A stretch of DNA of 61,990 bases, counting the filler. It is 14 parts of 14 records of this genome, joined end to end, with 100 filler letters (N's around TTAATTAATTAA, not from the genome) between each part and the next. Parts side by side here need not be neighbours in the genome. Positions count along the whole stretch, not along the records: positions 17,785 to 23,367 come from SRR15195285_7940; 13 more parts are not named here. The stretch is one strand, 5' to 3'. Below are positions 1-61,990 of this stretch, one piece after another. Under the pieces are notes generated by a model. The model did not search any database. It worked only from the letters and a program-made list of their open reading frames with translations, and had not been told where the DNA came from. Both the position numbers and the translations under genes were made by a program. The first letter of the stretch is position 1. Each line of letters opens with the position of its first letter.

Positions 1-185
1 CAATACAATGTATCTGCGATTTACATTAATGAGTTACGGAGGTATTCAATAGTACATGTAGTATGAATGGTACAGCTCTTGATCAGCTGTACGCGGCGTA
101 CGTGTAGCTTCGAGGCACCTCGCGACGGACGGCGCGCGGGGCCACGTGCGTGGACGGTCTAGCAGAAACGGGAACGCTGCTGGTG

Positions 186-1733
186 ATGGTCGGGACGTCT
201 CGTGCGGATGCTGGGGGGTCGATCAGGCGTGACGTGGCTGGTCGCTCCGCCTGGTGGAATGAGCAAGCCAGCGCGGTGGCGAAGATGCAGGCGGCTGTGG
301 TGACGCGGCGAAGGGAGCGCCGAGAGTCTGCGAAGGAGTGGCTGCGTCGAGCTCACGGGGGGGTCACCACGGCAGATCGAGTGAGGCCCGCGCCCGAGCC
401 CGAGCTCGAGCCAGCGCCTGGGTCCGTAGTGGCGTTGGAGCCGGTTGTATGGGGAGCGCGTGCTGGTTCGGAGTGGAAGCTCACGCAGCGAGGCCTCGAG
501 GAGGAGGCAGAGCGAAACGAGGTCAACGTACTGTGGCGAGGCACTGGGCCGCTCGGTGTGCTGTGGAGTAGCCTGCGACGTGGTGGAAACGAAGATGATT
601 TCGATAACGGTGGGCAACAACTATATGCCTGCATCCGTCGGACGTTCCCACCGTCCGACTCGCATCCACGTGCTCCATACGAAACTACTGCAGACTGGCT
701 GCGCATGGTCGGAAAACAAGCGAAAGACGACGAGCAGCATCAGCAGCAGTGCAGTACTCCGACAGCGTTACAGGCCACTGGTGCGCAAGGGTTTTCTACT
801 AGCTTCAACGTATCGACGCCAGGAAGTTTGCGAAGACAAAGCAGAGGAACTCACAAGACTGTGCAGCCCACCAAATCTGACAGTGAACAATTCGCACGTG
901 AACAGCTAGTGCCTGGTCTTGTGCTGCACCGGCTTCAGGGCAAGCTGCTTGACCCGACCGGTCCTTTCACGCTGACAGACGCGCTCCAGCCGTTGCAGCG
1001 GTTGCGCACTGACACAGCGCAACCGGTAGTTCACACGTCCTTCTTACACGACCACGGTCGTTACTACGAAGCGTGCTTCTACGAGCGAACTCTGCCGCAG
1101 CTCCACGTGGTGCAGCCAGTACGCCCTGATCTGTACGGAGCTTCTTCCGCCAGCTTTGGTGTGCGATTAGCCCTACCTCCGAAAGGATACACACCGCAGA
1201 CACTTAATCAGCGGGGACGCAGTAGTGCTGGTGAAGATGGTGGTAGTAGGTTCGGGTGGAGTAGTGAGATGCGGCCTCGGCTTGCGGAGGCTGCGGAGCG
1301 TGGAATGGTGATCGCAGCCATTCAGGGCGTGTCAACTGAGGAGTGGTCACGGGCAGAGGTGGTCGCACGACTACGACAAGTCTGGGATTCGTCAACACGG
1401 CCAGTGCGGATCACCTTCGTGGCGCGGCGTACATCTGCAGCTTGGGGAGGGATGCACGACCGTGCTCGCGGAGCAACGCCGGATCAGCCACTTCCGGTAG
1501 CATCAAGGCAAGCCTGGGAGGCTTTGCTTGCGGCGGGTCGGCAGGAGAGCGCAGTGAGACACCGCGCGGTGTCGCAGCTTGTAGCGGCAGAGGGTCGTGG
1601 TCCAGCTGTGTTCATGGCTAGTATGGGCTTTGATAGTGACGACCCCAAGGCAAACGTTAGCCTATTGGAGTGTTACAAAGCCAAGTATGGTGAGCAACGA
1701 CCAGCAGCAGACAAGGACTGGGACCAATACTGA
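186..1733 (+). CDS. Hypothetical protein with a possible degenerate C-terminal PDZ-like segment
   Basis: Long open frame (track 150..1733; first in-frame ATG at 186). The segment 'GMVIAAIQGVSTEEWSRAEVVARLRQ...RPVRITF' resembles the C-terminal half of a PDZ domain. Start uncertain. Confidence 0.55.
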   Translation: MVGTSRADAGGSIRRDVAGRSAWWNEQASAVAKMQAAVVTRRRERRESAKEWLRRAHGGVTTADRVRPAPEPELEPAPGSVVALEPVVWGARAGSEWKLTQRGLEEEAERNEVNVLWRGTGPLGVLWSSLRRGGNEDDFDNGGQQLYACIRRTFPPSDSHPRAPYETTADWLRMVGKQAKDDEQHQQQCSTPTALQATGAQGFSTSFNVSTPGSLRRQSRGTHKTVQPTKSDSEQFAREQLVPGLVLHRLQGKLLDPTGPFTLTDALQPLQRLRTDTAQPVVHTSFLHDHGRYYEACFYERTLPQLHVVQPVRPDLYGASSASFGVRLALPPKGYTPQTLNQRGRSSAGEDGGSRFGWSSEMRPRLAEAAERGMVIAAIQGVSTEEWSRAEVVARLRQVWDSSTRPVRITFVARRTSAAWGGMHDRARGATPDQPLPVASRQAWEALLAAGRQESAVRHRAVSQLVAAEGRGPAVFMASMGFDSDDPKANVSLLECYKAKYGEQRPAADKDWDQY

Positions 1734-2130
1734 GCGAAACTACCCGCCGAACGCCTGTGTGGTTTAGATGTTGCGTAGATGCTACTTGTGTAGCTGTTCG
1801 CAAATGCATTCGTGCCCTGTTCGGCAGTCCATTTGTGCACTGTCACTGACAAGAATTCTAAGCAGTCGTGTTCATCCTCTCGGGCATCACCTGAACGTCT
1901 CTGATGTATACGTATCGCCCTTGGTGTGCGCTAGGTAGCGGCGTCGAAAGTTTCAACTCTACCAGCAGGAAGAAAGAACATAAGATATATCTTTTGGATT
2001 CTGCCAAAGAATCTCTCGAGCGGACCATGGGATTGCCGCGGCCTTCCAATGACATGGTCCTTGCAAGGAAATGAGTGCACACGGCCCAATGCGTTGCAAA
2101 GAGTGTTGCCTATGCGAGTCGCGTCAACCG

Positions 2131-3423
2131 TCATCTTCTTCTTTTGTTCTTCGAGGTGTTGCTGCTAGAAGAGCGGCCTGCTCGCGCCGCACGCCTCTCC
2201 TTTCGCGACGGCGCCGCAGAGTATTTCCCACCGTCAACATTCCGTGGCTGCTTTGAAGACTTCTTCTTCTTCCCGAAGACGGTACGCTTCGGAGCCCACC
2301 CTCCCTTAGGCCGTGGGCCCTCCTCTCTCAATTTACCATTCTTCTGCCGCGGCATTCCCCGCTGTCGGGGGCCGTCGGCACCAGTAGTTGACCTCTTTCT
2401 CCGAGTCGTCGCGCCTGGGATGTGCGCGGCCTCCTGGATCTGCTCCCAGAGATTCGGCCGCCGCTTGCGCTTCTGCCCCAAGATATCTCCTGATCTCTTG
2501 CGGTGCCGTTGCCCCCCTGCAGTCTTGATGTAGTCCTGATCCGCTGCTGGCATTTCGGTAGGCGCGTCGGAGCATTCTAACCGTGTATGCCCCGAGCCAC
2601 CGCACACACAGCAAAAGCAGGCGCGCTGGCTGCTGGGGGCTGGAGGCAATCGGCAGTCGTAGTGATCAGGCCCATCTGATCTAAAGTCTCCACACGACCA
2701 CCAGCCAGACGTACTGTCGCCATCTGAATCGTGGCCTCCACTCGCACTCTGCGTGCTGTCGTCCCAAGATTCTGCAGCCGCAACTATTTGACGCTCCAGA
2801 TCATCGTCGCTGCCACTGCTGCTACTGTGCTCTCGAGCCCAAACCTCCGCAGCAGCGACTGCCTTCGCGATGGACGCATCGACCGCCGCGGCAACTTCAG
2901 CGCCCGGCAACTGTTCGTCCGCAGATATTGCCGCGCCTTTCGGAGATCGCTTGGTGCTCAACACGCGAGCGAGCGCCTGGCGCACTTCCTTCGTCCCTTT
3001 CGCAAGCTCAGGGCTGTGGGCACGCACGAGTCTCGTGAGACGCTTCGCCCCGTGTTGGGGATTCTCGCGGTGAAGCCGCAGCAGCAACACCTCCAGCGGA
3101 GGAAGCACCTCAGCCTCAACCCAGTTCTCCCCCGCTGCTTGCACAACGGGCCTCAGCTCCTCCGGTCGGTTGTCCTTCTTCAAATTCTTCTGCTTGGAGC
3201 GCGTTTTCTTGCGCTTCTTTTTGATTGGTTTGCCTTTGGCGTTGAAGCCAAACGGCGCTGGGGTGCCAGGCCCGCTCGAGTTGGCCAGGGCCCAGGCATA
3301 CTGCTTCCGCTGCTGCTCACAGCTGACCTCCGAGACGGTCGCCTCGACGCCTTTTGCGCCGAAGTACCTCTGCGGCGGCTTCCGAACCCGCGCAGGCGTC
3401 GACCGGAGATTCAGCTCAATCAT
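2131..3423 (-). CDS. Basic low-complexity protein with a CCHC zinc knuckle (possibly 5'-truncated)
   Basis: 430-aa ORF. CVCGGSGHTRLEC contains CX2CX4HX4C with the preceding Cys, plus K/R-rich tracts. The frame stays open to the contig edge at 3449. Confidence 0.55.
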   Translation of the reverse strand: MIELNLRSTPARVRKPPQRYFGAKGVEATVSEVSCEQQRKQYAWALANSSGPGTPAPFGFNAKGKPIKKKRKKTRSKQKNLKKDNRPEELRPVVQAAGENWVEAEVLPPLEVLLLRLHRENPQHGAKRLTRLVRAHSPELAKGTKEVRQALARVLSTKRSPKGAAISADEQLPGAEVAAAVDASIAKAVAAAEVWAREHSSSSGSDDDLERQIVAAAESWDDSTQSASGGHDSDGDSTSGWWSCGDFRSDGPDHYDCRLPPAPSSQRACFCCVCGGSGHTRLECSDAPTEMPAADQDYIKTAGGQRHRKRSGDILGQKRKRRPNLWEQIQEAAHIPGATTRRKRSTTGADGPRQRGMPRQKNGKLREEGPRPKGGWAPKRTVFGKKKKSSKQPRNVDGGKYSAAPSRKERRAARAGRSSSSNTSKNKRRR

Positions 3424-3449
3424 ACTGCGTCGCGCTGCAGGTCTCTGCA

Positions 3450-3549
3450 NNNNNNNNNNNNNNNNNNNNNNNNNNNNNNNNNNNNNNNNNNNNTTAATTA
3501 ATTAANNNNNNNNNNNNNNNNNNNNNNNNNNNNNNNNNNNNNNNNNNNN
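3450..3549. other. Artificial contig-joining spacer (44 N + TTAATTAATTAA + 44 N); first of 13
   Basis: Identical 100-nt spacers with stops in all six frames at 3450-3549, 7218-7317, 10373-10472, 14423-14522, 17685-17784, 23368-23467, 34033-34132, 38119-38218, 41666-41765, 45679-45778, 49006-49105, 53610-53709 and 58275-58374. Confidence 0.99.
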
Positions 3550-3715
3550 TGAGTTCGAGTTTACCGTGCGAACACCTGAGCGCGCGCGATCGCATGTAAC
3601 GTGCATGACGCGGCGATCGCGCGCCCGCGGCGCGGCGGCGGCGTGCGTGAGTCGCGGGCCTGCCCGCTGGGCGCGACGCGTCGATATCGCGAGTCGAACG
3701 ATCGTAGAGCCCCTG

Positions 3716-6700
3716 ATGATGGACGACGCGGCGCTGCTGGACGAGGAGCAGCGCCGGTTAGGCAGCGTGCAGGCTGGCGGGGCGCCTGCGGAGGATGACA
3801 GCGCCCGCGCCGGCGAACTGCGGCGGGAGGGGTCATCAATGCGGTCGATCGCGCTGGCGGGAGAGGTCGACAGTTGGCACCGCTTCGTGCATGCGTACGC
3901 GGACCGCCTGCAGCGTTACAGTGTGGCGGTGCTGGTGTTCTGGCTGGTGCTTGCGGGGGCTGGGGCTATCATGGCTCCGTTTTTCATGCTGAATACCACC
4001 ATGAACTTCGATCCTCCGCCCTCGTCGCCTTCGGGGGTCGCTGACCAGGTTCTCGCACGGCACTTCCCCAAGCTTGACAAGGCGGCTGCGGGAGTGGTGA
4101 TCGTGCGCTCCATCCACGGAGGTAGTGTGCTCGGGGCGGACGGCAAGGGCGCCGCGCTCGCGGCCTTTAGTGCCGCACTCAATTCTACCATCTGGTCGTT
4201 CGAGCCAGGTAAGCCGCAGATCTGTGTAGAGGTCGACGGCTACAGCTCGCTCGTCGAGACGGTGGGACCCGCAGGCGCCGCTATGGGAAAGGGGCTGTTC
4301 ATCTCCGCTGACGAGGAGGCGGCCATCGTCCTCATCCAGGGCAACGCCAAGGATTCCAGGCGCTACCTTGACTTTGTGGACTGGCTCAACGCCGGCTTGC
4401 CGCATGCGGCGGCCAGAGCGCGCGAGGCGGACTCTAGCCTTGCGCTGAACGCCACACAGACGGGGCTGGGGATGTTCACCAAAGAGGCGTTGGCGGGGGT
4501 ACAGCACGATCTCGAGAAGATGGACATGGTGGCGATGCCGATCGCGCTCTGTGTGCTGTCTTTTGTGCTGCGTTCATGGCGGCTGATGCTGGTCCCGTGC
4601 ATCTGCATCGGCGCTGCCGCGGCCACATCGTTTGGGGTCATCATGCTGCCCATCTCATACGCCACAGAGATCATTTCATTTGCTCCATCGGTGCGTCGAA
4701 ATCAGACGTCCCCTGTCCGCGCCATTGCATGTTTTTGCGGGAAACTTGGTGCTGAGTGCTATGCTTGGCATGTGTCGCGGCAGGTCATGATGAGCTGCAC
4801 GGTCGCAATGTCGATCGACTACTCGCTCTTTCTGCTTTCACGATACCAGGAAGAGGTCAGCCACGCCCAGCCCATTGCAGTCGTTACACAAATGTACCGA
4901 CCATTTGATTTCTAATGCTCGTGAGGGGGTGGCAGGTTGTGCAACGTGGTCAGCCGCTTGAGGACGCCATCCACGCAATGCTCTGTTCGGCGGGGCATAC
5001 TGTGCTCGTCTCTGGCTTGACACTGATGATCTGCTGGCTTGGACTATGCTTTTTCCCTGTCAATCTACTGTCATCTGCGGGACTGGCAGCTGCCATGGCA
5101 ATCGTCGCGGCGATTGTCGTCAACCTCTCGCTCACACCTGCTCTGCTTTTTACGTTCCCGAACTTTTTCTATCAAGGACTTCTGAATGACGTTGAGAAGA
5201 CTGGGATCCTGGCCGTGATGTGTTGCGGTGGTCATATGTCCCCAGTTGATGCAGCTTCTGCCAAGGGCCAAATGCTTCAAACCCCGCTGGCTCCCACGGC
5301 CCCGGGGCAGGTGCCTCGCCAAACAGAAGCTGCGGAGGATCGGTATGCACATTTGCTGCAGAACGAGACTGAGCGTCGCTTTCACCGCCTGGCTCGGCGG
5401 GTCGTGGGTTGCAAGTACAGCCTCATTCTTATCTGTGCAATTGCTACGGTCCCAATCCTTTACGTGCGCACCAATCAGACCTGCGGTTAAAAGCATGTCA
5501 GCAACTGCATCTTGGAATCTAACAAGCTTTGACGGGTTTTGACAGGTCGCCGCTCGCTTAGAGCACTCACTGAAGCTTGATCAAATGACACCGCGCGGTT
5601 CCAAATCGACAATCGCATTTGATTACCTTGAATCGGCTTTTGGTGCGGGCAATGCATTTCCCTACACACTCGTCATCGAGCCACCGGAAGGTGCGAGAAC
5701 AATAATACACCATCGTCTCATAAGATAGAGAGCTGCCTGTCTGACGAGTGTCTGACGCCGCACTGGTTGACGCGCTACCTGACAATGGAATACGCGATGC
5801 TCTGGACAGGTGATACCCACGGAATAATGAGCAAGCAATTCTTCGTAGATACGAGCGATATGCTCGAAAAGATCATCAACGGGTTGAATCGGCCAGATGG
5901 CACTGTATTGGGTATGTTCTTCAGCTGTCTTCAGACTTTCTCGGGTAATGTGGTAGCTGTCTAAGTTTGGGCCCGCAGGTAAAAATTGGCCGATCGTCCA
6001 GGCCGCCGGCATTATGATGATGCCTGCTCTGCCACAATTGCCGCCGGTCCCACCACATTCTTGCACTGCACGCGTGCTCGGGCGGAAGCTTTGCGGTGGA
6101 TTGGCAGCTCAAACCAACCGTACTCTCTGTGACGCTGCTCACTGCTGCTTCAACAACACTCCACCGGTGGACGTACACTGCTTCCACCAGGAGAGCCCTT
6201 CTCCTCCACCGCCGGCAAACGGTGGCGGTGGTGGCGCTGTGATGTGGAGCCTAGTCAACACGTGGACACAATGCCGGCAGCACCCTCACTTCTTAGGCTG
6301 TAGTGAGGTCGAGAAGAGCCTTGGACCGCTCCTGGATTATTCGTTCGAGCGATTTGTGGCAACGAACAAGAGGGCGACATATGTCACTCTCCAGCTGTCG
6401 CTCGATCCCTTCTCTGATACAGGACAAGCGTGGGTGGAGTATGTACGCCGCGAGTTACCGACCAACGGTACGCTAGGGGCTTTACCTACCCCGAGTTGAT
6501 GTCTGTGCTGACTAGCCGCGTTGTGCCTTGCGGTGATGTATCAGGGCTGCTGGAACCACGGTACTACATCACGCACGGCGCCGCTGAGATCAAGGATGCA
6601 GCGGACACCGTCTATGCAAACTTTCCCATCATTGGTGGTGTTACGCTTGGGGTGGTTTTTGTGCTATATTGGGCGGCGTTCTCATCGCTCATGATCCCAC

Positions 6701-7217
6701 TGCGCGCCATCATCTCCATGTGTTTTGCAATGGGCTGGACGTTCGGCTTGTCAGTCTTGATTTACCAGGACGGTGTGCTGGAGTGGACAGGCTTTGCTCC
6801 ACTTTCCCCCACACCAGGAAGCCCACAGCTCTGCTGGCTCATCCCTGTGATGGCCTTCTCGATTATGGTCGGGTTGTCCCTCGATTATGATGTGTTTCTG
6901 GTGAGCCGAATCGTCGAGTACCGTGCTGAGGGCAAGGGTGATGTGGACTCAGTCCTACTTGGGTTGGCAAAGACGGGACGGATCATCGCAGCCGCGGGCT
7001 TGATCATGGCGATTGCGTTCTTTGGCTTGCTTCTCTCGGATCAGGCGTCGATGAACGAACTGTCGTTTTTTCTGGTGGTGGCTGTGATGTTTGACACTTT
7101 CATCGTTGCTATCTTCTTGATCCCCGCGATGATGGGCATTTTAGGTAAGGCGAACTGGTGGCCAAAGGTCATGCCACCAGTGGTCGACACACTGGGCCTG
7201 GTTGATGCGAACACATC
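3716..7217 (+). CDS. MMPL/RND-superfamily membrane transporter, 7 exons, runs off the contig end
   Basis: MMPL motifs SIDYSLFLLSRYQEE, SAGHTVLVSGLT, GLSLDYDVFLVSRIVE, TGRIIAAAGLIM and LIPAMMGILGKANWWP. Frame-consistent GT-AG introns at 4691-4783, 4856-4935, 5464-5545, 5691-5809, 5912-5978 and 6468-6544. Confidence 0.88.
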
Positions 7218-7557
7218 NNNNNNNNNNNNNNNNNNNNNNNNNNNNNNNNNNNNNNNNNNNNTTAATTAATTAANNNNNNNNNNNNNNNNNNNNNNNNNNN
7301 NNNNNNNNNNNNNNNNNACTGCAATTATGGTGCCCGGCGATCTCGGGTCGATATTATCATGCATGCAACGTTATGAATGCACGGTAGGCGACTAGGCGTG
7401 CGTCGACGCTCGATCGATAGACGCTCGCGGTATCGACGCTCGTCAGGCCCCTTGCAGGCGTGGCGCGAGCGCAGCGCGAGTACGGTTCTACACTGGCCAC
7501 TTATCAGGGCTGCACCCCGTAGCGCGAGGGTCCTCGTACTGCACGACTACAAACCGG

Positions 7558-10372
7558 ATGTGTGCGATGCGGCTGTTCGTCCTCGCCGCACTGTTGGTGT
7601 CGCCGTGCTCGGGGACGCTCCTGTACAGCGACAAGATCACAGGGACGAAGACCCACATGCTACCGGTTGGCGACCCGACCGCGATGTGAGCCATTAACCA
7701 CTCATCCCCAGGAAGAGTAGGCCACTCGTGTGCGCTGTTTGGCTCACCGGTGCCGGCTATTGCTGCTGTGCTCTGTTGCCCTCCAGGTTGGCTCGGGGCT
7801 GGATTGTCACGCGCCGCACATCGGGCGTGCTTGGCGGACTGCTCGGCGCGCAGCACGGGCAGCTGATCCTCGAACCGGTTGACCGCAGCTGCCTGTGGGC
7901 TGTCGATCTTCACACCATTCGCGATCCCAAGAAGCCCGAGGTGCGGCTGGACCTGGCGGAGATTTGGATCGTGCGCACCCCGTGGGTCGATGTGCCATCC
8001 AGCGACTTCTACAATGCTAAGGATATGCTCAGCGAGGCGGAGCAAGCCGCCAAGCTGGCAGCCAATCCAACCTGGGCTCCACGTGGCATCCTCAAGGAGG
8101 TGGTATTCGACTCTCGTCCCTCTGAACGAGCGATGCTGAGCTTCACTCGGGCGTTCCACCGGCACTTTGCCTACCAGTATAGCAAGCGGACCTACAACTG
8201 CCAACTCTTCACGGCCAGCATGCTGGTCTGGCTAGCAGGCGGCAGGGAGATGGTCGAGCTAGACGATTGGATCGCCGACACGGACAATCCGATGCTCAGT
8301 GGGCATCTAATCTCTCCTCCTTCAAAGGAGGAGCTCCGCACTGCGTATCGTGCCGCAGATATGCGCGAGACTGCACTTGACAGCGGCTCCCTGGAGACAG
8401 CATACTGCGAGCACACCAACAGCGTCGACACGCTCGACAAGATCGACGCCGCTACCTGCTCTTTCGCTGATCGATCGCTGCCACCAGGAGTGGCAACCTT
8501 TCCAACCACGATCGAAGTTGAGGCGCACCAGTTGGGTAGCAGTTCCCATGGTGATACGGTGATGTTCAGGGCTTGGGAGCTGCAGCTGCACCACATCGGC
8601 TCTGCATTTGAGTACACCTCGGATCCTTTGGTTTTCCGTGGTGATCTCTCCTACATCAAGCGATCCTTCACCGCCGCCGAGCATGCGCTTCTCTTCCAAG
8701 GGAAGGGTGAGACAGGCAGCTCACAGTCTGGCGCACAGCGCACCGGCGTTTCGCTCGGGCCATTTGCAGTCGACTTGGACCTGGGCGGGGCGCTCGGACG
8801 CTACGCCCTCAATCCGGAACGCGCCGCCGGTGGTAGCACTGCGCAGATCCATCCAGCTGGCTATCAAAGGGAGCGGCTAGTCGGCGACGAGCGCGGGCTG
8901 TCGTTGCTCAGGTTGCTAACCTTTGGGCGCAAGGTCGACCCAGGAGGTCTGTACTAAGCACACGTGCATGCATAGTCATCTTCTCACGTTGAATCCAGAC
9001 GAGGATAGCAGTGACAAACTCGCACTTTGCCTGTGTCTGCGCAGGCGTAGTGCTCAACGAGCGACAGCGCTTCACCTATGGCCTCGACGATGATCAAATG
9101 TACATCGCGACCAGCGGCCACGTCGACAGTACAACTGTTCCACTCGGTGCGGATGCAACTTTGATCTATTGTGCACAGTCATTACGAGTTTACTCAGAGG
9201 ATAAACCTCTTACGGACATGGGCATCTGTCAAATGCGTTGAAACTTTAGGAAAACTCGGGTTGATGTCGAAGAAGTTTTCCTTTGACACGTTCTCGAAGC
9301 ACAACATGTACGCTGGATCCTCGAAGGCCTTGCGATACGCAGGGGAGCTGACTGTAATCAACCTATCCAAGCAGCGAAGTGATGGCGTGGAGACGTGGTC
9401 CGAGGAAGATGAGTACAGACTGATCGTTGACAACAATTCGGGGAGCTTCGCGCCCGACTGGCCAAGCGAGGGACTCGAAGCTGTGCTTCGCTGCAACTTC
9501 CCAGAGGTGCCAGGGCGCTTCAGCCTTGAGGTGATCCATGGACCCAATGGCGCTGACCTGCAACAGCAGGAACACTACTGTGGCATCTGGGGCGCTGTGG
9601 ATGACATTCCGCCCTACACTGGCTGCATGACTTCGCTGGTGGGCGTGCTGCCCTCGCCGGATCGGCATGTTTGCTGTGGCAAGATCGGGGTTTTCGGCGA
9701 GACGAAGAATATCCACGGAATTTGTGCGTTTGTCTACATGTCCGAGACAGGCAGCTGCTCTTCTGACGGTTGGGCGAAGCTTTCCGATAGCTGCTGTGCG
9801 GGTGGAATGGTGGGCATTGAGCAGCCCTGTGCCGATGCGACCTGTGCTGCTCATCTGCAGCCGGCTCCGACGTCCACGCTTCAGCACCTTAATCCAGCGC
9901 TGGCCCTGCATGGCGCCACTGGGCCGTCCAAACAACAGGAATGTCTGGCACGCCAGTGGCGTACCCGCTCATTCGAGTGCCTGTGGACTCATCAGCTGGG
10001 CTCGCCAACGAGCGACCGCGCGGTACGCTGGGTGAACTCTCTGCGTGATACGTTCCGGTCCAACGCCGCCGCCGTGCAGCAGTTTGCTGACTATCTGGAC
10101 CACATCGACCGCACGGAGAACGGAGCGCTGCGCGTGGAGCACTTCCGATCGTCGCCACTTGGCGATCTCACCTTTGGCGACGAGGAGATACTGCTGTGTA
10201 CTCTGCCGTTCCTGCGCAATCACTTTACCTACGTTCCTCTCTCTATGAAGTTCAAGCAGTTCATCAAGGATGGTGTCTACGACCCTGAGGTCGGTGCGAT
10301 TCCGGCCGCCAAGGTGGAGAAAATGGTGAGCCAATACAGGCAGTGGGTCACCGGGGCTCCGGACTACAAGAA
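7558..10372 (+). CDS. Secreted multidomain protein: signal peptide + permuted papain-like (PPPDE/LRAT-type) segment + 'SKH..AGE..DNNSG.FxP' domain + Cys-rich region; 3'-truncated
   Basis: Exon 1 reads MCAMRLFVLAALLVSPCSG. Introns 7686-7786, 8947-9044 and 9147-9249 join the track ORFs 7728, 9011 and 9171 in frame. Motifs YSKRTYNCQLFT and FSKHNMYAG..RYAGEL..LIVDNNSGSFAP..LRCNFP. Confidence 0.65.
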
Positions 10373-10715
10373 NNNNNNNNNNNNNNNNNNNNNNNNNNNN
10401 NNNNNNNNNNNNNNNNTTAATTAATTAANNNNNNNNNNNNNNNNNNNNNNNNNNNNNNNNNNNNNNNNNNNNGCGCAGTCTGTACTGGAAAATAGTACCA
10501 TTTTGTTGCATCCCGCTTAGGTACTACTCATGAACAACAGGTTGGGTCAGAATTCAGTCCACACCGGCGTCCTGTCATAACCCCGTAAATGTCAGTACTG
10601 ATCTTCGAGAAAATGCCGCAGCTCGAGGCGGTCAACAGAGTTCATGGTATTTCTCAGTGGGCTCTCCATACTCCAAGCGACTCCAACCCAGGCTGTGACA
10701 GGCTGCGCCGCCGGG

Positions 10716-11799
10716 ATGTCGATGGACGGGCGGGCCGACGATGGCAACGGCAACGTGGTGCGCCACCACACAGACACACTGGCCATACGCATACGTACAG
10801 GCGCGCATGCAGGCGTGGGGAGCGAGCGAGGGGCAGAGAGCCTTGCTGGCGTCTGGCAGTGGGGGGCGGCGTGCCGAGAGCGCGCGCTGCGGCCTGCGGC
10901 GGTCGGCTTGCCGTGCCACTGCACCGTTGCGCAGGGGTCCGAGGGGGGAGTCGCACGCAACTGCGTGCTGGACAGTGACCGGGCGGGTGGGTGCGGGATG
11001 CCGGTGTGTGAGTGTGGGGGGGAGGGGTGCGGGGAGGAGGTCGTGTGGAGTGTCGGAGTCGGCAGCAGCCGGAGGGAGCTTCGCCTGTCGGCGGGCGGTG
11101 GCTTGCCTGGGAGCACCGGGCGGGGGCGGGGCGGGAGGCGGGAGCTCGCAGTCCTAGAAAGGTGCGCGCCTCGCTAACGCAGGCCGTGCGATTCGCAGGA
11201 GAACCCGGACGACTTCGACTCCGGCCCGCTGTACCTCCTTACCCAGTCAGTCAAGGAGAACTCGCAGGTCCGTGGATGCCGCACATTGCTGCCGAGCGTC
11301 GCTCGCCGGCCCGCCCAGCGTCCCTGGCGCGGCCCCTGCACCGCCACGCGCCCATCAGCACGGCGAGCGCTGCGTATGCACTGACGCCGGCTTCCGCGCG
11401 TGTGTACGGCGCTGCACAGGTGCTGATCAACTGCCGGAACAACAAGAAGCTGCTGTGCCGCGTCAAGGCTTTCGATCGGCACTGCAACATGGTGCTTGAG
11501 AATGTGAAGGAGATGTGGACGGAGACTCCGAAGGTAAACCATCAGCGTCAGCGTACACTGCTACCCACGCCTGCGTGTACAGCCACACAAGCAGTGGTTG
11601 ATAGTAGCTGAGGCGCGCCGCGGCGGTGCGGCGTCGTGGGAGTGCCTCTCGAGAGTGACAGAGAACTAAGTCTGTTCGCGTGTGTACTCAGACTGGGAAG
11701 GGCAAGAAGAAGGCCAAGCCGGTGAATAAGGAGCGATTCATTAGCAAGATGTTCCTACGTGGCGACTCTGTCATCCTGGTGCTGCGCAATCCAATGTAG
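10716..11799 (+). CDS. SNRPD2: Small nuclear ribonucleoprotein Sm D2
   Basis: Exons 11199-11267 ([23 protein letters not shown]), 11420-11533 ([35 protein letters not shown]) and 11692-11799 ([28 protein letters not shown]). First exon 10716-10757 is tentative. Confidence 0.95.
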
Positions 11800-11999
11800 T
11801 TCTGTGACCTCTCAATCCCAACCACAAGCCTTCCAACAAGCCGCCTAACGAAGCTGACGCGCCCAACACGCCATTGCGATTCAACACATTTCTCATTCAT
11901 TCTCGTAGTTTGGGCTGCGGTGCACAGCGATGCAGCAAGCCAGGGCGAAATGTTTAGTGAGGTACGTCTGCACGGAAAGCGGGGAGGGTAGCCCGGCAC

Positions 12000-14007
<2,008 letters not shown>

Positions 14008-15589
14008 CTCGAAGCTGCTCGAAAAAGAAGCCCCAAAAGCCTGTGACCAAAGCAAAGACAGTGCTCTCTTTAAGCGCAGCGCTCCTCGCTGAGCAAACCC
14101 AGACCAAACCCCCCAAGCCCCGTCCCGCGGACCTCCTCGCGGTTCTCTTCCCAGCCTCCCACGACAGGAAGCACGGCCCTCTGACAACAAAGGGCCTCTT
14201 TCTCACCCCGCACGGGGACTCTCCCGATCACCACGGCACCGCTGTAAAGAACCAGCTCTCTGAACGCGCAGCCGGCGCTCCAGGACCAACAAGCGCAGCC
14301 CCGCCTGCAACAAAAAGCCTTTGGGTGCCTTTCACAGGCTGGGTCAGAATTCCATCCTGCACAGCGTCAAAACAATGCAAATTTCCTTGATGATCCGCGA
14401 GAAAAAGCAGCGACTCGAGGCGNNNNNNNNNNNNNNNNNNNNNNNNNNNNNNNNNNNNNNNNNNNNTTAATTAATTAANNNNNNNNNNNNNNNNNNNNNN
14501 NNNNNNNNNNNNNNNNNNNNNNGATTCAGGTAGATCAGTAGATCTGAGTAAATACTGTACGGATACCGGTTCATAGTATGCATATATACGTACGCGCCGC
14601 GGCCTGCTACCGTATATAAATTCCCATATGTATATGAAGCTCAGAGCAGAGGGCGTGTGTACACACAAACTCCAATTTTCATCTGCAAGATCCATATCTA
14701 TCTGCATTAAACTCAATCTGTATTAGTATGAGTTTAAAGCAAGAGAAGTACGAGCTTACAACTTATGGTCAGGATGTACCGGTGGGCGAATCTCGAATCT
14801 GGGCACTGCCGTGCAACTGACTTCTCATCGCATCGACTCGTCCTTCGACTGAAGTATGAGATGTTGGCTGAGTGCACAACTAGCGACTGGTTTCATGCGC
14901 TCCCGCTGTACCGACGCGCACGGGCCGCCGCAGCTGCTGACAGAGCTGCTAGGGATGTTAAGTCTAGAGCAAATGATAGCACATCAGTGACCACGGGCAA
15001 TGCAGCTACTGACGGGCGGCAACTTGGTGCGTGTACAAGCAAGATCGAAAAATTATATCGTGACGTTGTGGTACTTGATGATGCCAGCGCTATTGCGGCG
15101 CAACTTGATTCAGGCGTGTGCGTTCGCTACAACTTGGGGCATTGATCTTGCGAGATGGATCCTAGGATTGTGGTAGCCACGGCTACAGCTCACAGTGTGC
15201 AGCCCGAAGTGTATCGTGATACACCAACGTATCTCATGGTCTTTGTAAACCCAATAGTAGAAATAGCAGTAGGCACAAAATTAATGTGACTGCCCACGTG
15301 ACCACTTTAGCCGCAATGGAGGAGTGCACCGTGTCTAGCCTTGCTGTGAGCTAGTGAGCTAAACAGGCAGCCAAGGTGAAGGAGGACGCAATGGACTCAC
15401 GCATTAGATTGCCTATCAATCTTGGGTTCTGGCTGAAACCTCCAGGTTGTCGGGTTGTCGGGTTGCCGACGTTGCATACGAGAAGCATGCTGAGCTGCAC
15501 TATCTAATAGCCAGACCATCACACAAGCAGTCCAGGGAGGAGTGGGAAGCGTGTGCAGGGGGCGATTGGAACGGGACAGGGCCTCGGTT

Positions 15590-17448
15590 CTATTTTCTTG
15601 ATCTCCCGCTCGCGCCCCCGCGCTTTCCTGCGCTCGCGCTCCCCTTGTCTCTGCCCCTTCCACCTTTGCCGCCCTTTTCACCTTTTCCGTCATCCCAGCC
15701 TCCCGCCCGGTCTTTCCATGAGCCTGAGCCATCCCCCTTCGCGGCCGCTTTCTTTGCCTCGGCCCTCTCCTGGAGCTTTACCGCATACTTGGCCTTTTTC
15801 GAGGCCTGCCGTCTCTCCATTCTAAGCGCGGCCTGCGGATTTCCGAACGGGTGCACGGGCTCCTTCGTCTTAAGCAACATGCCGTCCTCGCTCTTGTACT
15901 TACCGGTCTTGTCGCGCTTCTTCATATCTGAGCCCTTCTTCAGCAGCCTCTCAACGTGCGCCTGGTCCGTCGCGCTGTCGTTTGCTTTGCGTTTGGTGCT
16001 CGAGAATGTCTCGGCCTCGGCGTCCTCTCCGACTTCGTTCCGGTAGAAAGACTCGTCGTCATCGTCGACGTCGAACATGCCCGTGTCACCGGCCTCTGTG
16101 TCCGTACCCGAGGAGTCCGAGTCATCACCATCGCCGAGCGCACGCTTTGCCTTCCGTTTGCTCTTCTTTTCGTCGGTCTTTGCCTTCTTACGGGCGACAT
16201 TTCCCTCTTGAGTTTTCTTGCGCTCAGCCTTGAGCGCTTCAGCTGCCTCCTTGGCCTCTTTGATGGCGAGGATTTCTTCGGGCGTCTTCTGCAGGTGTCG
16301 GTGGTAGAGCACGTCACCCTTCATGATATCTTTCTCAACCTTGACCAGCTCTAGCGTCAGGCGCGGGCCAATCTCCCGCAAGCGCAGCGCCTGCTGTTGA
16401 GAGCCTGAGGCCGCTGCCGTCGCCCGCTTGCGCTTGGCGTTCCGTCGGCGAAGCTTGCGTTCCATTGTCACAGTGTTGCCGCTCTCGCCCTCGGCCTCGC
16501 TGTCTGAGCCTTCCCCGCCATCCCCAGCCAGCAGCTCGCTAATGTCGTTTAGCTTGCTCAGATCTGGCATGTCAGCCCCCGGCTCTAGGATTCTGCGCAC
16601 GCCTTTCGACAGACCCTTCTCCCTCATCGTGATCGAGTAGTGGCGCCACTCAATGCTCTGGCTTTCCGCGTTGTAGTTCACAAGTACTACACGGCGACAG
16701 TCGGCGAGCTTCACAGTATTGACGTCCAGCGTCGGGTATAGATTCTGGAACATCACGCCAGCGAGCTTGACGTGCCGGTGTGCGGCCTCGTCCGCTCCGG
16801 GCGGCGCGCTGAAGTTACTCAGCACGACCAGCGGCGAGTGGAGAAACTCGAACGAATTTCCTGTGGTCGGGCGACTCTGTACATTGCCCACGTCGCCGTT
16901 CAGTGTGTACTCTTTGATCTTGTAAGTCAGTGTCGGGCCATGCGGCATCCGCATCTGCGCGCGGCGGCAACCAGATGCGTGTTCGTCAACCTCACGGCGA
17001 CAGGCGAAGCAAGAGGACACGGACATGAGAGCTGGCTAGAGAGCCGGCGGCGTACCACGCGCATATAAGTGCCGAGATCACTCGCCGTGAACATAATCAT
17101 CTGCGTCACGCCGAGCGGCCCAGCGACGTTGACGAAGTCCTGCAGCTTGTTGCTCTTTCGCACCTGCAGCTTCGTGGCTGCTCGCAGCGACACCAACACA
17201 CGCACACACAGCGCGGTGAGCACCGCAGGCGGCAGAAAAAAGACTGAATACTTCCGTGTAATTTTACCTGTGAGCGGCTCCATCGCTCGCCGAAAGTCGG
17301 TCACCAGCCGGCGCTGCTCCTGGTGCAGCTTGCCCTTCCCGATCACGAACGTCAACGGCGGCTTCTCCTCGGACGTCGCGTTCGGGTCCACCACATCCTC
17401 CCCCGCCGGCAAGTGCGTCACCCGCTTGCGCCGCCGCGTCCGCCCCAT
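15590..17448 (-). CDS. PPAN: Brix-domain ribosome biogenesis protein Peter Pan/Ssf1
   Basis: LVTDFRRAMEP, NKLQDFVNVAGPLGVT, MPHGPTLT, PLVVLSNF, CRRVVLVNY, LREIGPRLTLELVKVE. Introns 17178-17267 and 16955-17055. Confidence 0.93.
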
Positions 17449-18208
17449 CCCCGCACTGCCTCTCTGCGATCAGCTCACTCTCCAGCAACGGGGGGGGTCC
17501 TCCTGAGCCCTCTCGCTCACCCTCACCCTCAGCAAGGCGGTCTGGCGGACGGGTGGGAACGCCGCGGACGACGAGCGCCGAAAATGCGAAAATGCGCACC
17601 GGCCGCCGATACATACAGTCGTGGGGTGGGTCAGGGCGAATTATTAGATCCCGACGCTTGAAATCGGGGCTCCGATGGCGTCATNNNNNNNNNNNNNNNN
17701 NNNNNNNNNNNNNNNNNNNNNNNNNNNNTTAATTAATTAANNNNNNNNNNNNNNNNNNNNNNNNNNNNNNNNNNNNNNNNNNNNGCGGGGTGCAATCTGG
17801 GCACTGCTGCCTCATCAAATCCTCCGAGGTTCCCACCTCAAGCCCGGCGCCGGCAGGCGCGCGCGAGCGAGCCCGCGGGCCCGGCGCCGCGGCGCGCGTG
17901 CGTGGCCCGAGCTTAAACGTAATATGGTGGCCACTGGCACGTGGCAGGCAGCGCGGGAAGGGAGGCTCGCTCGCCCCCTCGCCTGCGTGTCGCTGGGCTA
18001 ACGCAGTGCACGATTTGCCCCTTGTATTGGAGTAGAATCTCCCTGCGAACAGCGCGTGCGTTGCAGCGATGCAGCTGGCTACCTGAGCTGCCACCCGCAG
18101 CAAGCAAGCAGCGGTGGCGGCGTTCGACGCGAAGGCCCGCCAGCAGCGCACGAGGGGGGAGGGTGCGTCGGACGTACAGCGGCGCCAGAGCTTGCTCGAG
18201 GCGCTGCA

Positions 18209-21200
18209 ATGATCCAGCGCAAACAGCTCGCCGCGCCTCGGGATGGCTCGTTCCAATCCGTCGATCCTCCTCATCTCGAAGATCAGCACAGTATGTCGGA
18301 GCCCAGTCCGGTGGTGCTCCGCTCGCCGGATCTCCATGCGAAAGGAGGAGCAGCACCAGCCGATGATCGGTGCTCAGGATGCCGCATGGCTGTGCTGGTA
18401 GCTTTCGGCATAGTACTCGGCTGTGAGCTGACGCTGCGCTTCGCAGTAGCAGCCTCATGCGGCGTTCCAGCAAGTGCCGCACCGTGGGGGCTGCCAAAAC
18501 ACCTGGAAACGGCACGGGTTGCGATTGGAGGTGCTCCGGTTGCGCCGGCACGCCCTACTATCGTGCTGCTTGGCGACTCCATAACCGCCAAGGCTTTTGA
18601 TGCTGAGGGTGGGCAAAGTTGGGCGGGCGGGATGCAGAGCTGGTACGGTGCCAAGGCGGACGTGATATCGCGCGGCCTGCCAGGATACAACACGCGGTGG
18701 GTGGCGGCTCGCATGACACAGCTATTTCCTACAAGTGTCCTTCCTCCAGCTTTGGTGGTCGTGTGCTTTGGTGCAAATGACGCGGCAGTGGAAACGCTGT
18801 CACCGACGCAACATGTTCCCATTCCTGAGTTCAAGAAGAACCTACTGTCCATCATTGAACACATCCGAAGCCTCTCGGAGAACACCCTGGTGCTCGTGCT
18901 CACTCCCCCACCAGTCGACGAAGGGGCACTCGGCCAGACGCTTCGTGGTGGTGCCCGGCGCTGCGGGCTGACGTCCGGATTAGTGGCTGAAAACGACGCG
19001 GCAGAGCACGCTCTGGCCTGTGCACGATTCAATGCAAATCCAACGGGCCTGCCTGACCGACTTCTGACGCAGACGAAGATCTACGCGACCGCTTCCTTAG
19101 CGGTAGCGAGCGAAGCAGGCGTAGCGGCACTCGATATTTGGAATGCCCTTGAACCAGAGACGATGCTGTCAGATGGCTTCCATCTTAATAGCGACGGACA
19201 TCGAGCCCTGCTCGAGGCAATACAAGTGAAGATACGCAGATCCTACCCGTCAATGATACCATCTGACATGCCACAAGACCCTCTTGCACCACAGTGGGAC
19301 ACTCTAGTCGGTGTGGTGGCTGATGGCCCATCCCCCCTTTCCCCGCTGGCACCCGGCAACGAGGGTAACAGGTTTGAGGCCTCGTTGAGCACTCTTGGAG
19401 AAGAAACGATGACAGAGATTGGGTGTACAGAGCAAGCGAAGCTAGTTGCTGACGCTCTAGCAGTGGTTCAAGTCTCTGAAAAAGATTGTCCAGACGCTCC
19501 GTTACATACACCGGAAACCACTGGCCAAGGAACAATCGTTGAACTCGAGTCACGTGGGGAATCTGAGGAAGGCAACGAGCATGCGGTGAACTTAGGGGTA
19601 GCGCTGGTACTCATACTCCTGCTTGCGGCTCTCATTCTCGGTCATTCGTTGGAGATCCGGCATATTGAAGCATTGCACGAGGCGGGAGGGGCTCTACTGA
19701 TAGGAATTGCGGGCGGTGCAGTACTACGGCTGACGGGCGGTGAAGGGTCGGGCCCAGTGGCTGTGACGCATGCGACGGTCCTTGGCGTTGCACGATTTGA
19801 TGAGCGATTCTTCTTTTTTGTCTTACTACCTCCGATTATTCTCGAGGCGGGCTACAATATGCAGCGAAGAAAGTTTTTTCAAAACATCGGGGCAATCTGT
19901 ATGTTCGCGTTCGTGGGCACCCTCATATCAACAGCAATTATCGCAGCGATTCTTTGGACGTCTGGGGTAGCAGCCACACCAGACGGCGAGGGTTTCACGC
20001 CGCTGGAAGCACTGATCTTTGGCTCCCTCATATCTGCCACCGATCCAGTTACCGTGCTGGCAATCTTTGGATCGCAAGGAGCTGACCGTGATCTGTACTC
20101 TCTTGTGTTTGGAGAGTCAGTACTCAACGACGCCGTCGCGATCGTGCTGTATCAGACCTTTGACAGCTTTAATCCTCGTCACTGCGCCCACGAATCGCCA
20201 GCTAACTGTGAGATGTCGATATCTACCGTCGTGAAAGCGGGTGGATCGGCGTTCAAGATTCTGTTTGGAAGTATTTTTGTCGGCACAGCTATGGCCTTCG
20301 CGTCTGCTTATTTGTTGAAACATCGTGGGCTTTATAGGCGGGCAGATCTTTTCTTCCAGACCGAGATCCTGGTGGTTGTGCTCTTCCCTTATATTGCATG
20401 GATGCTGGCTGAGGCAGCACACCTGTCTGGGATTGTTTCGATTCTGTTCTGTGGTATCGTGATGGCACACTATACGACGCACAACCTCCATCCGGATTCT
20501 CTCGCCTTTTCGCGAAAGTTTTTCAAGGTTTTGGCATTCGGGTGCGAGACCTTTGTCTTTGTCTATATGGGATTGGCGCTGTTTTCTTTTCGGCAAGACT
20601 TTGCACACTGGCCTACGTACATAGTTGGCGTTCTTGCAATGCTTGGTGCGCGAGCAGCGAACGTATATCCTATTGCGTGCTGCGTCAACCGTTATCGCCG
20701 CACAGGAAGACACATTCCGGTTGGCTTTCAGCACATTTGCTGGTTCTCTGGTCTTCGCGGTGCGATAGCGTTTGCTTTGGCGCTCAAGGCGCGAATGGAC
20801 TATGATACGCGTGACGCGAACGGAACACCGGGTGCCGGGCGGGCCATCTTCACAATGACGCTCGCAACCGTGCTCTTCACTGGTACGTCGCGTGTGGTGC
20901 TCCCCTGCACGCACACTGGTTTAATAGCCGCGGCAACACTGCATCACTATTATCCCCTTTATGTTCCATTCCCAGAGCGCATGAAATAGGAAGCATGCAC
21001 ACAACAAACACACCTGCGCGCGACTGACATGATCGTGATTGTTCGCTCTCTGGTCGGTGATATTGGCCCAGTGCTTGGGATGGGTGGATCGATAGGTAAG
21101 ACTGATCTCTCCTTTTCTTTGAGTCGATTCGCATTGCGCTGATATACATGTGGCACAACAGACATTTCATTGTCACGCCGGCTTGCATTGCTCGCCAGCA

Positions 21201-21637
21201 GTAGATGACAGTTCTGAATGTAGACACCTACGTATAATTTGCATTTGTGTCTGTGCACACGGTATGTTTGGTTGTACGCAGGCAAGCTGCTGCAGCATTT
21301 CGGTGCGTTTGAGACCAAGGAGACGCTAGCGAATGATGAGATGCTGCAGACAGATCGTAGGGGCTCTAGGATGCTCGCAATCGACCGACGCTATATCAAG
21401 GTACGCCGTATGTTCAGGTTACCGACACTCTCCGTCATCGTGCGCAGCATATGGTCTCACGAACGTACGTGGTGCGTGCAAATGTGATCGTGGGCTGCAA
21501 TGGCACTATCTCGACAGCCTATCTTCACATGGACAGATGTGAGTTTCGGCCACCTCTCCCAGCAGCCTCCACAAAAGAGCCATAGTGAGGCAGCTATCCG
21601 ACTCAAGGAATCGCCACGGGCAGCTGATGGGCCGTGA
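18209..21637 (+). CDS. Fusion of an SGNH/GDSL esterase (IAH1-like) and a CPA1 Na+/H+ exchanger (NHE/NHX)
   Basis: One uninterrupted exon carries [25 protein letters not shown] and DGFHLN, then [40 protein letters not shown] and [14 protein letters not shown]. The 3' exons 21072-21095, 21282-21400 and 21518-21637 complete the last TM helix and tail. Start could be 18209 or 18293. Confidence 0.9.
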
Positions 21638-21754
21638 TTAACTGCCGCTGTAATGACCATAATCTGAATAACTTTCTCAATCGATGAATGAATGCTATTT
21701 TTCAACAGTGGCAAACACTAGCGCAGCTGCAGCTGCACCAATAGGAAGTCGCAA

Positions 21755-23186
21755 TCACAGGGATGCACTAGTGCTGCGTTCGACAATCGGAACGTCGCCA
21801 GCGAGGAGCCCGGCCTCCTTGAAACCGCGCCACAAGTCTATGGGAATTTTTGTATCCAGGAGCGCAACATTCTGCTCTGCTTCAGCCGGTGATGCCACAC
21901 CGCAGACCACACTGGACACTGCCGGGTGCATCAGTGGAAAATGCAGTGCCGCCGCGGGAAGGGACACACTGTTCTTAGCGCAGATTGACTCCAGAGCAGC
22001 GACCCGCTCAATGATATCATCCGACGCCTTTGTGTAGTTGAACTTTGCTCGGTTCTCAGCAGCTTTCGAGCCGCCGACCAGGATACCACCTGCCGTTTGT
22101 TGCAGAAAGTCAAAACGAACGGAAAAATAATTTGGCGGCACGCGCGAAGATACGTACCGTTGAAAGGGGCGAAGATCACCGCTCCGATATTGTTATCCGT
22201 TGCAAGCTGCAGCGTACCATCATCATGGACCTGCTGCCCAAGAAGCTGCAGCGATACGCCAGTAAAATCAGCTAGCTAGCTGCATCATAGAGCACGATTT
22301 TGCGGTCTGTAGGTCGAGGGCGTACCGTATAACTAGTCGGGAGACAGACATAGTCCAGTGAACAGTGCTTTAGAATCGCAGATATCGACTCGAAAGTTCC
22401 GCCACCTGTGCCGATTGCGCTGACAGCACCACTGTCACGCAGCTCTTCCATCGCACGGAAGCCGCCACCGGTGGTCAGCTGCTCCCACTCGTCCGTGCCG
22501 GGGAGCGGCTGGCTGTGCATGAGAAGTCCATCTACATACGGCTGGCCCATGCGATGAAGGCTCTCGTTGTGTTGCTTCATAAAACCCTCGTACGTATTAT
22601 CCATCACGCTGTTGAACCCATTCAAGCCGCCGGCCCACCCGTGGCTGTCGCTGTGGTTCATCGTGTTGGGCGTCACAGCGCGATCTGGAACCAGCTGCCG
22701 GCAAACCTTCGTGGATACCTGCTCCGAGGAACAATCACCTTGAATGATCAACGCTCACAGCAGTACATATTTCCCATGCAAACTTGATTCACGCTTAAGA
22801 GCACTACTCGTCGGAGCGGGTACAAAGACGTCAGCACGTGGCACGCGTACGGCACCGATATCGTCGTTTGCTTTGCGGAGCGCGCGGCCGATGCGCATCT
22901 CAGCGAGACCCGCGCCGTACGAAGGAGCGACGTCGAAGTACCGCACCCCCAGCTCAAGGGCTCGTTCAAAGGTGGTTGCGGCCTGTCCGCAGACAATCAC
23001 ACGGTAAAACGCAGTGCGCGTGCAACCCATGCCGTTGGTTTGCATTTAAAAGCGCAGAGAAAGTAGGCGTGCCTCTTCGTCTGTGATTCGATCGTAGATT
23101 TCGCCGATGGGGGCGCATCCAAAGCCGAGAGGAGGCAGATAGATCGACGATTTGCCCAGCTTGCGACGCTCCGTCAGCAAGACCAT
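21755..23186 (-). CDS. Aldo-keto reductase (D-threo-aldose/L-fucose/pyridoxal dehydrogenase-like)
   Basis: MVLLTERRKLGKS..LGFGCAPIG, YFDVAPSYGAGLAE, VSTKVCR, YVDGLLMH, APFNGGIL, SLPAAALHFPLMHPAV. Introns 22983-23072 (GC-AG), 22719-22823, 22246-22325 and 22090-22157. Confidence 0.9.
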
Positions 23187-23467
23187 ATCTACAGTGTACA
23201 AGTTGCGCTACTAGTACGTAGACCGCGCGTAGGGTGACCGCCGTAGTACGTACAGACCGCAGGGTGCGCGCCACAGACGCCCGGCGCCAGCGCGCCACAG
23301 CAGGGTGCCGCAGCAACGATCCGGCCTACGCATGCTAGAATGCATGTACCCAGGTTGAAATTCGAAANNNNNNNNNNNNNNNNNNNNNNNNNNNNNNNNN
23401 NNNNNNNNNNNTTAATTAATTAANNNNNNNNNNNNNNNNNNNNNNNNNNNNNNNNNNNNNNNNNNNN

Positions 23468-24392
23468 AGAGCACGAGGCGAAGGTCGCAAGCATTGCTGA
23501 CCTGCATGCTCAGTTGGCAACTTCTGCTTCTACTATATCTGCTTTGAAATCTCAAAACAGCACTGCAGAGCAGGGACATCAAAACGAGTTGCAACGGCTA
23601 TCAGCTAGGCTTGCATCAGAACAGCAGGCTCGAGAGGCCGCCCGGAAGGAAGTGCTTGCGCTATCCAGCGACAAAGCTGGTCTTGTCACTGAGAAGGCTG
23701 GCCTTGCAGCTCGCGCCAACGAGGCGCACATGGTGCTCAGCGAGCTGAAGGATGGTCACTCTGCCCTGGCCGCCAAGCACGAGAAGATTCTGGCCGACAA
23801 GCGCGAGGCTCACAGAGATGCACTGACGCAGAAACAGATCGAAGTGGACGAAGTAAAAGCCGAGCTGAAGATGACGCTGGGTTCGAGAACAGAGCTGCTA
23901 GGCGCCCTCTCAACGGTACAAGACTCGCTGCGCGAGAGTCAGGCGGCGAGCGAGGCGGGAGCAAATGCGCAGAGGGAGCTGCAGGCTCGACTCGACGCGG
24001 AACAGGCACGCACTGCTGCGCTTGAGTCAGAGCTTGCCGCTGCTAAGTCCGAGGTCACGATTGCTGCGGATGAGAAGACTTCAGTCGCCAACGCTCGGCA
24101 GGAAGAGATTGATCGACTGGTAGGTCAGCTCGGCTCGATGCAAACGAGCCTTGATCGTCGCCAGGAAGTCGTCCACTTGCTCAGCCAGCAAGTTGAGTAT
24201 CTGCTGACAATGGTCCCGAATGCCGGCAGTGCGGATGATAGCACCGTAACTAGCCAGTTAGCTGCGCTCGCCACTGCAAATGCGGCGGGACAGGCACGTT
24301 TTCCCGCAGGTGCTGGGACTGGCATTGAGGGTGGCGCGGAGGAAGGCAGCAGTGTGGTTGCGTCACCATCGCAGTTCGGGGCGGGAAAATGA
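23468..24392 (+). CDS. Long coiled-coil protein, 3' fragment
   Basis: E/A/L/Q-rich heptad-like ORF open from the contig start to TGA at 24392. Confidence 0.7.
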
Positions 24393-24568
24393 AGAGGCTG
24401 TGGGTGCGATCGCTAATGCGATTGCCTGGTTGCTTGCCTCCGTTGTCTAGCTTCGCAGATGTATGTGAGCAGTGCTATTTGTGCTCGCTTGTATCATATT
24501 CGAATGCAATGCGAGTAGCCATCCTCGGGATTCGGTAGCGTGAACTGCCAACGTGCATTTAACGCACT

Positions 24569-26415
24569 TCATCTTCCAGCCATGACATGACGGTGAAATC
24601 CGGGAAGGTCAAGCGGCTGCGTTCTTCCTGCTGCTACGTCAACTGCCAGCTGCTGTAGCGTCGGGATGCTGTCTACAGCCTGCATGCCTGTGGCGCACCG
24701 GGTGGCCTGGTTAGTACACAACTGCAGCAGGTTGGTTCGAAATAGCCTGCGTACCGAGAGAACGAGCTGCAACAACCAGCGGTTCATCCGAAAGCATGAC
24801 TCGTTGCATCGCATGCAATCCCGCCGCCATCGCAGTGTTCGCCGCCAGGCGTTGTCGCTCGTAACGCGACAGCGCAGCGGCCCCACCTACCACAAAAGGG
24901 TGCTGCCCGGTCATATGCTAGAACGAAACGGTGACAACTTGTGGGCTTGCAGGCTGTGGTGCAGGGGCAAAGCGCACCAATATCTTCGCCCAGCTCTGCC
25001 GAAGAAAGCAGCGAGTCAACAAGCCCTGCTGCGTCATACATCCCTATGTTGAGGCCCTGACCTGCCAACGGGTGGACAACATGCGCTGCGTCGCCGACTA
25101 GCGCGAGCCTGTCAGACGAAACGTCTCTTTAGAGCGTCCCTAATAATTGTAGATGTTCAAAGAAGCGACACGTCGCGGACGTACCGATGGGCAGCTGACA
25201 CGGCCGACGTAGCATGCTGCAGCTTTAGAGGGAAGGCACCTCGTCGGCCTACCGCACTGCCGATGGCCGGAGGATGAGTCATCGGCTGGGTGGAGGCGCT
25301 AGATACCTGCAAACAGGGTAGCATTGGCTGTCGTTAATGCCTAGTGCTCAGCGGCAGGGGAGCATAAAACGGAGCAATGCAAGAGCTGCCTCTAGCCTGC
25401 GTACGATCCTGCTGACACCACGTAGCAGGCCTGATATCGGGCCACCTGAGATGCCAGGCAAATGGCCAGGTGACGCGCGAGTGAAGGCTTCTGTGACGGT
25501 TGCGCCGAACGCCTCGTCGTCCAGCTCGAGCAGATGCGTGGCGTGCTGGACGTTAGTAGACCAGACAACATTCGCAAAGCCAGGTCCCATCGGCAGCAAC
25601 GCAATAGGTCCTGTCGGCAAGAAGCGCTGCCATGCCGTGGCGTTGTGCACGTCGGCATCCGCTAGCTCAACCGTTGCCACGACGCCCCGCTGGTTGTAGT
25701 CGACACCAACGGTGCGAAAGGCAGCTTGATCACGAATGGGGGAGAAGCCGCCAGTCGCATCAACGAGAAGCCGCGTCTCGAACCGCCGGCCGTCATCGAG
25801 CTCCAGCTGTGGCCAGGCCCCGGCACCTTCATCTGTCGGGAATACCGTGCTAACTACCTTTGCTGGTCGGATGAGCTCGAGGCAGCCCGCACTCTCGTCA
25901 TCCTGCCGTAGACTCGACAGCTCGTCCAGCCGCTGCCATAGAGCCCCGGATAGCAGACTGTCCTCCACGATGCAACCAAGGTCGACTCCCGACCCACCCA
26001 GCCGGACATAGCCTCCGCCCAGTTCATCCCATACCTGCATGTGCTCGTAGCGTCCGATGGGCCGCGCAACAACATCGTCCCAGACTTCGATAGCCTGCAA
26101 GATCTCGGCGGAAGTCGGGCTGAGCGCGTACGCGCGTGCTTCCGGCGGGCTCTCACGAGTCCATCCGCCCCCAGCAGCAGGATCCGGCAGGGGCGGACGC
26201 GGAGGTGCAGCGTCCAGAATAGCAATCCGCATACGCTTGGCAGCCCCCGCGCTCGCCAGGGAGGCCGCTACTGTCGCACCGACCGGCCCACCGCCCACAA
26301 CTGTGACGTCGTACCAGTCGCTGCTGGGAGCACCAGACATGCGCCGGCGCGGCGCACACCTGAAGCAACACCCTTGCCGGACCTGTCGAGCCGCAGCAGT
26401 GACCAACCCACTCAT
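24569..26415 (-). CDS. COQ6: Ubiquinone biosynthesis FAD monooxygenase COQ6 (UbiH family), mitochondrial
   Basis: Arg-rich presequence, YDVTVVGGGPVG, RAYALSP, MQVWD, AWQRFLPTGPIALLP, GAFPLKLQHA, LALVGDAAHVVHPLAGQGLNIG. Several GT-AG introns (e.g. 25308-25404). Confidence 0.92.
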
Positions 26416-27104
26416 GGTAGCAGGCCCTTCCTGCCCGCGGCGTGGACACCGACGACTAGACTGCCGCCAGCTGGACGGAGGTGTGGAAGGAAGACTCGGC
26501 AAACACGACGGCGGTCACGCTGCACGAAAGAAGGCGTGCTACGTGCCGCGGCGCATGCACGCTCGTATTTATACCTACCCGCAGCTCAGCCCTGGGCACC
26601 GGACGGACGAGCACCGCTCTGCGCAAGAAGGTTGCCGCTGCTGCGAGAGCCACTGCACCCGCCTCAGCGCTCGCCACGCACGCGCGGCCGCGGCATCCGA
26701 TCCCGCGGGCATGCAACGGGGCATGCGCACTGCAGGCGGCGCGTGCCCAGCCATGCGCGCGCGTCCCTCGTGCCTGCCGAGCGAGGTATACGAAATGCTT
26801 TCCTGGTCGTAGGAATCGGAAGGGAGCTCTCATCCACACATCCCTGTTGCATCAATTCCGCCGAATTCGGAGTACATGCCGACTATTGATAATAATAGAT
26901 CTAGTACTGGCGGAACAGCCGGCATGCCTCATGCTTGAATCGATCGCGACAAGGCCTAGGCCAGCGGCACCACGGAACCGGCCAGCATTCGAAGCATGCA
27001 CGCGGGCACGGGACCACGCCAGCACGGCGGGAGCTCCTCGACGAGTCGCGCGGCACGCGGCACAAATTGGGTGGGCGTGGGGCTCCGGGCGGGTGGCCGC
27101 TGCA

Positions 27105-28187
27105 ATGGCGGCGGCGGTCGAACGGATGGATCAGCCGCTCCGCACCAAGCGCCAGGTGCTTGACCATCAAATTCTGACGAGCTTCCTGGAGGGCAGCAGC
27201 TGGGAGGAAGCTTTTGAGATGTTCTTCTTGAAGCACGCGGAGCTCTTTGCGGGCTTCAGCGTCGGCTCTGAGTACAGTCTGCAGCAAACGGAGGTCCACA
27301 TGAAGTTCCTATCGAGCGCGGAAGCGCTGCTGGACGGGCAGCTCGCTGAGATGGCCGTCACTCCTCACAGCTTTCTAGCCCAGTTGATGGCTGACGCGGC
27401 GACGAGCGAGCCGGCCGCAGCAGCAATGCGCTACTTGGAGGCGTGTATCGACTTCGAGCAATTCGGCACTATGATGCGCCAGCGAAGTGAACGCATCTCG
27501 TCGCAGATCCAAGAGCTGGAGCAGTCCAACGAGCGCCTGCAAAATGACGTTGAAGCGGCCAAGGCAGCGCACGCAAAGCTGCAGCAGCAAGAGGCGGAGG
27601 AGGAGGCCGAGCTCATCCGGGAGCAGCAGGCAATCCGCGACGCGAGAGAAAGGCGACGCCGTGCGCGTGAGGACGCTATGCACCGTGTGGCCGCAGCTGC
27701 ATCCAGCTCAGACAGTCTCGAGCCGGAGCCAGACCTACAGCCGGGGTCAGTAGCCGATGACTTGCCCGGCTCATGGCAGTCGCATCCGGCTCGGATAGTC
27801 GGTCCAATCTTACCCCAGAACGGCTGGGAGATAGGCAATGTTGAGCACGGAGTTGTTTCGTACTGGGACGCTCGCCGTGGGTGGGGCAAGATTCAACGGA
27901 CGGTGGCGCCTGCAACCGATCAATATAGCAACGACGACCCAACACCAAGCTCAGCCACAAGAATTGGAAAGGACGAAATCTTCGTACACAATTTGCAGCT
28001 CCCGATGGATGCACCGAAACGGTGGCTCAGGCGAGGCGAGATGGTACAGTTTACTGTGGGGCTGACAGTGGTTCCCAGAGGCCCGCAGGCATGCGGGGTC
28101 GTCGGGCTGTCGGCAGGCGCAGATGGGGACGCAGGAATGCGCGTGTCATTGCTCTGCCAAACGCAGCTGCCGAGAACAAGTAGATAA
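27105..28187 (+). CDS. BART (ARL2-binding/CFAP36-like) domain + coiled coil + cold-shock domain protein
   Basis: WEEAFEMFFLKHAELF..EYSLQQTEVHMKF..IDFEQFGTMM (BART-like). GVVSYWDARRGWGKI..EIFVH..LRRGEMVQF..GPQA (CSD RNP1/RNP2-like). The upstream part of the track ORF is probably non-coding. Confidence 0.75.
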   Translation: MAAAVERMDQPLRTKRQVLDHQILTSFLEGSSWEEAFEMFFLKHAELFAGFSVGSEYSLQQTEVHMKFLSSAEALLDGQLAEMAVTPHSFLAQLMADAATSEPAAAAMRYLEACIDFEQFGTMMRQRSERISSQIQELEQSNERLQNDVEAAKAAHAKLQQQEAEEEAELIREQQAIRDARERRRRAREDAMHRVAAAASSSDSLEPEPDLQPGSVADDLPGSWQSHPARIVGPILPQNGWEIGNVEHGVVSYWDARRGWGKIQRTVAPATDQYSNDDPTPSSATRIGKDEIFVHNLQLPMDAPKRWLRRGEMVQFTVGLTVVPRGPQACGVVGLSAGADGDAGMRVSLLCQTQLPRTSR

Positions 28188-28310
28188 AGCCTCTGGTTCG
28201 CCGCATATGTCGAGCGCCGCACACAACTGAATCACTGAATTAACTCAATATATTGTCATAATTACGTTTGCTTTCCACGAATCCTACTCTCCACGTTACA
28301 TCTCGGCCCA

Positions 28311-29657
28311 TTAGGACTGTCTAAGCGCATCGGCTGAACTCTTTGCCCGAACTGTGGCATCTGGCGCGTTGAAAGAATCTAGCACATTGCGCGTAGCTTC
28401 AAATGTGCCGTACCCAATCGAGATGGCTGGTAAGCTCTTCATCAGGCTTGGTACCTGCCCCCGGTACAGACCACGTATGCCTTCATGCTGCCAGATCTGC
28501 AGAAGCGCATCAACTGCGCCGTTGTATCGATATTGGCCTAGAGCGGAACCTCGACCAAGGTCTCCGCTCACCATGTTCTGCGTGATAAGGCGTGTGCGCA
28601 CGACGGTCAGAGGATAGCCAATCAGCCCTCCTGCAAGAGCAGCTGAAGCCCCGATAAGCAGCGACACCGACACTGGCAACTGCACAGGCTTCGCGCTAGC
28701 TGTCTCGGGAACTTCGTGTGGCTGCAGCAGACTATGCCGCCGCCGTCGATTCTCCTGCTCCCATGCGATGTACTGCTCCTTGAGCGTGTTGAACACAGCG
28801 AGGTCCACGCCAGCCACAGGCATAATGCTCGCCAGCGCAGGCCCAAGCCCCCGATACAGCCCCCGCATGCCGTCTCCTGCGATAGTTTTCCCAAGACACT
28901 GCCCGACACTGGTGTAGACACCGCACTCGGCAACAGCCATTCGCGTCTTGGCAACGTCTAGTGGATAAACAACCGCTTGAGCGACGCCACCGGAGAGCGA
29001 ACCACATATGAACTTCTCGACTGGCATCATAGCGGGCTGCGAGTCATCGCCATGAATACGAAGCACGGAGTACTTCAGCTGCTCGTAGACACCGAACCGA
29101 ATGGCAGACTCTGGAGCAACCTTTAGGACGTTGGCCAGATTACCACGCCAGAACGCGCGAATACCAGCTTCTGACATCACCTCCTTGCAGCACTGGCGCA
29201 TGTTGTAGCTCTGGTCACTGCGAGTTTGCAAACGCATCTTGACTAAATTCAGCGGCGCGGTGACTGACCGGCTGACCACACCCGCACAGCCGCCAGCCAC
29301 AAACACCGCCAGTCCAGAGGAGGCACGCTGGCCGAAATACTGGGAGAAGGCGCTGGTGGCCTGCGAGCGATGCTCTGCGCGGAGAGTTGCAGAGCGCTGC
29401 TTGTCGTACTTCTTGCTGATCTTATCCAGCGCAGTCCGATTCATAGCGACGTACTCAGGGTCCTGGCGCAGTGTATCTGGCTCGACAGCCAATCGATCGA
29501 GTACAACCTGCATCTGCTCGGCGTACATGCGCTGGAACTCATCCTGGCTCACGCCGCCTGCGATGCTCTTCTTCATCGCCTTGTAGTCGACGTAGTGTTC
29601 CGCCGGCACTGGAGAGCGGCTGGCATGATCGCTCAGCGTACTGCCAAACTTCACCAT
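28311..29657 (-). CDS. Mitochondrial carrier (SLC25, ATP-Mg/Pi carrier SCaMC/APC-like) with an N-terminal compact SPX domain
   Basis: N-terminus MVKFG..YVDYKAMKK..MNRTALDKISKKYDK. Three carrier repeats PLNLVKMRLQ, PLDVAKTRMA and PLTVVRTRLI, plus FWRGNLANVLKVAPESAIRF and IMPVAGVDLAVFNTLK. Single exon. Confidence 0.9.
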   Translation of the reverse strand: MVKFGSTLSDHASRSPVPAEHYVDYKAMKKSIAGGVSQDEFQRMYAEQMQVVLDRLAVEPDTLRQDPEYVAMNRTALDKISKKYDKQRSATLRAEHRSQATSAFSQYFGQRASSGLAVFVAGGCAGVVSRSVTAPLNLVKMRLQTRSDQSYNMRQCCKEVMSEAGIRAFWRGNLANVLKVAPESAIRFGVYEQLKYSVLRIHGDDSQPAMMPVEKFICGSLSGGVAQAVVYPLDVAKTRMAVAECGVYTSVGQCLGKTIAGDGMRGLYRGLGPALASIMPVAGVDLAVFNTLKEQYIAWEQENRRRRHSLLQPHEVPETASAKPVQLPVSVSLLIGASAALAGGLIGYPLTVVRTRLITQNMVSGDLGRGSALGQYRYNGAVDALLQIWQHEGIRGLYRGQVPSLMKSLPAISIGYGTFEATRNVLDSFNAPDATVRAKSSADALRQS

Positions 29658-30154
29658 CGCGAAATGTGTGTGCACAGCTCCTCGACGACCTCCTGAGGGG
29701 CGATCAGCTCATCCCCTCACGACCTGCCGATCCTCCCACGGCGTTGCATTGTCGCCCTTCTGTCCGTTCCCTCGCGGGCCAATGCCACCACAGCACGTCC
29801 GCTTACCGGGCGACCCCACGCGCAGTGCGCCTCCATCCACGCATCCGCCCCCCGCCGGAACCCGGGACGGAGCAGAGGTCCGCCGGACCGAAAATGCGTG
29901 AATTCGACGAATTTCGAGTGCACCTAGCACGTCGCAGGCGTCGGAAGGTATTGTGATAATCGCCAAAGTCCTTACAGAGGGTGCGCGCACTCGAACGTCG
30001 CGGCGATCTTGATCAGTCAGGATTCAATGCAGTTGCAGATGAGATTGCGCTTGTTTCCGGGTGCAGCCCGATGCAATCGCGCGCGCATGCACCGGCGCGC
30101 GGCGCGATCACGCGCGTCATGCAGGTATCCATCCGCGGCTAGCTAGCGGCCTGC

Positions 30155-31837
30155 ATGTGGCTACAATCATCTTGTACTAGCGGAAAATACAGTATGTTGA
30201 GCGGTATGCTCGCGCTGGCACTCCTCGCCACAAATCCTGCTGGCGGGAATGCCGACAGCCCGGGATCAGTCGCAACGATGCGGGCAGAGGCGGCGCTTGA
30301 CGCCCTCCTGTCAAATTTTTGGTCGGCCCAGCAGCAGTATCTGCTGCGCTGCGTTGCGAACGCCAGCGATGTAGACACTGGCGGTGATTCCAAGTGCAGC
30401 GAGCTCGGACATACCTCTCCGCTCCCGCCGCTGCCACCGCTTCAGTGCGACCACAAGTCTGACTGCTGCGTGGGTCTGCCTGAGAAGGAGAGGGAGCAGT
30501 GTGCGACGCGGGAGGGCTGTGCTGCGCGTCACTGTTGCTGGGACGACAGCCATGGACCGAAGAACTTCTGCTCACCACCACCCAAGGTGGAACGAAAGCT
30601 AACGGGCTATTGGAACTACCAAGAAGCCCTACACGCTGTTGCCCTCGGCGCTGCCTTCGATTCGACGAAATACGGAACGTGGGTGCGTCGGCTAGTGGAC
30701 GCGCAGTTCAAGCAAGGGACAGGGTGGAGCGTGGACTATTATGATGATATGAATTGGGCGGTTCTCGCCCTCCTGGCCGCGCACGACGTTGGTCTGGACG
30801 ACGCACGAGACTACCTTGATCTCGCGCGCACGGTATTTGGGTACGTGGGCGCCGCGTGGGACGACAGCATCTGCGGTGGCGGTGTTTGGTGGGACAAGCG
30901 CCACACTCAGAAGGCGACAGCGTCGAATGCTGGCGCCGCGCTCTCCGCAGCGCTGCTCTTCAACGCCACAGGCAACGTCACCTACCTCGCGTGGGGACGG
31001 CGTGTCTACCATTTCTGGAATGCGACGATGACTGATCCGCAGACAGGTGCCGTCACAGATCACTACAACACGGATAGCACCCCCCCTTCGCCTCCACCGG
31101 TACATCACAATTGTTCACACCTGGAAGATTGTTGTGGTACTCTCCCACGGGGGTCGCCAGCCTACACAGAGTGCACGACGCCGAACGGATGCGAGTCCAG
31201 AGGCTGCTGCTGGGACGAGAATTCTCCCCCGCACAACTGGTGTAGTGGCAAGCCCAACTCCTCTGCACCAAGTCCGCGTCTCCGTGGCAGCGAGTCGTGC
31301 ACACTCAATCATGCGAGCTGGACGTACAACGAAGGATTAATGCTTGGCGCGGCGACGACGCTGGCAGCGGCAATAGCCAAAAGCTACGGTGGCAGATCTA
31401 GTACGTCAGATGTGTTGCAGCTTCAATACGCTGCTGATGCCGCTAGATTTGCGACCCACTTAGTCTCTTCACAAACGGAACTTAAGAACGGACGAGTGTT
31501 GGTCGACAGCTGCGACTGGGGTGAAACACCGTGCCACGACTGCTCGCAGTTTAAAGGCATCGCTTATCGCGAACTGGCCCGTTGGCTGCGGAGCCCTTTG
31601 GGTTCAGATGGACTCGGTGACGATCGCACCGAGCACCTGGAACTGAAGCAATCAGTTCGCAGACTCCTCAATGACAGCGCAGCATTGGTATGGGAGGGAA
31701 GACAAGAAGGGACGGCGTGGGATGGCCCGCTGTTCGCCACTGGGTGGGCGCTCGGTTCAAGGAAGAGCTGCCCTCCCAGCCTGCCATCCCAGGCCTCTGC
31801 AACCCACGCGCTCCTGGGACATGCGGCACTGCTGTAG
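30155..31837 (+). CDS. Secreted glycoside hydrolase family 76 (alpha-1,6-mannanase-like) with two Cys-rich trefoil-like inserts
   Basis: Signal peptide, YYDDMNWAVLALL (catalytic DD), CGGGVWW, KATASNAG, WTYNEGLMLG, QFKGIAYR. Confidence 0.85.
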   Translation: MWLQSSCTSGKYSMLSGMLALALLATNPAGGNADSPGSVATMRAEAALDALLSNFWSAQQQYLLRCVANASDVDTGGDSKCSELGHTSPLPPLPPLQCDHKSDCCVGLPEKEREQCATREGCAARHCCWDDSHGPKNFCSPPPKVERKLTGYWNYQEALHAVALGAAFDSTKYGTWVRRLVDAQFKQGTGWSVDYYDDMNWAVLALLAAHDVGLDDARDYLDLARTVFGYVGAAWDDSICGGGVWWDKRHTQKATASNAGAALSAALLFNATGNVTYLAWGRRVYHFWNATMTDPQTGAVTDHYNTDSTPPSPPPVHHNCSHLEDCCGTLPRGSPAYTECTTPNGCESRGCCWDENSPPHNWCSGKPNSSAPSPRLRGSESCTLNHASWTYNEGLMLGAATTLAAAIAKSYGGRSSTSDVLQLQYAADAARFATHLVSSQTELKNGRVLVDSCDWGETPCHDCSQFKGIAYRELARWLRSPLGSDGLGDDRTEHLELKQSVRRLLNDSAALVWEGRQEGTAWDGPLFATGWALGSRKSCPPSLPSQASATHALLGHAALL

Positions 31838-31881
31838 TGTGTGCAACAGTGTAAGGAACATTTATCGTTCGCTCAAGACCA

Positions 31882-31921
31882 ACTGACGCCGGGCATAAGG
31901 CGCCTTATGTCCGGCGTCAGT
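31882..31921. repeat. 40-bp near-perfect palindrome between convergent genes
   Basis: ACTGACGCCGGGCATAAGGC|GCCTTATGTCCGGCGTCAGT: 19 of 20 pairs are Watson-Crick, with one G-T. Confidence 0.9.
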
Positions 31922-32057
31922 GGTAGTGGTAGTCTTACTTTAGGTAGCGCGCGTGGCGTGGAGTGAAGGCAACTGAGTGAGTGTGAGTCGAATCTTGATG
32001 TCTGGTAGCCATTTTCATTTGCCCTCGTGTTGTGGTCGTGGGGGGCTTGTCTGCCAC

Positions 32058-34032
32058 TCAAAGTGCCGTGATGGGCCCTTCTGAGGGAACCTCAGGGGGA
32101 GGTCCGGTTGGCTCACCTCCATTTGACGCCAGCGAGGGTGCGCTTGGCTCATTAAGATCGATCTTGTCCGAATGGCCGGCCAACCCGTCGCCCGACGTGA
32201 GCCCTTCCCCGAGTGCCCCTGCCGCAACGCCGGCGCCACTTCGAGTGTCGCCCTTTACGAAGACTTGGTAGGCTGGAATGCCAATGATCAGCAACACCGG
32301 CAGTATCAAAAACGTTTCTGGTAGCGCGTACCTGAAACCAAGACAAGATAAGGCAGGAAACGCAAGCCAACGTGCACAGTGAGAAGATAGTGCAGCCACT
32401 CAGCAGCTAGACACACAGAGAGTCATTATCTAAAATTATCGGTAAAGATATCTCTGCCGGTGCAATGCTGCCCAGCAGTCTGCGATCGACGTACGCGTTC
32501 ATGATCGGCTGAGCGATTGTGACGAATCCAATAGGTGGCATGAGAAGCAAAAGCATCGGCCAACCGCTGAAGTCCCACTCGGCACTGCCGCCTCCTGCCT
32601 TGCCGTGCCCATTCATGGCTGCAATATCATCGCTCGAATAATCTTTTGCAGTATCTTCGTCTTCGTCCGCCAGCTCAGCATCTATCCTCGCCACCACATC
32701 CTTTGGGTTCTCATCCGGCACCTGTAGTACAAACCGAGACAGTCAGAAGCCGGTTGAATGGTCAGTCGGGTGCCCGGCTTAAAGGGAGCAGAGGCGCTCA
32801 GCGACTTTTTCGCGACACGCACCAGCCAAAGGAAAAGGATCGGCGAGAGCTTGAAGAGGACGCCTGAGTTGCACACAATCATGCAGGAATCGGTTCAGCA
32901 CCGTCCACAGGCTATCTGATCACCTGCATATCTGCATGTAGAAACCCATGCAGGTTCGGTGACGCATGCAGCAGCTGCAAGAGTATAGGGACAGCACGGA
33001 ACACCCGCAGTGCAAAGCAGTTTCTTACGAAGAGCTTGGGCGGTCTCCAGCCCGGCGTAGTCGAGGGTAGTGATGCCGAGGGTAGCAGTGAACCAGCTTC
33101 CAAAATTGCCCGCGTAGGAGTTGCCCATGTTGGACATACCTGCAAGTGACATTGCGACCGCAACGGAGCATACAACCAGTTTTGTTTTGAATGATTAGCA
33201 TCTGGGCGAAGAGCGCGGCATTTCCAGGTCGGGTACTAAACACGGCAGAGGCCTAGGTTGGCCTGTATTGTACATAGGCGAGTGTTGAAATCTACTGTGG
33301 TAGATATGTGATTGAGCACACCCATGATGAACGCGAAGAGAGTGCCTTCGATAGAGTCAGGGCAAATCTGTGCCGCCAAGACGAGCATCGGCATGAGCTT
33401 GATCTGCAGCATAACATCTTGCGCAGCCTCACCAAAGGCCGCGAACATCTCGGGCGGAAATCCTAGAATCAGAATGATTGCAATTCAACATTGTGGTGTC
33501 AAGTTTAGGTTGGGCGGTAGAATGCTTGTTCGATTGAAAAAGGCACGCATTGGATGACGAAGTACCGAGAACTGATCTGTCGACAGCGTTGATGCTCGAG
33601 ACGAAGAGGTAGTCGACTACGCTGAAGAGAGTAAGCAAAATCTGTGCGGTGAATAGCAGCTTGCGGTATGGAGTCCCTTTGAAGTAGGCACCATAGAGGA
33701 CTGTGCCAATCCCAAGAGCGGCATAGGAGACGATGTTGATCTGGCCCATGAAATTGTCGGACAGCTTGGCGCAGCCACGCTTAGTCGAATCACAGCCGTT
33801 GCATGCCTGTGGGCAGTTGGCCCACGCTTCCGCGAGAATCGTGTTGGCACAGGACGACCCACTTCCACCGGGCACACCACAAACATCTGGTCTCTGGTTG
33901 TCAGGTACCGTAGCAGCGCATTCGACCGGGCAGAGCTCCTTCAACAACAGCGCGCCCACCGGGTCATCAGCGTCGATAGATGGGTCGATGTCGGCGACGT
34001 TGTAGTTGCAACGGACCGCAGTCGCCCGAATC
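32058..34032 (-). CDS. Folate-biopterin transporter (BT1/FBT, MFS) family protein, 5'-truncated, multi-exon
   Basis: FMGQINIV..LYGAYFKGTPYRKLL, IKLMPMLVLAAQICPDSIEGTLFAFIMG|MSNMG..LGIT..DY..L, LSPILFLWL|VPDE. Exons are joined by GT-AG introns, and there is an extra C-terminal hydrophobic segment. Confidence 0.82.
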
Positions 34033-34132
34033 NNNNNNNNNNNNNNNNNNNNNNNNNNNNNNNNNNNNNNNNNNNNTTAATTAATTAANNNNNNNNNNNN
34101 NNNNNNNNNNNNNNNNNNNNNNNNNNNNNNNN

Positions 34133-34162
34133 CCAGACGTGGCAAAGCGTTGGCATCTACCA
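34133..34162 (+). repeat. 30-bp inverted repeat, left copy (contig start)
   Basis: CCAGACGTGGCAAAGCGTTGGCATCTACCA is the exact reverse complement of 38089-38118. Confidence 0.95.
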
Positions 34163-34163
34163 G

Positions 34164-36970
34164 TGTTCGCGCGCATTTGCTTCAAGCCGTGCTCGATGGG
34201 TCAACGTCCACCAGTGGAGACAGAGAGATTGGTCGTTTGCTTCAAGCGACGCTGCTTGGCGCGCTGCTTGAGCCATGTTGCTTGGCACAAACAGATGACA
34301 CAGCAATGGATGACCTGGTGAGGAAGGTCGAAGAATGGGTCGTGGCAGCACCAACATTTGCTACGGCTAGCGCAGCCTTAGCCGTCGCAGTCGAGCTGAC
34401 TGCGTACAATACCAAGCTGATGGTGAAGCACATTACGAACTGGCTAAATGTGGACGAGGCGGCTGCCGTCGGATCAGCAGCTCAGGAGTTACTTGGTGAA
34501 TCCGCTTCGCAGGCACTCGCAGCCTCGTCATGCCGTATGCGACGGTGGGCGGTGCAGCTGATTGGGCGAGTCGCTTCGCCTAAGTCAGAGTTGAGATGTG
34601 GCTCCAGCGAGATCTTTACAAAAATTGCGAGCTGTCTCACAATTCCGTTGCTGCGTATCGTGTCGACGTGTTCAACGGGGAGCAGGGAAAGAGAGGAAAT
34701 CTTGGAAGTATTGCATCAATTGCCGGCAGCGGTTGTCATCCCAGCCATTCTGAATCAAGAGCATGTAACGCCTGGTCAAAGATGCGTGGAGCTCACTCGA
34801 TTCGTCCATGCTATAGCCTCGGCACACGGTGCTGCTGCCGTTGCTGATCTTTCATCTGACGCATTCAAGGAACTTGCGGCAGAGTGTGTGGCGAGCATAT
34901 TCGACGTCGCGCGCGGTTCAATCCAAGATTTCAATGGAACCCACAAACCAACCCCTCCAAATTCGCCGGCACAGTTGAAGAATCCTGGTCAAATTGGGCT
35001 GCCACAATCGATGGACAGCGCGACTACTGGAAAGGTGCAAGGCGGAGCAGAGGTCCGAAGTGCGAGCAGCGAGATCGTGGACCTAATTGCGACGAATCTA
35101 AATGGATGGTTGGTGATGCTATGTGGCAACAGCGCGCATGAACTGGTCGAAGGTCGGTCAGCTGCAAGATGGGTCAGGGTAATACAAATTGCTCTCGAGA
35201 AAACGTTTGCGTTGGCTTCTGATCAAATCTCTCTCAGATTGTTTGGAGCTGCACTCGTGGGTGAAGAGGGAACGGCCAATAAACCTGAGCTACCAGAAAA
35301 CGCCTACGACGCCATCTTGGAACGATGTAGGATTCAAATGCAGGGCCAACCAGCGCTTTCACTTGAATTGTTGGAGGAGGACGACAAGCAGCAGGCAGAC
35401 GCAGCGAAGCCGCAAATCGGCGCGAAGTACAAGGTGCTACTTCGTGCAACAGTTCGCGAAACAGTTGATACATCCTCCGCGCGACTACGAGCTCTGACTG
35501 TCGGAGATTTGGTTACTGTTGAAGAGCATGCTGTTCACGAAGCAACTGGCCAAACGCGCGTCCGCTTAAAAGAGACTGATGGAGGTTGGACGTCAATGGT
35601 GGCGCAAGACGGAAGGCAAATTCTTCAACGCGTAGGTAATGCAGCTGAAGACACACCGTCGCTTGTGCAGAGCCTACTTTTCGAACGTTTAAGACCTCTG
35701 TTGGTCTTGCGAATGATGCCAGCTGCCGTCATTGGCAACGATGGGACAACAACAAGTGCAATCGACGAAAGTGTGGTAGGACTCATCAGCGAAAGGTTAA
35801 CCCAACCACTTGAGTTTGACCAGGTCAGAAAGCTTGGTGCAGAAGTGTTTGGCCAGATAGTAGCATTGCCTGCTGTACTAGTGTCGTGCACAGCGGCGCT
35901 GGAAACGATGATTGCATCAGGTGGAGGAATCGTTTCCAGCGATCACGTGCTCGGCGCTAAGGCATGGGTCTATAGCATGTGCATATCAATTGGACTGTGG
36001 CGATCACGGAATAAAGTAGATGGTGAACATATCACGGCAGCGAGTGCCAGATCTACAGTTCAATGCCTACTACGGGTGCTGGAAACGGGCGCTCCGGTTC
36101 CACCGCCCGGCAGTGCAGACTTGACGGAAGAAGAAAAGTTGAGCCGCGGGTGCACGGATGCCATCGCAGGTTTGTCGTGTGCGCTGTGTGCGTCTGATAT
36201 GGCGATCGTCGGCAAAGCTGTCCTCGATGATTTCGTCAACCAGCTCTCGCGACCTGATACCGACAATAGCTCATGGGTTGCACGGGCAATTGCGGTTATG
36301 CAAGTGCTGAAGACAGTTAGCCTTATGTTCGTAAGCAGCGCGCCGGATCAAACAACCCGTGACGACAAGACATTAGCCGATAGTGGCGTGCAGATGGTAT
36401 TGATGCACGTAATTGGTCCGGTAATCGACCTGGCGAACATGGACATCGCCAACTCATCATCAGCAATCCAGGAGATCCCGCACAATCAGCCTGACCAAAC
36501 AGTGGCCTCCATGGACACTGAGAACGATCAACAACCATTGCTCTTGCGGCCAGCTGCGCTGCAGCTAGTATTCAGCATCGTTTTGCAGCTGAAGTCTGAC
36601 GCGCTCAAGGGTGAGATGCGAGCTCAAATTTTTGACGTTTGTGAGGCAGCGTGCTGCGCTGACGATGAGAACTGTCGACTACGCGGTGCCCAATTAGCAG
36701 GAGCAATCATGTAAGTACACTACTGATTTGCTGCGGTAGGACAATTCAGTTTCTTCTACAGTGACCTGTGATACCTGGTGCTGGCGGTTTCTGATAGTAG
36801 TTTTTTGTTGCAGCACGTGCCACGCGGGCGAAACGAAAGGTGATGACGTTGTGGACGTCAGGATGGTTGGGCTTGTAGTCATGTTGCAGAAGCTAGCGAC
36901 CGAGGACCCGAGCAGTGATGTCGCTAGAACCGCAACGCAGCTTGTGAACTTGGGGCTAGCTGATGCATGA
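34164..36970 (+). CDS. ARM/HEAT-repeat-like helical protein with an inserted SH3b-like domain; 5'-truncated
   Basis: Track ORF of 854 aa, then intron 36711-36813 and a last exon (..LQKLATEDPSSDVARTATQL). Leucine-rich helical blocks LLFERLRPLLVLRMMP and EFDQVRKLGAEVFG. Confidence 0.7.
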
Positions 36971-37078
36971 GTCAAAGGGTCCCAACGGCTAGCGGAACGG
37001 TGCACTCTCACATGGCAGCAATGCATACCGAGTTCTGCATGTTTGTGACTTGACGCTGTACCTAGCCGTGACTTGTGG

Positions 37079-38088
37079 CTAAGGTGACGGAGAGCGCTTG
37101 CGTCCCGGGCTAGCCTTATTCTTTTTGTTGGTGCTGCTCTTGCCCGACGGCTTCTTTTTGCCTGGGCTCGCCTTCTTGTTCTTGCCTGGAGCGGCCTTCT
37201 TCTTTCGAAAGTCCATGCCCTTAGCTTTGCTTGCCTGCCTGGCTTCATCCGCCCGCCTGCGCGCTTCCTTTAGTCGCTCCTCTTTCAATCGTTTCTGTTT
37301 GTCCTCCTCTGACTCCCCAGGTGGCTCCTCAATCTCGGCTGGTGGCGCCAGTGGCCGCGGGATGATGTGCACCAGCCGGGGTGGCTGAAAATCAAAGATT
37401 GGTCGCCGGCCGAAGTTCACGTATACCCTCGCACCGATCCCGCTGAAGACGGGAAACAGCGGAATGTCAATAGCAAGCTGCATCCTAACAACACCAGCTA
37501 TTGGGTCACCATTCTTAGAGAACTCCACCTCAGTCACCGGCGGTTCACTGGCCTGGTCACGCCAGACTGCAACACCAATTACATCTCCTGGAATGAGGCC
37601 AGATGCCGTGCGGGTTGTGCCACGCCATTTGCTGCGCGCTGCTTCCTCTTCCACTGCGCCGCCCTCCCAGCCCCAACGACCAATTGTGTGCGGTTCAGTA
37701 CAACGTACACCCCCACCTACCGCGGAACTCCACACAGCAGGACCGTTCGGCATTGACGCTGCTTTGGGCTGCGGCTCCTTCAGCCGCGTGTTCTTCCTGC
37801 GTGCTGTATTCGAGCTGGACTTGCCCGAAAATTTCATCGGTTTTCCACTTGGTTGTGTTAGTTCGGGCGGCGCCACTTCGAGTGTTTTCAATGTGCTGTC
37901 CGCGTCTACTTCGACTGCGGATCGCATTTGCAGCTCGTGTACCCGCTCTGCAGATTGCTCACCGGTAGATTCTCTGCCACCTCCACACTTCATTGGTGTT
38001 TGCTCGTGGAGCTTAACGCTCGGTCCACCCAGACCAACTAACACATGCCCATCGGCACTCAGCTGTTCAATGTGAGCTTCAAAATACA
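37079..38088 (-). CDS. SPRY/B30.2-domain protein with Lys-rich tail; 5'-truncated
   Basis: MYFEAHI..VLVGL, PGDVIGVAV..VEFSKNG..LFPVFS..VYVNFGRRP-F are SPRY hallmarks. Confidence 0.75.
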
Positions 38089-38118
38089 TGGTAGATGCCA
38101 ACGCTTTGCCACGTCTGG
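38089..38118 (-). repeat. 30-bp inverted repeat, right copy (contig end)
   Basis: TGGTAGATGCCAACGCTTTGCCACGTCTGG is the reverse complement of 34133-34162. Confidence 0.95.
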
Positions 38119-38422
38119 NNNNNNNNNNNNNNNNNNNNNNNNNNNNNNNNNNNNNNNNNNNNTTAATTAATTAANNNNNNNNNNNNNNNNNNNNNNNNNN
38201 NNNNNNNNNNNNNNNNNNCTTCGCTTCGGACTTGTCCGGAAAGATGGCATCACATCCCCCCACGCGTGCGCGCGCGCGCGGCGTGCGCGCGCGCGCGCGC
38301 GCGTGCAGTGCGTGAACCCTTGCGCGCGGTCCGTCAGCGTACCACGACAACGGTATAAGGATATCCTGCGAGCTACGCTGGCGAGTCGTCCGCTCCAGCA
38401 GAGCGGCCCAGCAGGTCGCGAG

Positions 38423-38959
38423 ATGCTCCGCACCTGCGGAGCGATCGGAGCCGCGGCGGTTGGCGTCAGCGGAATGGCGTACGGCGTGAGCAGGGCTCGG
38501 CCTGTGGGCGATCTGATGCACCCAGCACACACGACTGCTTTGAAATCGAGCGCGGAAATGAATGCATTCATCGAAACCAATGTCGGTGCCGGCAGGACAG
38601 TCTTTGTGCGATGGATTGCCAGTCCAAAGTGAGGGTGATGAGTCGACCAGGCTCCATGCTGGAACGCTGTGACTCAAGAGTACCTCAGCAATGACCGGGT
38701 TGTATTCGCCGACATCGACCTGAGCCAGGATCCTGCCGAGAAGGCTGCGCTAAAGCTCAGCCCGACTGGAGCAGACTTGCTGATTGGGATGAAGGAGACG
38801 GGTGGCTGGCCAGGCCACCGTTACTTCAACACTCTTACCGGCTTGGACGGCAAACCGTATCCTAGAAAGACCGCCGAAATGAAGTGTCACGAGATGAGTG
38901 ACCCAAAGAACATGCGCGAATACGTTGAAAAGGCAGCCGGTCTCCGAAGCGCGCTGTGA
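38423..38959 (+). CDS. Thioredoxin/PDI-like selenoprotein with a U-G-U-U active-site motif (three in-frame TGA)
   Basis: Track ORFs 38303..38632 and 38669..38959 share a frame and are separated only by TGA GGG TGA TGA (38630-38641). The read-through is VFVRWIASPK-U-G-U-U-VDQAPCWNAV..VVFADIDL..GGWP..RYFN, placing the TGAs at the CxxC position of a Trx fold. Confidence 0.85.
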
Positions 38960-39027
38960 GAGTCGTGACCGATGAGGGTCTCAATCAATCACGAAGGAGC
39001 CCTTCCCGGTTTCAGCCATCCGGCCGG

Positions 39028-39110
39028 CAATGCAATGACGCGAGAAGGAGGACAGCGCGAACTTGATCCTGTAATGGGGTGGGTGCGCCGTTCCTTCTCG
39101 CCGAGCGAGT
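39028..39110 (+). promoter_or_regulatory. Candidate SECIS element in the selenoprotein 3' UTR
   Basis: ATGAC (39035) pairs with CGAG (39102) as the non-Watson-Crick quartet, closing a perfect GCGAGAAGGA/TCCTTCTCGC stem. Further GCGC/GCGC pairing, unpaired AA and an apical mini-stem follow. Confidence 0.65.
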
Positions 39111-39739
39111 AGATCGTCGGACGCGTGCAAATTCCAGCATGCACGCTCCGCACGACACCAACACATTGCTAGCTGCAAACTGAACCAGAAAAGAGGCAGC
39201 GCTTCATGGCATAAAAAAAAACAGGAGCAATGGTGTGTTCGGATAACGGTAGTACTCATTGTCGTTTGTCGTTTGTCACACGTTCTGTTGTTCTAACTGA
39301 GCCACGCGCGCCTCGAGCTCTGCAACCCGGCACTCCGCGATACGCAGTAGCTCTCGGTCCTGAACGCCACGCATGCCGTAGCAAACACAAGCAGGTAGGT
39401 CCACCCTGTGTCGGTCCTTAACAAGTACGTCAACAGGGCTTGATGTTTGTGAAACAATAGACATAGGCGGAGACGGAAGGATTATCACACCTCTAGGAGG
39501 CCGCCGATTCCGCCTGCGCCAATCTCTGCGCTTTCCGCCACCCCTCTGAATGCGCCATGCGCTGGGCTGCCCATGGCACTGTGTGATTGGGTGTGATGAT
39601 CCGCCAGGGAGTCTATCGAGCTGAAGTACTGCGGCGGCCTGCGTATGATTGCGTGGTGGAATACACAGCATCGTTGGGCGTCAGTTTGGTTGCGCCTGCA
39701 AGCATCCAGGAGGGGTAACTGATGCTCGAAGCTGAAGAC

Positions 39740-40663
39740 TTACAGCTGCGGGACAGGTAAGCTGACCTTGGCACTATCTAGTTCCAACGCGCCCGAGACT
39801 GGGGAAGTGACCTTCGCACGTACTTCGCGGGAAGAAGCAGTAGCCTTGAGCGGTTTGCAAGAGTTGAGTGCCACCTCCACCGCCTTGATCGACAGTTGTC
39901 CCTCTGGCCCACTCCCTCCGCAGATCCGTGCGATGAGACGCTCCACAAACACGCGTCTCCCGTCCTTTGCAGACTTCGCCGCCGCCAGGTGCTCAGGGCT
40001 CGGTCTCCCTTTCTTGTTGTCGTGCTTTGGAATCGCCGGCAAGCTGTGCCACGCGGCCACATCCTCGTCAGTAATGGCATCGACACCAGGCCCAGAAGCC
40101 ACGCCACTCCTGCTTTCTTCAGTGCTACTTAGTTCACTAGTGTCGAGCACTATCGTGACTGGCCCGTCATTGGCGATGTCTACTAGCATGTGTGCGCCAA
40201 ACTCTCCATCTTTGACACGATCTTCATGATAGTCGCCGCGAGCACGGGTCAGGAAAGCCTCGTACATTGGCTTGGCCTCTTTAGGCGCCATCGCTTTGGA
40301 GAAGTCAGGACGGTTGCCCTTGTGTGTCTGAGCGTATAGTGTGAACTGCGACACGAAGAGGACCTCGTACCCGGCGCTCATCTGCATCGCGGTTGGAAGA
40401 ACCAAGGGTGTGAGTTGCAGAGCACGCGTGGGTCCGCGATGCAGATACGCAATACGCACAACAGACTGCTGCCAGGGCTTGCCAGTCTTGGCATCGTCCC
40501 AAAGCTTCATGTTGAGCACTTTGCGGCAGATGTACTCCGCATCCTTCTCCGCATCACCCCTCGAAATGCCGAGCAGCACGCACAGACCAGGGCCAACGGA
40601 GCTGATCTGCTGACCTCCGACGCTCACGCTCGCGGATTTGACGCGCTGGATGATCGCTCGCAT
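39740..40663 (-). CDS. DTD1: D-aminoacyl-tRNA deacylase with a C-terminal extension
   Basis: MRAIIQRVKSASV, GLCVLLGI, VSQFTL, RPDFSKAM, GEFGAHMLVDIANDGPVT. Intron 40382-40459. The gene may splice onward into the 39276..39671 ORF. Confidence 0.92.
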   Translation of the reverse strand: MRAIIQRVKSASVSVGGQQISSVGPGLCVLLGISRGDAEKDAEYICRKVLNMKLWDDAKTGKPWQQSVVRIAYLHRGPTRALQLTPLVLPTAMQMSAGYEVLFVSQFTLYAQTHKGNRPDFSKAMAPKEAKPMYEAFLTRARGDYHEDRVKDGEFGAHMLVDIANDGPVTIVLDTSELSSTEESRSGVASGPGVDAITDEDVAAWHSLPAIPKHDNKKGRPSPEHLAAAKSAKDGRRVFVERLIARICGGSGPEGQLSIKAVEVALNSCKPLKATASSREVRAKVTSPVSGALELDSAKVSLPVPQL

Positions 40664-41108
40664 CCCCAGTCAATCTCTAGCTAGAACCCAAGGAGAGACC
40701 CCTAGCCTCGCCGCTAGCGGGAGGCGAGATCTTGGCCGCCCCGTAACGCGAAGATGCTGCAGGCCGGCGCGCCGGCGCGCGCGGGCGCGGCGCTCACTCG
40801 AGATCTACCGCGCGGTAGATGGATACCAGCTGTATATTTATCAAGACTGCACCGCACTATTGATCAATAGTATCAAGTATGCATATTCGAATACCATATA
40901 TATCATGTACCATGTACCGTATATATTCGAATACCATATATATCGCGCGCGCGATAGGGCGCATGCATGGCCCGCGCATGCACGGTTGCGCGCGAGCATG
41001 CATGCACTTGCGCGTACATGGAGTATGAGACGCGACGCGGTCTCGCCGGTTGACGTCGCGCCCTGCTGTTTTGCGTGTGGTGGAGGCGTTGTCACGTTGG
41101 CAATTCAT

Positions 41109-41665
41109 ATGGCGTGCAGCCTCCGCCTGCGTCTCCTGCTCCTGCTCGCAGTGCCGCGCGCCGCCTGGAGCAGCCAGGCAGACGATGACAGTCCGCAGCT
41201 GGGCCTCGAGCTGGGCCTCTGCTCAGCACGGACTGCCAGCGGCTGGGATTGGGACATGAGCACGCACCAGATCTTCCGCATGGAAGGCTCGGCGAAGCAG
41301 TGCCTCGGTGTGGCCGCTGTCTCAGCCGGTGCACAGCCGACCCTGCAGCCCTGCGACAAGGCGAACGCCGACCAGCAGTGGGTAGTTGCGGAGGGCACCG
41401 TCGCGGCAAAGAGCTCACCCAGCAGCGGGTGGGTGTCTGAGACTGGGAGCCAGAAGCCGGGGATGCGGGTGTGGCTGTACAACGTCGTGGCAAAGAAAGG
41501 CTACTGCGCGAGCCACCACAGCTGTACATTTACGTTCACAGGTGGCCAGTTCAAGAACCCGGCAGGCAACTGCGTGGTCGCAGTGCCCGTCACACCGTCG
41601 CCAGCGCCGCCGTCGCCAGCACCGCCGTCACCACCCACGCCTCGCCCTCACCCAGGCCCACCGCC
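41109..41665 (+). CDS. Secreted protein with a ricin-B (QxW) lectin-like module and Pro-rich linker; 3'-truncated
   Basis: Signal peptide MACSLRLRLLLLLAVP, then QCLGV..LQPCDKANADQQW, then a PSPAPPSP linker running into the spacer. Confidence 0.7.
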
Positions 41666-41885
41666 NNNNNNNNNNNNNNNNNNNNNNNNNNNNNNNNNNN
41701 NNNNNNNNNTTAATTAATTAANNNNNNNNNNNNNNNNNNNNNNNNNNNNNNNNNNNNNNNNNNNNACTCTTTATCCTCAAATGCAATTCAATTCGCATCC
41801 GGCACTTCAAGCAGCACCCATGCACGGCGCATGTGGTGGGCGCCGGGAACGCTTTCTGCGGTGGGACCAGATTCGGCGCGCTGGC

Positions 41886-41991
41886 GGACGCTAGGCACGA
41901 CGACGAAGGTTGTTGCGAGATCGTGAAAATCGCACGGGAGGACGCTAGGCACGGCGACGAAGGTTGTTGCGATCGTGAAAACCGCACGGGA
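41886..41991 (+). repeat. Tandem duplication (54-nt and 52-nt units)
   Basis: GGACGCTAGGCACG(A/G)CGACGAAGGTTGTTGC(GA)GATCGTGAAAA(T/C)CGCACGGGA occurs twice. Confidence 0.9.
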
Positions 41992-42286
41992 GGCCGTACG
42001 GGTAGTCATGCCACAGGAGATGGAGCGAGACGCTCCTTCAACAACCTCTAGACAGGCGAGGCGACAGTGGCGGAGAAAAAAATGGTTGTCGATAGAAGTC
42101 TGGAGCTTGGGTCGGAGTAATGGGCGAGGCACATCATTATAGTGTAGTGTGTAATCAGCAGTCAACTATCATGTGTACCACCTCAGTCCATTTAACAGCC
42201 ATGGTCACTAATGTGCAAATGTATTCTGGAAGGCAATGTTGCATATTCATTGTCATTATCCTTGTCTGTCAGAATGGCGTGCGTGG

Positions 42287-45200
42287 TCAGCAGCTAGCGG
42301 TCACACACAAGCATAGACAGCCCTCGACGTTGCACTTAATGCTTACATGACCATCCTGATCGACGGCGCCGCCACCCCTCAGCCCTGAAGCCACGCCATC
42401 CGCCACAACACCACACGACACCCAGTGCAGCACCGCGGTCGGGCTCCGCAGAACTGCCGTAATCTGCTCGCCAATGCTGCCAGCCAGCGCCACCTCGACC
42501 CCGGTCGCAGTGACCACAATCGACTGAACCCGGCGCGATGATGCTGCTACGATCTTCCCTGGCTCACCAAGGAACGTCCAGCCGTTGGGTAGAACTGGTG
42601 AAAGCACGTGGTACGAATCCGTGCTCGGAAAATTCGGCGTCGACGGAACTGCAAACGGGTGATCCTTATCGCACAGCACGGTGTGCGTATCTGCCACATG
42701 GCCATGAACAGCCGAGTCAGACGATGTCCCGTTGGCGAGACCATGCCAGTACTCCCAGACGCGGTATGTGGCATCGGCTGGCGCCTCAGGGGCAATATCA
42801 GCTGGGACAACGCTAAAGTTTGATATTTGGCCTGACAGGTCCGCACGAAACACGTATCCAAACCGCACAGATTCGAAACCAGCAGCTGATGAATCCAGCA
42901 GCGCCGCATCACTGGCCAGTGATGTGGCAGCAATGACGATGTCAGAGTGTGTGGCGAAGACGTTCAGCACAATACAAGTGAGGTCACCATCCCACATGCT
43001 GCCTCCCCAACCTCCGTATTGACAGTCCCTGTCAATGCCTAGTCGACCTTCGAAGGGTAGCGCCGTGAGTGCAGAGTCCAGCATTGTCATTGGCTTGTCT
43101 GCCCGCAGCAACACGCCATCCTTGCGGCAGGAGCGCAAAATGAGCGACCGGTTGCCCCCGTACGCTCCGTCAGCAGGGCCGTACGGGCCACCACTCAAGA
43201 CGGCAAGCAGCGTCTGCGTTTCGGCGTTGCGTTCGGCCCAGGAATATACACGTTTTATCGGATGAAGCTGGTCGATCGAATTGTTCGTCCAGACGTTGTC
43301 ACGCGACGGCCAAACGCCCAGGGCGTAATTCAGCATCCCTGAGAGGCCGATCAGTACACCAGACGCTGCATTGCCAGGGTGGCTGTCGATCGTCGCACGC
43401 GTGTTGGTCAGCTTCTGCAACTTCGTGCTAGCGAGCGCATGCACCGGATTGATCATACAAATCTGAAGCGAGATATTAGCAGACTGTGCCGCTGCGTCCA
43501 TATCATCGAGCCATGCCTGGCCAGTGACGACATCGATGTTTGTGAGGTGCGTCGACCGCGAAATGTCGCACATGAAGTCTTGTTCAAACATCCTCATGCC
43601 CGCTTTCGTGCCGTTTGCAAACATAGAATCATAGAACGCGCGGCCTCTCGGCAGAACATTGCCACTATCCACCGGATCAATCGTCCAGGTAAACTGACCA
43701 GACTTGATCCAGACGTTCTCGCCCGAATACGCCGAGGAGTAGAGTGAGAGCGGCAGTCCAAGCCAGTCCGTCAGCCCTGAGGGGAACACGTCCGGCAAAG
43801 CAGTCCAGTTGGTCAAACCGTGACCTCCAGTCCCGTCGCCACCGTTCTGATACATCCACCAGTCATCCCACTGGGAGTAACGGAAGGGAATCTTCCGCGC
43901 CTCCGCGTCAGCTTTCACAGCCAGCAAGCAGTCCTCGTAGGTACCGTTGCCGTCCTTCACCTGCGCGTCATGTGGATCATGATAGTAGAACGATCCTGCG
44001 TCGTTCCAGTGACCCAGGTGGCTGAGGATGAAGTCCTGGTACGGATCAACTCGAGCCTTGCCACCTCGCTCCAGCATAACATCGCCAAAGCTGATAAGGG
44101 TATCGTTGATGCCACGACCAGCTACAAGGAGCGTCTCGTGAACAAACCCGGCCGGGATCTGACGGACACTCGCCTTTATGCCGGCCTGGACGTGGTCCTC
44201 GCTGGCCTTGGTGCTGTGGATGCCAACAAAAAAGTTATCGAGCGGCGATATCACAGCCGCACGGGCTTGCTGGTCGTATAGCAGGAACGGTGCCATCCCA
44301 GCGCTGTTCCCAACAGGTTTACCACCCGTCCACCGACCAACGTGCGTGCCTGTATCCTGCTGATGATTGGGTGCAAGCTGGCAGCCGCCCCATGTGATCA
44401 TGTTCAGCGGGGCTGCAGCAACACCATTCGCAAACACAGGAAATCCGGCCAACACAGAGTCCTGATCCCCTGGCCCTGGTCGGTTGTTGCACTCATGGGC
44501 ATCGACGCCTGCGCCACATGCCTGGCCGCGGTTGAGGGGGTTGCTATGCGTGATGTGGCCGCCGCCTGTGACTCGCGCCGTCATCTTCTTCGGGTCATCC
44601 TTCAGCCCCATCGCACCTGCGATGAGCCAGCAGGTCGGATCTTCCGGCACGGTAGCGTTGGCGACAGTGTACGCGTTGCACTCCATGTGTGCCACACAGG
44701 CAGCAGCACACTGGCTCGCGCTGTAGTTCACGAATCCTACGGGCTGCATCGCCTTGTTCATTGGCGTGCCGCAGCACATGGCACCGCCCTCGGGTGATAT
44801 CCACGCAACGCCAGGCTCGAGTGGGCTCACCTGCAGTGGCCCTTGCAGCGGGGCGCCCTCCGTCATCCCATACGGCGCGGTGGTGTTGGACACTCCGTCC
44901 GGCCATACCTGGCGGAAGATAACCGATCCTGGGACCGGCCCAGCCACCACGGTGGTCTCCCAGCTGACGACCCCATCCCACGCCAGGGCCAAGCCGCCTG
45001 CAACCTTCCGCGCGCCTTCGAATTTAGGCACGGCACCGAACAACGTGACAGGGGCGTTCAGCCCGGACCAGAGCCACGGCACGCCATCGATCGTGGCCTT
45101 GTAATCACCAGTGGTGCCATCGACGAGTACGGAGAGCCCGTCACCGCCGTCTATGACGGTCCAATTCCCACCCTCCGGAGGTGGAGGTGGAGGGCTCGGC

Positions 45201-45649
45201 GGCGACGGCGCCGGGGCCGGTGGGTATGGCGGCGGTGGTGGCGGCGGCGGTGGTGGTGATGGCGGTACCGGCGGTCCCGGTGGCGGCCCTGGTCCCGGTG
45301 GCGGCGCTGGGCCCGGTGGAACGTCGCAGGCATTAGTTTTCCACGGCTTGCTCGCCGCTCCGCGGTCGAGCTGCCACGTCGCCCACCAATGCGCCTGCTG
45401 CGGCATGCACTGCACACTGTCGCAGCTTGAGTACATGGCACAGCTCTGAAGGGCGCTGGGCGGTATGTAGGAGGAAGCGACGAAGTTGATGTACTGGCAC
45501 GCCGGAAGCTTCTCGCAGGCAGCCTGGCAGGCCGTGAGAGTGGAATGAACGATCGGCCACTGCGGCGGCGCCGGGCCGCAGTGCGAGTGGTTGTGGGGCG
45601 GCGACCACACAGGCACTGGGGGGACCCCCAGCGCCACGGCCGCCGCCAC
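42287..45649 (-). CDS. Large, probably secreted carbohydrate-active-like protein: PAN/Apple modules, Pro-rich linker and an unclassified TIM-barrel glycoside-hydrolase-like domain
   Basis: 1120-aa single exon. PAN-like CQAACEKLPAC and SQCAAACVAHMECNAY..CWL. Core motifs HWNDAGSFYY, YSQWDDWWM, FEQDF, LQICM and LSGGPYGPADG..CRKDGVLLRADKP. The N-terminus probably extends past the contig edge. Confidence 0.7.
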   Translation of the reverse strand: MAAAVALGVPPVPVWSPPHNHSHCGPAPPQWPIVHSTLTACQAACEKLPACQYINFVASSYIPPSALQSCAMYSSCDSVQCMPQQAHWWATWQLDRGAASKPWKTNACDVPPGPAPPPGPGPPPGPPVPPSPPPPPPPPPPYPPAPAPSPPSPPPPPPEGGNWTVIDGGDGLSVLVDGTTGDYKATIDGVPWLWSGLNAPVTLFGAVPKFEGARKVAGGLALAWDGVVSWETTVVAGPVPGSVIFRQVWPDGVSNTTAPYGMTEGAPLQGPLQVSPLEPGVAWISPEGGAMCCGTPMNKAMQPVGFVNYSASQCAAACVAHMECNAYTVANATVPEDPTCWLIAGAMGLKDDPKKMTARVTGGGHITHSNPLNRGQACGAGVDAHECNNRPGPGDQDSVLAGFPVFANGVAAAPLNMITWGGCQLAPNHQQDTGTHVGRWTGGKPVGNSAGMAPFLLYDQQARAAVISPLDNFFVGIHSTKASEDHVQAGIKASVRQIPAGFVHETLLVAGRGINDTLISFGDVMLERGGKARVDPYQDFILSHLGHWNDAGSFYYHDPHDAQVKDGNGTYEDCLLAVKADAEARKIPFRYSQWDDWWMYQNGGDGTGGHGLTNWTALPDVFPSGLTDWLGLPLSLYSSAYSGENVWIKSGQFTWTIDPVDSGNVLPRGRAFYDSMFANGTKAGMRMFEQDFMCDISRSTHLTNIDVVTGQAWLDDMDAAAQSANISLQICMINPVHALASTKLQKLTNTRATIDSHPGNAASGVLIGLSGMLNYALGVWPSRDNVWTNNSIDQLHPIKRVYSWAERNAETQTLLAVLSGGPYGPADGAYGGNRSLILRSCRKDGVLLRADKPMTMLDSALTALPFEGRLGIDRDCQYGGWGGSMWDGDLTCIVLNVFATHSDIVIAATSLASDAALLDSSAAGFESVRFGYVFRADLSGQISNFSVVPADIAPEAPADATYRVWEYWHGLANGTSSDSAVHGHVADTHTVLCDKDHPFAVPSTPNFPSTDSYHVLSPVLPNGWTFLGEPGKIVAASSRRVQSIVVTATGVEVALAGSIGEQITAVLRSPTAVLHWVSCGVVADGVASGLRGGGAVDQDGHVSIKCNVEGCLCLCVTASC

Positions 45650-46370
45650 GGCGGTTGCCGCCGCCGCTGCCGCCAGCANNNNNNNNNNNNNNNNNNNNNN
45701 NNNNNNNNNNNNNNNNNNNNNNTTAATTAATTAANNNNNNNNNNNNNNNNNNNNNNNNNNNNNNNNNNNNNNNNNNNNCATGCAGGCGGAAACCCAGACA
45801 GTCCAGGAGAAGATTGCACTGAGGCGTGGCGTGGAGGCGCAAATTGGGCCGATAGCAACTGTGCTGGCTCCAAGCCGTTCATTTGTGGCACACCGTGCCG
45901 CGGCAATGCGCCCGCAGGTGGTGGCCATTGACCAAAGCCATTGTCGAAGGGCACAAGGGCGTCAAGACACCTGTGTTGCCGAAATTCATGATTGTGGATT
46001 TTGCAAAACATGCCTTTTAGGCATCGCGTTGTGCACATTTTTAGATAGCTATCGAATCATGTGAATCGTAATTGATTTGTGAAGCGATTCGAAACGTGTA
46101 GCAATATCTGAAACAAGGCACGCCGTGTTTAGCTACATGGCAAGCTACTGACTTATGCCACCCCGCTGCCAACCGCAACGGTCGGGATAGGCTGGTACGC
46201 TTGCTTGACCGACGGGCTCGCCGCGATGTCATCTGTAGTTGCTGCCACCTTGCGCAACACTGCAGGGCAGTTTGCGCAGCAGCACCTGCGACGGCGGGAG
46301 GAGCAAGAGGTTTTGTTCTCAGTTGGCAATTAGCGCATTTGTACGAAATTGGGTGGTCGGCAGGTATGGC

Positions 46371-48582
46371 TCAATACGAAGGTTGGTAAACGCACGCAAG
46401 CAAGCTGCTTTCTCCGCGTATCCAGGACTGGGCGGGCTTCTCTACACATTGTGTTAGACCCCAGCCAGCGAGCAGGCTGAGACCTAGTGCCACCGGAATC
46501 ATGAACCAGGGAATCATTGGCAGGGCTCCGAACATCCACGCTTGCAGACAGGCAGAACAGAACGCCTCCGGCTCACCCTCCCAGTCAATTGGTGGCTCCG
46601 GAGCCTCTCCACCCTCCACTAGCGACGCCATACATTGATCGAACAGCTCTTGCTCACAAATGGTCGCAGGACCGCGTGTTTCTTCATCCGCAAAGATCGC
46701 GGCAATGCCCAGCATGACTATCATGTGACTCATGTAAAACGACATGGAAATCTCACCGAGCCAGACGAGTGGAGCCGAATTTGTGAATCGTGAAGTCGCG
46801 CTTAGACCTGAAGTTCCGCGTGTAGCAGTTTAAGAACAGTGGCACAGGCAACTGGGGCAGCATTCAGGTGGCGCAGCACGCACCATGGTCATAGGTGAGC
46901 GAAACGATGATGCCAAGCTCAAGCATTACGATGGCCGGCTCCAGCCCCAACCTCCCCGCAAACAAAATCATAAAACCGATCAAGTCGGCAGGCTCGGAGA
47001 ACCCATCATCGCTGCCGAAGATCAGGCTTATCAGCACAGAACCCATCACAACGAGCAAGATGGAGCCATAATAGAGACCCGTCGCAAGGTCTGCGCGGCG
47101 GGCCCACACCTCCGGCGGGTCCCGTCCTTTCTGTCCGATTATCGTCTGTAGCGCGCAGCAAGCGCAGCTCACGCAGCGCGTGAAACAGCGACAGCAGCTG
47201 CAAGGACCTGCCACAACGATCGAATCAAGCGCTGAAGAGGAATGTGTGTGCTGCTGCTGATGTGATATCAAAAAGGCATCTGCCGGCTGCGCTTGTGCCT
47301 GTGCCTCTACCGCCTCGCCTATCTTGATAGCCGCCGCAAGTGTAGCGTCGTGTGGGTTGCCCTTTAGGTCGCGGTACATCATCTTGATAGCCTTGTGGAC
47401 GGCGCCACCAGAACGCTGCACGGCATCGCTGAGACACTCGCGAGCGTCGTCGTCATCAATGCGGTCTTTCTCCATCTCTTCGTGCACTTCGAGTCGGTTC
47501 AACGCAGCAAGGCAGCCCATAAAGAACACCATCACGCGTGTCATTGGCCAGGCTCGACCGATCCAGTAGCCGTTGTCTTCCTGCGTGTCGAAGAAAAATC
47601 GCGGCGCATCTGTGAAGTTGCGCAGCTCTAGCTGCAGTACTGGCACGGCGCTGGCATAGGCGAATGAAGCGCCGTAGGTGAGAGCCTGTAGCCAGTAAAA
47701 GTTCCTGCTCCGTCGGTCGGGTTCGCGACCACTATGTTAGATGGGCAAGGGGCGAGCACCCTCGCAAGGGACCGTCTGTAGACTGGCCAGCGAGAGCGTA
47801 GGACGGAGTGCAATTGCGTACACGATCCACTTCGAGCGCTGCTGTGTCGACATGCGCTGCATGCGCGGCAGCGCGCACGGAAACACCCAATAGAAAAAGC
47901 TCATGGTGGTGATGGTCCAGCAGACTGGATTGGGTGGTGGGCCAACGTCAATGAACGGGTAGAGCCAAGAGTTTATCCCGAAGAGCGAGAGGAATGCGGA
48001 GAGGATCACTGTGTGCGGACCAGCCATGCCGTCGATTCCAGCCGGCGCCATGCCCACGAGCACCACAGGAAAGAACAGCAAGTTGGTCACATAGTACACT
48101 GGTGCCAGGCGGGCGAAGCGATTCCGCCAGAACCTCTTGGCGTCGAACTTCTTCGCAGCATCGCTTGGCAGCTCGTCGCCGCAGCACCCTCCTTCGTCGG
48201 AATAGTTGCTCTGTCCGTAGCCCAGCGTCATTACAAACCCACTCAGGAGGTAAAAAAATGGCATCGCCGCACCGCCGATGAGGTCGAGCCGTAGCGTGCT
48301 GAAATTGAACATATGGCCGAGCGCGACGTGAAGTGCCGCCAGGCCTCGCACGCCAGTGAGAGCAGAGGTGTCGACCCGCCGTTTGGCTTCCAGCGACGGC
48401 GTGTCAACCACTGGCTGCCGCGATGGCAGCAACGATTGACCCTCTTCGACGGCCTCGCCAGCGGCATCGGACCCGCCATCCACGGCAGTGCGGAAGGCCA
48501 GCTGCCCGCCGATGGCCACGTCGGAGGGTGTTCCCTGCAGCGCACTCGCCCTCAGCGGATTTGGCTTCGGCTTCGGCCCCAT
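46371..48582 (-). CDS. Acyltransferase-3 (OafA-like) membrane protein, multi-exon
   Basis: LTGVRGLAALHVALGH, FFYLLSGFVM, FWRNRFARLAPVY, WTITTMSFFYWVFP, RVMVFFMG, WLGEISMSFYMSH. Confidence 0.88.
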
Positions 48583-49324
48583 GTTTCCTCGAACAAGGTC
48601 CTCTTCCACCTCAACGGCTGCCAATCCAGAGTGATGATGCTCGAGGCACGATCGACTACCTGGCAGCCTACTTAGCAGCACGCGCAGCAGTAGCGCGAGT
48701 GCGTGCCCTGGGACACGCACGCGCGCGGCGCCGCGGCGGCTACGCGCCCGCGCGCGCGGCCGCGCGCGCACGCGACGATGATCGAGATCGGTCGCGGAAT
48801 GAGAAATGAGCAGTCGCGACCCCATCGGCATGCCTGATTCACATTCTTGAATTCAGTGATTCTTGGGTCTCCGCAGTAATTTCATGTGTATTGCATTAAC
48901 TCGGATTGTAATAGGAACTCTTTTCGGTTGATTCCGACCAAAATATGTGGTTCTCAGCGGGTGGAGCGAATTCGAAGGAAAAGATGAACTCTGATGCATA
49001 TCAACNNNNNNNNNNNNNNNNNNNNNNNNNNNNNNNNNNNNNNNNNNNNTTAATTAATTAANNNNNNNNNNNNNNNNNNNNNNNNNNNNNNNNNNNNNNN
49101 NNNNNTAGGACCTAGGAGGCGTCAGGCGTCAGGGCTGAGGGCCGAGAGCCGAGGGCTGAGGGCGTACTATAGTATACTGTACGGACGGAGCGACGGACGG
49201 GATTCCCGGACTGCAGGAGCCGTTCGGCGCCGGCGCCGAGCTGCCTGGGGGGACCAGAGGGCGGCAGCGCCCACGGCTGACTGCTGGGCCGTGAGCGAGG
49301 CAGCTTGGGGACTGGGGGGGGGGG

Positions 49325-51172
49325 ATGGCGACGGATGGCCGAAGGCGCGAGGCGCCGAGCGTCTGGGAGCGGCTGGACGCGGAGCAAGCCGGCGCTGCTG
49401 GAGTGCCGTACGATACCCACGGCAGCAATTGGCCGGCAGGCGGAAAAGCGATGCCAGTGAAGCTGAGTGAAGATGAGCAGCGAGCCCAGTGGGCGGCTAA
49501 CCTAGCAGCGGTAGCAGAGCAGCGCAAGGCAGAGCCACCACGCCTTACGCAGACCGCAAGCTCGATCAACCCGTTGGAGTGGGACCTGCCCTCGGGAGCA
49601 GCAAACGTGGAGGCGCAGGCAAACGCGGTCCACGCACCTGCACCGGCAGAAGTGCAGCAGAAATGGGCGGACGACCTTGCGGCGGCAAGGGCACAGGGGC
49701 CACCGCATGCACGCAGGTCGGTCGGTGACCACGAGCCAACGGAAGCGCGCTCTGACAAGCCTGGTCTACCGCGGGGGGCAGAGACCGGAAGGCAGTCCAG
49801 TGCGCCGTTTGGTCTGGAGCAGGATAACCCAGCGCATGTCAAGCCTCAGCCAGTGGCAGTTGAACCCCAGGACCGGGAAGCAGCCCAGGCTCAGTGGCAG
49901 CAGACGTTGGATGCAGTGCACTCTGACTATCCTCGCTTCGCGCGGAAGGCGTCCGATGTGCACCTGCCACCATCTACCTCTGGCCATGGTTTCGTGCTCT
50001 CCTCTAATGGTGCGATGAAAGCCAAGCCGCCAGTGCAAGGGGCGCGCGCGGTCGAGCGAGCGGTAAAATTGCCTCAGGCCAAGACCAAGACTAAGACCAA
50101 GACTGAGGTAGTAGAGTCGCTGGCTGCAGAGCAGCAGAAACAGTCTACAGAGGCGACTGGTAGCGAATTGAGTCATCCAAGAAAAATGAGCCGAGCGCGG
50201 CTCGATGCGCTTGCTGCGCCAAAACAGACTTATTCGCCACGCGACAGCGCGAGAAGAAGGCCCAGTTCTGCCGGTGACAGCGTTGCCTCAGCACGATCCA
50301 CAGCGTCAAGTTCACGCAGCGTAGCAACTAGCTCAAGGCATCACACGGTCCCCAGGAGTGCCTCCGATCTGCAGCAAAGGCAGGCGTGGAAAGCCGTGGC
50401 AAGCGCAGCGCGCGAGTCGCTCGGGCCTACGACGTGGAAAGCCATGAGTCGAGCAGAAAAAAAGGACTTTCTACGCGCAGCAATCGGTCAGAATCCAGAA
50501 GCTGCACACGGGTGTAGATTTAACAGTGTCCCTGCAAACGGCGAAATGGAAGCACAGGCTTCAGTATCGGAAGCGAGCTCTGTTTTGAGTGATATGTGTA
50601 CTGCATCGCTGTCCTCATCTCGACGGTCTTCGGTCGCTGCATCGGCGTCTTCGTCTCGACGATCCGCTGGATCTTCGGTCACTGCCCGCACCGCCAGCAC
50701 GGGCAGCACTGGTCCCCAAGTTCGTTCGGACACTAGTAGTGGCCTGAGATTAGAAGGGACACAGGTCGTGGACGCACATGCTACGGTGCAGTGGAACATT
50801 TCCGACCAATACGATGCCGACAACCAAAATGCAGGGAACCAAGACAACCGCTTCGTCTCGTCAATGCAAGCCTCGATGTCGCAATCTGCTGCTGCAGCGA
50901 CGGCAGCTCCTGCTCCCGCTGCAACTGGAAGGGCAACTCGCATCACGAACGTGCACGCATCGTCCAACTGGAATATCAGTGATCAGTTTGCTGGAACTAG
51001 TGACGGTGACCAAGGTGACCGATTTGTCACGGCGGCTAGTGCATCACACCAGCAAACAAGCGGTAGAGGCGGCGTTGGTGGCAGCGTTGGAGGAGGAGCT
51101 CAGCGGCGTCAGCCAGTGCGGACATCAGCATCTCTTCAAACCTCTTCGTTTTCTCTGGGTTGGCCAGCCTAG
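49325..51172 (+). CDS. Low-complexity Ser/Ala-rich protein with internal repeats (possibly microtubule/cilium-associated)
   Basis: 615-aa ORF with repeated W-containing helices, two H..WNISDQ..RFV repeats and an RARLDALAAPK motif. Confidence 0.65.
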   Translation: MATDGRRREAPSVWERLDAEQAGAAGVPYDTHGSNWPAGGKAMPVKLSEDEQRAQWAANLAAVAEQRKAEPPRLTQTASSINPLEWDLPSGAANVEAQANAVHAPAPAEVQQKWADDLAAARAQGPPHARRSVGDHEPTEARSDKPGLPRGAETGRQSSAPFGLEQDNPAHVKPQPVAVEPQDREAAQAQWQQTLDAVHSDYPRFARKASDVHLPPSTSGHGFVLSSNGAMKAKPPVQGARAVERAVKLPQAKTKTKTKTEVVESLAAEQQKQSTEATGSELSHPRKMSRARLDALAAPKQTYSPRDSARRRPSSAGDSVASARSTASSSRSVATSSRHHTVPRSASDLQQRQAWKAVASAARESLGPTTWKAMSRAEKKDFLRAAIGQNPEAAHGCRFNSVPANGEMEAQASVSEASSVLSDMCTASLSSSRRSSVAASASSSRRSAGSSVTARTASTGSTGPQVRSDTSSGLRLEGTQVVDAHATVQWNISDQYDADNQNAGNQDNRFVSSMQASMSQSAAAATAAPAPAATGRATRITNVHASSNWNISDQFAGTSDGDQGDRFVTAASASHQQTSGRGGVGGSVGGGAQRRQPVRTSASLQTSSFSLGWPA

Positions 51173-51550
51173 AACGGCGCTGGACAGCGGTACTGTCGAG
51201 ACATCATCATTTTGTCAGGCGTGTGCATCATCTTGCAGGGTTCTGTGCGACCAAGAACTGGATTGCGAGCGACAATCGCTCTATAGATAGCCGTCATTGG
51301 TCAAAGTGCCGTTGCTGGTGGACTACAGTGCTATTGACCGTTCTATACGGCAACCTGGAAAACGATTTTCTTGTTTATTGTACAAGACTACGGTCGCTCG
51401 ACCGCTCACAGTGAGGATGGCAATAGCTTGAGGTTGAAATTAGCGAGCACATGCACAAGGTGCCAGAAGATTGTACAGTGCAGCGCGAGCCTGTGTCCAA
51501 TAGCAATGAACCTCAGTGTGCTACTCCACGGCTAACCTCTCAGAGTCTGC

Positions 51551-53256
51551 TCAGCTTTCGTGCCCCCAAGCCACGGACAAGCAGAATCCAATGCCTCCAA
51601 CAAGCTGCGCCGGAACGGCAACCATCAGCATCGTATGCATAGGTAGCGACCCTGCGGCAAAGAAGCCAACGCATTGTGCAAAACCGGTCAGCCCGTTCGA
51701 GCATGCAAAGGCCGCGTCCGTTTCTCCCACCCACGACGCAGAGAGATGCGAATACAGCATCGTCTGCGAAGCCGCGCTGCTCAGGCCTATGGCGATACCG
51801 ACGGCACTGATCGACACCCAACTGTCCTTTGCCGGCACCCACCAGTATCTGCAACAACACACGGACGGTTAGTCGCTTGGCGGCACGAATAGGCAAGGTC
51901 GATCCGTTCCAGCTGGTGGGCTTGTGCACAGGATGTTCTACAGACGCAGGTAGCGCACGCACAGCAAGCCGCTGACAGCAGAGTTTAAGATCAAGGCAAG
52001 CACGAATATCGCCACCCTGGAGGCCGATCCGGATGAGTCCGAAAGTCGGCCACAAAGCGCGTTCGCAACGACGGATGCGCCGCCAACCATCGCCATGATG
52101 AACCCCAAGTTGTTTTCTCCGAGGGCCGGTTTCACAACGAGAGCGGTAAAGTCTGCCGTCACGAAACTGCCCATGAACCCGGTACTTAGCACCAAGGGGA
52201 GCAGCGCCTGCATTTTACGCGCACGGAGAAGCCGCAGGACTGCAGAAAGATCGCGCTTGGGCACCTCATCGCCCTGTTCCACGCTCTGCTGCCCTACGCC
52301 AGGCTTTTCGTCCTCTTTCTCGGCGGCTGCCAGTGGTGGTATTTGCAGGCCGCAGCCAATCAGGGTGGCACCGATCAGCACAAAGAGCGTATAGATTGCA
52401 AAGAGGAGCACGATTGTCGATCGAGCCGGCGTGTCGTCGCCACTCCCTCCAGCGCTGTGGCTTCCGAGCATGCGGAACAGAAGTGCGTAGAACGTGTTGC
52501 CGACGAGCTGAGTGGTCATGAAGATGCTCATGAAGATGCCCTGGAACATGCCCACGCGTGACGTGGGCGCCAAGCCGTTGTCTGTGGCGTAGCTCAGCGC
52601 CAGCCGCGTGAGCAGAGTGTTCTGCGCCACGAACATGGGGCCGCAGGCGAGCCCGACGTTGCAGGCGGCAGGATAGAGCGTCCACCAGCGCGGGAACATG
52701 TTGGCGGCGATGAACGTGCCGTACATGCACATCGGGACCACGATGGCCGCCTTCAGGCCGACCTGGCGGACAATGCTTGGTGCGAGCACATAGCCGACCG
52801 GGAGCAGGGAGTAGACGATCCCCAGCGCCGTCGTCCCGCTCACCCCAGCGTGCAACGGCAGCGACGACTGCAGGTTCTGGGCCGAGTGCCACGCGGTGAA
52901 GGTGAAGAAAAACCCCAGCCCGAGCAGCACCGTACCTGCGGCGGCAGACACGACACAGGATCGTTGAGCAGAAGCCCGCACGTGGACTTGGCAGGGGCAA
53001 CACCACGGAGGCATAGAGCAGCAGGGAGGACTAAATGGTGGAAAGCGAGGGCCCCGCCCCGGCGGGTGTTTAGCTTTGTGCGTAGCTACGTACTCGTGAT
53101 CTGGTTGCCGTCCTTCGCCCGCGCCAGCCTGGGCCGTCCCCCGCCGCCGCCCGCGCCTGCCCTCTGCAGCAGCAGCTCGCTGTGAGTGTCGTGGCTCTGC
53201 ACGCCGAAGAGCAAGCGGTCGCACAGCGCCGCCCCCAGCGGCACCCCCTGCGCCAT
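51551..53256 (-). CDS. UNC93A: UNC-93-like MFS membrane protein
   Basis: GFFFTFTAWHSAQNLQSSL, APSIVRQVGLK, FIAANMFPRWWTLYPA, GPMFVAQNTLLT, TQLVGN, GSFVTADFT. Two GT-AG introns. Confidence 0.85.
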
Positions 53257-53990
53257 CCCTCCCAGCCACTGCCAGTCAGTGAATCGCTGCCATCGACTGC
53301 GACCACGCACGTTGGCTGCCTGGCACCGCGCACTCCGCCGGTTGGCGTTGGGGTCACTTGATACTATGGTCACCCGAATTGCTAATCGAGAAATCGACCA
53401 ATCCACACGAAGATTGCAAAATGATAGGCAATTCCAATACCGACTCGATTCAGCTCTGCCCTGCTTTTGTGTCACTCCGATTGGGAGTTGTCGAATCAAC
53501 ACAGAATTGCGGAGTACACATACTTCAATGTTTCCGGAATGTTCAAAAGCCCCTCATCGAAGAACAGGGGGCTGCTGGTCAAGAAATGCCGGGAATGACC
53601 GATCCCCTCNNNNNNNNNNNNNNNNNNNNNNNNNNNNNNNNNNNNNNNNNNNNTTAATTAATTAANNNNNNNNNNNNNNNNNNNNNNNNNNNNNNNNNNN
53701 NNNNNNNNNCTTTGATTTCAAACCTCATTTCGTGTCGCATTTCCGTTTTCCTGGGATAGGGAATCGCGGGTTGAATCGACTGAAGAAGAATTCATCTTCG
53801 TGAATTGGACCCGGCCGCCGCATGCAGTCGCTGCAGTCGATGCAGGCGGAGCGCGTCGGTCGCGCGACGCCGCGCGGACGGCGGTGGGGGTCGGCGGGCT
53901 GGTGCGTAGGTGCGTCCAGGCGTCCACCACGCCACGTCGGTCTTCGGCCGCTTCGTTCGCTCACCGGCATCGACCACGTCGGTGCCCACG

Positions 53991-55370
53991 ATGCTGCGCC
54001 ACACCCGAGCGTTCCGGACGATGGCGTCGCGACGCTCGCGCGGGCATAGCAGCCAGTGCAGGAGGTTCAGTGCCGGCGCTGCTGGGCGCGACACTAGCCG
54101 TGGTGCGGTAGGTGTGGGTACGACCAGTGTGTGGGCCGGCGAGGAAAAATACCTCGTCGAGCGTGCGACACAGGTGCCCATCGTCAACGCGGTCGGGTAC
54201 GGCTACGACGACGTGGACGAGTGGTACGCCGTGGCGACAGGGGATGCCGAGGGTCACATTTACTCGCGCAACACGAACCCGACGGTGCGTGCGTTTGAGA
54301 AGAAAGCACAGGCACTGGAGGGCGCCGAGGACGCCATCGCATTCTCCAGCGGCATGGCTGCGATCTCGAACACGTTGTTTGCTCTCCTCAAGCCGGGTGA
54401 TCGCGTGGTGTCCATCAAAGATAGCTATGGTGGGACGTCGCTCCTCTTCCTCGAGTTTCTCCCCAAATATGGCGTGGAGGTAGAACTGGTCGAGACGTCT
54501 GACTTCGACGCAATCGAGGCCGCAGTCTCAGCCGCACCTACTGCATTGCTCTACCTTGAAACGCCAACCAATCCAACGCTCAAGGTCGTCGACATCGAGC
54601 GCCTCACTGCGCATGCCAAAGAGACGTGGGGGTCGATCGTGTGCGTCGACAACACGTTCGCGACGCCCGTGAACCAGCTGCCGCTGACTCTAGGGGCGGA
54701 CATTGTGCTGCATTCTGCCTCGAAGTTCCTCGGGGGGCATGCCGACGCGCTCGGTGGGATTGCAGCTGGTGACACGAAGCTTATCAGGGAGATTTACCAC
54801 TGGCGCGAGATTCATGGAGCATGCTTGGACCCAGGGGCTGCATATGCGCTACTGCGTGGAATGAAGACTCTGGAGCTGCGTGTGACACGGCAGAACGCGA
54901 GCGCGATGGCGGTGGCAGAGTTCTTGATGGCGCATCCAGCGGTGCGTCCTCCATGCGCATGCGCTGTGCTGATGCGTGTGCCGTACTGAGACATTGAGTA
55001 TCCGGTGTTGTGCGTTCGGCAGGTCGAGACCGTGCGTTACCCAGGACTGCCGAGCCATCCAGACCACGAAGTCGCCAAGGCGCAGATGACTGGAGGATAC
55101 GGTGGAATGTTGAGCTTTTCGCTCGTTGGCGGAATGGATGCCATGAAGGCTTTCCTCCCGAAGCTCAAGTTCGCTCACCGCGCTGCCAATCTAGGGCCTG
55201 TTGAAACTACCGTGGGGCCGCCGATGACGACGTCACATGTGGAGTGCAGTCCAGAGGAGCGAGCACAGTTGGGTATCCCGGAAGGACTGGTTCGCTACAG
55301 CACCGGGATCGAAGATGTAGAGGACCTGATTGCGGACCTGGATCAGGCCTTGGCATCGCTTGCGAATTAA
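53991..55370 (+). CDS. PLP-dependent Cys/Met metabolism enzyme (cystathionine gamma-synthase/lyase family) with mitochondrial-type presequence
   Basis: YSRNTNPT, FSSGMAAI, YLETPTNPTL, DNTFATP, HSASKFLGGHAD (PLP lysine), LVRYSTGIED. Intron 54942-55022. Confidence 0.92.
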
Positions 55371-55511
55371 CAGTAGCACAAAAGCATCTACATTTCAAAC
55401 CTGTCGCTCCTGCGCACACCACGCTCGGCTGTCGTGGGCGCGGTTTCTCGCTCTAACCGCGCTAATCAAAGAGGCATCAAAAACCTCGTCTGCACACTTT
55501 CAAGGCAGAGC

Positions 55512-55867
55512 TCACTTCGGCACAAGGTGCTCCGGCAGCGACGACATGGGGCGTCTCATGAGGAGGATGTGCGGTTCGGGCTTGTGCTGACCATAATGCA
55601 CCCAGCCCCGGGATTGCTGCACCCCGAGAGCGCGCCACTCACGCTCCGACAGCAAATTCTTCGGGAGATTCTTGGCGATGTCTTGGGGAAGGATCACATG
55701 CCTGCGCGGGGTCGGGGTCAGTAATCAGGCCGGCGCGGCGCATGTTCTTCTCTCTTTTTTTCAGCACAGGCAGCGCGGAGGCACGGTACACAGGAGACAC
55801 GCACGCACCGGTACTCGAAAGTCTCGTCGTAGTACTTGTCCGAGTAATAAATAGTGTTGGCTGGCAT
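55512..55867 (-). CDS. CKS1: Cyclin-dependent kinase regulatory subunit (Cks1/Suc1)
   Basis: [54 protein letters not shown]. Intron 55702-55808. Confidence 0.96.
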
Positions 55868-56701
55868 CGTACTCGCTGCGTCAAAGGGCTCCTCGCACGC
55901 GGGCACACCGGGCTTCTCTCGCAGGCAGGTTGCCGACCGCGGCGGCGGCCCGTATTTTCGAGACCCTTGCTCCTGCCACAACCTTCTCCCCTCCCTCCCC
56001 TCCCGCAAGCCGATACCCCGTCCGCCCCCCCCTTACACCGCCCTCACAGCCAGCCACACAGCCCTCCTAAGGCAGTGACTGGCCCTCAGCCCAGCCCCAG
56101 CAGCCCACTGGGGCCACGTACCCGATGGCGCCCGCCCGCCCGACGCCGCCCGACGACTCTCTCGCGACTCGCCACTTCGCTGCTGCCTGGCCTCTCGCTG
56201 GCGGGGCCGCTGCCTGGCTGGCGTGAAGTCACTCGGATTCGACTTCAAGTTCAAGACTGATGATCGGCGTTGCATGATCCGGGTGGGCCGGGAGCGTCGG
56301 TGCTCATGTCGGTGCTTGGGTCGATTGCACAATGGATTCGCTGGATCGCTGCCTCGTCGCTCGTGCCTTACGTGCCACCGGCACGTGCCTGCCGCCCTGC
56401 CGCCCTTTTTCAATTGTTCATCGCGATTTCCGCCGTCAGATCAAGAAACGAGCACTTGGGGAATCCTCAATCCATGGCGGCATGCACCGGCCGGTCACGG
56501 GTCAGGGTCACGCGCACCGCTCGGCACTGCTGGCCGCGCTCCGCTCGCTACGCTGGCGTTGGCCACGTTCTGTTGGCTGGCTGGCTCACAGCATTGGCTG
56601 CGATGGTATGCGTTTGGACACTGCCAGTGGCTGCTTGACGGAGACTACGACCCCAGCAGCGTCCAGGAACTCTCGAGGGACCGGTTGGGAGCCCGAAGCG
56701 C

Positions 56702-58274
56702 ATGGAGTTGCCTCACGTGGAGCCGGCGCGCACGGCGTCTGAGGACATCTTGACGAGCTTTCAGGTCGAGAGCCAGCAAAAAGTGGCGCAGCTGCGAGAG
56801 ATGGAGGCGCAGCTTCTCGCCCAGTTCTCCGCCGCTAGCCGCAACGCCGCGTGCCAGGGCAACGCGGCCGTCGCCGCGCCGCTGCTGCAGCCCACACATG
56901 GCCTGCAGCCGGAACCCGAGAGCCCGTTCACATCGGAATACGGCTTAGCCACGGAGACGGCGCGAGCATTGGGATCGGATCTTGCTGGTGCCCAACAACG
57001 TGCAGCGCTGGCCGTGAGTGCCGCCACTACGCCCACTGTGGTACCTGAAGGCGTACCCCCGACAATCGAAGAGGTCAATAGCCAGCTGGACAGTTTGACA
57101 GACTTTCTGCGTGCCAAAATGGTCCGGTTAGAGGCGGAGCAGCCGGGCAAACTTGATGTTTATAACCGGGCGCCGCAGCTAATGAGTGATCTCGCACAGC
57201 TCTATTGCGACCTCTATCTGCTGGCGGACGTGATCGACGATGGCTGTGACCAATCTCACAATCACGAGGGGCAGCAGCCTGCGGATAGTGCCGCTGGTGA
57301 GAGGGCGCTCCACCCTGAACCCGCAGCCTCGACGGCTTTGCACGACCTGCAGCTCAACAAGCATCAGTTTGCCGAGGCCTTTTCTTATGCAGCATCTGCG
57401 ATGTCTGCAAGACGTTCACCCGGTCCCGTGGACAGATCGCCTGCTGGCGGCGCTGGGCATGGCGCTAGCACGACGTGGGTGGTCGAGGTCGACCTGAGTC
57501 CACAGCCAGAACGGGAGCTGCAGCCGGACCCGCGAAACGTAGAGTGTCTGGCATGGACCCCAGAAGTTGGTTGGGATGAGAACGCAATGTGTGCATGGGT
57601 GAGGGAATGGGACGAGCAGGCTGCGATGTGGCGCTACACCAACCTTGACACACAGCAGGAGACATGGAGCTACCCAAGTGGCGTCGAACAGTTTGAGCCA
57701 GTGGAGGCTGCTGATTCCCCCTTCGGAGTCGAGAATTCAAGTCTTGTCGACAGTGAAGATCGACCAAGCAGCGATTACGGGGTGCTTCCAGCGCCAGCTA
57801 CTTCACCGCAGAGTCCTGGCGATGCCTCACCACAGCAGGACAACGGTGAGCTGGAAGCTGCAATTGAGGCTCTCGAGCAACAGCTGGCAGCAATCACTGC
57901 CACTAAGGCTGGCCAAGGATCGCTCGAGCCGGGCGGCCATGACGACGCTGGCACGGGTGATCTAGATCTACAGGCCACCGTGGTATCTGTGCTGACAGAT
58001 GCTGATATGCTCGCAGCGAATGCAGGGCAGAGGCCATCTGAGCAAGTATTTCAGCAGGTGGAGAAAGAATTCAGAGCACGTTTGAGTGCGACGGGAAGGC
58101 GGCAACTGGAGGAGGCGATTACGGCAAGAATCAAAAAGCAAGTGGAAATTTCCATCGCAGAGCTAACAAGCTTTGACGAATCAATGCTGCCCATACCTGA
58201 GCCCGAGCGTGAACTACTGCCCGAGTTCAAGACCGAAACAGACTCGCAGGAACGAGCAGCACCTAGTGACGCTG
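56702..58274 (+). CDS. WW-domain protein with a possible DEK-C-like helical domain; 3'-truncated
   Basis: WVREWDEQAAMWRYTNLDTQQETWSYP is a WW domain. LQATVVSVLTDAD..QVFQQVEKEF..L weakly resembles DEK-C. Confidence 0.65.
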
Positions 58275-58374
58275 NNNNNNNNNNNNNNNNNNNNNNNNNN
58301 NNNNNNNNNNNNNNNNNNTTAATTAATTAANNNNNNNNNNNNNNNNNNNNNNNNNNNNNNNNNNNNNNNNNNNN

Positions 58375-61300
58375 GATGCGATCACCCCGGAGGAATACAT
58401 CGGGATGACCATAAAGTACGAGAAAAAGGGCATTGGAATCGTCCGCGAGTTTGTTGATGACAAGAAGCAGAAGCACACAGTCGAGTTTCAGGGCCGAAAA
58501 CGGAAGCCAGATAAATTATCACGGGTACGGCTTAACACTGAAGCTGCGGCTGCAGGTTTATTCATGATTGCCAACGAAGAGTTTGTGGAAGCGTTCATTG
58601 TGAAGCACATTGATCGATCCACCACGGAGTTTTCGAAGGCGGCCGCAAGGCAGATAGTTAAGAATAAGCTCGACAGGGAGATAGCGGACGCAAAGGCCAA
58701 GAGGGCTGCAGAGCGGCGGCGAAAAGCTGAGAAGGCGAAACCCATCCTCTTGGCACCTGGTATTGCTGCGGCGAAGACGGCGAACACGGTTGTGCCGGTA
58801 GCTGGTAGAATGGGGTTTGTTGCAATGCGCGGCGCTTTTGCAGCCACCGTGGCGGTGACAGGAACGGCGCTGAAGGCAACGAACATTGTTGCCAAAGCCT
58901 CTGAGTCAGGGATTAACCAGATTGAGAAGCAACTGGGCATGTTGACCACTCGGGAAATCACAGCTTTGTGCAAGAGAATGGATCCCGACGGAACGTCTCA
59001 AATTGGTCGACTCGAGCTATCAAGGATATGTCTAATTCTCGAAGAAGCGCTCAGCGATGCAGAGATCGACTCGATGGTGTTGGAACTCATAGGTGACCCG
59101 GAGGGTGAAGTCGGTGTGGCGTATGAGACATTCGGTCGTTGGATCAACTTGCCTGGACCTGTGCAGGATAAGCTGCGCCCCAAAGCCAAGGGTGATCTGA
59201 AAGAAGACGTGGACTGGGTCGCTGGCGCGCGGACTCTGACCGAGCAGGTGGCGAGGCTGCGGGCATGCCGTCAAGAGGACGCGTGGGTCGCTGGTACTAG
59301 TCTCAGGCCTAAGGACATTGTTGGACTACCTGTTGACATCCCGCCGTACGGACAAGGTATTGTTGAATCATACAACCCACGGGGCAAGAGAAAGTTGCGA
59401 AAGCAGCGAAGTAAAGAAGGTCACACGGTTCTTTTCGATATGGGAGAAAGAAAGACCGTGCAGCTTGAGTTTGGTGGCAAGCACCTTGCAGACGGACTGT
59501 GGAAAGCCGTTGATTATGAGTACGTCAATGACTACGTTGACAGTACGCTGGATAAATTCGATGTGGAGTCGCAGGCCATGCTGGATGAACTATCGAACGA
59601 TGCAATGGTCAAGGTGATGGACGAGGAATCTGCTTGGAGACCTGGTGATTTCAACGCCGAGGGTGGTGCCTACGTCGGACGGTATATCCAGATAACGAGG
59701 AACAAGCGTGGCTACTGCGAGGCGTTCAAGAATAGCAAGTACACCATTAAACCTGTTGCAGGCGGGGAGCCTTATAAAGTCAAGCTGGACGGCACAGGGA
59801 CAATTCCTGGCAAAGGCAAGAAGAAGTCCCAAGGGCCGTTCACTTCGTTTCGCGTCCTCGACGATGAGTTTGCCGTTGCTTTCACAGTGCCGCTAGTGAA
59901 GCAACAATTGGACACATGGTGTCACAGGAAGATGGCCGCACTTGAAGACGAGCAGGCACAAATTGCGAAGGATCACGACGATGAAGCTGAAAAACAGCTC
60001 GATAAATATATCGAGGCAATGGCAAAGGAAGACCTGATTGCTGCTGCATCATGTATAGCTTACTGGAACAAAGTGGGTACGCTGAGCTTCGAATCATTTC
60101 GCGCTTCTTTTCTGCCAACGGCCGCACATATGGATCCAGAGATGGTCGCCGCCGCAGGTGGCATTGAAGTGATCTTGAGACAGACCTGGAAGACAATGGA
60201 ACGGCCAGACCGTGCAATCATTGAGAATCAGGTACGCCAGAATCAACTCGGCGATGGAGTCCAAGTGCTCGAAGGACTCGAACTTGGCCAAGGTGAGGTC
60301 TCTCAGTATCAGGTCAGTAAGAAGACAACGTTGCACAGCGATTTCGCCACTGGCGATGGGACCGATGCCACCTATACCTTTACCACAGGTGAGAAGGTGA
60401 ATGCGCTGGAACGGCGGGTGAACGAAGCCGGTATTCTTCGAATCCGGTGCGAAGTCCAGAGCAATGATGATAGCGGAGATAGCATCACCATGCAAGGATG
60501 GGTATCGGTAACCAACACCAAGGGCGAGGAACTGCTTGTACCTGCAAGTGGCCACGAGCTCCAGCAGGTGAATGAGGGAACCACTCTCGACCTTCGCGAC
60601 ATAGACATCATCTGTGCGACACCAGGCGGTCTGAGCGACGATGAAGTGCAAAATGTCCACCGGCAGCTACATGTTAACGAAAGGAATCCTGAGGTCCCTC
60701 TCGACACTTTTGCGAAGTGGATGGTCTCCAGACACTCAGAGCTTGCGGCCAAAATGCTGGACTCAGTCCGAGCCCTCAAATGGCCTGAAATGGCGGCGCT
60801 AGTCACATATGTGAACCCCGACGAGGAGCCCGTGATCGCTAAGGAACGCTATGCTAAAGCCAAGGCTATCGCGAAGGGCGGGTTTGTGGTAGGCAGTTTC
60901 GCTATTAAAGCGGGTGTCCAGACAACCAAGGTTGCCTACAAAGTCGCGCGACCCGTCACCAAGGTTGCGGTGAAGTCAACCGCACCGATTGTCAAGTCGA
61001 CGCTGAAGGCAACGCAAGTGGTATCAAGCGCGCTCGATACTACTGTATCATCCTACGGGAGGGCTGGGTCTGCAATGTTTGCGAGCATAGACAACGCCCT
61101 TTATGGTGAATTCACAGAACTTGATGAGGCTGCTCGCGCTGCATTCAAGATGATGGATGAAAACAACAATCGGTTTCTGGATCGCAAAGAGATGGATGCG
61201 ATTGAACAGTACAGTGGGCTGCGCTTCAGCAATCTCCAGATTGATGAAATGTACGCGGAATTGAGGGGCAAGCCTGGGACGAAAAAGTCAGGCCGGAAAG

Positions 61301-61989
61301 CCACCAGTGGACTAGCAGGCAAAGATGACGCAGGCTTTTTTAGTAAGGACAAGTGGACAGAATGGTACTCGTCGGATAGCATATACGCGAACCGACTTCG
61401 CCGCGAAAGCCTCTGGGCGATCGACAGAGCCAAGGCCGAGGCCGCCTGCAACTACCGGAGCACACTTGTCGAAGACATCGCCTTAGATGCACTCGGCCAG
61501 GCAGCGGCTTGGCTGCCACAGAAAGATTTTGATGGGGTTGATCCCCACGACTTTGTAGGTTTGACAGTTGATGTCAAAGGAAAAGGCTATGGTCGTGGCT
61601 GGATTCAGTCGTACGGCAAGGACGGCCACGAGATAGTGCGGGAAACGGACGAACGGACTTTCTACGTAAACTTATCCGACCAGAAAGGCAAAACGATCGA
61701 CTTCCAGGTGCTATCCCAAGAATTCTACGACAACTACCTCTTCAGGGCACTTGAAGATGCAATGGCTGACTGGGAGGAGGAATTTGATCTCGCCGCAAAT
61801 GATTCAGAGTCTGAGGTGTCCGGCAGTGATATGGACAGCAGCGTAGACGTCGCGCAAAACGCTACTCGTGATGCTGCTGTCGATGATTCAGTCACGGCAG
61901 CGGACCAAGAAATTGACACGACCGCACCGAAGGGCAAGAAGGAGCTTGAGATGCAGAAGAAAAAGAAGAAGAAGAAGAAGAAGAAGAAG
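58375..61989 (+). CDS. Internal fragment (>1200 aa) of a large protein with EF-hands, repeated Tudor/KOW-like units and an SH3b-like domain
   Basis: Manual translation from 58375 (GAT GCG ATC ACC CCG...) has no stop to the window end. EF-like loops MDPDGTSQIGRLE and MDENNNRFLDRKE. It ends in an (AAG)n poly-Lys run. Absent from the ORF track, probably because it has no stop codon. Confidence 0.85.
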
Positions 61990-61990
61990 A

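Follow-up and report, generated by a model that had tools for sequence, protein, structure and literature searches.

A marine protist gene contained in a 61,990-nucleotide stretch of DNA (referred to below as the window) encodes an IAH1-like SGNH/GDSL esterase domain and a complete CPA1 Na+(K+)/H+ exchanger within one polypeptide, and is almost certainly a real single-gene fusion of the two. Each half comes from a known family; the architecture assembled from them is new, and is conserved in a few relatives. Our survey of the main texts of openly accessible literature found no account of an SGNH/GDSL domain fused to an NHE/NHX exchanger (PF13472 plus PF00999).

Short contigs, with N44-TTAATTAATTAA-N44 spacers between them, are strung together in the window, and the gene is confined to a contig of 5.6 kb (positions 17785-23367), so that genes lying outside this interval are not its neighbours. 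Pfam profiles, applied to 26 of the 107 listed long ORFs, detected ordinary eukaryotic genes only. On the plus strand, positions 18209..20989 form one uninterrupted ORF of 926 codons (protein P0001) with both Pfam domains inside; its ATG at 18209 is the first in-frame ATG downstream of a TAA at 17999. The final 35 codons of this ORF are read-through into intron 1, the true donor being located after position 20882. The spliced product, built from exon 1 and three small exons (Table 1), is 978 aa long, and its stop is reached at 21637, exactly where an earlier, sequence-only reading of this DNA had placed the end of the gene. The same reading assigned the whole fusion to one exon, which is correct for the anchor, the esterase, the linker and the exchanger up to the middle of TM13, all encoded in exon 1, and incorrect for the C-tail and the remainder of the last TM helix, which are on exons 2-4. 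It was right that the fusion does not depend on the choice of splice sites: both Pfam domains are within one ORF, and their order is kept in six database clusters. The VLGMGGSI motif is contiguous in P0006 and in P0174-P0177, which supports exon 2; the product of exons 1-4 is present contiguously in P0006, and the C-terminus obtained after splicing agrees with the tails of P0006 and P0174.

Table 1. Features of the fusion gene and its contig, in window coordinates; residue numbers refer to the encoded protein.
Feature	Position	Strand	Extent and content	Splice signals
Contig join, artificial	17685..17784	.	N44 + TTAATTAATTAA + N44; 424 bp 5' of the start codon; 5' limit of the gene's contig	
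Exon 1	18209..20882	+	codons 1-891 and one base; N-tail, anchor, SGNH domain, linker, exchanger TM1 to first half of TM13	donor G/gtacgt
Exon 2	21072..21095	+	24 nt; VLGMGGSI, finishing the last TM helix	acceptor cccag/, donor /gtaaga
Exon 3	21282..21400	+	119 nt; cytosolic C-tail; frame closes	acceptor cgcag/, donor /gtacgc
Exon 4	21518..21637	+	120 nt; conserved KP.FTW tail motif; stop TGA 21635-21637	
N-terminal tail	18209..18385	+	residues 1-59; predicted cytosolic; start MIQRKQL conserved in orthologues	
Hydrophobic signal-anchor	18386..18457	+	residues 60-83; Kyte-Doolittle 19-mer peak 2.04; present in all orthologues	
IAH1-type SGNH/GDSL hydrolase domain	18551..19243	+	residues 115-345	
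S124	18578-18580	+	nucleophile Ser; block I GDS (G122-D123-S124)	
Block II	residues 154-162	+	SRGLPGYNT, contains block II Gly	
N190	18776-18778	+	block III GAND (G188-A-N190-D191), oxyanion hole	
D322	19172-19174	+	block V DGFH, triad Asp	
H325	19181-19183	+	block V DGFH, triad His	
Acidic linker	19244..19582	+	residues 346-458 (~113 residues); mostly low-confidence in AF2; two helices at ~388-424	
CPA1 Na+(K+)/H+ exchanger membrane domain	19583..20882	+	residues 459-891 in exon 1; full domain to ~905	
TD motif (TM5)	20039-20044	+	T611-D612	
ND motif (TM6)	20126-20131	+	N640-D641; electroneutral-type motif	

The esterase half is of the IAH1 type, by sequence and by fold. Pfam recognizes Lipase_GDSL_2 at residues 121-333 (E 3.3e-20, 73.8 bits against a cut-off of 32.9) and Lipase_GDSL at residues 118-338 (E 2.6e-14). 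The full set of SGNH catalytic blocks noticed in the sequence-only reading is present, i.e., GDS, the block II Gly, GAND and DGFH, and blocks II and III align with their equivalents in IAH1 homologues. Yeast Iah1 (PDB structure: 3mil) is the best match in a sequence search of PDB (E 1.9e-8); the core of the esterase, an SGNH alpha/beta/alpha fold, has pLDDT > 90 in the AF2 model, and Foldseek returns 3mil as the first of 197 matches with E <= 0.001 (E 9.4e-14, TMt 0.79). Stand-alone IAH1 homologues are 28-38% identical to the domain where the match spans 85-95% of it, and are devoid of a fusion-specific insert of about 25-30 residues that contains the invariant C252 and C271. Being anchored and fused, and not a stand-alone soluble form of ~240 aa, the domain is a derivative of the IAH1 family and not its typical member. 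Among the relatives found in a search limited to proteins of 138-440 aa, 20 of 20 have esterase-family Pfam domains only; 19 of these are stand-alone-sized, and the remaining one, P0009, comes from a fusion lineage, of which it is an N-terminal fragment. From the other side, a GDSL domain was found in none of 46 further exchangers whose N-terminal part is long. Both counts bear out the view that IAH1 esterases and CPA1 exchangers are normally separate proteins.

The exchanger half, judged by its sequence and predicted model, is a complete 13-TM CPA1 exchanger of the NHE6/9-NHX5/6 kind, with putative ion-site residues intact. Na_H_Exchanger (PF00999) matches residues 472-891 with E 8e-57 and 193 bits against a cut-off of 26.2, over profile positions 6-361 of 375. 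The Pfam matches of both halves are well outside what chance would give. Sequence matches in PDB give E ~1e-69 for NHE9 and NHE6, compared to 1e-40 for NHE1. The AF2 model of the exchanger has a mean pLDDT of 88.4, and VIA-align superimposes its residues 58-492 on chain residues 17-472 of NHE9 (PDB structure: 8pxb) with Z 40.6, rmsd 2.3 and 38% identity over 409 residues. In addition to the TD and ND motifs, E636, S637, R815 and R850 are present. The equivalents of the two motifs in NHE9 are T214-D215 and N243-D244, and D215, N243 and D244, ion-site residues of NHE9, are reported as the functional counterparts (PMC7737618). Top matches that bear the name of an organism are mostly plant and green-algal, and several are called NHX5/6. 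The cytosolic C-tail continues for only about 75 residues beyond the last TM helix and lacks the long regulatory domain found in animal NHEs; a C-terminal domain of this sort is a trait of the animal proteins and not of the family at large.

Upstream of the esterase, the N-tail is 70% identical to the query in P0003 and 39% in P0006, and its start is shared by two metagenome contigs, L001 and L002. The hydrophobic anchor, seen already in the first reading, holds as a segment, given its extent and hydropathy peak (Table 1), except for one letter: E73 is G in 5 of 5 close orthologues and in one RNA contig (A>G at 18426). Between the domains, the linker is acidic, as had been proposed, with a net charge of -17 over residues 345-465 and the acidic stretch adjoining TM1; it stays in frame despite indels across five orthologues, which are 39-98% identical to it. 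In NHE9, the N-terminus is extracellular, TM1 starting outside, and long extracellular N-tails require a signal sequence. The exchanger model is aligned to NHE9 from chain residue 17 on, i.e., ahead of TM1, and P0177, the nearest exchanger-only relative read with its full N-terminus, has what by eye resembles a signal peptide at its start. Because TM1 of NHE9 starts outside, and because a hydrophobic anchor is found upstream of the esterase, the latter is, by analogy, probably on the non-cytosolic side, in an endomembrane lumen or at the cell exterior; the same orientation had been suggested before, and the fold equivalence with NHE9 speaks for it.

Six database clusters, at 99, 86, 75, 75, 57 and ~40% identity, have the same domain order in one frame. 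Both domains are found in P0002 (99% identity, 925 aa), P0003 (86%, 900 aa) and P0006 (57%, 963 aa); the sequences of P0004 and P0005 (75%) end early, yet extend through the linker into exchanger TM1-2. P0185 likewise has both domains, with the exchanger part 48% identical. Its esterase part matches PF13472 with E 4.4e-6, under the gathering score, and keeps the two invariant Cys, but the blocks read GDG, GAAD and DGVS as opposed to GDS, GAND and DGFH, so that Ser, Asn and His are gone. All four blocks are intact in P0002, P0003, P0004, P0005 and P0006, and the fragment P0009 has the three that it covers. Among orthologues of the window's lineage, the esterase domain is 66-99% identical, i.e., about as conserved as the exchanger. 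In the exchanger tree (54 rows), the fusions form one clade with SH-aLRT of 89, separate from the named sequences of plants and green algae; P0174-P0177, the nearest exchanger-only relatives, appear complete without an esterase domain. In the esterase tree (25 rows), the fusions are again one clade, with support of 81 (98 for its core), and P0185, a single cluster, has a branch of 2.34 against a median of 0.32. Since the trees of both domains agree, and the insert with two Cys is common to the fusions, the fusion appears to have a single origin. Metagenome contigs, searched with the SGNH alignment, gave 70 pattern matches, of which five were loci (L001-L005); P0006-like and P0009-like lineages are represented by short 5' fragments in L001 and L002, L003-L005 are 28-30% identical, and exchanger sequence is reached by none of the five. 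A search of a protein atlas with P0001 gave no usable match.

Taken as a whole, these observations are explained best, and with somewhat better than even probability, by a fusion protein of 978 aa and 14 TM helices in which both halves are active and a lumenal esterase works at the pH set by the exchanger. The predicted layout is a cytosolic N-tail (residues 1-59), signal-anchor (60-83), esterase (115-345), linker (346-458), exchanger (459-~905) and a short cytosolic tail. If both halves are active, the esterase would strip short acyl groups, probably acetyl, off a lumenal or surface substrate; hydrolysis would occur in the same compartment whose pH is set by the attached exchanger, the His-dependent catalyst may thereby be held where protons leak out, and the proton released per hydrolysis could be exchanged away. 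Stand-alone IAH1 proteins are cytosolic, so a lumenal substrate is not transferable from them. That the halves are functionally coupled through pH, as the sequence-only reading had proposed with a food vacuole or the Golgi as example compartments, and not simply delivered together, is less likely than not. A complex prediction for the SGNH core and the exchanger domain, in a run that did not use alignments, scored 0.00, which carries no weight in either direction.

It is rather doubtful that co-delivery is all there is, in which case the exchanger would anchor the esterase in the membrane and sort it to the lumen or the surface, with the two activities independent. The linker, about 113 residues long, acidic and mostly of low confidence, would suit a flexible tether, and the completeness of P0174-P0177 in the absence of an esterase fits this explanation as well; it leaves unexplained, however, why the same exchanger partner is kept from 99% to ~40% identity, and why a catalytically dead copy is kept in P0185. 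Were the halves independent, this would still be a clean gene fusion for co-delivery, of modest interest. At the opposite extreme, the SGNH module and the exchanger may constitute one self-buffering 'pH-stat' unit, in which either substrate binding or hydrolysis in the lumen gates or tunes the proton leak, or the exchanger keeps the local pH at the optimum of the esterase and clears the acid, with the dead P0185 acting as a pure sensor. We regard this as unlikely; if true, it would be the first time that a CPA1 exchanger is seen to be regulated from its lumenal side by an ectodomain, whether enzyme or pseudoenzyme.

The loss of Ser, Asn and His in P0185 indicates that catalysis is not always retained, and weakens those models in which hydrolysis is the purpose of the fusion. 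One could go further and suppose that the SGNH ectodomain is mainly non-catalytic and caps the exchanger on its lumenal face in a ligand-binding or regulatory role, with catalysis a dispensable leftover; P0185, with its fold-family match and two Cys retained next to altered blocks, is what such a cap might look like. However, the blocks are intact in 6 of 6 other lineages that cover them (three covered blocks in the case of P0009), the esterase is conserved to about the same degree as the exchanger, as expected of an active enzyme, and P0185, a single cluster, looks like a derived exception because of its very long branch, all of which makes the cap quite improbable. An O-acyltransferase function of the SGNH domain, as in CASD1, OafA and OatA, is very improbable: the general layout is alike, a multi-pass protein that bears its SGNH domain on the extracytosolic side (PMC9833829, PMC7448272, PMC13043746), but Pfam and fold identify the membrane domain as a CPA1 exchanger and not as AT3/TmAT or MBOAT, the SGNH domain is matched best, in sequence and in fold, by the hydrolase Iah1, and no route for an acyl donor is evident. 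Indeed, the membrane part showed no Acyl_transf_3/TmAT or MBOAT signature, the only Pfam match being PF00999 and the fold that of NHE.

The evidence at the RNA level consists of Logan contigs of RNA runs, not of reads. A 530-nt contig from run X1 covers positions 19118-19645 with 4 mismatches and leads from block V of the esterase to TM1 of the exchanger, so that the junction, including 19200-19600, is covered at the contig level, in a library with pre-mRNA or DNA. Run X5 (oligo-dT) covers 19497-19846 with 0 mismatches, and an RNA-library contig extends over 21554-21748, in the region of exon 4. A second X1 contig (20475-21009) continues 127 nt beyond the donor of exon 1; the library thus contains pre-mRNA or DNA, and a mature mRNA is not proven by the contig that bridges the junction. 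Splice joints were not seen in contigs of RNA runs, and exons 2-3 are without cover, which is not evidence in either direction. In the small-share runs X2 and X3, matches are mostly limited to the stretch around the ND motif (20108-20150) and come from other organisms. An exchanger-only start within the linker was considered, as P0101 starts there, and rejected, P0101 being a fragment of a cut contig. It is hardly credible that one ORF was wrongly read out of a misassembly, a chimeric contig or two neighbouring genes: the contig is short in a fragmented assembly, chimeras exist in such data (in L001, a SWEET fragment is attached to this esterase), and one RNA-library contig is unspliced, but independent JGI, Logan and ENA assemblies show one and the same in-frame order across six levels of divergence, the linker is stop-free in all of them, the junction is bridged by a contig of a separate RNA run, and the exchanger and esterase trees agree.

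To our knowledge, all known regulation of eukaryotic NHEs occurs via the cytosolic C-tail; on the extracytosolic side, their N-terminus is usually short and dispensable. With a conserved enzyme domain in the latter position, one may ask whether lumenal chemistry, such as de-acetylation, may be hard-wired to the control of lumenal pH, and, secondly, why one lineage retains the domain once its catalytic residues have been lost. The cellular roles of IAH1-type esterases are poorly understood, and here one of them would have been moved into the secretory or endosomal lumen, or to the cell surface, of abundant marine protists.

Compared with known systems, the esterase half resembles yeast Iah1 (3mil) and the IAH1 proteins of animals, plants and oomycetes in its GDS, RG.SGYNTRW-like, GAND, QHVP, TPPP and SDG.HL motifs. 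Those proteins are stand-alone, at ~215-290 aa, whereas here there is an anchor upstream, a two-Cys insert, a covalently joined transporter and a predicted non-cytosolic location. The exchanger half is similar to NHE9 and NHE6 (SLC9A9, SLC9A6) and to plant NHX5 and NHX6, sharing the 13-TM fold from TM1 on, the TD and ND motifs and the conserved Arg. In NHE9, however, TM1 is preceded by 23 residues, and in the fusion by a whole enzyme domain in the extracytosolic N-terminal part; and the long cytosolic regulatory domain at the C-terminus of animal NHEs contrasts with the tail of about 75 residues found here. A parallel in general layout comes from CASD1, the bacterial OafA/OatA AT3-SGNH proteins and the MBOAT-SGNH pairs, which also tether an extracytosolic SGNH domain to a polytopic protein. 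In those systems an acyl group passes through the membrane domain and is transferred by the SGNH domain, whereas in the fusion described here an ion exchanger is joined to an SGNH domain of the IAH1 branch.

The gene rests on an uninterrupted frame of 926 codons, 18209-20989 on the plus strand, preceded by TAA at 17999 and opened by the first in-frame ATG at 18209. The final 35 codons of this frame are intron read-through, the donor lying after 20882; with three small 3' exons added, the frame closes on a 978-aa product whose spliced C-terminus agrees with the contiguous C-termini of P0006, another fusion, and P0174, an exchanger-only relative, so the gene end at 21637 proposed in the sequence-only reading is right. 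Codon 73, within the membrane anchor, is GAG (Glu) at 18426, where five of five close orthologues have Gly; the base is G in an RNA-library contig, and we take Glu to reflect either a rare allele or an error in the assembly.

Small 3' exons of the esterase-exchanger gene
Feature	Position	Strand	Remark
Small exon	21072-21095	+	canonical GT/AG borders
Small exon	21282-21400	+	canonical GT/AG borders
Small exon	21518-21637	+	canonical GT/AG borders

The host contig is 5.6 kb long (17785-23367) and also carries a convergent aldo/keto-reductase gene. The window consists of 14 short contigs of ~3-10 kb each, artificially joined at 13 places between 3450 and 58374 (e.g. 17685-17784) by the spacer N44-TTAATTAATTAA-N44; gene order across the joins is therefore meaningless, and the genomic context of the fusion gene ends with its own contig. 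Elsewhere in the window are a mitochondrial-carrier protein with a weak N-terminal SPX-domain match (28314-29708, minus strand) and an ORF with Glyco_hydro_76 and a weak Trefoil match (30143-31834, plus strand).

The N-terminal half is an SGNH esterase of the IAH1 type by both sequence and fold. Pfam detects Lipase_GDSL_2 at residues 121-333 (E 3.3e-20) and Lipase_GDSL at 118-338 (E 2.6e-14), and residues 118-226 match yeast Iah1 (3mil) in PDB sequence searches (E 1.9e-8). The closest stand-alone proteins are IAH1 homologues, so named in Anolis, Achlya and Bolinopsis, with 28-38% identity where the match spans 85-95% of the domain. In the AlphaFold2 model of residues 85-470 (mean pLDDT 78.7) the SGNH core exceeds 90, and the linker is mostly below 60, except for two helices at about residues 388-424; yeast Iah1 is the best Foldseek match to the esterase model in PDB (E 9.4e-14, TMt 0.79). 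The catalytic set is retained (S124, the block II glycines, N190, D322 and H325).

The C-terminal half is likewise a member of the CPA1 family by sequence and fold. Na_H_Exchanger covers residues 472-891 (Pfam, E 8e-57), and PDB sequences matched by this half include NHE9 and NHE6 (~1e-69) and NHE1 (~1e-40). The structure model of residues 400-891 (mean pLDDT 88.4) superimposes on chain residues 17 to 472 of horse NHE9 (Z 40.6; rmsd 2.3 for 409 aligned residues), and the predicted structure is a full 13-TM fold beginning at TM1. Residues T611-D612, E636, S637, N640-D641, R815 and R850 are present; an NHE9 study (PMC7737618) describes D215, N243 and D244 of that protein as ion-site and 'ND' residues, and reports loss of exchange activity in a liposome assay for the N243A-D244A double mutant.

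Database proteins bear out the single-gene fusion proposed in the sequence-only reading, in which one frame encodes both domains. With residues 60-470 as query, five proteins of 509-1621 aa were found at E <= 0.001 (7999 candidates scored): P0002 (99% identity), P0003 (86%) and P0006 (57%) contain both domains; P0004 and P0005 (75%) are incomplete, yet their sequence continues through the linker into exchanger TM1-2. All four SGNH blocks are intact in these five. The linker stays in frame despite several indels, with identities to the query of 98, 74, 59, 60 and 39% in P0002 to P0006, respectively. With residues 460-900 as query, PF13472 and PF00999 occur together in four of the best 120 of 5600 matches, namely P0002, P0003, P0006 and the more distant P0185 (48% identity in the exchanger). 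An exhaustive search without a profile, covering 1.84 billion representatives, yielded 12,925 matches; among the best 150 of these the esterase half was matched only by P0003, P0004 and the fragment P0009, which covers three SGNH blocks, all intact; another fragment, P0101, starts within the linker and continues into the exchanger. Pfam was run on 48 of these 150, i.e., those with long N-terminal parts and two fragments, and no GDSL domain was detected in the 46 other exchangers scanned.

Transcript evidence consists of assembled contigs from four RNA-library runs aligned to the gene. Coverage across 19200-19600 is provided by a 530-nt contig of run X1 (19118-19645, 4 mismatches), which extends from esterase block V, including the D322/H325 codons at 19172-19183, across the entire linker and into TM1. 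The oligo-dT run X5 matches 19497-19846 with 0 mismatches. No splice joints were seen in contigs of the four runs, and another X1 contig (20475-21009) continues 127 nt beyond the exon 1 donor, so the X1 library, source of the bridging contig, contains pre-mRNA or DNA. The same contig has a 3-nt deletion at 20886, shared with P0002, which indicates a P0002-like strain in the X1 sample.

Chimeras do occur in such data. In metagenome contig L001 (362-1543, plus strand), a P0006-type N-tail, anchor and SGNH domain run in frame, after '...LLEAVQ', into an MtN3/SWEET fragment (PF03083, E 1.1e-5, covering profile positions 33-81 of 87) followed by a stop codon; the esterase/SWEET join shows no splice signal, and L001 is most likely a chimeric assembly. 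That the esterase-exchanger fusion should be a similar artefact is, however, highly improbable, because independent assemblies, drawn from three sources and spanning six levels of divergence, show the SGNH-exchanger order again.

Phylogenetic analysis suggests that the fusions share one origin. In the exchanger-domain tree (54 rows: the query, three fusions and 50 others hand-picked from the match lists) the four fusions form one clade (SH-aLRT 89), whose sister (support 80) is the exchanger-only clade P0174-P0177 (support 98), and both are separate from the named plant and green-algal NHX5/6 sequences. The fusions are also one clade in the esterase-domain tree of 25 rows (support 81 with P0185, 98 for the core). 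All fusions, including P0185, have a ~25-30-residue insert in which C252 and C271 are invariant and an NP.GL motif occurs; it is absent from the stand-alone IAH1 homologues compared. By eye, the exchanger-only P0177 has an N-terminal signal-peptide-like hydrophobic stretch, then a short acidic helix-like segment, then TM1; this layout would fit insertion of the esterase into the short lumenal tail of an ancestor whose signal was cleaved off. Two exchangers of a sister group, P0178 and P0181 (~48% identical), contain a Cys-rich, EGF-like insert of ~190 residues (by eye) in the loop preceding the last TM helix; in P0178, Pfam detects PF00999 and no domain in the insert. This loop should lie on the lumenal or exterior side, as a further extracytosolic elaboration in this lineage. 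P0121 (702 aa) joins an N-terminal ubiquitin-conjugating enzyme domain (PF00179, E 4.9e-28) to an exchanger domain, and may be a merged gene model.

The N-terminus of NHE9 is extracellular, and long extracellular N-tails require a signal sequence for translocation, according to the NHE9 study (PMC7737618). The fusion protein has a 24-residue hydrophobic helix (60-83) upstream of the esterase, a net charge of -5 over the 20 residues preceding TM1, and a TM1 (from residue 459) fold-equivalent to that of NHE9. The simplest topology, which we consider likely, would have 14 TM helices, with both termini cytosolic and with esterase and linker on the opposite side of the membrane, which could be that of the Golgi/TGN, an endosome, a vacuole or the cell surface; C252 and C271 would suit an oxidising compartment. 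NHE6/9 and NHX5/6 are endomembrane exchangers, and kinship of the exchanger half with them favours an endomembrane site for the fusion protein.

The putative Ser-His-Asp esterase might strip short acyl groups on the membrane's non-cytosolic face, and the attached exchanger would dissipate the proton gradient of the same membrane; fusion would ensure a 1:1 ratio of esterase to pH-setter in one shared compartment. As NHEs form dimers, two esterase domains would lie side by side. The stronger idea of the sequence-only reading, that the exchanger deals with acid from the putative de-acylation, is possible. The catalytic changes in P0185 count against catalysis as the sole rationale: GDG, GAAD and DGVS stand at blocks I, III and V, altering three separate catalytic positions, and its esterase branch is very long (2.34 vs a median of 0.32 in the esterase tree), suggesting that the SGNH domain can persist as a pseudoenzyme. 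P0185 represents a single cluster (8 sequences) whose gene model includes unspliced stretches; it hints that the domain may serve in binding or regulation in that lineage.

A full-text search of the main texts of open-access articles found no paper linking GDSL/SGNH and exchanger domains. As far as the searches reach (the top 120 of 5600 and the top 150 of 12,925 matches), this is a new architecture of known families, restricted to a single small clade of marine eukaryotes; more distant fusions may exist among the lower-ranking matches. The AT3 family is often paired with SGNH domains; the window has an AT3 (Acyl_transf_3) membrane acyltransferase ORF at 47740-48852 on the minus strand (E 7.9e-13), on another contig and unlinked to the fusion gene. 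The likeness of CASD1 and AT3-SGNH proteins to the fusion is in layout only, the membrane part here being an exchanger and not an acyl conduit. Typical IAH1 proteins are stand-alone and soluble, unlike the membrane-fused esterase described here, and animal NHEs have a long C-terminal regulatory domain, whereas the fusion protein has ~75 residues of cytosolic tail beyond its last helix.
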